NCBI RefSeq assembly: GCF_023055435.1
Contig: NW_025964383.1
Coordinates: forward strand, 20,646,001 to 20,710,000
Origin: Haliotis rufescens
Lineage: Eukaryota
Direction of reading: 5' to 3'
DNA: 64,000 bases
The translations under genes and the position numbers were made by a program. This document shows, one piece after another, positions 1 through 64,000 of this stretch (positions are counted from its first letter, which is position 1; each line of letters opens with the position of its first letter). The notes below the pieces were generated by a model that ran no database searches, was not told the origin of the DNA, and saw only the letters and a program-made list of their open reading frames with translations.

Positions 1-212
1 GCCGGTAACCTATGATTGTGGGTTCGAATCCTGGTTCGCCCCGATTATGTTTCTAGGTTTGTCAGCACCATACCCGTGCTCGTGGGTTTCACCGAAGTGG
101 TAAACGTCTGAGACCTGCATCACTTCGGGCTTTCCTCCCACATTAAGCTGACACGCTGTGATATAACTGTAATGTTGTTAAAAGCGGCGTTAAACCCAAC
201 TCACTCATTCAC
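1..212 (+). mobile_element. Family B SINE (tRNA head, V-domain/RUDI-like body), 5' part cut off by window edge
   Basis: B-box GGTTCGAATCC near 21-31; GTTTGTCAG...GTGGGTTTC...CTTTCCTCCCACA body; tail GGCGTTAAACCCAAC(TCAC)n; matches 44894-45181 in reverse. Confidence 0.85.
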
Positions 213-528
213 ATGTCGCACTTGAGAGAAGTTCTGACCTTGGGGGTTTGTAGGGGTGGTGGTGGTGTTCTCACACAAGTCTTAGCAAGTTCGTTCTAGG
301 TTGTTCCAACATCACTCTGCCCGTGTGCCTATTCACGTATTGTGGTGTTCAGTGATACATGGTGCCGACCATGTGACATACATGTACCATCAAGACCTTA
401 GCAGGGAAATGGTAAAAGATTTTGGAGCATTGCGCCCTTTGACAATGCCTTCTGTTTCCGAGGCTGTGAACATGTATGGGCATCCATCTTCTACCAGCTC
501 TGTCTCTCAAAGCTGGGGAGTGAATAGT

Positions 529-787
529 TTTGTTTGTTTGTTTTTTTAACGCCGCACTCACCAATATTCCAGCTGGCGATCTGTAAATAATCGAGTCAGG
601 ACCAGACAATCCAGTGATTGACATCATGAGCATCGATCCACGCAATTGGGATACGATGACATCCATCAACCAAGTCAGCGAGCCTGACCACCCGATCCCG
701 TTAGTCGTCTCCTGCGACAAGCATAGTCGCCTTTTACGGCAGCGTGGGTTACTGAAGACTCATTCTACCCCGGATCTTCGCGGGTTG
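529..787 (-). mobile_element. Family A tRNA-less SINE-like element, near full length
   Basis: Reverse complement of the 11942-12205 copy; imperfect flanking duplication GAGTGAATAGTT / GAGTGAACAATT. Confidence 0.9.
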
Positions 788-843
788 AGTGAACAATTCT
801 TCTGACTAAGTAAGTGGAAGACATGTCAAGTTTGTGACTTTTC

Positions 844-888
844 TGTTTGTTTGTTTGTTGTTTAACGCCGCACACAGCAATATGACAG
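844..888 (-). mobile_element. Family A 3' tail fragment
   Basis: (TTTG)n followed by TTTAACGCCGCACACAGCAATAT. Confidence 0.6.
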
Positions 889-914
889 CGGGTGACATTT
901 TGCCCAGTGAAGAG

Positions 915-1165
915 AACCCGTGAAGATCCGGGTTAGAATAAATCTTCAGCATACCCATGCTTGCTGTAAAAGGCGACTATGCTTTTCGTAAGAGGCGACT
1001 AACGAGATCGGGTGGTCAGGCTCGCTGACTTGGTTGATGCATGTCATCGATCCCAATTGCGTGGATCGATACTCATGATCAATCACTGGATTGTCTGGTC
1101 CAGACTCGATTATTTTACAGACCGCCGTTTAATGAGTGCAACATTAAACAACAAACAAACAATCA
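915..1165 (+). mobile_element. Family A element, near full length
   Basis: Starts AACCCGTGAAGATCCGGGTTAGAATA, same body as other copies, ends (CAAA)n. Confidence 0.9.
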
Positions 1166-1212
1166 CTCACTATTAACATCCTGTTTGAAAGGATAGCTTT
1201 AGACATGCTTAC

Positions 1213-1422
1213 CCTGTTTGCGAACACCTGGTGTCATCGCTGATATTCAATGATCCATTCACATAATTTTCATCACTATGTCGTTTACGCCTGATGGAAT
1301 CTGTATCGGCGGATAATCGAGACTGTTTTGTTTTTTTGCATTGACGTCTTATATTTTTCGGTATATCAGAAACGACTTCATCATTACATTTCAACCCATT
1401 GTCCAAATACAATCCTGAACAC
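1213..1422 (-). CDS. Candidate coding exon, unknown protein (CSGLYLDNG...IRRKRHSDENY...SQTG)
   Basis: 210-nt open frame between a CTCAG| acceptor and a strong AGG|GTAAGC donor, phase 2-2; no recognisable homology. Confidence 0.25.
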
Positions 1423-1463
1423 CTGAGCGTCAGTAATAACATGAATTTTAAAAGGAATTTGCA

Positions 1464-1783
1464 ACGTGGTGATTCTGGGTAAGACCAGCCCCGTTCCACA
1501 AAGCGATCTTAGCACTAAGGTGATCGTAAGTCCCATACTTTAACATAGGTTTACGATCATCGTAGCGCTAAGATCGCTTTGAGGAACGGGGCCCAGGTCC
1601 CCAGCAACCTATGCTGGTAGTACGACATGCACGGTGCGGTTAACTTCGGTGACTTGTCATCGTACCCCGACGGCGTGGTACGTTGTTCATGATATCAATC
1701 ACTGGTTTGTTTGGTCCAGACTCGAGTATTTACAGACCGCCGCCATACAGCTAGAATAATGTGCTAAATAACAAACAAACAAA
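1464..1783 (+). mobile_element. Decayed family A copy interrupted by a MITE
   Basis: Head remnant CGTGGTGATTCTGGGTAAGA left of the MITE; GGTCCCCAGCAACCTATGC, body and (CAAA)n tail to the right. Confidence 0.65.
1488..1593. mobile_element. Palindromic MITE, possibly PIF/Harbinger type
   Basis: About 43-bp arms GCCCCGTTCCACAAAGCGATCTTAGC... / ...GCTAAGATCGCTTTGAGGAACGGGGC; CAG on both sides. Confidence 0.8.
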
Positions 1784-3312
1784 GGACCATGTTTTTTGTT
1801 GACATTGAACCCGGAGACGCACTGCGGCTCTGAAAAGCATTTGGAATGGAATGGTATTACAAATATTCAGGAATGACATTTAGGCGGCTAGGTGTATTGT
1901 TTTTACGCATGTATAATGGGCGTTAGGCCTATTTATCGTTAGTAATTAGATCTATACAACAAATGCATTAGATGTTTAAAGAATATTGTTTTTCACGTAT
2001 ATGGTGTATGCGATCAGGACTCGCTCTTCCCATCTCTTCCCCACGTTAAAACGCACCATCACAGTTGAACGGCCATGTTAAGTGGACTAATCGCAGCACA
2101 TCATCTCGCGCGCAGATGCCTGTGTCTTCTTAAACTGTTTCACAAAGACATAGCGGGGCCCCCATCTTGCAGCAATAAGCTGTCTTCTCCGCCATCACAA
2201 AACACTAACGAGTCGGGCAAGTGTGGCAACAGGTGAAGCTCCGAACACAAACAGTTGTTTTATCCTCAGGACTGAAAACACATCCGTTCATAGTGCGAAC
2301 CCTGTGGAGAGATCTAAGACAATTAGGCTAATTTGCGAGTAAGTCAGGAAAGACTGCTCTTTAGACAGCCTTACACCAGTCCACAATATCAACACAGTTA
2401 GCAGAGAATCTCGCCCTGCTCCCATATGTTAGAGCTGGGTGTTAGTGATCGGGGATTAAGCCACTGCAAAGAGAAGTTTGTAGGTAATTAGAAATGAACA
2501 AAACATATTTTGAGTTAGTCAAAGGCAGCTAAATAACAGGTGAAGAAGAATATAAACATTCTTTGAGGTCGAACATGGTGCTAGGAAAGTGATCCAACAA
2601 GGAGAGATACAAAAAATGGAAATTTGGTTAAAAAATGCTTCAAACTCGTTTGTAGTTTTGAAAAAGTCGTCTCGAGTGCCTGCCATTATACCGCCTCTGT
2701 TAACACTGGAAACAACGCGGGGAGATTAGAGGTGGAAATAATTTGTTTTTGTATCAAGCATTAAGAAATATATTATTGAGATTGCGATAAGGGAAGATAA
2801 AGTCGAGGTTTTTATAGTGTTATACAATTCTGTGGTGTTTAAATACATTTGAGATGTTATTGGAGTCGGGATTGAGGGGGACAATTGGACGCCATGTCGG
2901 ATAATGAGGATACTGGAATCTGAAGTTTGAAAAAGCGAAGCGTAAAAGAATAAAGAATAAGAGAAGACGTTGTTTTTTTTAAAGAGGACAAATATAATCT
3001 GGCTCAATTTTACTCGTATTGATAAATCACAGATAAGCCTCGAGACCAAACAAGATCAGTTTGGGCTCCGGATATGTCGAACTCAAGGTGCTCCGTCATA
3101 TATGCAGATTCGTCCTCATAAATGTTTGAAATTGTCAGTTTCATAGCAAATTTATGTTTTTGAGGCGGGATTTAAAATTGCTGATATTACCTGTGTAGAA
3201 TTGTGCCCCCTAACGGTGACAGGATTTGCTCAAATTATGACATAAGGTCTGTTAGCACTACGGATGGTGTAACCGAAGACACGTCTACAATGATATCTCG
3301 AATAGAGTAACC

Positions 3313-3322
3313 ACGCACACGC

Positions 3323-3387
<65 letters not shown>

Positions 3388-3690
3388 CACACACTGTTAC
3401 TGCACACAATTCTACACTGATATCATGAATTCTGTGACTGCACACACACATTCACAAACATCTACATCGAGGTATCCCGAATTGTGTGACTTCACACAAT
3501 TCTAAACTGATATCGTGAATACTGTTACTGCACACACATACACACAAACACACACATACAGACACATCTACAATGATATTATGAATTGTGTGACTGCACA
3601 CACTTCTACACCGATACAGAAATACTGTGACACTGCACACACACGCGCGCGCACACACTCATATCTACTACACTGATATCACGATCTGTG

Positions 3691-3759
<69 letters not shown>
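3313..3759. repeat. Compound (CA)n/(TA)n microsatellites with a decayed TGTGACTGCACAC...CTACACTGATATC unit
   Basis: Read directly from sequence. Confidence 0.9.
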
Positions 3760-3760
<1 letters not shown>

Positions 3761-3846
3761 TATGCCCCATGTCTTATTTCGGTGCACATATTCCTTTTCA
3801 CGCTTGTTAGATCAACAGTGACGTTTCGAATTTTTCTCTCTCCGAC

Positions 3847-4195
3847 TCAACTGACAGACAGAGAGGATCCCTGCTTCAGCCCAGACAGCACATTCTGCTC
3901 GTGCAGGGCATTCATCTCATTCAGTTCGTGCACAGCCGACATCCATCTATTTCCCATCCAGTAATATGCATGCTTAAAATTCCGAAAAACGTGTACATTT
4001 GAGAGGAAAATGTGAATAATGCTGTAAAAAATAAAAAGAATGCTCACTATTCCTGTTTTAAAATATTAACTAAACTAATATGTACGCAGGTTTATTTTTA
4101 CAAAGACTTTCACCTGTTTCCTTTTCAGCTGCCACAAGAGGGCGTGCAAAGGTCTCGCGAGAGTTGGTTCAGGTGGCAGGATGCAGTTCTTGGAC
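3847..4195 (-). CDS. Candidate two-exon C-terminal coding segment (exons 4195-4114 and 3972-3847), unknown protein
   Basis: CCTGTCTGCGCAG| acceptor, CAG|GTGAAA donor, TTTTAAG| acceptor; in-phase splice gives SKNCILPPEPTLARPLHALLWQLKRKQ|HAYYWMGNRWMSAVHELNEMNALHEQNVLSGLKQGSSLSVS*; no recognised homology. Confidence 0.3.
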
Positions 4196-4574
4196 CTGCG
4201 CAGACAGGTGTGGAACATAATGAGTCACAATAGCTTCCACACACAAGTCATTATGAAACTGTATCCCCGCTTATTCATTAACGGTTGTGTATGTCCTCAA
4301 ATCCTTTGTAAACTTGAAATGGCTATTTTGTTTGGACAAGCAAGGGAATATAGCGTCGTCGGAATGAGAAGTGAAGTTTCCTTTTTCAAGACATCAACAG
4401 AAGTTTTCTACGTGAAAAAATAACGTATATGTATATGGCAAGTAATTATTGTAAAGGCAACTTGCACGAATGGACAATTATCTCATTATGTCTTCAAGAA
4501 AGTACCCTTCCTGGTGTGTGTGTTTTTTAAAAAACGTAATATTCAATTGAAACAAAATTCCGCTTATACTGACC

Positions 4575-4948
4575 CAAACACACACGCACAAATACACACG
4601 CACAAACACACACGCACAAATACACACGCACAAACACACATGAACAAATAAACACGCACAAACACACATGAACAAATACACATGCACAAACACGCATGAA
4701 CAAATATACACGCCCAAACACACATGAACAAATACACACGCACAAACACGCATGAACAAATATACATGCACAAACACACATGAACAAATATACATGCACA
4801 AACACAAATGCTCAAATACACGCACACATACACACGCACAAACACCCGCACAAACACACATGAACAAATACACACGCACAAACACACACGCACAAACACA
4901 CATGCTCAAATACACATGCACAAACAACTACGAACATATACACATGAA
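4575..4948. repeat. 28-bp (14+14) CA-rich minisatellite
   Basis: Unit about CACAAACACACATGAACAAATACACACG. Confidence 0.9.
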
Positions 4949-5060
4949 GAAACCCGCATGTGCATCCACCCAGTTCTAAATGCAGCTGAATTTGCACTTT
5001 AAACATACTCGTATACACCTGGAAAAATTTCAAGGATCACCCCTTCTTCTTATTCATGCG

Positions 5061-6258
5061 CCCGTGAAGATCCGGGTTGGAATCGGTCTTCACCAACCCG
5101 TGCTTGTCTCCCCGCGAAGATCAAGGTTGGAATCGGTCTTCACCAACCCGTGCTTGTCTCCCCGTGAAGATCCGGGTTGGAATCGGTCTTCACCACCCCG
5201 TGCTTGTCTCCCCGTGAAGATCCGTGTTGGAATCGGTCTTCACCAACCCGTGCTTGTCTCCCCGTGGAGATCCGGGTTGGAATCGGTCTTCACCAACCCG
5301 TGCTTGTCTCCCCGTGAAGATCAGGGTTGGAATCGGTCTTCACCAACCCGTGCTTGTCTCCCCGCGAAGATCAAGGTTGGAATCGGTCTTCACCAACCCG
5401 TGCTTGTCTCCCCGTGAAGATCAGGGTTGGAATCGGTCTTCACCACCCCGTGCTTGTCTCCCCGTGAAGATCCGTGTTGGAATCGGTCTTCACCAACCCG
5501 TGCTTGTCTCCCCGTGGAGATCAGGGTTGGAATCGGTCTTCACCAACCCGTGCTTGTCTCCCCGTGAAGTTCCGGGTTGGAATCGGTCTTCACCAACCCG
5601 TGCTTGTCTCCCCGTGGAGATCCGGGTTTGAATCGGTCTTCACAACCCCGTGCTTGTCTCCCCGTGAAGATCAGGGTTGGAACCGGTCTTCACCAACCCG
5701 TGCTTGTCTCCCCGTGAAGATCCGGGTTGGAACCGGTCTTCACCAACCCGTGCTTGTCTCCCCGTGAAGATCCGGGTTGGAATCGGTCTTCACCAACCCG
5801 TGCTTGTCTCCCCGTGAAGATCAGGGTTGGAATCGGTCTTCACCAACCCGTGCTTGTCTCCCCGTGAAGATCCGGGTTGGAACCGGTCTTCACCACCCCG
5901 TGCTTGTCTCCCCGTGGAGATCAGGGTTGGAATCGGTCTTCACCAACCCGTGCTTGTCTCCCCGTGGAGATCAGGGTTGGAACCGGTCTTCACCAACCCG
6001 TGCTTGTCTCCCCGTGAAGATCCGGGTTGGAACCGGTCTTCACCACCCCGTGCTTGTCTCCCCGTGAAGATCCGGGTTGGAACCGGTCTTCACCACCCCG
6101 TGCTTGTCTCCCCGTGGAGATCAGGGTTGGAATCGGTCTTCACCAACCCGTGCTTGTCTCCCCGTGAAGATCAGGGTTGGAATCGGTCTTCACCAACTCG
6201 TGCTTGTCTCCCCGTGAAGATCCGTGTTGGAATCGGTCTTCGCCAACCCGTGCTTGTC
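5061..6258 (+). repeat. 24 x 50-bp tandem array made of the family A 5' head
   Basis: Unit CCCGTGAAGATCCGGGTTGGAATCGGTCTTCACCAACCCGTGCTTGTCTC begins every 50 bp from 5061 to 6211, with no indels. Confidence 0.95.
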
Positions 6259-6261
6259 CTC

Positions 6262-6473
6262 CAGTCAGAATAGGTCTTAAGATCTGGTACTTGTCGTAAG
6301 AGGCGAATATCGAGATCGGATGGTCAGGCTCGCTGACTTGGTTGATGCATGTCATCGTATCCGAATTACGTAAATCGATGTTTGTGATGTTAAGAACTGG
6401 ATTGTCTGGTCTAGACTCGATTATCGCCGTCATAATATTGCTGAGTGCGGTGATAGAAAACTAACAAACAAAC
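6262..6473 (+). mobile_element. Family A body and tail directly after the 50-bp array
   Basis: AGAATAGGTCTT...CTTGTCGTAAGAGGCGA...GGTCAGGCTCGCTGACTTGG...(CAAA)n. Confidence 0.85.
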
Positions 6474-6679
6474 TTGAATTTCTATATCCATACTTTCCAT
6501 ATAGCTTCTGAAATATCTAAATGTGTGATGACCCCATTATGATAGGTTTCAGGATACCTGCTGAAATATTAGCACTAGAAGACTGAATGCTTCTCCAGAT
6601 GGTCGCAAATACTGAAGCATCATATGATGCAAAGCCGAGGAAGAAGTGAAAGGGGAGTCTACAAACTATTGCTATGGCG

Positions 6680-7565
6680 CAGTAAAACATTAGTTAAACA
6701 ATTGATTTCAGTAAAACATTAACTAAACAATTGATTTCAGTAAAACATTAACTAAACAATTGATTTCAGTAAAACATTAACTAAACAATTGATTTCAGTA
6801 AAACATCGCACTAACCAATTGATTTCAGTAAAACATTCATTAGAAAATTGATTTCAGTACAACATGACATCAGACAATTTATTTCAATAAAACATTCATT
6901 GGACAATTGATTTCAGCAAAACATTTATTAGACATTGGTTTCAGTACAACATGGCATTAGACAATTTATTTCAATAAAACATTCTTTGGACAATTGATTT
7001 CAGACCAACGTGGCATTAGACAATTGATTTTAGTACAACATGGCATTTGACAATTTATTTCAATAAAACATTCATTAGAAAATTCATTTCAGTAAAACAT
7101 TATTTGACAATTAATTCCAAAACCTTAATATTGATTCCAGTAAATAACAAAATATTTCAGTAAAACATTCATTAGACAATCGATTTCAGTACAACATTGC
7201 ATGCATTGCAAATTCATTAGACAATTTATTTCAATAAAACATGCATTAGACAATTGATTTCAGTACAACATGGCATTAGACAATTTATTTCAATAAAACA
7301 TTCATTGGACAATTGATTTCAGTACAACATAGTAACAGACAATGTATTTCAATAAAACATTCATTAGAAAATTGATTTCAGTGAAAGATTATTTGACAAT
7401 TGATTCCAAAACCTTAATATTGATTCCAGTAAAACCTTAATAAAACAAATAATTTCAGTAAAACATTCATTAGACAATTGATTTCAGTAAAACAGTCATC
7501 GACATCTGATTTCAGTTAAACGTTGCATTTGACATTTGTAGTAAAACATTTATTAAACAATTGAC
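6680..7565. repeat. 29-bp AT-rich minisatellite
   Basis: Unit CAGTAAAACATTAACTAAACAATTGATTT, diverging towards the right. Confidence 0.9.
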
Positions 7566-9180
7566 TTGGGTTTATGTATTTCAAAACGAGTGTGGCGTTG
7601 TAAAGTAAGATGTGTTTTGTAAGAACATTAACACAGAAAACGATTTTTGAAACAATTTGATACAAAAATCAATTAGGTAAACTGTGTTCGTTAGTAATGT
7701 CCTCGTATTCATCATAAAGAACAGCAAGGCGATGTTAATCACAACATACACAAAGGAAGATTCACCCATGTGTCAAAACCATTGAAGAACAAATTGATTA
7801 AAGCAATTTCCTAAAGCAATACAAGATTTGTAAACGTCACGAATAATATATTTAAATGTCTCTGATTAGGTTTTCTTAAACAGAAATTAAATTTCCACAT
7901 GCCCGTATTACGCGCTTTGACCAAATAACAAAAGGAGATGGCTTTAAAAACCAAACGTGGTTAACACATTAACTCATCTCCCAAAAGTCGGGTTTCACTC
8001 AAACTGATATCAAAAATAAAACGAACGGCACCACTCTCGTACTTGCTAAATGTCCCTCGAGGATTGTCACTGCGAGAAATAATATCATGTTTTATTGGCA
8101 TAGTGTCCAAGGGCTAGCTCGCGACTGGGAAACAAATCTGTCGGAAACTTGCAATAATGAGAGAAATTACAGCGAATCTTGCTTGCCGTTCAACAATTAA
8201 CAACCATTAAGAATGTCACCAGATAATTAAATAGGATTTCTACTTAAAACATCGGGCCCTGGTCGGGAGGGCTCTTGGGACTAGGAATGGAATACGGAGA
8301 GCCGAGGATCAGGCGCGGGTCAATTGCATAATGTATTAGAATTAAATTTCCACTCTTCAAACATGTGAATACAGATGTTTGAATATCGGCGATAAATTGT
8401 GATAATTGTTATCGCTCAAGGCGTCTTCGCCAAGAGCTAATTATCAAGTAATGAATCAGATTGGAATAGTCTCTCATTTATTTCGACAAATGAGAATTTT
8501 ACCTAGAGCTATTTCCGTTGTTTTGGCAGAATATAGCGATTCATATTTTAACGAGAGATCTTGATTTATCCGAGCGGGTTCACCTTTAGTACAGCGCTAC
8601 TTTCTGTATTGATCTGGTCGGTGCGAGATGAGGACAGGGATGAGAGTGTTTGTGGAGATGGGTAGAAGATCTTAATAAGATTGCATTATACATTAACATC
8701 AGTACAGCCTTCAAGAAGAACGGGGAAATAGCTATGAGTTGTGGTGTCAGTGATGGAGGCATGTCACTCCACATTAGTCATAAACATCCGTTAGTGACCA
8801 GTCCAGGTTTTATATTTCCATCATGATGTTTCTCAAACCGTCTTTGATAGATTCACATTGTTAATCTATGTGTTTGATTGTCGAATATTATACAGAATAG
8901 AAACTGATGGATTCATACACATTTCGCATTTACTACATATAGTGATTTAGATATATATTTATACATACTTACAAAAACGTTTTTCACATGTTATGTTTCT
9001 TTTTTCGAAAATATGAATATTTTTCAAGATACAGTATTTTTTATGCATTAAAAATTATATACATGCCGCTATTATGCAATAGTTTAGTCTAAACATAAGT
9101 TATTCAATTATGAATAATGTAAAACTTATCACAACTCAAAATGTATGTACAAAAAATTACATACTTGCATTGTGAAATAA

Positions 9181-9340
9181 TGAGTGAGTGAGTGAGTGAG
9201 TGCGGTTTTACCCCGCCTTTAGCAATATTCCAGCAATATCACGGCGGGGGACACCAGAAATGAGATTCGCACATTGTACCCATGTCGGGAATCGAACCCG
9301 GGTCTTCGGCGATTTAACCACTAGGCTACCCGACCGCCCC
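9181..9340 (-). mobile_element. Family D short tRNA-Asp-like SINE with a small internal deletion
   Basis: A-box TAGCCTAGTGG, B-box GGTTCGATTCC, (CACT)n tail, TSD TAATGAG. Confidence 0.9.
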
Positions 9341-10124
9341 TAATGAGAACGAAAGAGGTAGAATGATTTAATAGTTGATTAGCGAACAACAGTATAACGC
9401 ATAAAGAATACAACAAAATGTGAAGCATATATATATAATATATATAATATATCAATACAACACATGACGGAAAGTATATACTTTAGTTTGTATCTATTTA
9501 TACAACGCATGAATGAACGCAATGAATAGGTCAACACAACACCCATGAATTATGTAATAGTGTAATACAACACGTAATACAACAATGTGACATGCTGTAG
9601 TTAATACAAGCAGGATATTTGACTTTTCTTGAGTGAACTGGCGCAGCCACGAGTGAAATTGTCATATTTTCATTTAGATAAAGCGACAAAACCCTTTCCA
9701 TATCCAATAGAAATCTCTGCATAAAGCAGAGTCAATTGTACGATTCCGACTATGTCACGAGCATATGTTTATGAATCACTATCAAATAGTAATGATACCA
9801 GGTGTTCGCGAAAAGGTAAACGTATCCTGCCCCACCGGTGGCACCAGTCACAGACACATGCAGCGGCAAGTCAATTTTATGTCAGGTGATGAGGTAAACT
9901 CGTAACATGGCATGGAAGGGCAATTTAAATTTATATTTTCTGACTAGTTTCATGATCTTACTCTGAAAACCATGGTCTCATTGGGGCAGACTGAAAGCAG
10001 TTCGAGTGAAATACCAATTTCACATTTTCAGATAAGCATAGTATTTAAACATTTAATGTTTGATAAACAACATGTAATTATGCATAACGGTTCTTTGTTA
10101 CAACATAAGTAAATCCTGTAAAAG

Positions 10125-10961
10125 CAACACACAGCGTGAAGCTGGTAACTTCTGAACACAACACAGCGTGAAGCTGTAACTTCTGAACACAACACAGCGT
10201 GAAGCTTGTAATGTCTGAACACAACACACAGCGTGAAGCTGATAACTTCTGAACACAACACACAGCGTGAAGCTTGTAATGTCTGAACACAACACAGCGT
10301 GAAGCTGTAACTTCTGAACACAACACACAGCGTGAAGCTTGTAATGTCTGAACACAACACACAGCGTGAAGCTGGTAACTTCTGAACACAACACAACGTG
10401 AAGCGTGTAATGTCTGAACACAGAACAACGTGAAGCGTGTAATATCTGAACACAACACACAACGTGAAGCTGGTAATGTCTGAACACAACACTGCATGAA
10501 CCGGGTAATGTCTGAACGCAACGCACAACGTGAAGCTTGTAATATCTGAACACAATACACAATGTGAAGTTTGCAATGTCTGAACACAACACAACGTGAA
10601 GCTGGTTATGTCTGAACACAATACACAATGTGAAGTTTGCAATGTCTGAACACAACACAACGTGAAGCTTGTAATGTCTGAACACAACACACAACGTGAA
10701 GCTTGTAATGTCTGAACACAACGTGAAGCTTGTAATGTCTGAACACAACACATAACGTGAAGCTTGTAATGTCTCAACACAACACACAACGTGAAGCTTG
10801 TAATGTCTCAACACAATACACAACGTGAAGGTGGTAATGTCTGAACACAACACACAGCTTGAAGCGGGTAATGTCTGAACACAACACACAACGTGAAGCG
10901 TGTAATGTCTGAACACAACACACAGCGTGAAGCTTGTAATGTCTGAACACAACACACAACA
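10125..10961. repeat. 31-34-bp minisatellite
   Basis: Unit ACACAACACACAACGTGAAGCTTGTAATGTCTGA; source of the overlapping Cys-rich ORFs. Confidence 0.95.
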
Positions 10962-10963
10962 CA

Positions 10964-11238
10964 TCAAATCCAATTTTCAAGTTCATACTTTGTCTTCCCC
11001 TGCAGTTTATCAGCCAAGACAAAACATACAGCTGTAGAGAGTTAAAGAATGTACATGGAATAGCTCAATCCAAGGACACACCTTTGTATAATACATGTTT
11101 ACTGCCATACAAATCATCACTGACAATTATAATGCATATTTGAATTAAAAAAAATATCGTTGCATTTGTATTCAGGTACGCAGTGTTATCTAAACCGCCA
11201 GACAAGAGCTGGTACACACTTGAAAATTGGATTTGACC
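10964..11238. mobile_element. MITE-like element (family E) with 19-bp perfect inverted ends
   Basis: TCAAATCCAATTTTCAAGT at 10964-10982 and ACTTGAAAATTGGATTTGA at 11218-11236; the same end recurs at 61959. Confidence 0.65.
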
Positions 11239-11520
11239 AAAATATTACAAACGTTTTCAAAACATTACAGGCTGAAAACAGTCGCCGAAACGCTGCCAAC
11301 TTAAGGTCCAAACACAACTATGATACCCGTATCGAATAGCCATTCCTTGCTTGTTTCATTTTTTGACATCATCAAACATGGGTATATGCTTTCTGTTACC
11401 AGGCCGTTTACACAAAACATTATAATATAGTTTTTTGGCTAGAGGTGGACGTGAACGTATCAGCTGCTACTCAATGTCTGGCAACAGGACCAATATTTAT
11501 TAAATCTAGAAAACGAAATA

Positions 11521-11696
11521 CAGTAAACTACGGTTATAACGAACACGCTTATAACGAACTGACCGATATAACGAACTTATTTTTTAGTCCCGGCCATTTG
11601 ATGTATATATGCTGTATATATGCTTATAACGAACTACGGTTAGAACGAACTAAAAGTAGTGGTCCCCTTTGAGTTCGTTATAACCGTAGTTTACTG
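11521..11696. mobile_element. Tc1/mariner-superfamily (pogo/Tigger-like) MITE
   Basis: 24-bp TIR CAGTAAACTACGGTTATAACGAAC, TA on both sides, internal TATAACGAAC repeats. Confidence 0.9.
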
Positions 11697-11941
11697 TAGT
11701 TAGTTAAAGCGGAACATTTTAAAATGAAATACTACTTTCTTTGTCTTAGTTAATAACTGATTTAAAAATAATATTTTTAACATAAAATAATGATCGAATA
11801 CAGTGGATCGTTATTATTTTATTGAAATCCAAATAAATATGTGGGTCTGTAAAAGTTTATGTGTATTTGAGCTCCAAAAACACATAGGAGACCGTTTTTG
11901 CTAACATAGCTAATATGTGTTAGTCTGTTGGTGGGGTGCGA

Positions 11942-12205
11942 GACCCGTGAAGATCCTGGGTAGAATAGGTCTTCAGCAACCCATGCTTACCGTAAAAGGC
12001 GACTATGCTTGTCGTAAGAGGCGACTACCGGGATCGGGTGGTCAGGATCGCTGACTTGGTTGATGCATGTCATTGTATCCCAATTGCGTGGATCGATGCT
12101 CATGATGTCAGTCTGTTCGAGTCTGGTTCAGACTCGATTTCTTTACAGACCGCCGTCATATAGCTGGAATATTGCTGAGTGCGGCGTTAAACAACAAACA
12201 AACAA
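11942..12205 (+). mobile_element. Family A element, full length (reference copy)
   Basis: GACCCGTGAAGATCC...AGAATAGGTCTTCAGCAACCCATG, duplicated 22-nt module, body, tail GGCGTTAAAC(AACA)n; no Pol III A/B boxes found. Confidence 0.92.
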
Positions 12206-12327
12206 GAAACATACAAACACATGGTAGAGAGTGGCAATGCATATACTGATTAAACAATTAACACAATATCGCAAAAAACAAAACAAAACAAAAATGAAAT
12301 AAAATGTACCATTTTCTCGTGCAAATC

Positions 12328-12485
12328 AGGTCCCCTGCTCTAAGTGAACTTAGCGCTCCCACTATCGTAAGCCAATGTTAACGGGAAGGAGTTAGATCTT
12401 CTTAGCGCTACGACTGTCGTAGGTCTATGTTAACTTTAGGAGTTACGATCGCCTTAGATCTAAGATTCCTTTGTGGAAAGGGCCT
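12328..12485. mobile_element. Decayed relative of the 1488-1593 palindromic MITE
   Basis: Shares CTTAGCGCT, ATCGTAAG, TTACGATC, CTAAGAT...CTTTGTGGAA...GGGCC. Confidence 0.6.
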
Positions 12486-13156
12486 AATATTCTATTTCCG
12501 GTAAGGGGAATTTTTTTAACGTGTCGAATATATGCTTTTAAATTTATTCTTGACTCATTCATTTAACAAATGAACATACAAAGCAAATATCACACACACC
12601 ATAACCCGATCATCCAAACAAATTGAAAACTTACAATACCAGTTAAACTTTTTCTAGTGTCTCTTTCAAACTTCAGCTTTACCGTTTTATCGACTTTTCA
12701 AGATGTGTTCTTTATACTGAAAGCAACTATCTTAAGAAAGTCCTTGAAAGTTTCTCGTTAGATGAGGGATTATTTCAGCTGTCGGTGATTAATCCTAATA
12801 TGTTTGCCTTCAAATTGTAAGCAATTATCATCTCGAAATCTATTTCAAAATCAATTTCGGTTCCATTTGAAACTTTATTTGGGGAAAGTGTGGCTGACAA
12901 ACACTCGGCCATTTCCATGTGTCAAAGTGAAACTCAACAGGATGTAAGAAAGTTTTGAGAAGAAGCATATCATATCAAATACTAATTCTACAGGCTGTAA
13001 TAACGATAATTCCTCCATGCCAATTATCCGGTCTCCCTAGCGCTAAATGTACGAGATGGATTTTAATAATGCCATAATTTCCGACAAAAAATACGAAATG
13101 GATATTTTTTCTCATAATTTTAAAGCAAGTGTAAACTGAAAGCAAAGGAAATGTCT

Positions 13157-13250
13157 AACCGGAAGTCCAGAGCCGCCATATTGAAAAATATGAATACCTT
13201 ATGACGTCATATGGTTATTAAATCATTTCAACCAATTTGCAATGCGCACT
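13157..13250. promoter_or_regulatory. Cluster of ETS, YY1, CRE and CCAAT motifs
   Basis: ACCGGAAGT, GCCGCCATATTG, ATGACGTCAT and CCAAT within about 90 bp; could also be DNA-transposon internal sequence. Confidence 0.35.
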
Positions 13251-15580
13251 GTCAATGCTTAGTATGTGTGAAAGCAAATCAGGGTTATTTGTAACAGGGG
13301 GTTCCATTTTGGAAGTCCAGATGTATTCATATTACTGAAAATGCACAGACGCTGATGTTGTGTGCGTGACTGAATGTCTGGTGCGCCGAGGAAGTATTCT
13401 CTTTAATATTGGTGTCATTACCGCTATTCATCAATACTAGTATCGTTTTATTTTGGTATAAAACACACTCCTGTCTGGAAAACATCCTAACCCTCACCAT
13501 TTGCTAAATATCCGCTCACTACCTCTCTCTTCAGTTCAAAAGAAAATAGCCCCTAACAAGACATTTCGGCTTTTTTCAATACCAACGGAAAATGGATTTT
13601 TGCCCAATCTTGGAGGAGTCTAAAAAAGATAAGAGGTTCGCACAAATCTACTCCAAATTCTTTAGACTTGCTTCCAAGTCCCTTTACTTCATTATGGGGT
13701 TAATTTGGGATATTTAGAAGGTCTGTATCGGGCGGCCTGCTCCGTAATTGTGCTCGTATAGTGATCGATAAAGAAGTTATCAATTACCGCTCGTGCAACA
13801 AGACATGAAATTGACTACCTTGTCACTTGCTCTGCACTTTCTGTCAATATTTAGAATCGAAATACAACCTCTCACGCGCGGCACGAGCTCACGTGGCCCA
13901 GCTCGTTTCATCCGCTGACCACTAGTCTCCATGAGAGTCCCTCTTTCCTCAACTGGATGGGCTCTCGGGGACACACACTCTTCTTATTCCTCCCCTTATC
14001 AAGAGAGCTCGTCACCTGAAAACCCTCTCATTTGCCGATAGTGTCCGCTTAGAAACATATAAAAAGGTCTTGTGACCGAGCAGGGATTTTCGTGAAAAGA
14101 ACTTTACTATCCATGACAAGGGGAGTTCGCGCTTGCATTGAATCTTGCAATTAATCGGATCCACGAGACATGGTCGATGGATGCAGCCCTTATCACGGAT
14201 TCCGTTTGGTCTAATGACCCTTTTCAGACTCTTAGAATCTCTCTGAATGTTCCATTTATAAGAATTCAATTTTTCCAATTAGTCGGTTCATATGAGTTTA
14301 TTGTGTGGGAGAAAAACAGTAATTACGTAGAATGCAATTTAAGGTGTTGAAGCTGTCGACCCTCCTCCACTTGCATTACCGTGTTTCCGCACAGTGGAAA
14401 TAGCTGCGTATCTCTAACGAAATTACACACGCGCGCACACAGACATAGACGTAAACGCCAAGAAGGGGGACCCCCTTTCTCCAGGGTCTCAGATCCACCA
14501 CCAGAAAATGGACGAGGAAAATGAGACAGTCACCCAGTAATGGAATCTTGCATCTCTCAAAGAATTGAATCAAATGTTTCTCAAGTTTGGCCATCTCTTG
14601 GCCACTCCGTGAAAGGAAACGGCTAACGCGATTTCGGGGAGACAGGGAACTGTTTGTAGGTTCCTTAAGTTAATTACCCCCGCGATCACAAATTGGACTC
14701 CTTTCGTGCATGAGCGAGCTTTTGTCGTGGGACACGTCATTAAAATACGTTGACTCCTATAATTAGCTATTCTTGTTCATTACGATTCCAAGCAGGATCC
14801 TGAAGAGGGTCAATTCTCACCAATTTCCCCATTCTTCCGTTTCGTTTCTCTACTAAGTTGATATTTTCTTCTGTGTGACGGGGCTGATGGAGGGTGTGTT
14901 ATATCCTCGTTTGATAAGAAATTGAGGAAGAATTGGTCAAATTGGTTGATTTCTGTTGGGTTGGCAAGGCGCTCCATGTTCAATGATCACGCATCCAAGT
15001 TTGTATTGCCTAACAGGCCCGGAAACCTCGAAAACGCATGAACAACCATCGAACACAAATTATTTCTCTACACAAGTGAGTTTGCAGACCATTTCGCTGT
15101 GAAATTGGACGTCCTGAGTTTGTTTGAACTCGAATTTTCCGCGGAACTACATAAATACCCGGGGAAAAACTGCGTTGAGGGCCTTCTCCTATAAACCACT
15201 TTGTTGTAAGAAAGTTTAAAAACTTTTAGACTTTTCTTAATAAGAATGTTTGTGAAAGGATAATTGCTACTTACTTGAAATACACGCGTGCAAAGAACAT
15301 TTCCTTGTATTTTACATGATTTCAACTTGAGTAATTGAAACATATATAGTTGGTATCACTGACTAATGAATTGCCATATTTGGAGAAGACGCGCGCTCAA
15401 TTAAAACTATTTTTGATCCACTAAACGTCCGAACCAGCTTCAGGCACGTTTTGGGTTTATTTACGCCGCATTAGAAAATGTTATTTTGTTTTTATGTTTT
15501 AAACAAATCAGTTTGATTTGTGTTAGTTTTCACACCTGCGTGCTAGTATCCTATCCTATCTTAATCCGCAGTCATTTGAA

Positions 15581-16032
15581 CGCTCTGGTCTAGTGGATAG
15601 TGGATGCTCGGAGAGTGGTGGTTCAATCCAAGGCCGCGTCATACAAAACATTTAAAATATTGTACTTGTTGTTTTCCTGCCTGGCGCTCGACATTAAGGG
15701 GCTAAAACAAGGACTGGTCGGCTGGGAGTATACTGTGTCTGAGTGGGGTATTCATGTAAAACTGCAGCATGGTAGATCAGTGGGCTAGCACATAAAGTCG
15801 GCATCAGTACGGACTGGTACAAGCAGCCACACACGCACACGTGCATGCGCGTCGCTATACAAGTGGGGGTATTCATGTTAAACTTCAGCATGGTATCTCA
15901 GTGGGCTAGCACTATAAAGTCAGCATCAGTACGGACTGGTACAAGCAGACACACACACACACGCACACACACACACACACACACGTGCATGCGCGTCGCT
16001 ATACAAGTGCAACGATCTTGAACGCGACGTTC
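15581..16032 (+). mobile_element. Family M (Meta/MESC-like) tRNA SINE with an internal tandem duplication
   Basis: A-box TGGTCTAGTGG, degenerate B-box, body CATTAAGGGGCTAAAACAAGGACTGGTCGGCT...GTGTCTGAGTGGGG; 15742-15861 repeated at 15862-16008. Confidence 0.8.
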
Positions 16033-16291
16033 AACCCCAGTTCACTTTACCTGAGTGCGACCATTTATAAAGTATAATTATATCTACATACATGCCAGTT
16101 AAATAACACATGAATCATGTGAGATGATGACTAATGCTGTGTATTTGCCAGTACAGAAGCACTTAATGTTTTTTCAGTGCATGTGCACCATCAGTTTACC
16201 AGTTGCACCGAGACGCCCTTCCGGTACGTCTGCACCAAGATAAAACGATAGGTGTTAATAAATCGATATCTCGTTAATCCTGTTATGTATC

Positions 16292-16345
16292 GTGAGTGAG
16301 TGAGTAGGTGTTTTTTAACGCCGCATCTTTCAGTATTCGCGGCCA
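16292..16345 (-). mobile_element. SINE 3' tail fragment
   Basis: (GTGA)n followed by TTTAACGCCGCA. Confidence 0.5.
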
Positions 16346-16553
16346 GTATTAATGTGCAAGATACAAGTTAATAATACATTCATGTTTAATAGATGGGCGT
16401 GGGAAACGAAAGAAAAATTTAAAAAATGTCTAAGAAGCTGAGGGTTTTTTTAAAAAAAGAAAGAATTTGAAGTCCCTTCTCCATATGATGTCGTGGATCA
16501 TGGATAAGATTATTGTCTCATGCTACATTTAATTAAAACTTTACATCACCGTC

Positions 16554-16790
16554 ACCGCGTGACAATCCGGATTAGTATTTAGCAACCCGTGCTTGTCGAA
16601 AAAGGCGACTTACGGGGTCGGATTGCTCGCTGACTTGGTTGATGCATGTCCTCGTATCCAAATTGCGTAGATCGATGTGCATGATGTCAATCACTGGGTT
16701 GTCTGGTTCGGATTCAATTATTTATAGATCGCCGTCATTTGGCTGGAATACTGCTGAGTGCGGCGTTAAACAACAAACAAACAAATAAAC
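16554..16790 (+). mobile_element. Family A element with a single hairpin module
   Basis: AACCCGTGCTTGTCGAAAAAGGCGACTTACGGGG, body, tail. Confidence 0.88.
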
Positions 16791-19710
16791 ATCACCGTAA
16801 ACAATGAAACACACGAATATATATCAACTGGAGCGATATACCACTGTTTCCGGCCGTTTTCTTTTACATTCGGAACACCAATAACAAGAATACAATGTAC
16901 TTCAAATTGTTTTGTTTCCATTTTGGAAACTTGTACAAATACTGGACTTTCCTTAATGTATTTAGTAAATAGACAGGGTAAGATATAATTGGTTACATCA
17001 CAATAACACTAAATATCCAAGTTTTGAGCTGTAAAAAGTATTTTGGACAGAAGTTGGATAATACATTTTGGGTTTCGGAAAAAAACCCGTTAATCTCTAC
17101 ATTATATGGGTTGTTTTTTACGGAGTGATCAAAACACAAATGGCTCAAATTTGTGGCACAGTGTGGCATATTTTCAAATTGTCGGAACGTTTCTCCATCG
17201 AAAACAACTCAATATATATCGGATGACCATGTTTACGATCGTGGTTTGAACTGTGACAATGCAAGACTTGGGAAAAACACGCAGATAAAATATATTTCAA
17301 TGGTTTTAGTTTGTTCTTTGTTGTATGTTATGTCAATTGACAATTGAAAGGTTTAAATAATATATTTATATCAATTCATCAAAGTTAACATTAAATGATA
17401 AAAGTTATTTTTATTAATTTGACAGGCACATCAGATACGGCAAATAACTAAGTATTTAATGACATGTCAATATAATAAATGGATATTTCAATATCTGGGC
17501 CTTTCTTTTGCTTGGAGGTTAAGAAAACATTTTTTACACATCTCACATAAAATCACATACCACCACTCCGCATGGCTCATCAAGGGGGATAACCGCAGTT
17601 GACTTGTTGCTGCCGTAGCGCCGCATGATGGGCGGCAGATGTGTGTCTGGTCAGTGGGAAGCTAGGGATTCGCTGGACGCTTACGCTGATTAAATACAAC
17701 CCCAATTATGATTGTATTAGTTTTTAAGCTATAATTAGCACATGTAGCCGGGTGTATCTAAAATCTCATAATCTGTTACCAATCCATCGAAACAGAAAAT
17801 GTAATGGCGTACTGATCTCCGCACCAAATCATTTAAAAAATGTGTCAGTTACAAAATAAAATATCAAAATTATTTAATTATTTAAATGAATAATAATAAT
17901 TCAGCATGACAGTTACAAAAAATGTTACAAATTAAATTATTACATTCGTAATACCGGAGTACGCCCTTGTCTATTTCTAGGTGTCCGACTGGTCTTGAGG
18001 GTTGACTTCGTATAGGTGTACTGTGCGATGAGAATACACTTGATAACTCACGTCAATTCAACAGCCGAGATCACATACACCACGATTAGGCAATAATCTC
18101 TCTCAGAATTCACCGTGTGTCTTTCAGGGACCTACACAGTGCGCGTCTTCCCAGCGCGTCCATCCGTACACGCTGATGCACAGCTGAACAGCAGTTTCTT
18201 GTGGAGTGTCAATACAGAGAAGCGTTGAAATACGTCCATGTCAGCGCGACAGTGATTTAAATCAGTGTATATGATTTGCTATTGGTTATATAATTATACA
18301 AATGTACTTCCCAATGAATTAAAACATTTATTAAACAAGATTTCTGTTAACACAGAAGTCAGTTCCACAAGATCACAGGTGCTATTTCCTGTTTTTCTAC
18401 CGTCACAAATGTACCAAGTATTTTGGCTCTTTTGTCTCCAAATATTTCAACGTCGATTGTTTGATCTGTGAACGTGTACAGTGACATAGATAACTAACAT
18501 TACCTATTCTTTCAGGCCCAGAGGAGCGTTTGTCAGAGTGGGGCAAAAATATACATATTTGAAGCTTGGTGCGGCTCCCCAAGAAGCAAGTCAAAAGACA
18601 AAACTAAACAGCACAATATTAAATCTAAACATACCTATATATAATTATTTTGATTTTAAATTTCGGTCTCGCAGCAAATACTCTGTATGTATGAAGATTT
18701 TGGCCAGTGGCCAATTTATACCCTAATATCCTTGAGGCAATCTGAAATTACAATCTTCTATTTACACAGAAAACATTTACATTATATGTGGCTGACACCA
18801 CCAGTCGAGCAATCAGGTTTATTTTCCAAACCACCAACGGTGGTATTTGAGTATATACAATATATACAAAATTTATAGCAAGATGGCAAATATATGCAAA
18901 ATGTTATATTTTCAATTTTACTTAAATCTTGTAAAATAAATCTGGCCAAATGTCTTAAGTCCAACGTTACAGAAGTTAAGTAATTTATACATTTTAAGCA
19001 GATGTGGCCAGAGGGTAAATATATTTGGAATTAAGTCTTTTTTGTGTGTGTTGGGGAAAAGATTCACATCCAAAGAGATTATGAAACTCGTCCCCGGCTG
19101 CAGTAGAATTACATCACTGGCTATGTTCTTCTCTAAGTACACCGTGCCATCGGCCAGTCTGAATTAATGGGTAAGTTATGATGATGATGATGATAATAAT
19201 AATTAACATCCGCATACTTACCCTTTGATTTAACGTTTATTTATCTGCATAAATACACTCCGTATGTTGAGTTAATATTAATCCATACCCGAGGAAGTTA
19301 AATATTATCTCGCAATATTAACGAATGCCTACCTAGTTTTGCTGCGTTAGTGGCCAGCCTCCATGAAACAAGAGGATCTTTTGTCATGTAATAAACTGCC
19401 GGGGACAAACGGTATACACCTGTGTTCGATTGTGGCTAAAATAAAATAAACAAGAAATGGATATTCGGTGGCAATGTAGTTGATGCGGGGATTATATTTG
19501 TGTTGTGTTACGGCGATCTGTTATCAGTTTATATTGTCCTAAATATTACCGTTATATCATGTTATATACATGCAGGCAATAATACATGTATATCTCTTTC
19601 GTATTTACTATTTACAACATCATTTGGAGAAACACATGATGGATTTTGAAGACATTCCTAGAGCGTATATCAAATGCAGCAACTGAAAAAATATGTTCTA
19701 CACCGTGAAT

Positions 19711-19890
19711 GATGAAATACCCCCGTTAATCCGGACCCCACCGTTTCCAGTGAAATCGTCCGGTAAACAAATATCCGGATTATGGGGTTTGCAGTAAAGA
19801 GTTGTATAGCTTGTAATATTTATTATATATTCCTAACAGTAATGTTCCGTAAAGCGGGATGTACGGGTTAACGAGGTCCTGGTTTCACTG
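19711..19890. mobile_element. Decayed pogo-like MITE
   Basis: CCCCGTTAATCCGG ... GGGTTAACGAGG...TTTCACTG with internal TCCGG repeats. Confidence 0.4.
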
Positions 19891-20454
19891 TTACCACAAA
19901 CCGCATGTCCTGTACTTACATGTAAATATAATATTATTTATTATTATCGGCAAGACCACCGACTTTCGCTCTCTAGCTAAAATATAGCACTGAAAAAATA
20001 TAACATCTGTCTGGAGTAAAATTTAAAAAAAACACATTTATATGGGGAATTTTTAATTATTTCACATTGTGATCCGAGCAACGTATCTTAACGTCGATTT
20101 AACGGGATTTAATTCTTAACGATTTTAAAGTGTTACATGACAGACATTTCTTTCTCTTTTAACTGAATTGAGAATGAAGGAATTACATTTTTTCTCTTCC
20201 ATCTTTTATCGACTCTAAATTCATCGTATGACAGATCTGTTAGCATCAATAGCGCATTGGATAACCTTGAATGCTTCCTTTTCTTCACCGCTAAAAGGCC
20301 TATTTGAGATAGAAAAACTCATGGAGTAAAAGAATGGACGTGGCTTATATTCTGTGATGGTATAAAATTTCACAAGCGTTTTGAAGCGTTCACCTACACA
20401 TTGTACTTTCAAAACCACGCTTAGTTGCATGCGAAAACAAAGTGAAATGTGATT

Positions 20455-20491
20455 TTGATGAGGTAAATATGACGTTGCTGTATAAACTGTA

Positions 20492-20566
<75 letters not shown>

Positions 20567-20668
20567 TACTGAGATACCATGCCGCATACAACATGAATAC
20601 GCCACTGGTACAGGAGCAACACACAAGGCAGGGTAACAACAAGTATAATCTTTTAACGTCTCCCCCCT

Positions 20669-20699
<31 letters not shown>

Positions 20700-20735
20700 G
20701 CAGACGCTCTCCCTACTAGACCAAGGAGGCGGTCT
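20455..20735 (-). mobile_element. Decayed family M copy containing expanded (GT)n(GA)n and poly-C tracts
   Basis: CTGAGATACCATGCCGCA...CATGAATAC, CAGGGTAACAACAAGT and CTAGACCAAGGAGGCGGTC match the 42277-42630 copy. Confidence 0.7.
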
Positions 20736-21532
20736 CGTAACAAGGAATACACGTATATTTTACATATCTGTACTCTTTAATTTTATTAGAAAAAAATGGA
20801 ACCATGTATTGCACAGAAATAGCCAGCCACCTAACTAAACTCTTCTTGTGTCACATCGTGTTACCATCACCATCATTTCAGAATATTCACATACAGTACA
20901 GTCCTAGACAATTTCTGCTTGTCAAGTGTGACTGTTGTCGAACCAGTCTTTAGTCACAGTTCGTCACTGTGTAACCTGAGGAGAAATATGATATTTATTT
21001 TATGACCTGTGCGAAGATATCTGACGTCATACACTTTCTAAAAAAATAATCTAACCCCTCTTTTGCTGTTTTTTTTTTTACACATGCCTCGCATTGTAGA
21101 ATAAATAATGAGGCCCCCATTTCTTGCGAACAAGTGTCCAAGGAATACATTTAATTATTTTTATGTATTGAAAAGAGATAAAAATGGAGCGCCTGTTTAT
21201 ATTCGAGAAAAATATTCAGCATCTCAACAAAACAAAAAAATGCTCAATCCCGTCCCCTCCCCTGAAAATCAAATGGTTTCTTCCAAAGAGACAATCAGAC
21301 CGACAGAGAAACAAACAAAACGATTGAGAGACAAAGAATCCCATACGGAAGAACAGCTGGGACGTACAAACCAAGTTGTCATGACAATTGCATAATATTC
21401 TTACAGAAAAATGGAGATCGAAATTTGTCATGAACCTCCCCAAAATTGCTCGTGTTTGACGACCGCCCCAATTTGTCACAGTTTATGTGAGTCTACTCAA
21501 CTATCCTCCTACCACCCCTTGACACAACTGGA

Positions 21533-21638
21533 GCGATTCCCTACATGGCTATATATGAGAATCCCATATCTGGTATACCTGTCCATGATATTGTTTGAAT
21601 ATTACTAACAGCGGCATAAAACTATACTCACTCGCTCA
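21533..21638 (+). mobile_element. Decayed family D copy
   Basis: CGATTCCCTACATGG...CCCATATCTGGT...TGATATTG...GCGGCATAAAACTATACTCACTC. Confidence 0.6.
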
Positions 21639-22740
21639 CAAAACATAACCTATGTACCAATCCCCGTTGCCACGTTTCAACCCTCACACGCCAGATATAA
21701 CACTCAATGGTGGATGCCACGACACGCAACAGATCAATACTGAAATGTCAAGTGAAATCTTTCTTGATCTATTTAAAAACAAATTTCGTTCCCTGAAAGT
21801 ATCAATTCGCGAGGAAGCGCCTTGTGTATAAGAAGGCACGACCCCCGGATTTGTAGCCATTTAATCCAAGGGATGTAACCCATCCTTTTGAGGCGCAGGT
21901 ACACATTTCTGATTTTCAATCCTATCTAGCATTGATTCCTCATCTCGGAAGTACCTAAACAGCTGGAAACCTTCAAATGATAGAATAAAATATCAAATGT
22001 TTCAGCAACAGCTGACGCTATTTCAAAGACACGACCTTGACGCGCTTAATGTCTGACGCGATAACGCACACAATGCCACAATAAGTGTAATTCTGATTAC
22101 GCCAATGACAAAATGTCATCACAGATCAAATTAAACCGATTGTCATAATTCATAACGCATTAATAACTATACCAAACAGGTGATACAGCAATGGTTATTC
22201 AGAACCAAGGGCGGTGGATGACCTGTAGTGGACATTATGAGACCTATGGAAGCAACAGACTGTTCCCATCACGCTGAATCTGGCGTAGACTATTCCCGAA
22301 CAGGTGTAAGAGCGCCGGTGATGGAATATTGCCGGTGCATGAACAATACCTATTAGCTGCATCGAGCACCTGCTGGTAAACTGCTCATTATGATAATGCA
22401 TCTGTTTAAGAGGGGACCGGGTACAATGCATCACATCGTGTCTTTTCATACTTTTATTGGTCATTTTATCTGCTTTACTTAACCAGTGTGTTGTACGACT
22501 GATTGACAAAATGGGTCCGCGTTGTATGATTGCCAACTAGCCCCGGGAAGTCCCAGCAGGGAACTTACGACTATTATGTTGAGCTGATAACTGAAACGAC
22601 TCTCAGAGTTTGTTAATTCTGCGCGTATCTGAATGTGACAAGAAAAGATGACAGAACTTGTTGGGTGAATAAAAGGACAACAAAACTGTTTCTGCCCTTT
22701 CTGTGTTCCCCGTGCTTCCGCATGTGTACCCCGCGGTGAC

Positions 22741-23135
22741 CATTGTTCATCCATTGTGTTCCTTGTTCCTTAGGCCATTGTCAAGAACACCCAACCAAAG
22801 CCACGAGTGGTGAAAGCAACACAATGACACGGCTACAAGTTTGCGAATGCCTTTCAGAAAAGCTATTTTGTGTAAGCTGTGGCCATTACCAGCGGACAAT
22901 GGCTGTTTGAAAAGGTGTTGCGAGGGTGTTAAAATCTATGATAATTTCATTTCCCCAATGAATGGACCATTTTCCAAATAATTGTACCGTATTGTCGAGA
23001 AGGGACAATGCTGAAAGTGTGCTTATACTCTTGATCACAAACTTGTCCCATTGTCGTCTTTGTTGCTTCTGTTAATCTACTGCCTTTAACCAGGGTTTCA
23101 AAACTTTGTGCGGTTTGATATTTAGCTCGACAATG
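22741..23135. promoter_or_regulatory. Homotypic cluster of Sox/HMG-type sites (candidate enhancer)
   Basis: Eight CATTGT/ACAATG hexamers (22741, 22752, 22776, 22821, 22896, 23005, 23049, 23130) in unique sequence. Confidence 0.45.
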
Positions 23136-26100
23136 GCTTCTTGGTTGTCATTTGCTTTCATTTGTCGGTATCGCCGGCCTAATTCCTTATTATTTTTCTA
23201 CCACAGGGAGTTTGGGAGCCAACACTGCCTCTTCAATGAATCGTGAATGCATACCGAAGGGGTTATACATTCTATTGTGCTGGTCAGAAGGAGATGATGT
23301 GCGTAAATGCCAACACTAAGTCGCAGTGTATAGACTTCTACAGGCTTAGTTGATTATTCACTGTTCTAATTTCCGTCGTCTACCCAGTTTACAGACGCTC
23401 AACAAAGAGACACCATAGAAAATCATCAAGGGATAAGCGGGGAAGCCAAACGACCACGTGTTATTACTTTTAAGCTCAAATCGGGCAAGGAGAAGCTTTC
23501 TTTCCTAACAAAACCCAGAGATATCCTTCTCGTATTGAGGAAAATTAAACCGACTGGGGATAGCATGGGATGAGAGGGAAAAGGATGTTTCCCCCTCAAG
23601 CTAGTGTTGGAACACGTAATTTGGCGAGGCATGGCACACGAGCCCCCATGCACTCACATATGAGCTGTTTGTAGTATTGATTCGACTGGTTTTCCTTGTC
23701 AAGCCATCACCCTATCATGTGTATAGGGTTTGAGTTCTTCATTAAGACATGTATCGCTTAGACTGGTATTAATTAAAAATTGATTTTCTTGCTCTTGGCG
23801 TATAATGGCCGGATTAAACGGTATACATCGGCCAGATTCTGTAATCTCCGCCACAGACAACGTATTCATGTTTTATCGTCTGCTTCCATCGCACGACCGG
23901 AAGTGTACTCTCCATACCGGAAGTGTACTCTCTACGTCAGGACATGTCTAGGACACGAGGAACAAATTCTGGCGCTGCCTTCATTGGTTTTCACTTCACC
24001 CGATTTCTTTGATCAAATAAAAGCTCATTTGTGCCGAGGATCCCAAAGATACAGTTACTTCTTGTTTCGTCCTTGATTTCTTCTCTCAAATGAGCTGGAA
24101 ATGGCGCTCATGTGAGATTTCGACTTTTTCACGGAGATGCTAGCCCAAGCGTCAACAAATGAGGCTTCTATAGGAAATAGGAAATTGCCTCTTTCAGTTT
24201 TGTAATGGCTTCACACGCCGTATCAGACAGAAGGGAGATCTTTGTTGACTGGGAGATAGCACCAAAGTTGGAGTTTGTTTGAAAAATTACTTCAACGATT
24301 ACGACTAATTCGTGTGGTATGATTTCGATGAAAAACACCTCTCTTGGACCAACTGCTTTATGAAACGAAAACACTTCCTATGTGGATTATAATGACATTT
24401 TTACTTGAAATAAAAAAGCCTGTTATGAATAATAACTAATCAGATTTCAAAACACAATATGAAGATTTTATCGATTCCACATCAGATAGTGATCCTAGTT
24501 TTCATTGTTCCCCTATCTTCTTTCCGAGCTTGCGTTTCCCCCTCAATCTCTTTATTCAGGCATCGTTAGTTTAAATCTTTTTCCATTTAATGCATTGTAT
24601 TTATTGTAAAGAAGCCATGTCCAAGTTCTTCATTTTATAATGATAAATCTCTGTTGTTGTGTAAAAATACACGATTCGCCTATTACATCACCATTATTAA
24701 CGGAAAATTTATTTTAATCCTTTTGAAATTAGATAGTGTTAGTTTCGACTAGAAAGCTTGTGTTCTGCCGCTTGATGTAACTGAAAATGTAAAGGAATTC
24801 TCTCAGTTGGAGCGATTTTTTTGTAATGAATGCACTTTATCTCAATCATAAACGAAATTCTATTTCAATGATAAACATGTATTTGTATGGAATATGCTTA
24901 GTATTTTTAAAACCAACGTTAGAATATCCCTCGTGTAGGTGTTACAAGTAGGTGTCGTAGTGAAAAAAGCAGATTGGCACGGAAGCGAACTATTATGAGT
25001 TTAACCCCAACCATTACTAGTGCATATGAAATGCCCAAAAGTCATCTTTTAGAAAGAAAAAAAATCTAGTAATTCTTGATTAATTATGTACCACAGGAAA
25101 AATAAATACTGACAACTGCAAGTAAGCCTTTGTCTGCCTTTAAGATACATGCGGTTGACTTAATCCCGGTCTACTGTGGACCGTTGACAAGAGTGAGAAG
25201 AAAGCGTGTATTATCATACAAGTGGGATATTTGCTAATGCTCTATATATATTTGTGTGAGCTATACTGAGAAGTAAATCTTTCTATTTTGAACGAAAGGT
25301 CTAAATAAAATGCCAAAAAATATTACAAGTTACAAATTTAGAGAATAAATAAGCGAAAAACCGGAGTAACAGTAGCATTTGATGTTTGTGGCAGGTAAGT
25401 CTGTCACTGTCTCCTCGCCAATGGCTGGTATTCCATTTGAGGCACGACCAGTACATCAGCAACAATAGAAACTGGTTAAACTCAGGCCACAAAAATTTAA
25501 AAGCTTTTGTCTCCAAACAATGTGAACTACCACAGCGCATTTTTCACGCCTTTTCAAACACAAGCAAAGAGCCGGACTGCGGTCACTGTTTGTCCGTTGA
25601 AGTAGACGTGGTGGCTTAACGTTGCCGCCGTCATTCCGCGCATGACCTATACACCCTACACCAGATCAGCCGTCATATGATGCTTGCTGGGTCTCTGACA
25701 ACAACAGGGAGGTGACAGTACATTGTCTGGGCGACAAAGTTTGAATATTTTAAGGCTAAAAGACCCTCGTAGTAAAACAAAACACGGGCCGTGGTCAGGG
25801 TAAGGTTGGAGAGAGTACCCTTGCTGAACACCCCTGTCAACAGATTTACCATCAACACGCTGCACTGGACGTGGTATCGCGAGATTACTGCATCTCCCCC
25901 CGTGTGATGTTCCGTATCTTTGTCGGGAGGGTGAGCTCGGTTTCAAACCCTAGTAATGCGATTTCAAAGCCCCTGTATTGTTTTTCCTCGACCTGATCTA
26001 CCATGGTTTGAGCTTGTTTGTTCCGTGTGTTCCAGGCTGCAGGGTCGGTCTCTGATTCGTGTTGGCTTTCTCTAATTAGACAGTGCGCCTGGCTTAGCTT

Positions 26101-26484
26101 CGTTTAAAGTTAGAGCGAGACCGCAGCTGGATAAAAAGTTGAACGACAAGGCACAGTTACGAGCGAAATGTCAAATTTTCTTGAAAACATTGCTCAATTT
26201 GCTGTGAAAATGTGGTTGTGTTTTTTACTTCAGATTTGCAAACTGACGGTTGACATATCGGTGTCATTTACACAAACTAGATTGTCGTTTCAATCTATTT
26301 CATAGTTAAGTTGAAGGATCGTGTGTTTTCCTTATTCAAGATTAAAGATTTCATTGGCCCCGTACATTCTAATTACCTACACGTGTATGTGTATCTTTAA
26401 CTTTATATAATCCTTTTGGGATAGGGGACATATTTGAAATAAAGAATAAAAGTAATGTTCCATTTGCCTCCCAAAAAGAGCTAA

Positions 26485-26650
26485 GTGAGTGAGTGAGTTT
26501 GGTTTTACGCCGCTTTTAGCAATATTCCAGCAGTATCACGGCTGGGGGCACCAGAAATGGGCTTCACACATTGTACCCATGTCGGGATTCGAACCCGGGT
26601 CTTCGGCGTGACGAGTGAACGCTTTAACCACTAGGCTACCCAACCGCCCC
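26485..26650 (-). mobile_element. Family D SINE, full length
   Basis: Intact A/B boxes; 19-bp flanking duplication GCTAAGTGAGTGAGTGAGT. Confidence 0.92.
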
Positions 26651-27085
26651 GCTAAGTGAGTGAGTGAGTCAGTGGCCATAAAATGTCCGAGTCCCGGGAT
26701 TCGAGAGAGTTAAAATTTAACGTCGCATCGGCATTATTTCAGCCACATAGGGACGAGAACAAGTTGATATAATTATATACAATTGAATCATGAACATACA
26801 AGGTTTTATTGAAAAACAAATTTGTCAAACAGATTTTATCATAATAATATTATCTAAAATGGTTTCCCGGGATTCGAAACACGGACCTTCTGATGAGGGG
26901 TCCAACGCCTTTTCCGTGGGGTGACCCCACACCCAATAGGATATAAAATGAGAGAACAGTTTAAACTGCAAAATAGTCTTTTATGCCGAATGCTCTCTAT
27001 TTCCCTGGTGTTCTGAAGCACTGAGTACAACAAATTTACATGTGAACGCATGGTATGGGTGTGCCTTCTACTTAAAAATATCATT

Positions 27086-27322
27086 GTGAATGAGTGAGTG
27101 AGTTTAACCCGGCTTTGAACAGTATTCCAGTTATCACGCGGCGTGGCAGCTGAATGTGGGAGGAAAGTGATGCAGGTCTCAGACGTTCTACACTTTGGTG
27201 AAACCCAAGACCACGGGTTTGGTGCTGACAAACCTAGAAACATAAGCGGGGAGAACCGGGATTCGAACCCGCTGAAATAATGTTATAGGAGAGATGCGTC
27301 CCCTTAGACGTCAGGGCCACCA
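27086..27322 (-). mobile_element. Family B SINE with decayed head
   Basis: Matches 1-212 and 44894-45181. Confidence 0.8.
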
Positions 27323-28074
27323 TCATCCACTCATGTCATCATAACGACATTCGTAAACATACTATTGTAAAGTTCATTTTCACATTGTGAGTGTTAAAGT
27401 TTCACACAAGACACCAAAATCGACTGAATCTATTCATCAATTTGTGAATAGAACCCAGGAGCGAACGTACTACCCAATGAGCTAACTCTCCTCCGCAGCC
27501 TTCCCGCATCAGACAGAGATGATTTATGACGTCTATTCTGTCGCTCAGTACACGTCTAATGGCACATATCCCCTGAAGCATAAACACAAGTCTCCGTAAC
27601 TAGACCATGAAAGTGCAAACGGAAACATGAATTATCAATACCCCTCAACCCAAGAGACTAAATATGAAATACTCAATATTTGTCAATATTCAAGGGCGAC
27701 CCGAGTCATCAGCGTTGTATGGCTTCGGCCACTACCACAAGCCTCTGTTGTCCGGCCCATCGCAAACTGACCTCGCCCAGTCGGTTGATTCATGAGCCAT
27801 TCAAGTTAGTTCTCGGTAATGGATGTCGTTCTGTCACATTACGTGTGCTAATCACCAATAATTGTCCGAGCTCATTCAGCCAGTCCCCGCCATCAAGGCT
27901 GCTATTACAGGGGCTTTGTCTTGCCGTCAACTGAAACAGTGTCGGTGTGTCTGTTATACGGCCGTATTTGTCTCCCGCCACAATGCTGACATTATTTATG
28001 GAGGACTACTAAAGCCTCTGAGGATCCCACAACTGTAGAGTGCTTGACAAGATTATAAGACGTAGTGTTGTGAC

Positions 28075-28277
28075 GGGTGCGCGAGATGGGAGGGGTGCGC
28101 GAGATGGGAGGGTGCGCGAGATGGGAGGGGTGCGCGAGATGGGAAGGGTGCGCGAGATGGGAGGGATGCCCGAAATGGGAAGGGTGGCGAGATGGTACGG
28201 ACGCGCGAGATGGGAGGGGTGCGCGAAATGGGAGGGGTGCGCAAGATTTGGAAGGGTGCGCGAGATGGGAGGGATGG
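28075..28277. repeat. 18-bp GC-rich minisatellite
   Basis: Unit GGGTGCGCGAGATGGGAG, about 11 copies. Confidence 0.9.
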
Positions 28278-28513
28278 GGGGGGGGGATGTGGGGATGAGG
28301 TAGGGGCGTATACTTGGCCCTCACAAAGTGTCTTGATGTCGGTTTAAGTACTAATACGGTGTCCAGGTCAAATAACAAAGACATAAGGCTGACAGAAGTC
28401 CTGGGTTCGTTTCCTACATTATGTGAGAACGGTTATTATTGCCTAGCTGTGAAATGGCTGAAGCGAGAGTAAAAGAGGTGCAAATACCCTCCCTCTCAGG
28501 GTAATTCCGGATA

Positions 28514-28650
28514 TGGGAAGAAAGCCCGCAGTGAAACAAGCCTCAGACGTTAACACTTTGGTGAAACCCACAAGCACGGGTATGGTGCTGACAAACCTAA
28601 AAACATATCCGGGGCAAACCGGGATTCCAACCCACGATCATAGGTCTCTG
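28514..28650 (-). mobile_element. Family B internal fragment
   Basis: GGTGAAACCCAC...GGTATGGTGCTGACAAACCTA...CCGGGATTCCAACCCAC. Confidence 0.75.
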
Positions 28651-30261
28651 TCCCAAGAACCTGAAGGGGTAGGTGCAGATTAAATGATGTATACAATCCA
28701 TGATGCCGGAACCTTCGAAAGGGGTGGTGGTGTGGGTGGTGTAAATAACTCGGGGTGGGGACAGAGGTCAATTATAATTTATTATTTTGAGTTGTATGGG
28801 TAATGCGTTGGAGGACAATTCACTGACAGGTGTAACTATGGCCTTGAAAGAGGGCGGTGGAGTCCAATTGAGTCTTGTACAGATTGTCCCAGCTGAACTT
28901 GCCCATTTAGAGAATGGAGACGACTCTTTATTCAGACACAATAATAAATGGGAAATAATTGTTTAATTAGTAATATTTACAATATTCAGAAATATACTGG
29001 CAAAAATTCCGCCCGAAACATCTACCTCGAAATTTAAAAAAAAATCATAACCACTTGCTCGAATTATTTAAAAATAATATATGTACGGTTAGTTTTAGGT
29101 TTTGAGTAAGGGTCAGGGTTAGGGTTGCCCAGGCAAAAATTACGGTCGAAATCTTTCCAATATGGTTACCCATCTCGGGAAAATTTACGTAACCATCTTC
29201 TTTGTATTTGTATCATCATATTCATGCTTGTCAAACTGGTACGACTAAAAAAACTTTTATATGCGATATAAACTGAACTTGAAACATGCAGGGGACGATC
29301 ACACGCCTCCCATCCGTGTGAACCTACTGGGAATGATGAGGATGAATTAAACACGGGTCAAATTACAACCTCCCAAACACATTTAACGACGACACACGTA
29401 AACACGAACAAAGCCGCAGATTCCTTCAATAATGTTTACCCGTCTACAAAGGCTTTTAAAAGGGGAGGTAACCATTACATAGAGTGGATTAATGGATCTC
29501 TGGACAAGGGATTGGTGTGAATTTCAATTAAGTGTCGCCGGATCGGACAATAGGATTACATGCTAGTTTCGCCACTCTCGGTACCTGTCGCTGACAGGCT
29601 ATTGTCTAGTTGATTGTCCGCCTGATAGGCCCACAATGGACTACCCGGATCAAATACCGGTTAAATCCAACCTTAAAAGCCGGGGGTGATCCGCGTTAGT
29701 CACGAAGGGTGTTGGGGAGAATGCTGAAGGTAAGGAGGCGAGGGGGCAACATTGTCAGTCAATACACAGTTACACTACTCGACAAACAAGATTAAGGGGC
29801 ACGGGTTTGTTTCTGGGATTAGAAATAGCGTGGATATTTTTATTTGACATGATATTGAGCAATTTTGGGGACATGCGATCCCTCAACGCTGAAGTGGTTC
29901 GGTGCATCACAGGTGTGGGGTCAAAGGTCACGAAAGCCGCTTTTTGTTGTGTCATAGTTATTAGTCACAGCTTGTAAATGCTTCTTTTGTGTGACGTGGA
30001 CATTGTTTTATTTAGTTAGTTATTTTCTAGATCCAGGAGTGAGCGAATAAAGCAGTCAGCACTGTACCTTAAATCAAATTATGAATTTGTATAGCGCACT
30101 TTCCAATGTATAATTCTTCAGTATACGAGCTTAGACCTTAATAGATCACTACATTTTCATTCTCAGCTCCCTGGGGAGTATACAATCCAAGCTGCTTGTG
30201 AGGCGCTAGACGCTTGGTGAACAGAGGCATAGTTAGAACAAAGTCACATGCCTAAGGTGTG

Positions 30262-30420
30262 TGAGTGAGTGTGGTTTTACGCCGCTTTTGGCAATATTCC
30301 AGCAATATCACGGCGGGGATTCCAGAAATGGGCTTCACACATTGTACCCATGTCGGGATTCGAGCCCGGGTCTTCGGCGTGACGAGCGAACGTTTTAACC
30401 ACTAGGCTACCCGACCGCCC
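30262..30420 (-). mobile_element. Family D SINE, full length
   Basis: Near-identical to the 26485 and 52798 copies. Confidence 0.92.
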
Positions 30421-30641
30421 CTTAATAACTTAAAAAGCAGCTGATTTGATAAAACTTTACAAAAAGTTTTGTATGCATATATTTTAACACAATGAAAACG
30501 CATAACCAACTTTAACTCGAAATCAGAAAAGATGTGTTTTTATCCACCTCCTAACATTTGGAATGAGATTCGAACCCGCACAACGACATTGTTGTGTTTG
30601 ATTATCTCATGCCTAAATACCCAGAACAACTTAATTTGATT

Positions 30642-30886
30642 NNNNNNNNNNNNNNNNNNNNNNNNNNNNNNNNNNNNNNNNNNNNNNNNNNNNNNNNNNN
30701 NNNNNNNNNNNNNNNNNNNNNNNNNNNNNNNNNNNNNNNNNNNNNNNNNNNNNNNNNNNNNNNNNNNNNNNNNNNNNNNNNNNNNNNNNNNNNNNNNNNN
30801 NNNNNNNNNNNNNNNNNNNNNNNNNNNNNNNNNNNNNNNNNNNNNNNNNNNNNNNNNNNNNNNNNNNNNNNNNNNNNNNNNNNNNN
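30642..30886. other. Assembly gap (245 N)
   Basis: Run of N. Confidence 1.
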
Positions 30887-32339
30887 TATTACTGATACGG
30901 TATCAAATGATATTCACTATATGTTCCCGATAACATAATCAACCTCGTAAACAGAAAATGAAAACAATCAAGAAGGGATCTGTTTACTCATAATTCATGA
31001 CAATTAATCACCAGCTTTACGATTAACTTTATAAAGTAAATTACCGTCTTATTAGTGTTGATCGTGTAGAAAGGTCAGATTGTGATTTTCGCCTCGAGTG
31101 CCGCCCGAGGGTAGATCCACGGACAAACGATGTCTCAGTACTCGCTATTGAGGTTGATACAATTTAGCAACACAAAACACGTCCTGGTCTTGTTCTTATT
31201 CTAGTGGTGTGGTTCATCTGGACGGACAATAATTTGATTGTAGCGCTTACCTTTTGCTATCAGGGACCGATTATACAATTGACAAAACAAATAAATGACT
31301 TTGACAGAGGGGGCCACGGAAAGGAGACGAGAGATTTCGTCCCCCGTAATTTAATTCCCTGTCGATTTAGACGCTAATCTAACATTTAATTGAACTAAAT
31401 AGCTTTCGGCTCTTGTTTTTAATTGATGAAAGGACCAATCAAATGAGGCCGAAAATAGACGGATCTCCGCACGTGAAGGGTGGAATCTCCACACATGTAA
31501 TAAGGAAGCTTTAACTCAAATGTAATTTCAATTTTCCGCAGGGGGATCTTTTTAGGCTTATTACCTTCCATTTTGTCCAAGTCCAAATTCCCCATTCTGT
31601 CTCTGAATGAGATATGAGAGAGGATTTTCTATTGCATGAAGTGTTTCTGAAGTATGCATGTTCGTATTTGTCTTGTCCCCTCGGGTCCCCAGTTCCCCAT
31701 GCCGGCATTGAGTTTATTTCTCCGCATTATAAAGACACGAGCGATCTTTATAATGACACTGGATAAAGCCATTTGTATTCCTGGACCTTGTCAAACCATT
31801 TAGATGCAGTTTATTGGCGCAAAATTAGCACTAATTGAAAAGCCCGCCTTGTTAAATTGTCCCTAAACTGCCCCCAGCCCTGCAGCAAGGGACATAAATT
31901 GATTTGAAGAGCGTGAAGCATTGTTACCAGAGAATGGAGCACATTGCCGTCTATGGAAGGTTGCAGCAGACAAATACAAACACATATTAACTAGACGTGA
32001 CACAAATACCACTGTTGACGAGCGGTGGTAACAGTATATAGCTTCTGTATGGCAATATCCCGCTGTTGTTTACTATAGACTTTATGCTACAGCTTGGCGT
32101 TCCTGTGTCAATGTTGATTGTTAATACGTATTGTCAGCACATACTATAAATATCCCTGTTCCATAATTTGATACACTCGGGAACGACTTCTTTGTGTGGT
32201 AGCTTTACACGTATTTGCACATTTTCAACATTTTCCAACATGCATATGTTTAACAAAAATATATATGTAAGATATTCGCTTGTGATCTACAAAATGTTTA
32301 AGACTTTCTTTAAACACATGAAGCAATTTCTGCTTTATG

Positions 32340-35300
32340 CATATACACTGCACCGGTCATGAATACGGATGACCATATACACTACAATGGTCATGAATCA
32401 CAGATGACCATATACACTACACCGTCATGAATCACAGATGACCATATACACTACACCGGTCATGAATCACAGATGACCATATACACTACACCGGTCATGA
32501 ATCATAGATGACCTTACACACTACAACGGTCATGAATCATAGATGACCTTATATACTACACTGGTCATGAATACGGATGACCATATACACTACACCGGTC
32601 ATGAATCACAGATGACCATATACACTACACCGGTCATGAATCACAGATGACCATATACACTTCACCGGTCATGAATCACAGATGACCATATACACTACAC
32701 CGGTCATGAATCACAGATGACCATATACACTACACCAGTCATGAATCAAAGATGACCATATACACTACACCGGTCATGAATACAGATGACCATCACATAC
32801 AATACACCGGTCATCTATACGGATAACAACATACACTACACCGGTCATGAATCACAGATGACCATATACACTACACCGGTCATGAATCACAGATGACCAT
32901 ATACACTACACCAGTCATGAATCAAAGATGACCATATACACTACACCGGTCATGAATACAGATGACCATCACATACAATACACCGGTCATCTATACGGAT
33001 AACAACATACACTACACCGGTCATGAATCACAGATGACCATATACACTACACCGGTCATGAATCACAGATGACCATATACACTACAATGGTCATGAATAC
33101 GGAAGACCATATACACTACACCGGTCATGAATACAGATGACCATATACACTACAATGGTCATGAATACGGAAGACCATATACACTACACCGGTCATGAAT
33201 CACAGATGACCATATACACTACACCGGTCAACTATACGGATGACCATATACACTACACTGGTCATGAATCACAGATGACCATATACACTGCACCGGTCAT
33301 GAATACAGATGACCATATACACTACAATGGTCATGAATACGGAAGACCATATACTCTACAATGGTCATGAATCACAGATGACCATATACACTACACCGGT
33401 CAACTATACGGATGACCATATACACTACACCAGTCATGAATACGGATGACCATATACACTGCACCGGTCATGAATACGGATGACCATATACACTACAATG
33501 GTCATGAATACGGATGACCATAAACACTACACCGGTCACGAATACAGATGACCATATACACTACAATGGTCATGAATACGGATGACCATATACACTGCAC
33601 CGGTCATGAATACGGATGACCATATACACTACACCGGTCATGAATCACAGATGACCATATACACTACACCAGTCATGAATCAAAGATGACCATATACACT
33701 ACACCGGTCATGAATACAGATGACCATCACATACAATACACCAGTCATCTATACGGATGACAACATACACTACACCGGTCATAAATCACAGATGACCATA
33801 TACACTACACCGGTCATGAATCACAGATGACCATATACACTACAATGGTCATGAATACGGATGACCATATACACTGCACCGGTCATGAATACGGATGACC
33901 ATATACACTACACCGGTCATGAATACAGATGACCATATACACTACAATGGTCATGAATACAGACCATATACACTGCACCGGTCATGAATACGGATGACCA
34001 TATACACTACAACGGTCATGAATACGGATGACGGATGACCATATACACTACACCGGTCATGAATACAGATGACCATATACACTACACCGGTCATGAATAC
34101 GGATGACCATATACACTGCACCAGTCATGAATCACATATGACATTATACACCACACCGGTCATGAATAGGGATGACCATGTGCACTACAATGGTAGTGAA
34201 TCACAGAACTATATGCACTACACCGGTCATGAATCACAGATGACCTTATACACTACACCGGTCATGAATCACAGATGACCATATACACTACACCGGTCAT
34301 GAATCACAGATGACCATATACACTACACCGGTCATGAATACAGATGACCATATACACTACACCGGTCATGAATACGGTTGACCATATACACTACACCGGT
34401 CATGAATACGGTTGACCATATACACTACACCGGCCATGAATACGGTTGACCTTATACATTACACCGGTCATGAATCACAGATGACCTTATACACTTCACC
34501 GGTCATGAATCACAGATGACCATATACACTACACCGGTCATGAATACGGATGACCATATACACTACACTGGTCATGAATATGGATGACCATATACACTAC
34601 AATGGTCATGAATACGATTGACCTTATACACTACAACGGTCATGAATACGGATGACCTTATACACTACGCCGGTCATGAATACAGTTGACCTTATACACT
34701 ATTCCAGTCATGAATACAGTTGACCTTATACACTACGCCGGTCATGAATCACAGATGACCATATACACTACACCAGTCATGAATACGGATGACCATATAC
34801 ACTACAATGGTCATGAATCACAGATGAACATATACAGTACAATGTTCATGAATACAGATGACCATATACACTACAATGGTCATGAATCACAGATGACCAT
34901 ATGCAGTACAATGGTCATGAATCACACATGAACATATACACTACAATGTTCATGAATACGGATGACCATATACACTACAATAGTCATGAATCACAGATGA
35001 CCATATACAGTACAATGTTCATGAATACAGATGACAATATACACTACAATGGTCATGAATCATAGATGAACATATACACTGCAATGTTCATGAATACGGA
35101 TGACCATATACACTACAATGGTCATGAATCACAGATGACCATATAGAGCACAATGTTCATGAATCACAGATGACGTTATACACTACAATGGTCATGAATC
35201 ACAGATGACCATATACACTACACCGGTCATGAATCACAGATGACCTTATACACTACACCGGTCATGAATCACAGATGACCATATACACTACACCGGTCAT

Positions 35301-35935
35301 GAATACAGATGACCATATACACTACAATGGTCATGAATCACAGATGACCATATACACTACACCGGTCATGAATCACAGATGACCATATACACTTCACCGG
35401 TCATGAATCACAGATGACCATATACACGACAATGGTCATGAATCACAGATGACCATATACACTACAATGGTTATGAATCACAGATGACCATATACACTAC
35501 AATGGTCATGAATCATAGATGAACATATACACTGCAATGTTCATGAATACGGATGACCATATACACTACAATGGTCATGAATCTTAGATGAACATATACA
35601 CTGCAATGTTCATGAATACGGATGACCATATACACTACAATGGTCATGAATTACAGATGACCATATAGAGTACAATGTTCATGAATCACAGATGACGTTA
35701 TACACTACACTGGTCATTAATCACAGATGGCCATATACACTACAATGGTCATGAATCACAGATGACCATATACACTACACCGGTCATGAATCACAGATGA
35801 CCATATACACTTCACCGGTCATGAATCACAGATGACCATATACACGACAATGGTCATGAATCACAGATGACCATATACACTACAATGGTTATGAATCACA
35901 GATGACCATATACACTACAATGGTCATCAATACCT
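32340..35935. repeat. 34/35-bp satellite, about 100 units
   Basis: Unit ATATACACTACACCGGTCATGAATCACAGATGACC, with internal inverted GGTCAT/ATGACC. Confidence 0.97.
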
Positions 35936-37250
35936 GCTGATTATATACACTAGAAATATTACACATCAGCGATGAGCACATGGCCAAACATTTACTTATC
36001 ATAAAAGATCATAAACCCTGCAACTCTAAATACTCTGATCAAAACACATGACATAAATGATCGTATACACTATAGCAAATAATACATGATCTTATACACT
36101 ACGACAAACCATAAATGATGTTATACTCTACTACAAATCATAAATGATATTACACACTATTACAAATTATAAATAATATTAAACACTATTACAAATCATA
36201 AATGATCTTACATGTACACACTACACTATTACAAATAATAAATGATCTTACACTCTACAGCTATTACAAATAATATAATATCCTCAACACTATTACAAAC
36301 CATTAATGGTCTTATAACACTATTACAAATAATAAATTATTTTATACTCTATTACAAAGCAAAAGTGTTCGTCCACACTATTAGGCCAAATAATTGATTT
36401 TGTATAAGTATTACAAACCATTAATGGTCTTATACACTACACTATTACAAATAAAAAATGATCTTCAACATTATTGCAAATAATAAATGATCTTGTACTC
36501 TACAGCTATTGCAAATAATGATTTAATACAAACCATTGATGGTCTTATAGCACTATTACAAAAAGTAAATGATCTCATTCACAATTGAAAACCATAAATG
36601 AACTTGTACACTATAGATAAAATATAAATGACCTTATACACTATTGTCATGTTATGCACTATTACAAACTATTAATGGTCTTATAACACTATTACAAATA
36701 ATAAATTATTTTATACTCTATTACAAAGCAAAAGTGTTCGTCCACACTATTAGGCCAAATAATTGATTTTGTATAAGTATTACAAACCATTAATGGTCTT
36801 ATACACTACACTATTACAAATAAAAAATGATCTTATACTTTATTGCAAATAATAAATGATCTTATACTCTACAGCTATTGCAAATAATAAATGATTTAAT
36901 ACACTATTACAAACCAGGAATGGTCTTATAACACTATTACAAATAATAAATGATCTTATACACTACACAATTACAAATAATAAATGATCTTATACACTAT
37001 TACAAACCATAAATGATCTTATACACTACACAATTACAAATAATAAATGATCTTCAACATTATTGCAAATAATAAATGATCTTGTACTCTACAGCTATTG
37101 CAAATAAAACATGATTTAATACACTATTACAAACCATTAATGGTCTTATAGCACTATTACAAAAAGTAAATGATCTCATTCACAATTGAAAACCATAAAT
37201 GAACACTATAGATAAAATATAAATGACCTTATACACTATTGTCATGTTAT
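35936..37250. repeat. Degenerate 29-34-bp transitional satellite
   Basis: Unit about AATAAATGATCTTATACACTATTACAA; block at about 36290-36530 repeated about 369 bp downstream. Confidence 0.85.
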
Positions 37251-40200
37251 GCACTATTACAAAACATAAATCATCTCATTCACTCTTAGAAATCATAATC
37301 GATGTTATGCACTATTACAAATAATAAATCATCTCATTCACTCTTAGAAATCATAAACGATGTTATGCACTATTACAAAAAATAAATCATCTCATTCACT
37401 CTTAGAAACCATAAACGATGTTATGCACTATTACAAATAATAAATAATCTCATTCACTATTAGAAATCATAAACGATGTTATACACTATTACAAATAATA
37501 AATCATCTTATACACTATTAGAAATCATAAACCATGTTATGCACTATTACAAATAATAAATCATCTTATACACTATTAGAAATCATAAACGATGTTATAC
37601 ACTATTACAAATAATAAATCATCTTATACACTATTAGAAATCATAAACGATGTTATGCACTATTAGAAATCATAAACGATGTTATACACTATTACAAATA
37701 ATAAATCATCTTATACACTATAAGAAATAATAAACGATGTTATGCACTATTACAAATAATAAATCATCTTATACACTATTTGAAATCATAAACGATGTTA
37801 TGCACTATTACAAATAATAAATCATCTCATACACTATTAGAAATCATAAACGATGTTATGCACTATTACAAATAATAAATCATCTCATACAATATTAGAA
37901 ATCATAAACGATGTTATGCACTATTACAAATAATAAATCATCTCATTCACTATTAGAAATCATAGATGTTATGCACTATTACAAATAATAAATCATCTCA
38001 TACACTATTAGAAATCATAAACGATGTTATGCACTATTACAAATAAAAAATCATCTCATGCACTATTAGAAACCATAAACGATGTTATGCACTATTACAC
38101 ATAATAAATCATCTCATACACTATTAGAAATCATAAACGATATTTTGCACTGTTAGAAATAATAAATCATCTCATTCACTATTAGAAATCATAAACGATA
38201 TTATGCACTATTTCAAATAAAAAATCATCTCATGCACTATCAGAAACCATAAACGATGTTATGCACTATTACAAATAATAAATAATCTCATTCACTATTA
38301 GAAATCATAAACGATGTTATACACTATTACAAATAATAAATCATCTTATACACTATTAGAAATCATAAACCATGTTATGCACTATTACAAATAATAAATC
38401 ATCTTATACACTATTAGAAATCATAAACGATGTTATACACTATTACAAATAATAAATCATCTTATACACTATTAGAAATCATAAACGATGTTATGCACTA
38501 TTAGAAATCATAAACGATGTTATACACTATTACAAATAATAAATCATCTTATACACTATAAGAAATAATAAACGATGTTATGCACTATTACAAATAATAA
38601 ATCATCTTATACACTATTTGAAATCATAAACGATGTTATGCACTATTACAAATAATAAATCATCTCATTCACTATTAGAAATCATAAACGATGTTATGCA
38701 CTATCACAAATAATAAATCATCTTATACACTATTAGAAATCATAAACGATGTTATGCACTATTACAAATAATAAATCATCTCATACAATATTAGAAATCA
38801 TAAACGATGTTATGCACTATTACAAATAATAAATCATCTCATTCACTATTAGAAATCATAGATGTTATGCACTATTACAAATAATAAATCATCTTATACA
38901 CTATTAGAAATCATAAACGATGTTAAGCACTATTACAAATAATAAATCATCTCATACAATATTAGAAATCATAAACGATATTTTGCACTGTTAGAAATAA
39001 TAAATCATCTCATTCACTATTAGAAATCATAAACGATATTATGCACTATTTCAAATAAAAAATCATCTCATGCACTATCAGAAACCATAAACGATGTTAT
39101 GCACTATTACAAATAATAAATCATCTCATTCACTATTAGAAATCATAAACGATGTTATACACTATTACAAATAATAAATCATCTTATACACTATTAGAAA
39201 CCATAAACCATGTTATGCACTATTACAAATAATAAATCATCTTATACCCTATTAGAAATCATAAACGATGTTAAGCACTATTACAAATAATAAATCATCT
39301 CATACACTATTAGAAATCATAAACGATGTTATGCACTATTACAAATAATAAATCATCTCATGCACTATTAGAAATCGTAAACGATGTTATGCACTATTAC
39401 AAATAATACATCATCTCATTCACTATTAGAAATCATAAACGATATTTTGCACTGTTAGAAACAAATAAATCATCTCATTCACTATTAGAAATCATAAACG
39501 ATATTATGCACTATTTCAAATAAAAAATCATCTCATGCACTATCAGAAACCATAAACGATGTTATGCACTATTACAAATAATAAATAATCTCATTCACTA
39601 TTAGAAATCATAAACGATGTTATACACTATTACAAATAATAAATCATCTTATACACTATTAGAAACCATAAACCATGTTATGCACTATTACAAATAATAA
39701 ATCATCTTATACACTATTAGAAATCATAAACGATGTTAAGCACTATAACAAATAATAAATCATCTCATACACTATTAGAAATCATAAACGATGTTATGCA
39801 CTATTACAAATAATAAATCATCTCATGCACTATTAGAAATCATAAACGATGTTATGCACTATTACAAATAATAAATCATCTCATACACTATTAGAAATCA
39901 TAAACGATGTTATGCACTATTACGGATAATACATAATCTCATACACTATTTGAAATCATAAACGATGTTATGCACTATTACAAATAATAAATCATCTCAT
40001 ACACTATTAGAAATCATAAACCATGTTATGCACTATTACAAATAATAAATCATCTCATACACTATTAGAAATCATAAACCATGTTATGCACTATTACAAA
40101 TAATAAATCATCCCATACACTATTAGAAATCATAAACGATGTTATGCACTACTACAAATAATAAATCATCTCATGCACTATTAGAAATCATAAACGATGT

Positions 40201-40446
40201 TGTGCACTATTACAAAATATAAATCATCTCATACACTATTAGAAATCATAAACGATGTTATGCACTATTACAAATAATACATAATCTCATACACTATTTG
40301 AAATCATAAACGATGTTATGCGCTATTACAAACCGTAAATGCTTTTATACGCTACACTATTACAAACCGTAAATGCTTTTATACACTACACTATTACAAG
40401 CTATAAATGATGTCAGTCATAAATGAACATATACACTATAATGGTT
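37251..40446. repeat. 58-bp (2 x 29) dimeric AT-rich satellite
   Basis: AAATAATAAATCATCTCATACACTATTAG + AAATCATAAACGATGTTATGCACTATTAC. Confidence 0.97.
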
Positions 40447-42276
40447 GCCACACGCAGATCATCACATAGACATGTCCATTTTAAAGCGTAGATGAGACTA
40501 CGGACAGATAGACGAGGTCTCCGAATATTGAGGTTTCGCTTTATCCGCCAATGTATGTATTTACTGCCTGCACTGACGCATTGATTCCAGAAATAGTTGA
40601 TTTTTTGCAAAACGTTTGGAATTGTCGATGTTTTCAAAAATATACAGTTTCACCTAGTTACACATGCATGAAACTAATCGAATCTATTATTAATTCATAG
40701 ATCGAGATATTAAATATACACATAACACTAGATATGTAATTAGATTTATATTTATGAATATCGTTAAATAAATACCATGAATGGCAATATTTTTGCCCCG
40801 GCCACTCAAAGTTTTTCTTCACCTAAAAACAAATACCGCTTTTGACTCAGTGTCCTCGGTAGTGTTTTCTTTGATGATTTCGAGATAATATGTCTATTAT
40901 CGCTATCGAGAAAAAATCGTGTTTTTAATTTTACTCATTTGAAACCCGTTTTGTACAGTTTCACAGTCTAAGGTTTTGCGGTGATTATAATATTTTTGAA
41001 TACCACATAAAAATAATATTCCAAAATTATTTTACACTTGTTGGCATTTTACTAATTGATTAATAAGCAATTATGCAACAATGCCAAGAGAATCGGTCTT
41101 CAAATGTGAAATAATTATATTATGTTTGAGGTTCTATGCTGTTTTCAATAATATTTTGCAACATGCTTACAAACATTGTTTGGGATGCGCATTGATTAAT
41201 GTTTAAAGCCAGTTCTTTGTGACTTAGAAGATTACGCTTTCAAAATATTTACCAACCACAATTCGCAACAACGAAATAGGTTGATTAAATTAATTAATTC
41301 ATTAGTCTCGTTCGCTTTCAGTTAACGACAGATCTTAGCAGCGGGTGGTCTTTGGCGGAAGACGGGTGAATAAGCTAGATTCAACATCACATCACATCAC
41401 ATCAACGCTGGATCGTGACAGAGTACCGCAAAATCTGATTTCTCGCGATCCCCAAAGTATTTATTCCCATCAGAATAAAACATCCAATTTCGTGTCACAT
41501 TCACAATAAAAAGGTCACAACACTATTGAGAAGCTTAATCCTTAAGTACCTATGGTACAATCCACAACCAATAAAGTGTCGCGATCGCTATTTAGTGGAT
41601 GTGGTTTCTTTGCCACAGAATCTTTGAAAGGTTATTTGATTTCAATTGGATCTTACGTTGATGTCAAAATAGTCATTATAGAATTCCTTTATCTCTTCAC
41701 CTAAATTACCCTGTCGTTTACTTCAGGGAGGGTGCTATTTCGGAAACATTCCAAAGGTGTGATGCCACCTGCGATTTCTCAAGTCCAGTGGGTACCTCAC
41801 ACCCGGATGACCACGCTAAATACCCCGAATAATCATGTTAGTAAGTGGTCAAATTTCGGGCCCCGAGAACACGTTTGAATAAGGCCGAGGCATCTATAGT
41901 TACCCACCCTTGACAATCTCCATTGTACTGTATTGTTCTGTATTGTGAGAGCGTCATAGTGCGATGTTATCACGCATTATAGAGCTGCCGTAGGCTTGTA
42001 TACATTACTCCACTGAGAATAAGATGATTGTTCTGAAAATGGCATCAGTTTTCACTGTAAGCCGCCAACAAAAGATTGGGGTGTTTAAAAGCCTGACCTT
42101 TTCACCCGGGGACAATGGGGATATCTGAATCACATTCTACCCGAGAAGAAGGAATTACCGTGTTGGGAGATGGAGCTTTATGTAGGGGAATCATGTTGTG
42201 TTCACCGGATTTGAAACAATTTAGAGCGTACGAGTTCGAAACGAACTGACATATTTTATGGTCACTGAAAACAGAG

Positions 42277-42630
42277 TGAGGTGAGGTGAAATTGGGTTTA
42301 ACGTCGCGTCCAAGATTATTGCACTTATATAGCGACGTGCATGTGTGTGTGGTTGCTTGTGCTAGTCCGGACTAGTTATGCCGATTTATAGTGCTAGCTC
42401 ACTGAGATACCATGCCGCAGTTTAACATGAATACCCCACTCAGACACAGTATACTGACTCCGAGCCGACCAGTCTTCGTTTTAGCCCCTTAATGCCGAGC
42501 GCCTGACAGGGTAACAACAAGTTCCATCTTTTAAAGGTTTAATCTTTTTTGGTATGACGCGGCCGGGGATCGAACCCCAGACCTTCCGCTCTCCGGGCGG
42601 ACACTCTACCACTAGACCACGGAGGCGGTC
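42277..42630 (-). mobile_element. Family M (Meta/MESC-like) SINE, full length
   Basis: Head GACCGCCTCCGTGGTCTAGTGG...GGGGTTCGATCCCCGG, Meta-like body, (TCACC)n tail, 12-bp TSD CTGAAAACAGAG (42265 and 42634). Confidence 0.92.
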
Positions 42631-44283
42631 ACCCTGAAAACAGAGACCATATTGATATATGATCTCTGCTGAAAACTAGAACACTGTTTACGTGTTCAAA
42701 GAGAGCAAACGACACCTTGAGTGATTAAAAACATATCTTAATTCTTAAAACTTAATTCCAGTACATTAATATTTATATAAAGAGAACATTAAATAAGTGC
42801 CGTGTCCATTGTCAAGTCTGGAGATGTTTAATTTAAAATTTATTGCTCCGATATATTTGTTGGCCTATTTTATACATTTACAACGAAATGGATGTTTAAA
42901 TATTCACCAGTTGCATCCTCTCGTCAAAGTCACTGTTTGAATGTCGTTCGAAGGGGTTAAGTAAGGGTCACCCAATCATAAGGATGGGAAATGAGTTGCT
43001 TCGCACACGCATAAGAAACCACACGGTAACCGACAAAACAGTGTGTTCAAAATGGCGATAGGTAACCTGCCTTCACTTCCTCTAGGTGTTACGACAATGA
43101 CTAACAGATGTAGCAGGCTTAGATGCATTTGTCGGCAAGGTGTAGAAGGCTCCCATCTATGACGTTACTGTTAATGAGAATAGATTCCGATGGCACAAGT
43201 ACATATTAGGCCGTATCAACAACTTGGCACAGACGATCGCTCTGTCGTGTTATTTCAGTAAACGCTGGCCAGAGTTTTCACATATTAAAGGGCTAATTGA
43301 TACATTTCTAAACCTCGGCCTGCCAGAATGGGTGTCGTTGAAAAGCCATCAAAGAAGAAAATGAAAAACACTTGGAGGAAAACTGTAATTTTTGTAAGCG
43401 GCAATTAAACCAATATGGTGGGAGTTAGACAAGGCATTGACGACAAGTGAGGCATTGGCAGTCTGTAACACACTACTGAATGGCTTTGTTTATTGCGATA
43501 ACTTCCCGAATTTCATTGCAAGGAATAGAAAAACAAACTAAACCAATGAGTTTCGTATGGTACAATCGATCAGTCTTTATGGTTCGTGCAACAGGCAGAA
43601 TTTGCCATTGGGTCGGGACTAATTTCTGTCAAGCCGAACAGCAGGTGACGAGAATGAAAGAGCTGACCCCGAGATAAGTGTATAGCAAGTGCCCCACGTG
43701 CTGCACGTGCGCATGTGGTTGACGCATGTGCACGAAGGCACCCCCGAATTGCCATCTGGGAGAAAGATGTCGACTTCCTGCATCTAATTGTCAGAGAATT
43801 ACCCCATCCTCAGCACCTACCTCAAGACGAATTTTCATAATTGTCTGTTTGTAACAATCCGACATTCTCGACAGTTGGAGTGCAGTGTGTAGTGATATAA
43901 TTCTTGACAGCTGCTCGTCAAATGTGCCTTCTGATGAAACACCGACTTTAAACTATACACCGCTTCACACTGGGGATTATTGTATTTTTGTCGAAGGCGG
44001 GGGTGACGTTCTTTTTGTTTATTTCAACCATTTGTATTTTTATTTTCGGACAGTTTCTTTTGTGAATGACCAGACAACACGTGGACGCAATGTACGACCC
44101 TGCTCGTTGTTTAAAGTTGCGTTTAATTCCACGATATAAGGGCTTGGAGCGGAAACAAGTGTTTTGTTTTCTAGATCGCCATGTTTTCTGTCTGAAGTGT
44201 CATTAACTTGTACCGGTAGTGCTTAGTTCATGTAAGTGATCAAATACTTCCTCGTCAACTGCTCGTCAGCACGACACATGAGG

Positions 44284-44449
44284 GAGTGAGTGAATATGGT
44301 ATTTACGAGGCTTTTAGCAACATTCCAGCAATATCACAGAGGGGGACACCAGAAATGGACTTCACACATTGTACCCATGTCGGGAATCGAACCCGGGCGT
44401 TCGGCGTGACGAGAGAACGCTTTAACCACTAGGCTACACCACCGCCCCC
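44284..44449 (-). mobile_element. Family D SINE, full length
   Basis: TSD CGACACATGA (44272 and 44451). Confidence 0.92.
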
Positions 44450-44548
44450 TCGACACATGAACCACACCCCAACGCCATTATTCTTTACTTGTCACCCTGT
44501 TTGATTCCGAGGAATATTATCGAGTGTTCCATAGGATTGTCGTAATAT

Positions 44549-44655
44549 CCGTGTGACTTTGGCTGATGAGGTCGTATCCAGATGACGTCGATCGTGGCTC
44601 ATGATTTCAATCACTGGTTCGTCTTGTCCAGACTGGATTGATGGCAGGTCGGCTT
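44549..44655 (+). mobile_element. Decayed family A body fragment
   Basis: GCTCATGATTTCAATCACTGGTTCGTCTTGTCCAGACT. Confidence 0.55.
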
Positions 44656-44893
44656 GCTGTAGTTTTGTAGAATACAGCAGCCACACGGGTTTATTTAATT
44701 TAACGCAACACAATAAAAGGTTAAAACACCATTTCATTACAAAAAAATATATGTAAACAAATATATAAAATACAGAAAATACACATATATACATCACTGC
44801 TACAGTTAGAATGTTGCTGAAGCGACATAAAACAACAGCACTGAATTGCGTTCTGTGTCACACTTTTTAGTTTAGTAAATTCAAAGCCGCCTT

Positions 44894-45181
44894 CTGAGTG
44901 AGTGAGTGAGTGAGTTGGATTTGACGCCGCTTTTTACAGTATTTTAGTCATATCACGGCGTGTCAGCTTAATGTGGGCGGAAAGCCCGAAGTGATGCAGG
45001 TCTCAGACGTTTACTACTTCGGTGAAACCCACGAGCAAGGGTATGGTGCTGACAAACCTAGAAACATAATCGGGGCGAACCGGGATTCGAACCCACAATC
45101 ATAGGTTTCTGGCGGACCCAGGGGACGCAACTCTGCACAGCGGATCGCGGCGCCTTAGACGACTGGGCCACCCCTGCCCCC
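44894..45181 (-). mobile_element. Family B V-SINE-like element, full length (reference copy)
   Basis: Head GGGGCAGGGGTGGCCCAGTCGTCTAAGGCGC ... GTGGGTTCGAATCCC (tRNA-Leu/Ser-like, long A-B spacer), V-like body, (CACT)n tail. Confidence 0.9.
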
Positions 45182-45196
45182 TATACCTTCTGAAGT

Positions 45197-45355
45197 GGAC
45201 CGTGAAGATCTGTATCAAAATACGTGTTCAGCAACCAATGCGATCGATGCTGACAATATCAATCATTGGATTGGTTGGTCCAGACTCAATTATTCACAGA
45301 CCGTCGTCATATGGTTGGAATATTGCTGAGTGCGGCGTTAAACAACAAACAAATC
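45197..45355 (+). mobile_element. Family A element with internal deletion
   Basis: Head joined directly to distal body; 14-bp TSD ATACCTTCTGAAGT (45183 and 45356). Confidence 0.85.
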
Positions 45356-45400
45356 ATACCTTCTGAAGTATCGTATTCAGAATGCATATAATAGATGACT

Positions 45401-45682
45401 ACCCGTGAAATTCACACGTGAAAATCCGGTTTAGAATAGGTTTTCAGCTACCCACGCTTGCCGTAAAAGGCGACAATGCTTTTTGTAAGAGGCGACTAAC
45501 GGGATCGAGTGGTCAGTCTCGCTGACTTGGTTGAGTTACGTCATCCTATCCCAACTGCGTGGATCGGTGCTCAGTACGTCCATCGCTAGATTGTCTGGTC
45601 CAGACTCCATTATTTCCAGACCGCTGTCATACAGCTGGGATAGTGCTTGGTGACGTTAAACAACAAAGAATCAAACAAATAA
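45401..45682 (+). mobile_element. Family A element, full length
   Basis: Head variant TGAAAATC...GGTTTTCA, two hairpin modules, tail. Confidence 0.88.
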
Positions 45683-46294
45683 AGCCCATTAGTTGGCGTA
45701 TCATGAACTTGAAAGCGATTTTGCCCCGGGGTATCCAACTGATGGCTATGCTCAATACGCCAACAGGCGTTTTGGTTTAGTAAGTCAAACAACAAACAAA
45801 GACCCCATTTCATTGCAATATATCCAAATACTCGCTTTGTTTCCGCTTTGTTTAACACACGTTTGTTTAAAGGGCCATAGCAATATACATGTAATTTAAT
45901 TAAAAAAAACCCACTCATTTCACCTGCCCTGTGATGAAAACAAAACATACACGTGTATCCTTGAAAAATATCCACAATTCAACTTTTTAACAGAATAAAT
46001 TAATAAATATGTTTTTTATAGTTTCTGCACACGTGGATTTATCTACAAAGGGCTGTTCTATTCCATGCACCATCTGGTCTTTGGTGAATGTATGGGGCGA
46101 GCTGTCAGCCAAGTACAAATTAACTAAAAGATATTTACAGTTTTATCGGAGTTAGTTTGAGTCAGAATACTCATTGGAAGCAGTAACACATTTGAACTTA
46201 ACATACATGTATCTTGGACCTGTTCACAGGCCGATATTCTGCCCCAGGCCTGGAGCAAATGTCAGTAACCATTCCCCAATTTTACTTAAGAATT

Positions 46295-46547
46295 TGATCC
46301 GGAGTGGAATAGGTCTTCAGCAACCCATGCTTGCCGTAAAAGGCGACTCTGATTGTCGTAAGAGGCGATTAACGGGATCGGGTGGTCAGGCTCGCTGACT
46401 TGGTTGATGCATGTCATTGTATCCCAGTTACGTGGATCGATGCTCATGATGTCAGTCACTGGATTGTCTGGTCCAGACTCTATTATTTACAGACCGCGTC
46501 ATATAGCTTGAATATTGCTGAGTGCAGCGTTAAACAACAAACTAACA
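46295..46547 (+). mobile_element. Family A element, slightly 5'-truncated
   Basis: GATCCGG...GAATAGGTCTTCAGCAACCCATGCTTGCCGTAAAAGGCGAC... Confidence 0.9.
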
Positions 46548-48760
46548 TGAATGTACCATTCCTGTTATTGTGGTAATAACTAATGTTATTATCTTGCAGA
46601 GATGATTTGGATTTCACTAATAACAGGACCAATAAACAGGAAGAAGCTGTTATGTTAAGTTATTTTTACACTTAAGTTGTACAGTTGGAATTTTAAAATA
46701 CCCTTGAATTTGCGAAGATAAGGACCCTATTTAAAGCAGTTATACATAACACATTGCATATCGGGTATATTAAGAGTAAACGTACGAAACCACAATAACC
46801 TATCACGTGGTTATGCGTTTTCAAGAAAATGACACGTCTACCCAACATAAGTAACAAAATGCACCTCCCTTTTTCCAAAAAGCTGTCGCCCGCTTGATAA
46901 TATTCAGGCAGTGGCAGGTGCTACCTAGACGTGGTTTCTATGGGAACCTCAAATTCGATTTGTGTCGTAATGAGGGACCGTTTATACCAGTGGGTACCCA
47001 TCGCCCCAAACCCAGAAACAAGGTAACAGACGAGCTTATACATCTGAAAAATTTCAATTTTAAAACTTCACTCTCATGGCTAAATACGTGACAACCGAAC
47101 AGCACCCATAGGGTTTCTCGCTAGACTAACGCTTAGAAAAAATGTAATTTTTAAAGAAACATACAACTGTTTTAAATTGAAAAGGAGCCCAAGTTGGATG
47201 GGAGATTCAGACTGCTTCATTTAGGACCATAGCATTATAGCAGTGGCTGGTCGGAAGGGAAATATTATGGCTTGGGGACTGGTTCTGACTGGGTTTCTCA
47301 CACGTGAACACCAAGCTAGATTTGTGTCGCAAGGAGCGAACGTTTTAACCAGTGGGTACCCTTCACCCCAACCCCGAGACAAGCGAAGCAGATAGCTCTT
47401 GACTTCATTTTAATGGCTAAATAAGTGACATCTCAACAACAAATAAACAAACCTGTTTAGTCATCGCAGACATTGTTACATGTCAAACAAGAGCATATCC
47501 TAACCTATCTTGACTTAAACGTGTGTTTAACATTCTTGGATATTATCATTGTGTTTTTGCAACTTGTGGATGTTGCTTCTTAAATGGTTATGTTATGATC
47601 TGATAATAACGCGATGTTCTGGAAAGTGCATTGAGTTTAGGGGAGTGTTACCCAATCTTTACATAAAGACAAACCATGCCTTGAGTTAGGATCATTATTT
47701 GCCGACTGAGTATATTTAGGGCTTGAAAATGTGTAAAAGAAGGAAAATGACTCCGTTTCGTAAAATACATTTTTTTTGTGACTGTTTTAGATATCATGTT
47801 CGAAACATGTATTTACAAAGGTGAGGAATTTCCGCTATGTTATGGATTCGGGCCGATGTAGTGTGTTAAGACGATTAAGCTTTCTGTCAAAACAATATTG
47901 CTCAGGGTATGAGAAAAAGAAATTCAACACCACTGTTCGGATATCAAGCTGTTTGTTCGAATTTCAATTGTAATCTCCAAACCTAGCTTACGGCAATATT
48001 GGAAGCCCATCAGCGTTTTGAAAGGTGTATGTGTTAAACTTGGTGTAACCTAAACACCTTTGTTGTTGAATGTATATGGGCTATCCGGCTTTGTAGATGG
48101 AGATGTTTGTATGGTTACTACAGTTACAAGAAAGCCCCCACCCTACAACGCTACAATGACAGTTACAACCGGAACAGGTTTATTCCAAATACCAGAATGA
48201 GTCAAGAGTGATCGGCTGTTGTAATGCTGTAGCTATTATAAATGCCTCCCTCACAAGGGGGTTAGGTTCAGCGATATCAAGTTCGACAGGGCAAAGAATA
48301 CGACCGATAATTGGCGATAATGTGGAATAATTTTCTCCGCTATGGCAGCGCGTTAGCGGGGCCGTCCCGAGTATAATTAGGGGAGCGTCTTGTTGTGAAG
48401 TTTAACAGGGAATTGTAGGATACTCTGCAGAGCTGAAGAGGAGTCAAGATGCTGATACGTACACTAATGGGGCATAATAGACGATAGAAGACGAAGGGGT
48501 GGCCAGGCGTTCAAATGCGGAGGTACTATTCGTGCAAGTTTAGCTCAAGTTTTCGTCTGTAGTTCAGTAATGATCTCCACTTGTCTAAACGCCGGTTCTT
48601 TCCTCTGCTAATGGCCCTCCTACACCTCTGGTCGGTGTGGTCTGGAGCGTTGGGCAATGACTGATTTTCCGCTACGCCGAAAAGGAGAAGGGGAAATAAG
48701 ACAAAAAAACAACACTCTAATTACATCAAGATTTGAAACTTGTAGAGAGAATGAAATTAG

Positions 48761-48920
48761 TCACGTGCAGGCCACAAGTGCGGGGGGATTTCCCCTTAAT
48801 GAGCGCCCCACCTCCACTGTTATCCCTGCTCACTGGCCGGCTCGATCTTGAGGGGCGGGGTCCAATGAAATAGACAACCCACGTGTTCATCTGAAATCGA
48901 CACAAGTGCTCGCGCGTGCG
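48761..48920. promoter_or_regulatory. GC-rich motif cluster (E-boxes, NF-kB-type site, GC box, CCAAT)
   Basis: TCACGTG at 48761, GGGGATTTCCCC at 48784, GGGGCGGGG at 48852, CCAAT at 48862, CACGTG at 48880. Confidence 0.4.
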
Positions 48921-49861
48921 GATACCTTTCATATGAAGTCAATTTCCTAAGAAACCAACATGTGAAATATACATTAGCCCATGTCGAGCAGGGTCGGGAG
49001 TCGGGATGAATTCTTTAGGGAATCCAATCGCAGTATAATGACCCTCTAGTAGAAAGTCTCCAACGATGAAGTTCTCGCTTATGATGTTTTAATTGTGTGT
49101 TTTTGAGTTTCTTACTATGAGTGGATTAAAGTGTATTGCACATAAACCGCTCTGCGTGACCCCGCATTGCTGCAAGTGCGCCCTCAAGCCCAGCTGGTTG
49201 TCTGGCTAACGGGTTATCAGACTGAATTATGACTCGCCAGATCTGTCAGAAATCTGTTTATTTAGTCAGTCTTAGCTAGTTTGACACGGACGACATAGCA
49301 AATGATGGATGTAATTACAGTGGCAGCAAACAGGTGAAACGGACGGAGGAAAAACTGGGGCTAAAAGAAATTGTAAATAATTATGCAACGCGATCCTCCC
49401 TCTGACTGCGTTATGCAATGAGAGTAACGATTGCCAGATTCAGACAGTAGAATAACACACTTGAGACATGGATGAAGCAATAAAATTTTAAATTGATTAC
49501 TTGTGCTATAAAAGAAAAAAACAAGTTATTTTCAATCCATTTTAGAAACTACAAAAACATACGTGGAGGATCTAAGGGGATTAAATAGGCCGTCAGAGAA
49601 AGGCATTTAGAAGGAAGTTTGAAAACGTATTTATATTGTTTTCCTGGAATGGCGCTCCTGAAGCCCACGTGGACGTTTTACTGCTTATTGTGATATTGTC
49701 TCTTTTGCAGATAAACACAACGTTTAATCAAATAAAGATTCTGGGTATCGGCTTTGTATGCTGACTCAACATCAGTTTCATCAGCTGAAAACAGTTTTCT
49801 TTGAAAATGAAATCACAACAATTTAAGTTTAAACATTTTCTAAATAACAAAAAAAAAGAAA

Positions 49862-50155
49862 GTTTGTTTGTTTGTTTGTTTGTGGTTTAATGCCATGCTC
49901 AGCAATTTTCCAGACATATTCTGTTCAAAGCGGCGTTAAATTCAGTTCACTGACTCCAGCCATATACGCCGGTCTGTAAATTATCGAGACTGGACCAGAC
50001 AATCCAGTGATTGGCATCATGAGCATTGATCTACGCAGTTGGGATTGATGACATGCATCAACCAAGTTAGCGAGTCTGACCACCCGATCCCGTTAGTCGC
50101 CACATGTGACAAACATTGGTTGCTGAAGACCTATTCTAACCCTGATCGTCACTGA
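49862..50155 (-). mobile_element. Family A element carrying a nested 36-bp SINE-tail insertion
   Basis: Reverse-complement match to family A; insert 49920-49955 flanked by CCAGACATAT / CCAGCCATAT. Confidence 0.85.
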
Positions 50156-50372
50156 GCAAGTAAAAGGAAGTATTTTCTTAAAAGATATTCCAAAGGAATA
50201 TTCGTCTCTCGGAGTGTGATTACGGGTCTCTACTAACATGAAATCAAGGAGGAAAGAAGCCTGAATGTCGCAGACAACACAGGGTTAAACAAACTTTTAA
50301 ATCGTGGGCACGCTTGGTCCAGTCCTCTCTACTCAGACCTAACGTCTATGAAGCCGATTTTCGCTGTAAGAC

Positions 50373-51114
50373 TGTGGCGACTTTCACCTCTTCCTTCAGA
50401 GCGATATCTGATATATATTTCTACCGTGGCGACTTTCACCTCTTCCTTCAGGTGATATCTGATATATATTTCTACCGTGGCCACTTTCACACTCTCCTTC
50501 AGAGTGATATCTGATATATATTTCTACCGTGGCCACTTTCACCTCTTCCTTCAGAGTGATATCCCATATATATTTATACCGTGGCTACTTTCACCTCTTC
50601 CTTCAGAGTGATATCTGATATATATTTATACCGTGGCCACTTTCACCTCTTCCTTCAGAGTGATATCTGATATATATTTATACCGTGGCCACTTTCACCT
50701 CTTCCTTCAGAGTGATATCTGATATATATTTATACCGTGGCCACTTCCACACTCTCCTTCAGAGTGATATCTGATATGTATTACTACCGTGGCCACTTTC
50801 ACCTCTTCCTTCAGAGTGATATCTGATATATATTTATACCGTGGCCACTTTCACCTCTTCCTTCAGAGTGATATCTGATATATATTACTACCGTGGCCAA
50901 TTTTACACTCCCTTCCGAGCGATATCTGATATGTATTACTACCGTGGCCACTTTCACCTCTTCCTTCAGAGTGATATCTGATATATATTTATACCGTGGC
51001 CACTTTCACCTCTTCCTTCAGAGTGATATCTGATATATATTTATACCGTGGCCACTTTCACCTTTTCCTTCAGAGTGATATCTGATATATATTTCTACCG
51101 TGGCCACTTTCACC
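50373..51114. repeat. 52-bp minisatellite, about 14 units
   Basis: Unit CCGTGGCCACTTTCACCTCTTCCTTCAGAGTGATATCTGATATATATTTATA. Confidence 0.95.
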
Positions 51115-51209
51115 TACTACTGCTACTACTACTACTACTACTACTACTACTATTTTTATTACTTCTATTACTACTTAACCTACTTTTGTTACTACTACTA
51201 CTACTACTT

Positions 51210-51242
<33 letters not shown>

Positions 51243-51306
51243 TGCCTACTACTACAACTACTACTACTACTACTACTTTTGCTACTACTACTACTACTAC
51301 TTGCTT

Positions 51307-51339
<33 letters not shown>

Positions 51340-51368
51340 GCTTCTACTACTAGTACTACTTCTACTTA
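51114..51368. repeat. Imperfect (TAC)n microsatellite
   Basis: Read directly; source of the poly-L/poly-Y ORFs. Confidence 0.95.
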
Positions 51369-52797
51369 TGTAACCACCACACTGTTATCAGTCATTCTAC
51401 AGCCCCATATGTAACAATGGCACACACGGAAGATCTACACCTCCAAAACAACCCCTCTATAGCTAGGTACCACAGGTAGACACGCCGTCAGTGCGTATAC
51501 CTGACGCACGATCCCCCAACACATGGAATGCACATATTGGTGAGAGGATTGTTTGAAGTTCTGTAAGGAACATATTCAATCTACTGCTCTTCTTCGACAC
51601 ACGTGAAAGATAATATCGTTTTTATCTTTTCCTTTCTCTAAGACCATGTCATCATTCTCAGCGAAAGATGTAAAATGCACGCGATGTGTATAGCACACTC
51701 TAAGTCATACCGGCGTTGTGTGGGGTTTGTATGCGCGCACAGGAGCATGGAACTTGCCAAAGAAACAAGATGCCCCAAATGCAAAAATAAAGTTTGTGAG
51801 ATCGTACCGACCTCGTTAATAGAGAATGGCAACGAATAAACGATCAAGAAACAGATATTGATGGAAAAAGCATTAAGATAAGCGAGGTAAAGAAGTTGTA
51901 TTTCACACCATCTCTCCCTTTGACGCGGCAAAAATCATCCTTCATTCTCTTTGATTCGGCTCATAATTAACCTTTTAGAATGAGTCATTACCTACCCACT
52001 GCTAGACCGAAAACGATCGGGTAAAAACTGTAACACTCTTTCTGTTTTACTCCGTGATTGTCGGAAACAGATTCTCTGGAACCGCAGGGGAGAGCGGGTT
52101 TGCTACTTGGGACATTTGAGACCGCTCATGTTATCACTTGATTTTTCCTCTAATCCCGGTGAGACCAATTTAATGAACTTCCCACATATCCCGATCCCCT
52201 GTGGCATGGGTAGTTGTGGGTCGGGATATACCTTTATTGAAATGTGATTTTCCAGTTGAGGTGGCTCCCATGCCTGGCAAATGACCGCCATTATGGAGAA
52301 GAAAGATGTAGTGTTGGGCATGGAGTTTTTTGTTCCCAGTGCACTTTTTATTGGCAATGATCTGGAACGATTTTATCGGAAAGAAATGATTTCAACAGAT
52401 ACTCGAAAAAGAGAGATTTGCTTGCCATAGACTGCACACAGAGTGATCGCATGCACGTGTGTGACCTTTAGGGGGGGTTCCTCTGCCCACGTGGGGTGGG
52501 GGGGTTGGGGGGGGGGGGGGGGGGGATGGGTGTGAGCGGTTAGACCCAGACAAAGGAGGGCCTACCACCTCTTCGATCCCACAACCAGAGTACTGGGTAA
52601 TCGTTTCCAGATTCCAGAAATTACAGCAGAGGGTGTTTGTAACGGGCACTTAGTTACTTTAAGTAAATAACAGTATGCCAATCTGACCAATCATATTTAC
52701 GTTATTGGCTTATGAAGGATGTGCATTTATTACTGCAAAGCATCAGGCTGATGATGCAGCCAAAACACGCAATGGTGACTTGTTGAGTTCGCTGCGA

Positions 52798-52962
52798 TGA
52801 GTGAGTGAGTATGGTTTTACGCCGCTTTTAGCAATATTCCAGCAATATCACGGCGGGGGACACCAGAAATAGGCTTCACACATTGTACCCATGTCGGGAA
52901 TCGAACCCGGGGCTTCGGCGTGACGAGCGAACGCTTTAACCAGCAGGCTACCCGACCGCCCC
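52798..52962 (-). mobile_element. Family D SINE, full length
   Basis: TSD TC(G/A)CTGCGATG; head GGGGCGGTCGGGTAGCC...CTCGTCACGCCGAAG...GGTTCGATTCCCG. Confidence 0.92.
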
Positions 52963-53204
52963 TCACTGCGATGTATCTATCATACTTACATATGGACTAA
53001 TACCATCTTTATGACACTCGCAGCAAATAGCTGCAACATTGCTGATGCTGATGCGGCGTTTAACACTATTCACTCATTCACTCTTTCTTCCACAGTGATA
53101 TGCAACATTAGTTACTGTTACTAATAATTTATTGTTAAAATGTTTTGTGAATTTTACGTGAATTAATACTAACTTAATTTCGCATCTCTTAAGATAGGCA
53201 TCTG

Positions 53205-53354
53205 GATGTTTGACTTCGTTGATCGTATCCCAATTGCGTGGATCGATGCTTATGATGTCAATCAATGGGTTGTCTGGTCCAGACTCGAGTATTTACAGAC
53301 CGGCGTCATATAGCTTGAATATTGCTGAGTGCGGCGTTAAACAACAAACCAAAC
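53205..53354 (+). mobile_element. Family A, 5'-truncated
   Basis: Distal body and tail. Confidence 0.85.
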
Positions 53355-53577
53355 ATAGTGTGTCCCCTCATGCCTAACGTAATAACACACGCCCTATTCA
53401 GTGTATATCCCAAAAAAGAGACGACAGTCTGCAACCATTATGAAAATCTGCATCTTAATCGAGTAAAATTCCACTTTTTAACGGAACTATTTTCTGCTGA
53501 ATGAGACTGGTTTTCAGTCATGAAAGATCATGAAGATCATGTATGTATGTGCGTATGTTTGTATGCATGTATGTATG

Positions 53578-53733
53578 TGACACAATATACTGACTCCGAG
53601 CCAGGAGTTGTTTTATTCCCTTAATGCCGACTGCCAGACAGGGTAACAACAAGCACCATATTTTCGCAAGACGCGGTCGGGGATCGACCAACTGATCTTC
53701 CGTTCCCCGACAGACGCTCTAGCCACTAGATCT
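53578..53733 (-). mobile_element. Family M fragment (head plus Meta-like body)
   Basis: TATACTGACTCCGAGCC...CCTTAATGCCGA...CAGGGTAACAACAAG...GGGGATCGA. Confidence 0.75.
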
Positions 53734-55248
53734 GGTTATGTCAAACTGACATGACGTCATAGAGCATAAGAATGTTTAGAACACAGCAAAAGATAAAAAA
53801 AAGTATTTCTAAAACATAACACATTTTTATTAGTTACATCCTTAAATATACTTAATAACCTATCTGAATACGGGTAGGATGTCAATGCAACTTTATGTGT
53901 CTCGGTATTCCTCCTTAAACTGGCCCTGTATAGATGTCCTATATCGTTACACTGATAATGTGAACTAAACTACAAATCACACGCCCAAATATCGTAAAAA
54001 TATTGTTTGAAATTGTATACGCGAAATGCCTGTATTCCCACAAGATAAATATATTAAAACACTTTTGTTAATATCCGGGCCATTATTTGTATGATGTGAA
54101 AATGGCATAAAAGATATATTTAAGTATTTTGAAACAACATAAAACAAATAGGTTAACCCTTTCATAACCCCGCCCATATGGAAATAGATTTAATACTTTG
54201 TAAACGTACACTCTTCACATTGTGTTCCCTTTAATTAACTCAGGCCTCGTATTAAAACGCCTTTATAGATTTATTCAATTGAAATTATTAGTCACGTTCC
54301 AAACTGGTGTTGTTTGATATGCCCGGGTGGTTATACGTCAAAATAGCAACATTATGGCCCCACAGCGCGAGACAAATCAGACTGGCTTTATAGAGGAGTT
54401 GCATCTTTAGAAGTACCCCACCCAGTACCCTGGAAGAGCCAGAGCGTTATCCGAGGCGTATTCAAATGAAGACATTTCACAGTGGTCACAATGATTTTCT
54501 ACCCGCGTTCAATGGGTGTTTATAATAATGTAAAATGTCTTTTGTTAAAAGATAATTATGGATTTTTACTCTTCGTGCTTGAATTATTGCCCATTGAAAC
54601 CTAAAGGCTGACACCAGCGTTCATTGAAATAGCAGGGGGCCGAAGCATGAGTCATACCACCATTTTGGTTGTTTTAGAACACGGCTTAAGAATTTTGAAA
54701 GAGGTTTTAAAAGCTTTCATACATTCGATATGAATATGCAGTGGGTAATCATGGCATGCTGATAAAAAAAAACTTTCCTTATGGTTCTATTAGAGACGCG
54801 ATAGTAATGCAAGGGTGACAGATGCCGCATGTTTCTCATAGCTCAAAACTATTTCGTACGTTCGTCATTATATATCTGCAGAGTCATCTGTGCCGAAGGT
54901 CGAAACACTTTAAATCGTCGCCCGTTTAAACTTAACTGTTATTACGAAAATCGTGACACACTTTCTTTTACAATTGGATTGAAGGGGATTTTTTAATACC
55001 TTTAAATTCAGTTGTGAAACTGTGCGTAACCTCGTGTGTTTTGAGCTGGTATTGACATGAATGCGTTCACAAGGAAATGTGTACAAGCACTGATGCGTGT
55101 TTGTAAAGTTAAATATTACATCTAACCCGCTCTTGCGGTTACATCAAAATCACAACTTTGCTGACATATAATGTTTACAGGTCGTGTTATTACTGAAGTA
55201 CTGTTCAAAGCGGCGTTAGATGCATCTCATTCACTTCTGTAATGTATA

Positions 55249-55351
55249 CGAGATTCGAACCCACAATCAAAGCTTTCTGGCGTGTCTAAGGGACACAACT
55301 CTGCACAGCGAATCGCGGCGCCTTAGACGACTGGGCCACCAGTGCCCCCTC
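55249..55351 (-). mobile_element. Head-only (tailless) family B insertion
   Basis: tRNA-like head ending just after GGTTCGAATCTCG; flanked by TAATGTATA at 55240 and 55352. Confidence 0.7.
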
Positions 55352-55597
55352 TAATGTATAAAGTCTCTAACAAGCAGACAAATACGATAAAAAGCAATAG
55401 ATACAAAAATTACACAACCAGACAGTCAACCAGATCAATTCCCCATCGGCAAACCCACCCATCCACTTTCATGACCTCCCCCACCTGACACCATGACCCC
55501 CCTTCACAGCCAACCCATAGATGGAATATTGATGAAAGAGGCTTTACACAACAACCAACCAACCAAGACGCCTTAACCTGCACATCCTCCTCCAATT

Positions 55598-58283
55598 CCA
55601 ACATCCACCCACACCATCTCCCTCCCTGTCAACATCCACCCACACCATCTCCCTCCATGTCAACATCCACCACACCATCACCCACAATGTCAACATCCAC
55701 CACACCATCACCCAGAATGTCAACATCCACCCACACCATCACCCACCATGTCAACATCCATCCACACCATCTCCCACCCTGTCAACATCCACCCACACCA
55801 TCTCCCTCCATGTCAACATCCACCCACACCATCTCCCTCCCTGTCAACATCCACACCATCTCCCTCCCTGTCAACATCCACCACACCATTTCCCTCCCTG
55901 TCAACAACCACCCACACTGTCAACATCCACCCACACCATCTCCCTCCCTGTCAACATCCACCCACACCATCTCCCTCCCTGTCAACATCCATCCACACCA
56001 TCTCCCTCCCTGTCAACATCCACCCACACCATCTCCCCCATGTCAACATCCACCCACACCATCTCCCTCCATGTCAACATCCACCACACCACCCCCCTCC
56101 CTGTCAACATCCACACCATCTCCCTCTATGTCAACATCCACCCACACCATTTCCCTCCCTGTCAACAACCACCCACACTGTCAACATCCACCCACACCAT
56201 CTCCCTCCCTGTCAGTATCCACCCACACCATCTCCCTCCCTGTCAAAATCCACCCACACCATCTCCCACCATATCAACATCCACCCACACTATCTCCCTC
56301 CCTGTCAACATCCACCCACACCATCTCCCTCCCTGTCAACATCCACCCACACCATCTCCCTCCCTGTCAACATCCATCCACACCATCTCCCACCCTGTCA
56401 ACATCCACCACAACATCTCCCTCCCTGTCAACATCCACACCATCTCCCTCCATGTCAACATCCACCCACACCATTTCCCTCCCTGTCAACAACCACCCAC
56501 ACTGTCAACATCAACCCACATCATCTCCCTCCATTTCAACATCCATCCACACCATCTCCCACCCTGTCAAGATCCGACCACACCATCTCCCTCCATGTCA
56601 ACATTCACCCACACCATCTCCAACCATGTCAACATCCACCCACACCATCTCCCACCATATCAACATCCACCCACACCATCTCCCTCCATGTCAACATCCA
56701 CCCACACCATCTCCCTCCCTGTCAACATCCACACCATCTCCCTCTATGTCAACATCCACCCACACCATTTCCCTCCCTGTCAACAACCACCCACACTGTC
56801 AACATCCACCCATACCATCTCCCTCCCTGTCAACATCCACCCACACCATCTCCCTCCCTGTCAACATCCATCCACACCATCTCCCTCCCTGTCAACATCC
56901 ACACCATCTCCCTCTATGTCAACATCCACCCACACCATTTCCCTCCATGTCAACAACCACCCACACTGTCAACATCCACCCACACCATCTCCCTCCCTGT
57001 CAACATCCACCCACACCATCTCCCTCCCTGTCAACATCCACCCACACCATCTCCCTCGCTGTCAACATCCACCCACACTATCTCCCACCATATCAACATC
57101 CACCCACACCATCTCCCTCCCTGTCAACATCCACCCACACCATCTCCCTCCCTGTCAACATCCACCCACACCATCTCCCTCGCTGTCAACATCCACCCAC
57201 ACCATCTCCCTCGCTGTCAACATCCACCCACACCATCTCCCTCCATGTCAACATCCACCCACACCATCTCCCTCCATGTCAACATCCACCCACACCATCT
57301 CCCATCATGTCAACATCCACCCATACCATCACCCTGCCTGTCAACATCCACCCACACCATCTGCATCCATGTCAACATCCACCCACACCATCTCCCTCCC
57401 TGTCAACATCCATCCACACCATCTCCCTCCCTGTCAACATCCACCCACACCATATCCCTCCCTGTCAACATCCACCCACACCATCTCCCTCCCTGTCAAC
57501 ATCCACCACACCATCTCCCTCCATGTCAACATCCACACCATCTCCCTCTATGTCAACATCCACCCACACCATTTCCCTCCATGTTAACAACCACCCACAC
57601 TGTCAACATCCACCCACACCATCTCCCTCCCTGTCAACATCCACCCACACCATCTCCCTCCCTGTCAACATCCACCCACACCATCTCCCACCATATCAAC
57701 ATCCACCCACACCATCGCCCTCCCTGTCAACATCCACCCACACCATCTCCCCCCATGTCAACATCCACCCACATCATCTCCCTCCATGTCAACATCCACC
57801 ACACCATCTCCCTTCCTGTCAACACCCACACAATCTCCCTCCATGTCAACATCCACCCACATCATCTCCCTCCATGTCAACATCCACCCACACCATCTCC
57901 CTCCATGTCAACATCCACCCACACCATCTCCCTCCATGTCAACATCCACCCACACCATCTCCCACCATATCAACATCCACCCACACCATCTCCCTTCCTG
58001 TCAACATCCACACCATCTCCCTCCATGTCAACATCCACCACACCATCTCCCATCATGTGAACATCCACCCACACCATCTCCCTTCATGTCAACATCCACC
58101 CACACCATCACCAACCCTTGCCAACATCCACCCACACCATCACCCACCCATCCCAACATCCACCCACACCATCACCCAACCATCACAACATCCACCCACA
58201 CCATCACCCACCCTTGCTAACATCCACCACACCATCACCCAACCATCACAACATCCACCCACACCATCACCCACCCTTGCCAA
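55598..58283. repeat. 31-bp C/A-rich minisatellite, about 2.7 kb
   Basis: Unit TGTCAACATCCACCCACACCATCTCCCTCCC with 22-30-bp variants; source of the 893, 770 and 515-aa ORFs. Confidence 0.97.
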
Positions 58284-58647
58284 CAGAAACTGGTACATAA
58301 TTAAGGAATATTTATTAAAATGTAAAGTCATTTGTTAGAAACCGTTGAATATATCCTGATGCATTAACATGTAGCATTGGTGTACGCCAAGGTTGTATTC
58401 TTAGCACCTCCCTTTTCTGTATTTTCATCAATGAACTTGCTGCACGAATTTAGGATAATTGTGCTTATAGTATACAGATGCATGCAGATATTGTTTGCAT
58501 ATTTTTGTAGCTTATTGCTGATGATATGGTTATGTTCATGAGTACTATAAAAGGTTTACAAAATTTGATAGATAAACAGAGCTGTTTTGTTGTTAACTCG
58601 AAGTAAACACTGAAAAACGAATGTGTCAGATTTTGAAAAGGTAAATA

Positions 58648-58822
58648 CAGTAAACTACGGTTATAACGAACTCAAAGGGTCTACTAATTTTAGTTCATTA
58701 TAACCGTAGTTCGTTATAAGTACATATACAGCATGACAACAGCAAGTAGTCGAGACCAAAAAGTAAGTTCGTTATATCCGTCAGTTCGTTATAAGCGTGT
58801 TCGTTATAACCGTAGTTTACTG
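58648..58822. mobile_element. pogo/Tigger-like MITE (same family as 11521) inserted in the LINE
   Basis: Identical 24-bp TIRs, TA TSD, opposite orientation to the 11521 copy. Confidence 0.92.
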
Positions 58823-59108
58823 TATACTATGAAGTAGTATTTTAATTCACAACCGTTGCAAATTGTCACTTCCTATAAATATCTGGGGGGTACTTTAACA
58901 GGCAGATTATCGTGGAATTGTCACACCAGTAATGCAGCAATCCAGTCGAAAAGATAATGATGGGTATTTTATATAGTTTAAAAACTTTAACCGATCTTTC
59001 ATACCACACTTTTTAAAATATATTTCATGCCAAATAACTTCTATTCTTTTGTATGGAACTGAGGTCTGGGGTCATAATGAATACAGAGCTATTGAACCTG
59101 TCCATTTA

Positions 59109-59246
59109 CAGTAAACTACGGTTATAACGAACCCAAAGGGATCTCTAATTTCAGTTCGTTATAACCGTAGTTCGTTATAAGCATATATACATTATATATA
59201 AAACAAATGATCGGAGAAATGAATTCGTTATATCCGTCTGTTCGTT
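59109..59246. mobile_element. Truncated third copy of the same MITE
   Basis: TA + CAGTAAACTACGGTTATAACGAAC; the other end is missing. Confidence 0.85.
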
Positions 59247-59527
59247 GAGCAATGTGATTGAAGATGAGTTTCATTTGGAAAGGATTTTGTCGCTTTGTTT
59301 TATTTTCTGACTGTTAATTTGTCCAAAATACGACTGCCGTTTAATGTACACCCCACTCAATAAATATATATATATATTGATAATGTTAACAAGTAATAAT
59401 AATATTCTATCATGTTGTGTCAGTTAGAATATGAACTATTCAAGACATGTGCAACCACTCCCGAAAATAGGATTGCCTAGGTCTTTCAGTGTGGAACAAA
59501 ACTTATCCTAATCTATATCCTAATGCT

Positions 59528-59908
59528 ACGGAAGCCTGTTTGGGCCATTTGTTGTTTTGTCTTTCTTCTTAAAATTTCAAGATACTAAGTTGATTTTAAA
59601 GACACCAACTTGAAATTTCAAGATAATTTGTTGAAATTTCAAAATACATAAGTTGAAATATCAAGATACTAACTTGAAATTTCAAGATAATAACTTGAAA
59701 TTCCAAGATACATACCTAGTTGAAATTTCAACATCATTATCTTGAAATTTCAAGATAAAAAGTTGAAATTTCAAGTTAATATCTTGAAATTTCAACTTAG
59801 TATCTTGAAATTTCAACATCACATCTTGGTATTTCAATTTAGTTTCTTGAAATTTAAAGAAAAAACACACAAAAAACCCAAAAACAAATGGCCCTAAAAG
59901 GCTTCCGT
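59528..59908. mobile_element. Foldback-type palindromic MITE with modular internal repeats
   Basis: Ends ACGGAAGCCTGTTTGGGCCATTTGTT / AACAAATGGCCCTAAAAGGCTTCCGT; internal units of about 21 bp built on TTGAAATTTCAA. Confidence 0.85.
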
Positions 59909-60527
59909 TTACTGCTCTCATATTACGTAAAAAATATTGACACACTCACACTAATAAAAAGTAGTCACAGGACTCACTTACTCACTCACTCACTCACACA
60001 ATGAATTACATTCAACATCCCCTCTGCCCGACCCAGCAATCTCACAGAGAGGATGTCGCAATCAAAACTGTCGATTCAAATCCCAGTATTGTCCTTTAGT
60101 ATGCTTGATAATGGTCGCCTTGAACACCTCGCCCCATGACACTGCGCGGAGGTATTATAGGAGTGAGACGTCTCAATGACTTTCAATGCTACGCGATTCC
60201 CCCCTGTCATAATACTCGCAGTCTGTGTTGCATTACTTGTAATAAAGACCACAGGCGGCCAGGGAAGTAATATACACCCTGTCTGCGCCGTGTTTAATCA
60301 TCTCCACGTTACACTGATACTCGTACCATTATACATTATTTATTTGAAAAATCAGGAGGCAATTTCGAGAGTATTGACAAATTTGGATATATGCTGTTTT
60401 ACCTTTTATTTATGTTTGAATCTTTTATCAATTTTACAAATAAATACAGTTGCGATGAAATACGCTACTGATAGTGAACTAAGTGACGTGTTGTGATCAA
60501 AACAACCTGCCTACTTATGCATGCTGA

Positions 60528-60722
60528 AGTGAGTGAGTTAATTTTAACGCCTCTTTAAACATTATTTCTGTTATATCACGGCGTGTCAGTTTAATGTGGG
60601 AGGAAAGCCCGAAGTGATGCAGGTCTCAGACGTTTACCCCTTTGGTGAAACCCACGACCACAGGTATGGTGCTGACAAACCTAGAAACATAATCTGGGCA
60701 AACCGGGATTCGACCCCCCCCC

Positions 60723-60753
<31 letters not shown>

Positions 60754-60838
60754 ACAACCCCCCTCCCCCCCTGACACGCCGCGATATGACTGGAATACTG
60801 TTAAAAGCGGCGTTAAACCCAACTCACTCACTCACTCA
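60528..60838. mobile_element. Composite family B: minus-strand body (60528-60716), poly-C/(CA)n, plus-strand tail (60771-60838)
   Basis: Both ends carry the family B tail, in opposite orientations. Confidence 0.8.
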
Positions 60839-61046
60839 TCATTCGATTTACATGCGTTGTGTGTCTATTTAATTTGGAAGGAAAGTGAGGCAGGAATTAG
60901 ACTTATACCATTTTAGTGAATCCACGAGCAAGGGAAGGTACTGATAAACCAAAAGAAATAGAATCAGGGCGATTATGGGATTCGAACCACGATAATAGAT
61001 TTGTAGCACGCCTTTGCAAACTGTGAAAAGCAGACTAGGACACCCT

Positions 61047-61200
61047 TGGTTTTATGCCGCTCTTAGCAATATTCCAGCAATATCACGGCGGGGGACACAA
61101 GAAATGGGCTTCACACATTGTACCCATGTGGGGAATCGAACTCGGCTCTTTGGCGTGACGAGCGAACGCTTTAATCCATTAGACTTCCCCGCCGCTCCCT
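61047..61200 (-). mobile_element. Family D SINE, moderately diverged
   Basis: Matches the other D copies. Confidence 0.88.
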
Positions 61201-61329
61201 CCTTGAAGATGCACTCATACGTATAGAAGAAAACTGAAAGGTTTTAGTAAACATAAAAAATCATGATGTGATTATTTCCCAATACTGTTGAATCGAATTT
61301 AGAAGTTTGATTTACTTTGTTTTATATTG

Positions 61330-61518
61330 CGTTCCGTAAGATGCGACTAACGGGATCGGGTGGTCAGGCTCGCTGACTTGGTTGATGCATGTCATCGATC
61401 CCAATTGTGTGTCAATCACTGGCCATGGATTGTCTTGTCCAGACTCGATTATTAACAGACCGCCGTCATATAGCTGGAATATTGCTGAGTGCGGCGTGTT
61501 TAACAACAAACAAACAAA
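61330..61518 (+). mobile_element. Family A, 5'-truncated
   Basis: CGTAAGATGCGACTAACGGGATCGGGTGG...tail. Confidence 0.88.
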
Positions 61519-61958
61519 TCATACTGCGTTCTGCTCGTCTTCTATAATTCAAGTAATAACTGTGAAACTAAAAGAAAAGTACTTCCAATGTAATCATGTG
61601 AAATACGAAACATGTGTGCACTGCTTCAGACAGGATAGATGACATTAATGATAATCAGTCCGCTTGAAATATTACTAGCCACGGGATAACGACCAGGCAA
61701 TTATTTCATATCTGGTTGTCCACATTTCACCGTCTCTTTGTTACACCACTTAATCCAGACGATGTCGTTCCCCGTGACAGCGTCGGATTAGAGTAGAAGA
61801 AAGTAAACAACCATGTTTCATGGGTAACAATGAAATAAACAATACATAGTTATCCGATGGTGATGTATTTGATAGGGGTATCATAGAAATGGTTTGGACT
61901 TTAAGTCTGCTAAGTTTTCAGGCTAGTAACGTTTTCGATAACGTTTGTATTTTCTTTT

Positions 61959-62007
61959 GGTAAAATCCAGTTTTCAAGTGTATACTTTCTTTTGCCCTGT
62001 GGTTTAT
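61959..62007. mobile_element. Solo end of a family E MITE
   Basis: GGTAAAATCCAGTTTTCAAGTGTATACTTT...CCCTGTGGTTTAT resembles 10964-11010. Confidence 0.55.
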
Positions 62008-62509
62008 ACGACATATCATAATCCAGCCTACCATACTACCCAATTCTGAATGCCTAGAGCTCCCTTATATTTATAGTAAAGACAATTTAACAAAACCATT
62101 TGTGTGATTAAATTCAGTTTATTATATTCCATTAATTCATAAATGTCCCCAGCAGCATTGGTCCACAATGCGGGGTGTCCGGTATAACTGGATCCGTACT
62201 ATAGAGGTTTCCGCTGGTCGCGGTTTCTCGAAAGCCCGGTTGTGTCGAAGTGTTTGTTTAGTTGCTTTGCGCTGCGTGTCGCCATGCGTGTTGTGTGCAC
62301 ACAGCTAGTGTCTATCCAAGACCATTCAAATGCATGCATCGATATTAACAAAGAGATAACACGTTTTCTCCATAACGACAGACAGAAAGCACAATGACTA
62401 AAGAGTGGACATAGTTATTAAAGATATATCAATGCTAAGGCTTCATCCATTTTCACACGTACTTTGCCTCCTTTGTGAACTACCAAAAACGTCAACGACA
62501 GCGTCAACA

Positions 62510-63949
62510 TTACGTCGTTAAGTGTACGAGATTCACCATGTAGTCCATATTCTCCCACAACACAGTCAATAGCTTGCCAGCTGCTGGCATTGAGAGTCGC
62601 CCAACTGAAAACAATACCGACATCTGAAATAGATTTGATCTTTCTGTAATTAGTTTTTCCTTTGAATATTTGTTATTTGCTATTATTCGGAACACACTAG
62701 GTTGGGTGTATTTTGCCGCCCGCTCGGGCGGTAATAGTAAATGTATTGTAAGGACAGCCACCAAGCGTGAAGCGTGAAAATCTCGCATAAGTTGTCAGTG
62801 CAGTCAAGTCGACTGTCATGTGTATTTTGCCATGCTTATTTTTGATGTATATCCAATTAGGAAATATTACACGGCTGTTATTGCTTCGACGGGACGAACT
62901 TCATCTGCCAAGCACGGAAATACACCAAGAGCCGGTTGGTTGATCAGCGTCGGTTCACTGGGTATTTGGCGGAATAAATACGGTAGTATTATATGTACAA
63001 AATTGATACAATAAACTCGCCTTGTTAACACACACATATTAATAAGTGAAAATTTGTAATATCTTTAGATATTAGATTAATTATATGAAAAATAAATAAT
63101 TCATGTTATTTGCATATAATTATCACTGTTAATGTGCACGTGAGGCAAATTTGTTACTGTTCTGAGTCACGCATATCTAACCCTTTTGTCTTTTTGTCGT
63201 ATTAAGTCAGACACGTGTGATAATATGATAAAATATGATACGACATGATATGTAATACATGGTAATAAAACATATTTTCATGTTTGTATGTATCAAGCGG
63301 CAATGCATTGTGGGTTTATTGATATCCGGCTGATTAGAACCATGCCTGTTGAGAAGTAAAAGTGTACGCTTTATTAAGGCTCTTTTTCGACATAAAACTT
63401 AGTTGTAGTTGGTCTTCTCATAATTTTTCAAACCCGACTGGCGTCATCGTGAGTGATTACCATATATACTACTCAAAAGAAGTTAAAGAACCACTGCTAT
63501 TTTTCCAATTGATTATAGTTAATCTGCCATGGCTGATAGGAATTGCACCATCTAGCCTTCCATGTGTGGGTGTTGTTTAACTTGTTTTGAGTAGTATATA
63601 CTTGTGTTTATGATAACCATCCGCTGCATGACTCACATGACCCTTTGTCTCATTATCTCGATGGACAGAGTTGTCCCCCTTACCTGCCAGGATCCGGTGA
63701 TGATCGGTTCGATTCCAAGATTCACGCAATAATGATCCTAGTTCTGTCAACAACAAACCCGTTAATGTTGGTTTGTGTGGTAAAACGGTTTGACTAGACT
63801 TGCGCCACTCTGACTTTCTTCTGTATTTAACTTGACACGCCTTTTTATATTTGAAATACTGTTCAACATGGTAATGAACCTTACTCACTCACGCCTTCAT
63901 GTGCTACACTACCGACTGTGTTTCGCAGTAACTGGTAATATTCTCCGAT
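62510..63949 (-). CDS. Candidate chain of short exons (63949-63889, 63743-63684, 62604-62510), unknown protein
   Basis: Canonical AG/GT sites including CAG|GTAAGG and |GTGAGT; one in-phase reading is IGEYYQLLRNTVGSVAHEGV|KLGSLLRESWNRTDHHRILA|VGRLSMPAAGKLLTVLWENMDYMVNLVHLTT*; other site choices are possible. Confidence 0.2.
63467..63596. mobile_element. Tc1-like MITE
   Basis: TIR of about 21 bp TACTACTCAAAA(G/C)AAGTTAAA, TA flanks. Confidence 0.8.
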
Positions 63950-64000
63950 CTGGTACCAAAGTGATTACATTAAATAACCAAAAGCCCTTAAGTACATCGT

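What the first reader, a model, noticed from the sequence alone, without database searches (positions are those of the whole stretch)
5061..6473. 24 exact 50-bp tandem copies of the family A head fused to one element body
Seen: the unit is the complete pseudoknot domain plus the start of the first hairpin. It is repeated with no indels and runs into a family A body and tail. Variant patterns show a 5-unit (250-bp) higher-order duplication (CCCGCGAAGATCAAGG at 5111 and 5361; TCCGTGTT in the 5211 and 5461 units). The common variant TGGAGATC keeps S2 as a G-U pair. The internal repeat CCCGTG...CCCGTG could seed slippage or template jumping. Known: satellite-encoded ribozyme multimers exist (newt satellite 2, Schistosoma Sm-alpha). 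Inference: either the birth of a minisatellite from a retroposon head, or a retrotransposed multimer of a small, possibly circular, RNA.
Basis: partly seen in the sequence, partly recalled or inferred. Interest (0 to 1): 0.7.

Follow-up and report, generated by a model that had tools for sequence, protein, structure and literature searches.

The report
Contagious SINE-head minisatellite family
This is one of hundreds of tandem repeats in this genome made from the first 50 letters of a very common jumping element; it grew in place as DNA, and its shared joint likely spread from one copy of the element to neighbouring copies by recombination, rather than arriving as a copied circular or self-cutting RNA.

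Summary
The array is real (24 x 50 bp, no indels, ending in a family A body) but neither exact (16 distinct units) nor unique. The same head-to-head junction has 2,305 genome matches; 92 of 104 arrays examined end in a body. It is a mollusc counterpart of the SINE-derived satellites (sSats) of reptiles. It grew in place: units differ 5.8% from each other but 14.5% from the family head. Most units break the predicted pseudoknot, and two derived arrays lost half of it, so an RNA multimer or circle is unlikely. The surprise is the seed: a non-family pyrimidine linker recurs in every body subfamily, arrays crowd contig ends while single copies do not, neighbouring arrays share linker type (19 of 31 pairs, 10.2 expected), and a derived junction allele sits in unrelated insertions within 1 Mb yet not in their first head. 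Best reading: ectopic gene conversion passes the junction between neighbouring SINE copies, then each array expands (about 0.6). Against: other variants are not shared locally. The scan had noted this family's head before (e1-10133478), not these arrays.

The parts
5061..6260 (+). Minisatellite: 24 x 50-bp units = family A head positions 1-46 plus a TCTC linker; five changes from the family head are in at least 80% of units (17T, 19G, 24C, 33C, 40G; 17T is an old-subfamily marker)
   Evidence: private core GGGTTGGAAYCGG found elsewhere only in 6 single heads
5111..5560 (+). One 250-bp block duplication inside the array (units 2-5 match units 7-10)
   Evidence: 0,1,0,1 differences at lag 5
6259..6296 (+). 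Degenerate, 5'-deleted 25th head, likely the element's own original head; carries family alleles AGAATAGG, not the array's GGAATCGG
   Evidence: three other runs read TTCAGC here, closer still to the family head
6290..6456 (+). Family A body (second hairpin, decayed closing arm, body); 11.6% substitutions from the family majority
6457..6473 (+). Simple-repeat tail (AAAC-type); no target-site duplication found around this element
   Evidence: (best match 6 bp)
11942..12199 (+). Single-headed family A copy used as comparison; about a dozen further partial or full copies lie in the window (e.g. 536-785 minus, 916-1128, 45414-45667, 46296-46542)

Best explanation
The array is a minisatellite made of the 5' head of a SINE-like retroposon; it grew in place as DNA, and its first head-to-head joint was likely copied into a single-headed element from another array by ectopic gene conversion. 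Step 1 (shown for the family by target-site duplications; inferred for this copy): a single-headed element retrotransposes. Step 2 (inferred): a break in its head is repaired on a non-allelic array, usually a near one, which donates the linker and a few flanking bases or whole units, leaving the recipient's GA start, target-site duplication and body in place. Step 3 (shown): once two heads stand in tandem, unequal exchange or slippage expands and turns over the units, fixing private variants and making block duplications. The pyrimidine linker would have arisen once or a few times long ago; how it first arose is unexplained. The RNA fold of the head plays no needed part in steps 2-3.
For: Growth in place: window units 5.8% apart but 14.5% from the family head, body 11.6%; a multimer inserted once and left to age would show about 23%. 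Same-flank duplicates hold 3 versus 4 units. Recurrence: 226, 2,305 and 476 junction matches, controls 0. Polyphyly: 43 linker arrays and 54 single copies share all body markers at like frequency (no column p<0.29); an older, diverged head lineage has the same linker. Geography: on C1, 10 of 11 array loci but 11 of 57 body-selected copies lie within 10 Mb of an end (p=1e-5); 28 loci on nine other contigs lean the same way (KS p=0.014); 0 of 50 body-selected C1 copies have two heads against 6 of 37 head clusters in 600 kb of C190. Local sharing: 19 of 31 pairs within 1 Mb share linker class, 10.2 expected (p=0.003; within-contig shuffle p=0.01). Marker: junction allele CCAGTG occurs at 11 independent loci of the 52-bp class, four within 1 Mb on C190 and three within 7.6 Mb on C68, with unrelated flanks and different body subfamilies; it is absent from the first unit in 11 of 11 and from 82 of 82 GA-preceded heads; 3 of the 4 young arrays in the C190 census carry it. 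A second search with a one-base shorter linker gave 10 loci, two 0.9 Mb apart and one inside the C68 cluster. In L244 the first unit has the GATTCC subfamily mark and units 2-3 lack it. Units end GCTTGTC even where the element's own body reads GCTTGCC. The window's own 25th head differs from its 24 units.
Against: Once the CCAGTG allele is dropped, neighbouring arrays share rare unit variants no more than arrays on different contigs (0.078 versus 0.082 per pair, p=0.55; 3 of 51 near pairs). Clustering of the 21 CCAGTG loci is significant against a uniform genome (p=3e-4) or 400 Mb (p=0.008) but not if arrays are confined to 133 Mb (p=0.23); in several long arrays the allele is a minor, probably recurrent mutation (1 of 25, 6 of 31, 5 of 28 units). 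Linker classes for the neighbour test were assigned by hand from exact-match lists, and the C190 region was chosen because of the allele. Dimers and trimers share almost no private changes (1 shared, 30 not, 19 loci), so the joint must be gained soon after insertion, which also fits an origin at insertion. Five of seven GATTCC arrays have the mark in all or nearly all units (read by eye), needing a GATTCC donor or a junction-only transfer. The window's array is interior on its contig (20.65 of 49.5 Mb) and no donor for it was found in 264 kb around it or genome-wide.
Confidence: 0.6

Rival explanations
1. Multi-headed master elements are transcribed from their first head and retrotransposed as dimers or short multimers; the arrays then grow in place.
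For: Target-site duplications enclose array plus body in 21 of 52 arrays with a body (15 of 56 single copies); dimers and trimers are star-like; it explains one stereotyped junction simply.
Against: Linker arrays sit in every body subfamily; they crowd contig ends while single copies do not; GATTCC arrays carry the linker class of their neighbourhood (TCTC on C2, TCTCCC on C28); loci sharing CCAGTG have different bodies and lie close together.
Confidence: 0.2
2. The reverse transcriptase makes the joint anew at a few percent of insertions by jumping from the RNA 5' end back to position 46-48, adding non-templated bases (template jumping as recalled for R2 elements).
For: Linker length varies from 2 to 6 bases between loci; polyphyly; star-like dimers; arrays begin at the true 5' end.
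Against: Predicts the same genomic spread as single copies and no local sharing of linker class or of CCAGTG; 0 of 50 young C1 copies show a double head.
Confidence: 0.1
3. Each array began by independent replication slippage at short repeats inside the head.
For: The 36-, 45- and 59-bp unit classes do join at 3-4 base microhomologies; the window is rich in unrelated minisatellites (23% of bases).
Against: The 48-52-bp class has a linker found in neither end of the family head and it recurs at hundreds of loci.
Confidence: 0.06
4. The array is a reverse-transcribed multimer of a 50-nt circular or self-processing RNA, like ribozyme satellites.
For: Unit starts at the element's 5' end and spans a predicted hairpin plus loop pairing; exact unit length.
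Against: Private variants fixed along the array; fixed start phase and a terminal body; pairs broken in 20 of 24 units; 38-bp x 158 and 30-bp x 133 derived arrays lack one stem arm; no Rfam match.
Confidence: 0.03

Closest known systems
SINE-derived satellites (sSats) of squamate reptiles, Vassetzky et al. 2023, PMC10702118 (seen: abstract, background, start of results, passages, whole Discussion)
   Same: Tandem units cut from part of a SINE, one longer terminal unit running to the SINE's end, few to hundreds of units, many loci with the same unit, preference for subtelomeric regions.
   Different: Mollusc-type host, parent without a tRNA head, 50-bp unit (theirs 70-290), a foreign linker at the joint. 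The paper asks whether sSats are confined to squamates and does not use the term gene conversion (0 occurrences); it does not explain how one junction reaches many dispersed copies.
Spread of Rsp-like into 1.688 clusters in Drosophila simulans/mauritiana, Sproul et al. 2020, PMC7403614 (seen: passages)
   Same: A rare junction arises once, then seeds new loci where a homologous repeat already stands; shared junctions; discordant adjacent repeat; interlocus gene conversion or eccDNA proposed.
   Different: There both partners are satellites; here the recipient is a dispersed single retroposon and the transferred joint turns it into a minisatellite.
LP-SINEs (Hdi_LP, Hmi_LP), Matetovici et al. 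2016, PMC4758252 (seen: passages, section 10, one supplement table; sequence supplement not searchable)
   Same: About 255 bp, LINE-derived 70-bp head, target-site duplications, simple-repeat tail; likely the parent family.
   Different: Sequence identity could not be checked; no head arrays are mentioned in the section read.
Tandem SINE arrays of Scapharca broughtonii, PMC11481361 (seen: passages); Alu-, B1- and MaLR-derived minisatellites as tabulated in PMC9659126 (seen: passages)
   Same: Tandem repeats arising from retroposon sequence, some inside one target-site duplication.
   Different: Scapharca units are near-whole tRNA SINEs; no inter-locus spread of a junction was described in the passages seen.
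Ribozyme satellites (newt satellite 2, Schistosoma Sm-alpha); recalled, no call
   Same: Tandem units with a foldable RNA.
   Different: Those carry a hammerhead core in each unit and are processed to monomers; this unit has no such core and does not keep its pairs.

Membership tests
sSat (SINE-derived satellite) | Unit is a part of a SINE, shorter than the SINE | tested here: met
sSat (SINE-derived satellite) | Longer terminal unit reaching the SINE's end | tested here: met
   body after last unit in 92 of 104 arrays
sSat (SINE-derived satellite) | Many loci with the same unit, few to hundreds of copies | tested here: met
   2-45 units, 56, 133 and 158 in derived arrays
sSat (SINE-derived satellite) | Subtelomeric preference | tested here: met
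   contig ends, (telomeres themselves not located; this array is interior)
sSat (SINE-derived satellite) | Unit 70-290 nt from a tRNA-headed SINE (as in the published cases) | tested here: not met
   unit 48-52 nt; no Rfam tRNA match; hence filed as a variant
LP-SINE (parent family) | About 255 bp with target-site duplications and simple-repeat tail | tested here: met
   258-nt majority sequence, duplications in 15 of 56 single copies
LP-SINE (parent family) | Head homologous to the 5' ends of Nimb-17_LMi, I-3_DR, RTE-9_CPB; identity to Hdi_LP | not testable with these tools
   sequence supplement not searchable
Ribozyme satellite / retrozyme multimer | Known self-cleaving motif in each unit | tested here: not met
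   no hammerhead core in the unit
Ribozyme satellite / retrozyme multimer | Units keep the fold | tested here: not met
   4 of 24 keep all pairs; derived arrays lose a stem arm
Ribozyme satellite / retrozyme multimer | Monomer, ladder or circular RNA | tested here: inconclusive
   three miRNA-seq runs gave 2, 26 and 2 reads on a dimer locus, no pile-ups; size selection would lose a 50-mer
Hybrid-repeat seeding by interlocus conversion (Rsp-like/1.688 type) | Same junction at separate loci with discordant adjacent repeat | tested here: met
Hybrid-repeat seeding by interlocus conversion (Rsp-like/1.688 type) | Recipient shown to pre-exist by synteny in other genomes | not testable with these tools
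   no related genome is held (header)

The most novel reading that the evidence does not exclude
A tandem-repeat junction behaves as a contagious allele: by ectopic gene conversion it converts dispersed single SINE copies into minisatellites, spreading along chromosome neighbourhoods, with rare junction alleles marking local outbreaks. This would be a traceable route from interspersed to tandem repeats and would explain why SINE-derived satellites share one unit across many loci.
Probability: 0.55. Interest if true: 0.62.

Novelty: new variant of a known kind. Interest (0 to 1): 0.42.

Why it matters
How one tandem unit appears at hundreds of separate retroposon copies is left open in the sSat paper. 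Here each array keeps its own target site and body, so donor and recipient parts can be told apart, and junction alleles act as lineage tags. That makes inter-locus spread, and its distance dependence, directly testable with population long reads. It also extends sSats beyond reptiles and supplies hundreds of probable VNTR markers. The locus in hand is an ordinary member of the family.

Tried and rejected
Rfam at gathering score over the window and at E up to 5 on a single head: nothing meaningful. The look-up of sequencing runs: no RNA holder listed. Small-RNA lay on a dimer locus: too few reads; RNA-guess contigs of X17 cover head and body far more deeply than the junction bin, but contigs cannot show level or ends. 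Linker as the reverse complement of each locus's own 5' flank: did not fit in the loci read by eye. Sharing of internal unit variants between neighbours: negative. Search for a donor or sister of the window's unit: none. Target-site duplication for the window element: none; a head remnant upstream of unit 1: not above chance (944 of 2000 shuffles). A tree was built but not read; polyphyly rests on the marker table. Tandem-repeat density of flanks (array loci 13.5%, interior controls 7.1%) is not comparable because stretch lengths differ; not used. Searches for prior description of these arrays or of this mechanism in SINEs; none found in the listings, and the library lacks most subscription papers.

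Full report
Observation. Tandem Repeats Finder gives 24.0 copies of a 50-bp unit at 5061-6258 with no indels. The units are not exact: 16 distinct sequences in 24, with six recurrent variable sites. Units 2-5 match units 7-10 almost perfectly, a single 250-bp block duplication. After unit 24 lies a degenerate 25th head with the family's alleles rather than the array's, then a family A body and tail. Contigs of runs from three studies bridge the last unit into the body, and unit bins are about 15-65 times deeper than the flank, which fits a multi-copy array but is no copy number.

The parent. Family A is a 258-nt SINE-like element with a GA-CCCGTG start (GA in 75 and 81 of 98 heads at the two positions), target-site duplications and an AAAC-type tail; one exact 26-mer of its head has 10,217 matches. 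Length and build fit the LP-SINEs of Matetovici et al. (section 10 and one supplement table seen), but the published sequence could not be compared. No Rfam family matches. An older head lineage shows two paired changes in the first stem (GGGGAT with GTCCCC), so the fold is probably real for the element; that does not carry over to the arrays.

The array is one of a family. Exact or near-exact searches for the joint give 36, 226, 2,305 and 476 matches with reversed-pattern controls at 0; an open-gap search gives 903 head-to-head joints. Its first 100 hits fall, by my count, in about 34 loci: about half have a pyrimidine linker after head position 46 (units of 48-52 bp), the rest join at short microhomologies (36, 45, 59 bp). 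Of 104 arrays examined, 92 have a body after the last unit, 79 start at head position 1-4 and 47 are preceded by GA; sizes run from 2 to 45 units. These loci were found by exact patterns and lean towards young arrays. This anatomy is that of the sSats of reptiles (PMC10702118).

Growth in place. The window's units are 5.8% apart, 14.5% from the family head, and the body is 11.6% diverged; five changes are in at least 80% of units and their core occurs elsewhere only in six single heads. Other long arrays behave alike. Same-flank duplicates differ in unit number, 3 against 4. Only 4 of 24 units keep all predicted pairs, and arrays of 38 bp x 158 (100 kb from the window) and 30 bp x 133 keep the linker but have lost part of the fold. 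A retroposed RNA multimer or circle predicts none of this.

The seed. The linker is not part of the single-headed element, yet linker arrays occur in every body subfamily at the frequency of single copies (43 against 54 copies). Arrays crowd contig ends where single copies do not (C1: 10 of 11 against 11 of 57 within 10 Mb, p=1e-5, controls). Among 59 loci on contigs C1-C68, with segmental duplicates counted once, 19 of 31 pairs within 1 Mb share linker class against 10.2 expected (p=0.003). A transversion just after the linker (CCAGTG) marks 13 loci of the 52-bp class, 11 after two same-flank duplicates are dropped; four lie within 1 Mb on C190 and three within 7.6 Mb on C68, in unrelated flanks, with different bodies, and none has it in the first unit. 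A census of 600 kb of C190 found 6 arrays among 37 head clusters; all four young ones have the 52-bp linker and three the marker. The 51-bp version adds 10 loci, two 0.9 Mb apart and one inside the C68 cluster. In L244 the first unit keeps a subfamily insertion that units 2-3 lack. This is what repair of a broken head on a nearby non-allelic array would leave: recipient start, target site and body, donor joint. Sproul et al. propose the same logic for Rsp-like seeding of 1.688 clusters (passages).

Against. Apart from that marker, neighbours share no more rare variants than distant arrays (p=0.55), so transfer would be mostly of the joint, or from young near-consensus donors. Marker clustering loses significance if arrays are confined to about a tenth of the genome (p=0.23), and the marker also arises as a minor variant inside long arrays. 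Short arrays are star-like (1 shared against 30 unshared changes), which fits early conversion but also an origin at insertion. No donor was found for the window's own array. I put growth in place at about 0.9 and seeding by ectopic conversion at about 0.6; retrotransposed multi-head masters 0.2, template jumping 0.1.

RNA. No RNA holder was listed and three small-RNA runs gave 30 reads in all on a dimer locus; neither bears on the question.

Verdict. The locus is an ordinary member of an apparently undescribed SINE-head minisatellite family (searches), a variant of a known kind. The interest lies in the family-level evidence for contagious spread of the joint. The host is named as abalone only by an earlier scan note, untested here.

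Noticed in passing
L371:3541-9569 (G000:C605, about 100 kb left of the window): 38-bp x 158 minisatellite derived from an older head lineage; keeps the TCTC linker, lost about head positions 4-15.
   Followed up: partly
L238:1-3950 (G000:C2:44.41 Mb): 30-bp x 133 minisatellite that keeps the linker and lost the middle of the head.
   Followed up: partly
L348, L011/L090, L004/L089, L006/L088: Older head lineage with paired changes in the first stem (GGGGAT/GTCCCC) and a diverged body, also arrayed with a TCTC(C) linker.
   Followed up: partly
L247 and L248 (G000:C28:0.39-0.41 Mb): Two unrelated insertions 14 kb apart in opposite orientation share two rare unit variants and a linker variant, a likely exchange between arrays.
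   Followed up: partly
L242 (G000:C68:17.09 Mb): Three heads and the start of a fourth join directly to the tail with the body missing, inside an apparent target-site duplication.
   Followed up: no
window 5061-5110: Three of the array's fixed changes (19G, 33C, 40G) lengthen the inverted repeats of the unit; chance or palindrome-directed mutation.
   Followed up: no
window 6680-7564, 10125-10960, 28075-28274, 32340-35952, 36052-40332, 50374-51115, 55599-58285, 59567-59860: Many unrelated minisatellites (18-58 bp units); 23% of the window outside the head array.
   Followed up: no
L249-L252 (G000:C46:37.33-37.44 Mb): One array-bearing segment duplicated four times near the contig end, with 23-56 units.
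   Followed up: no
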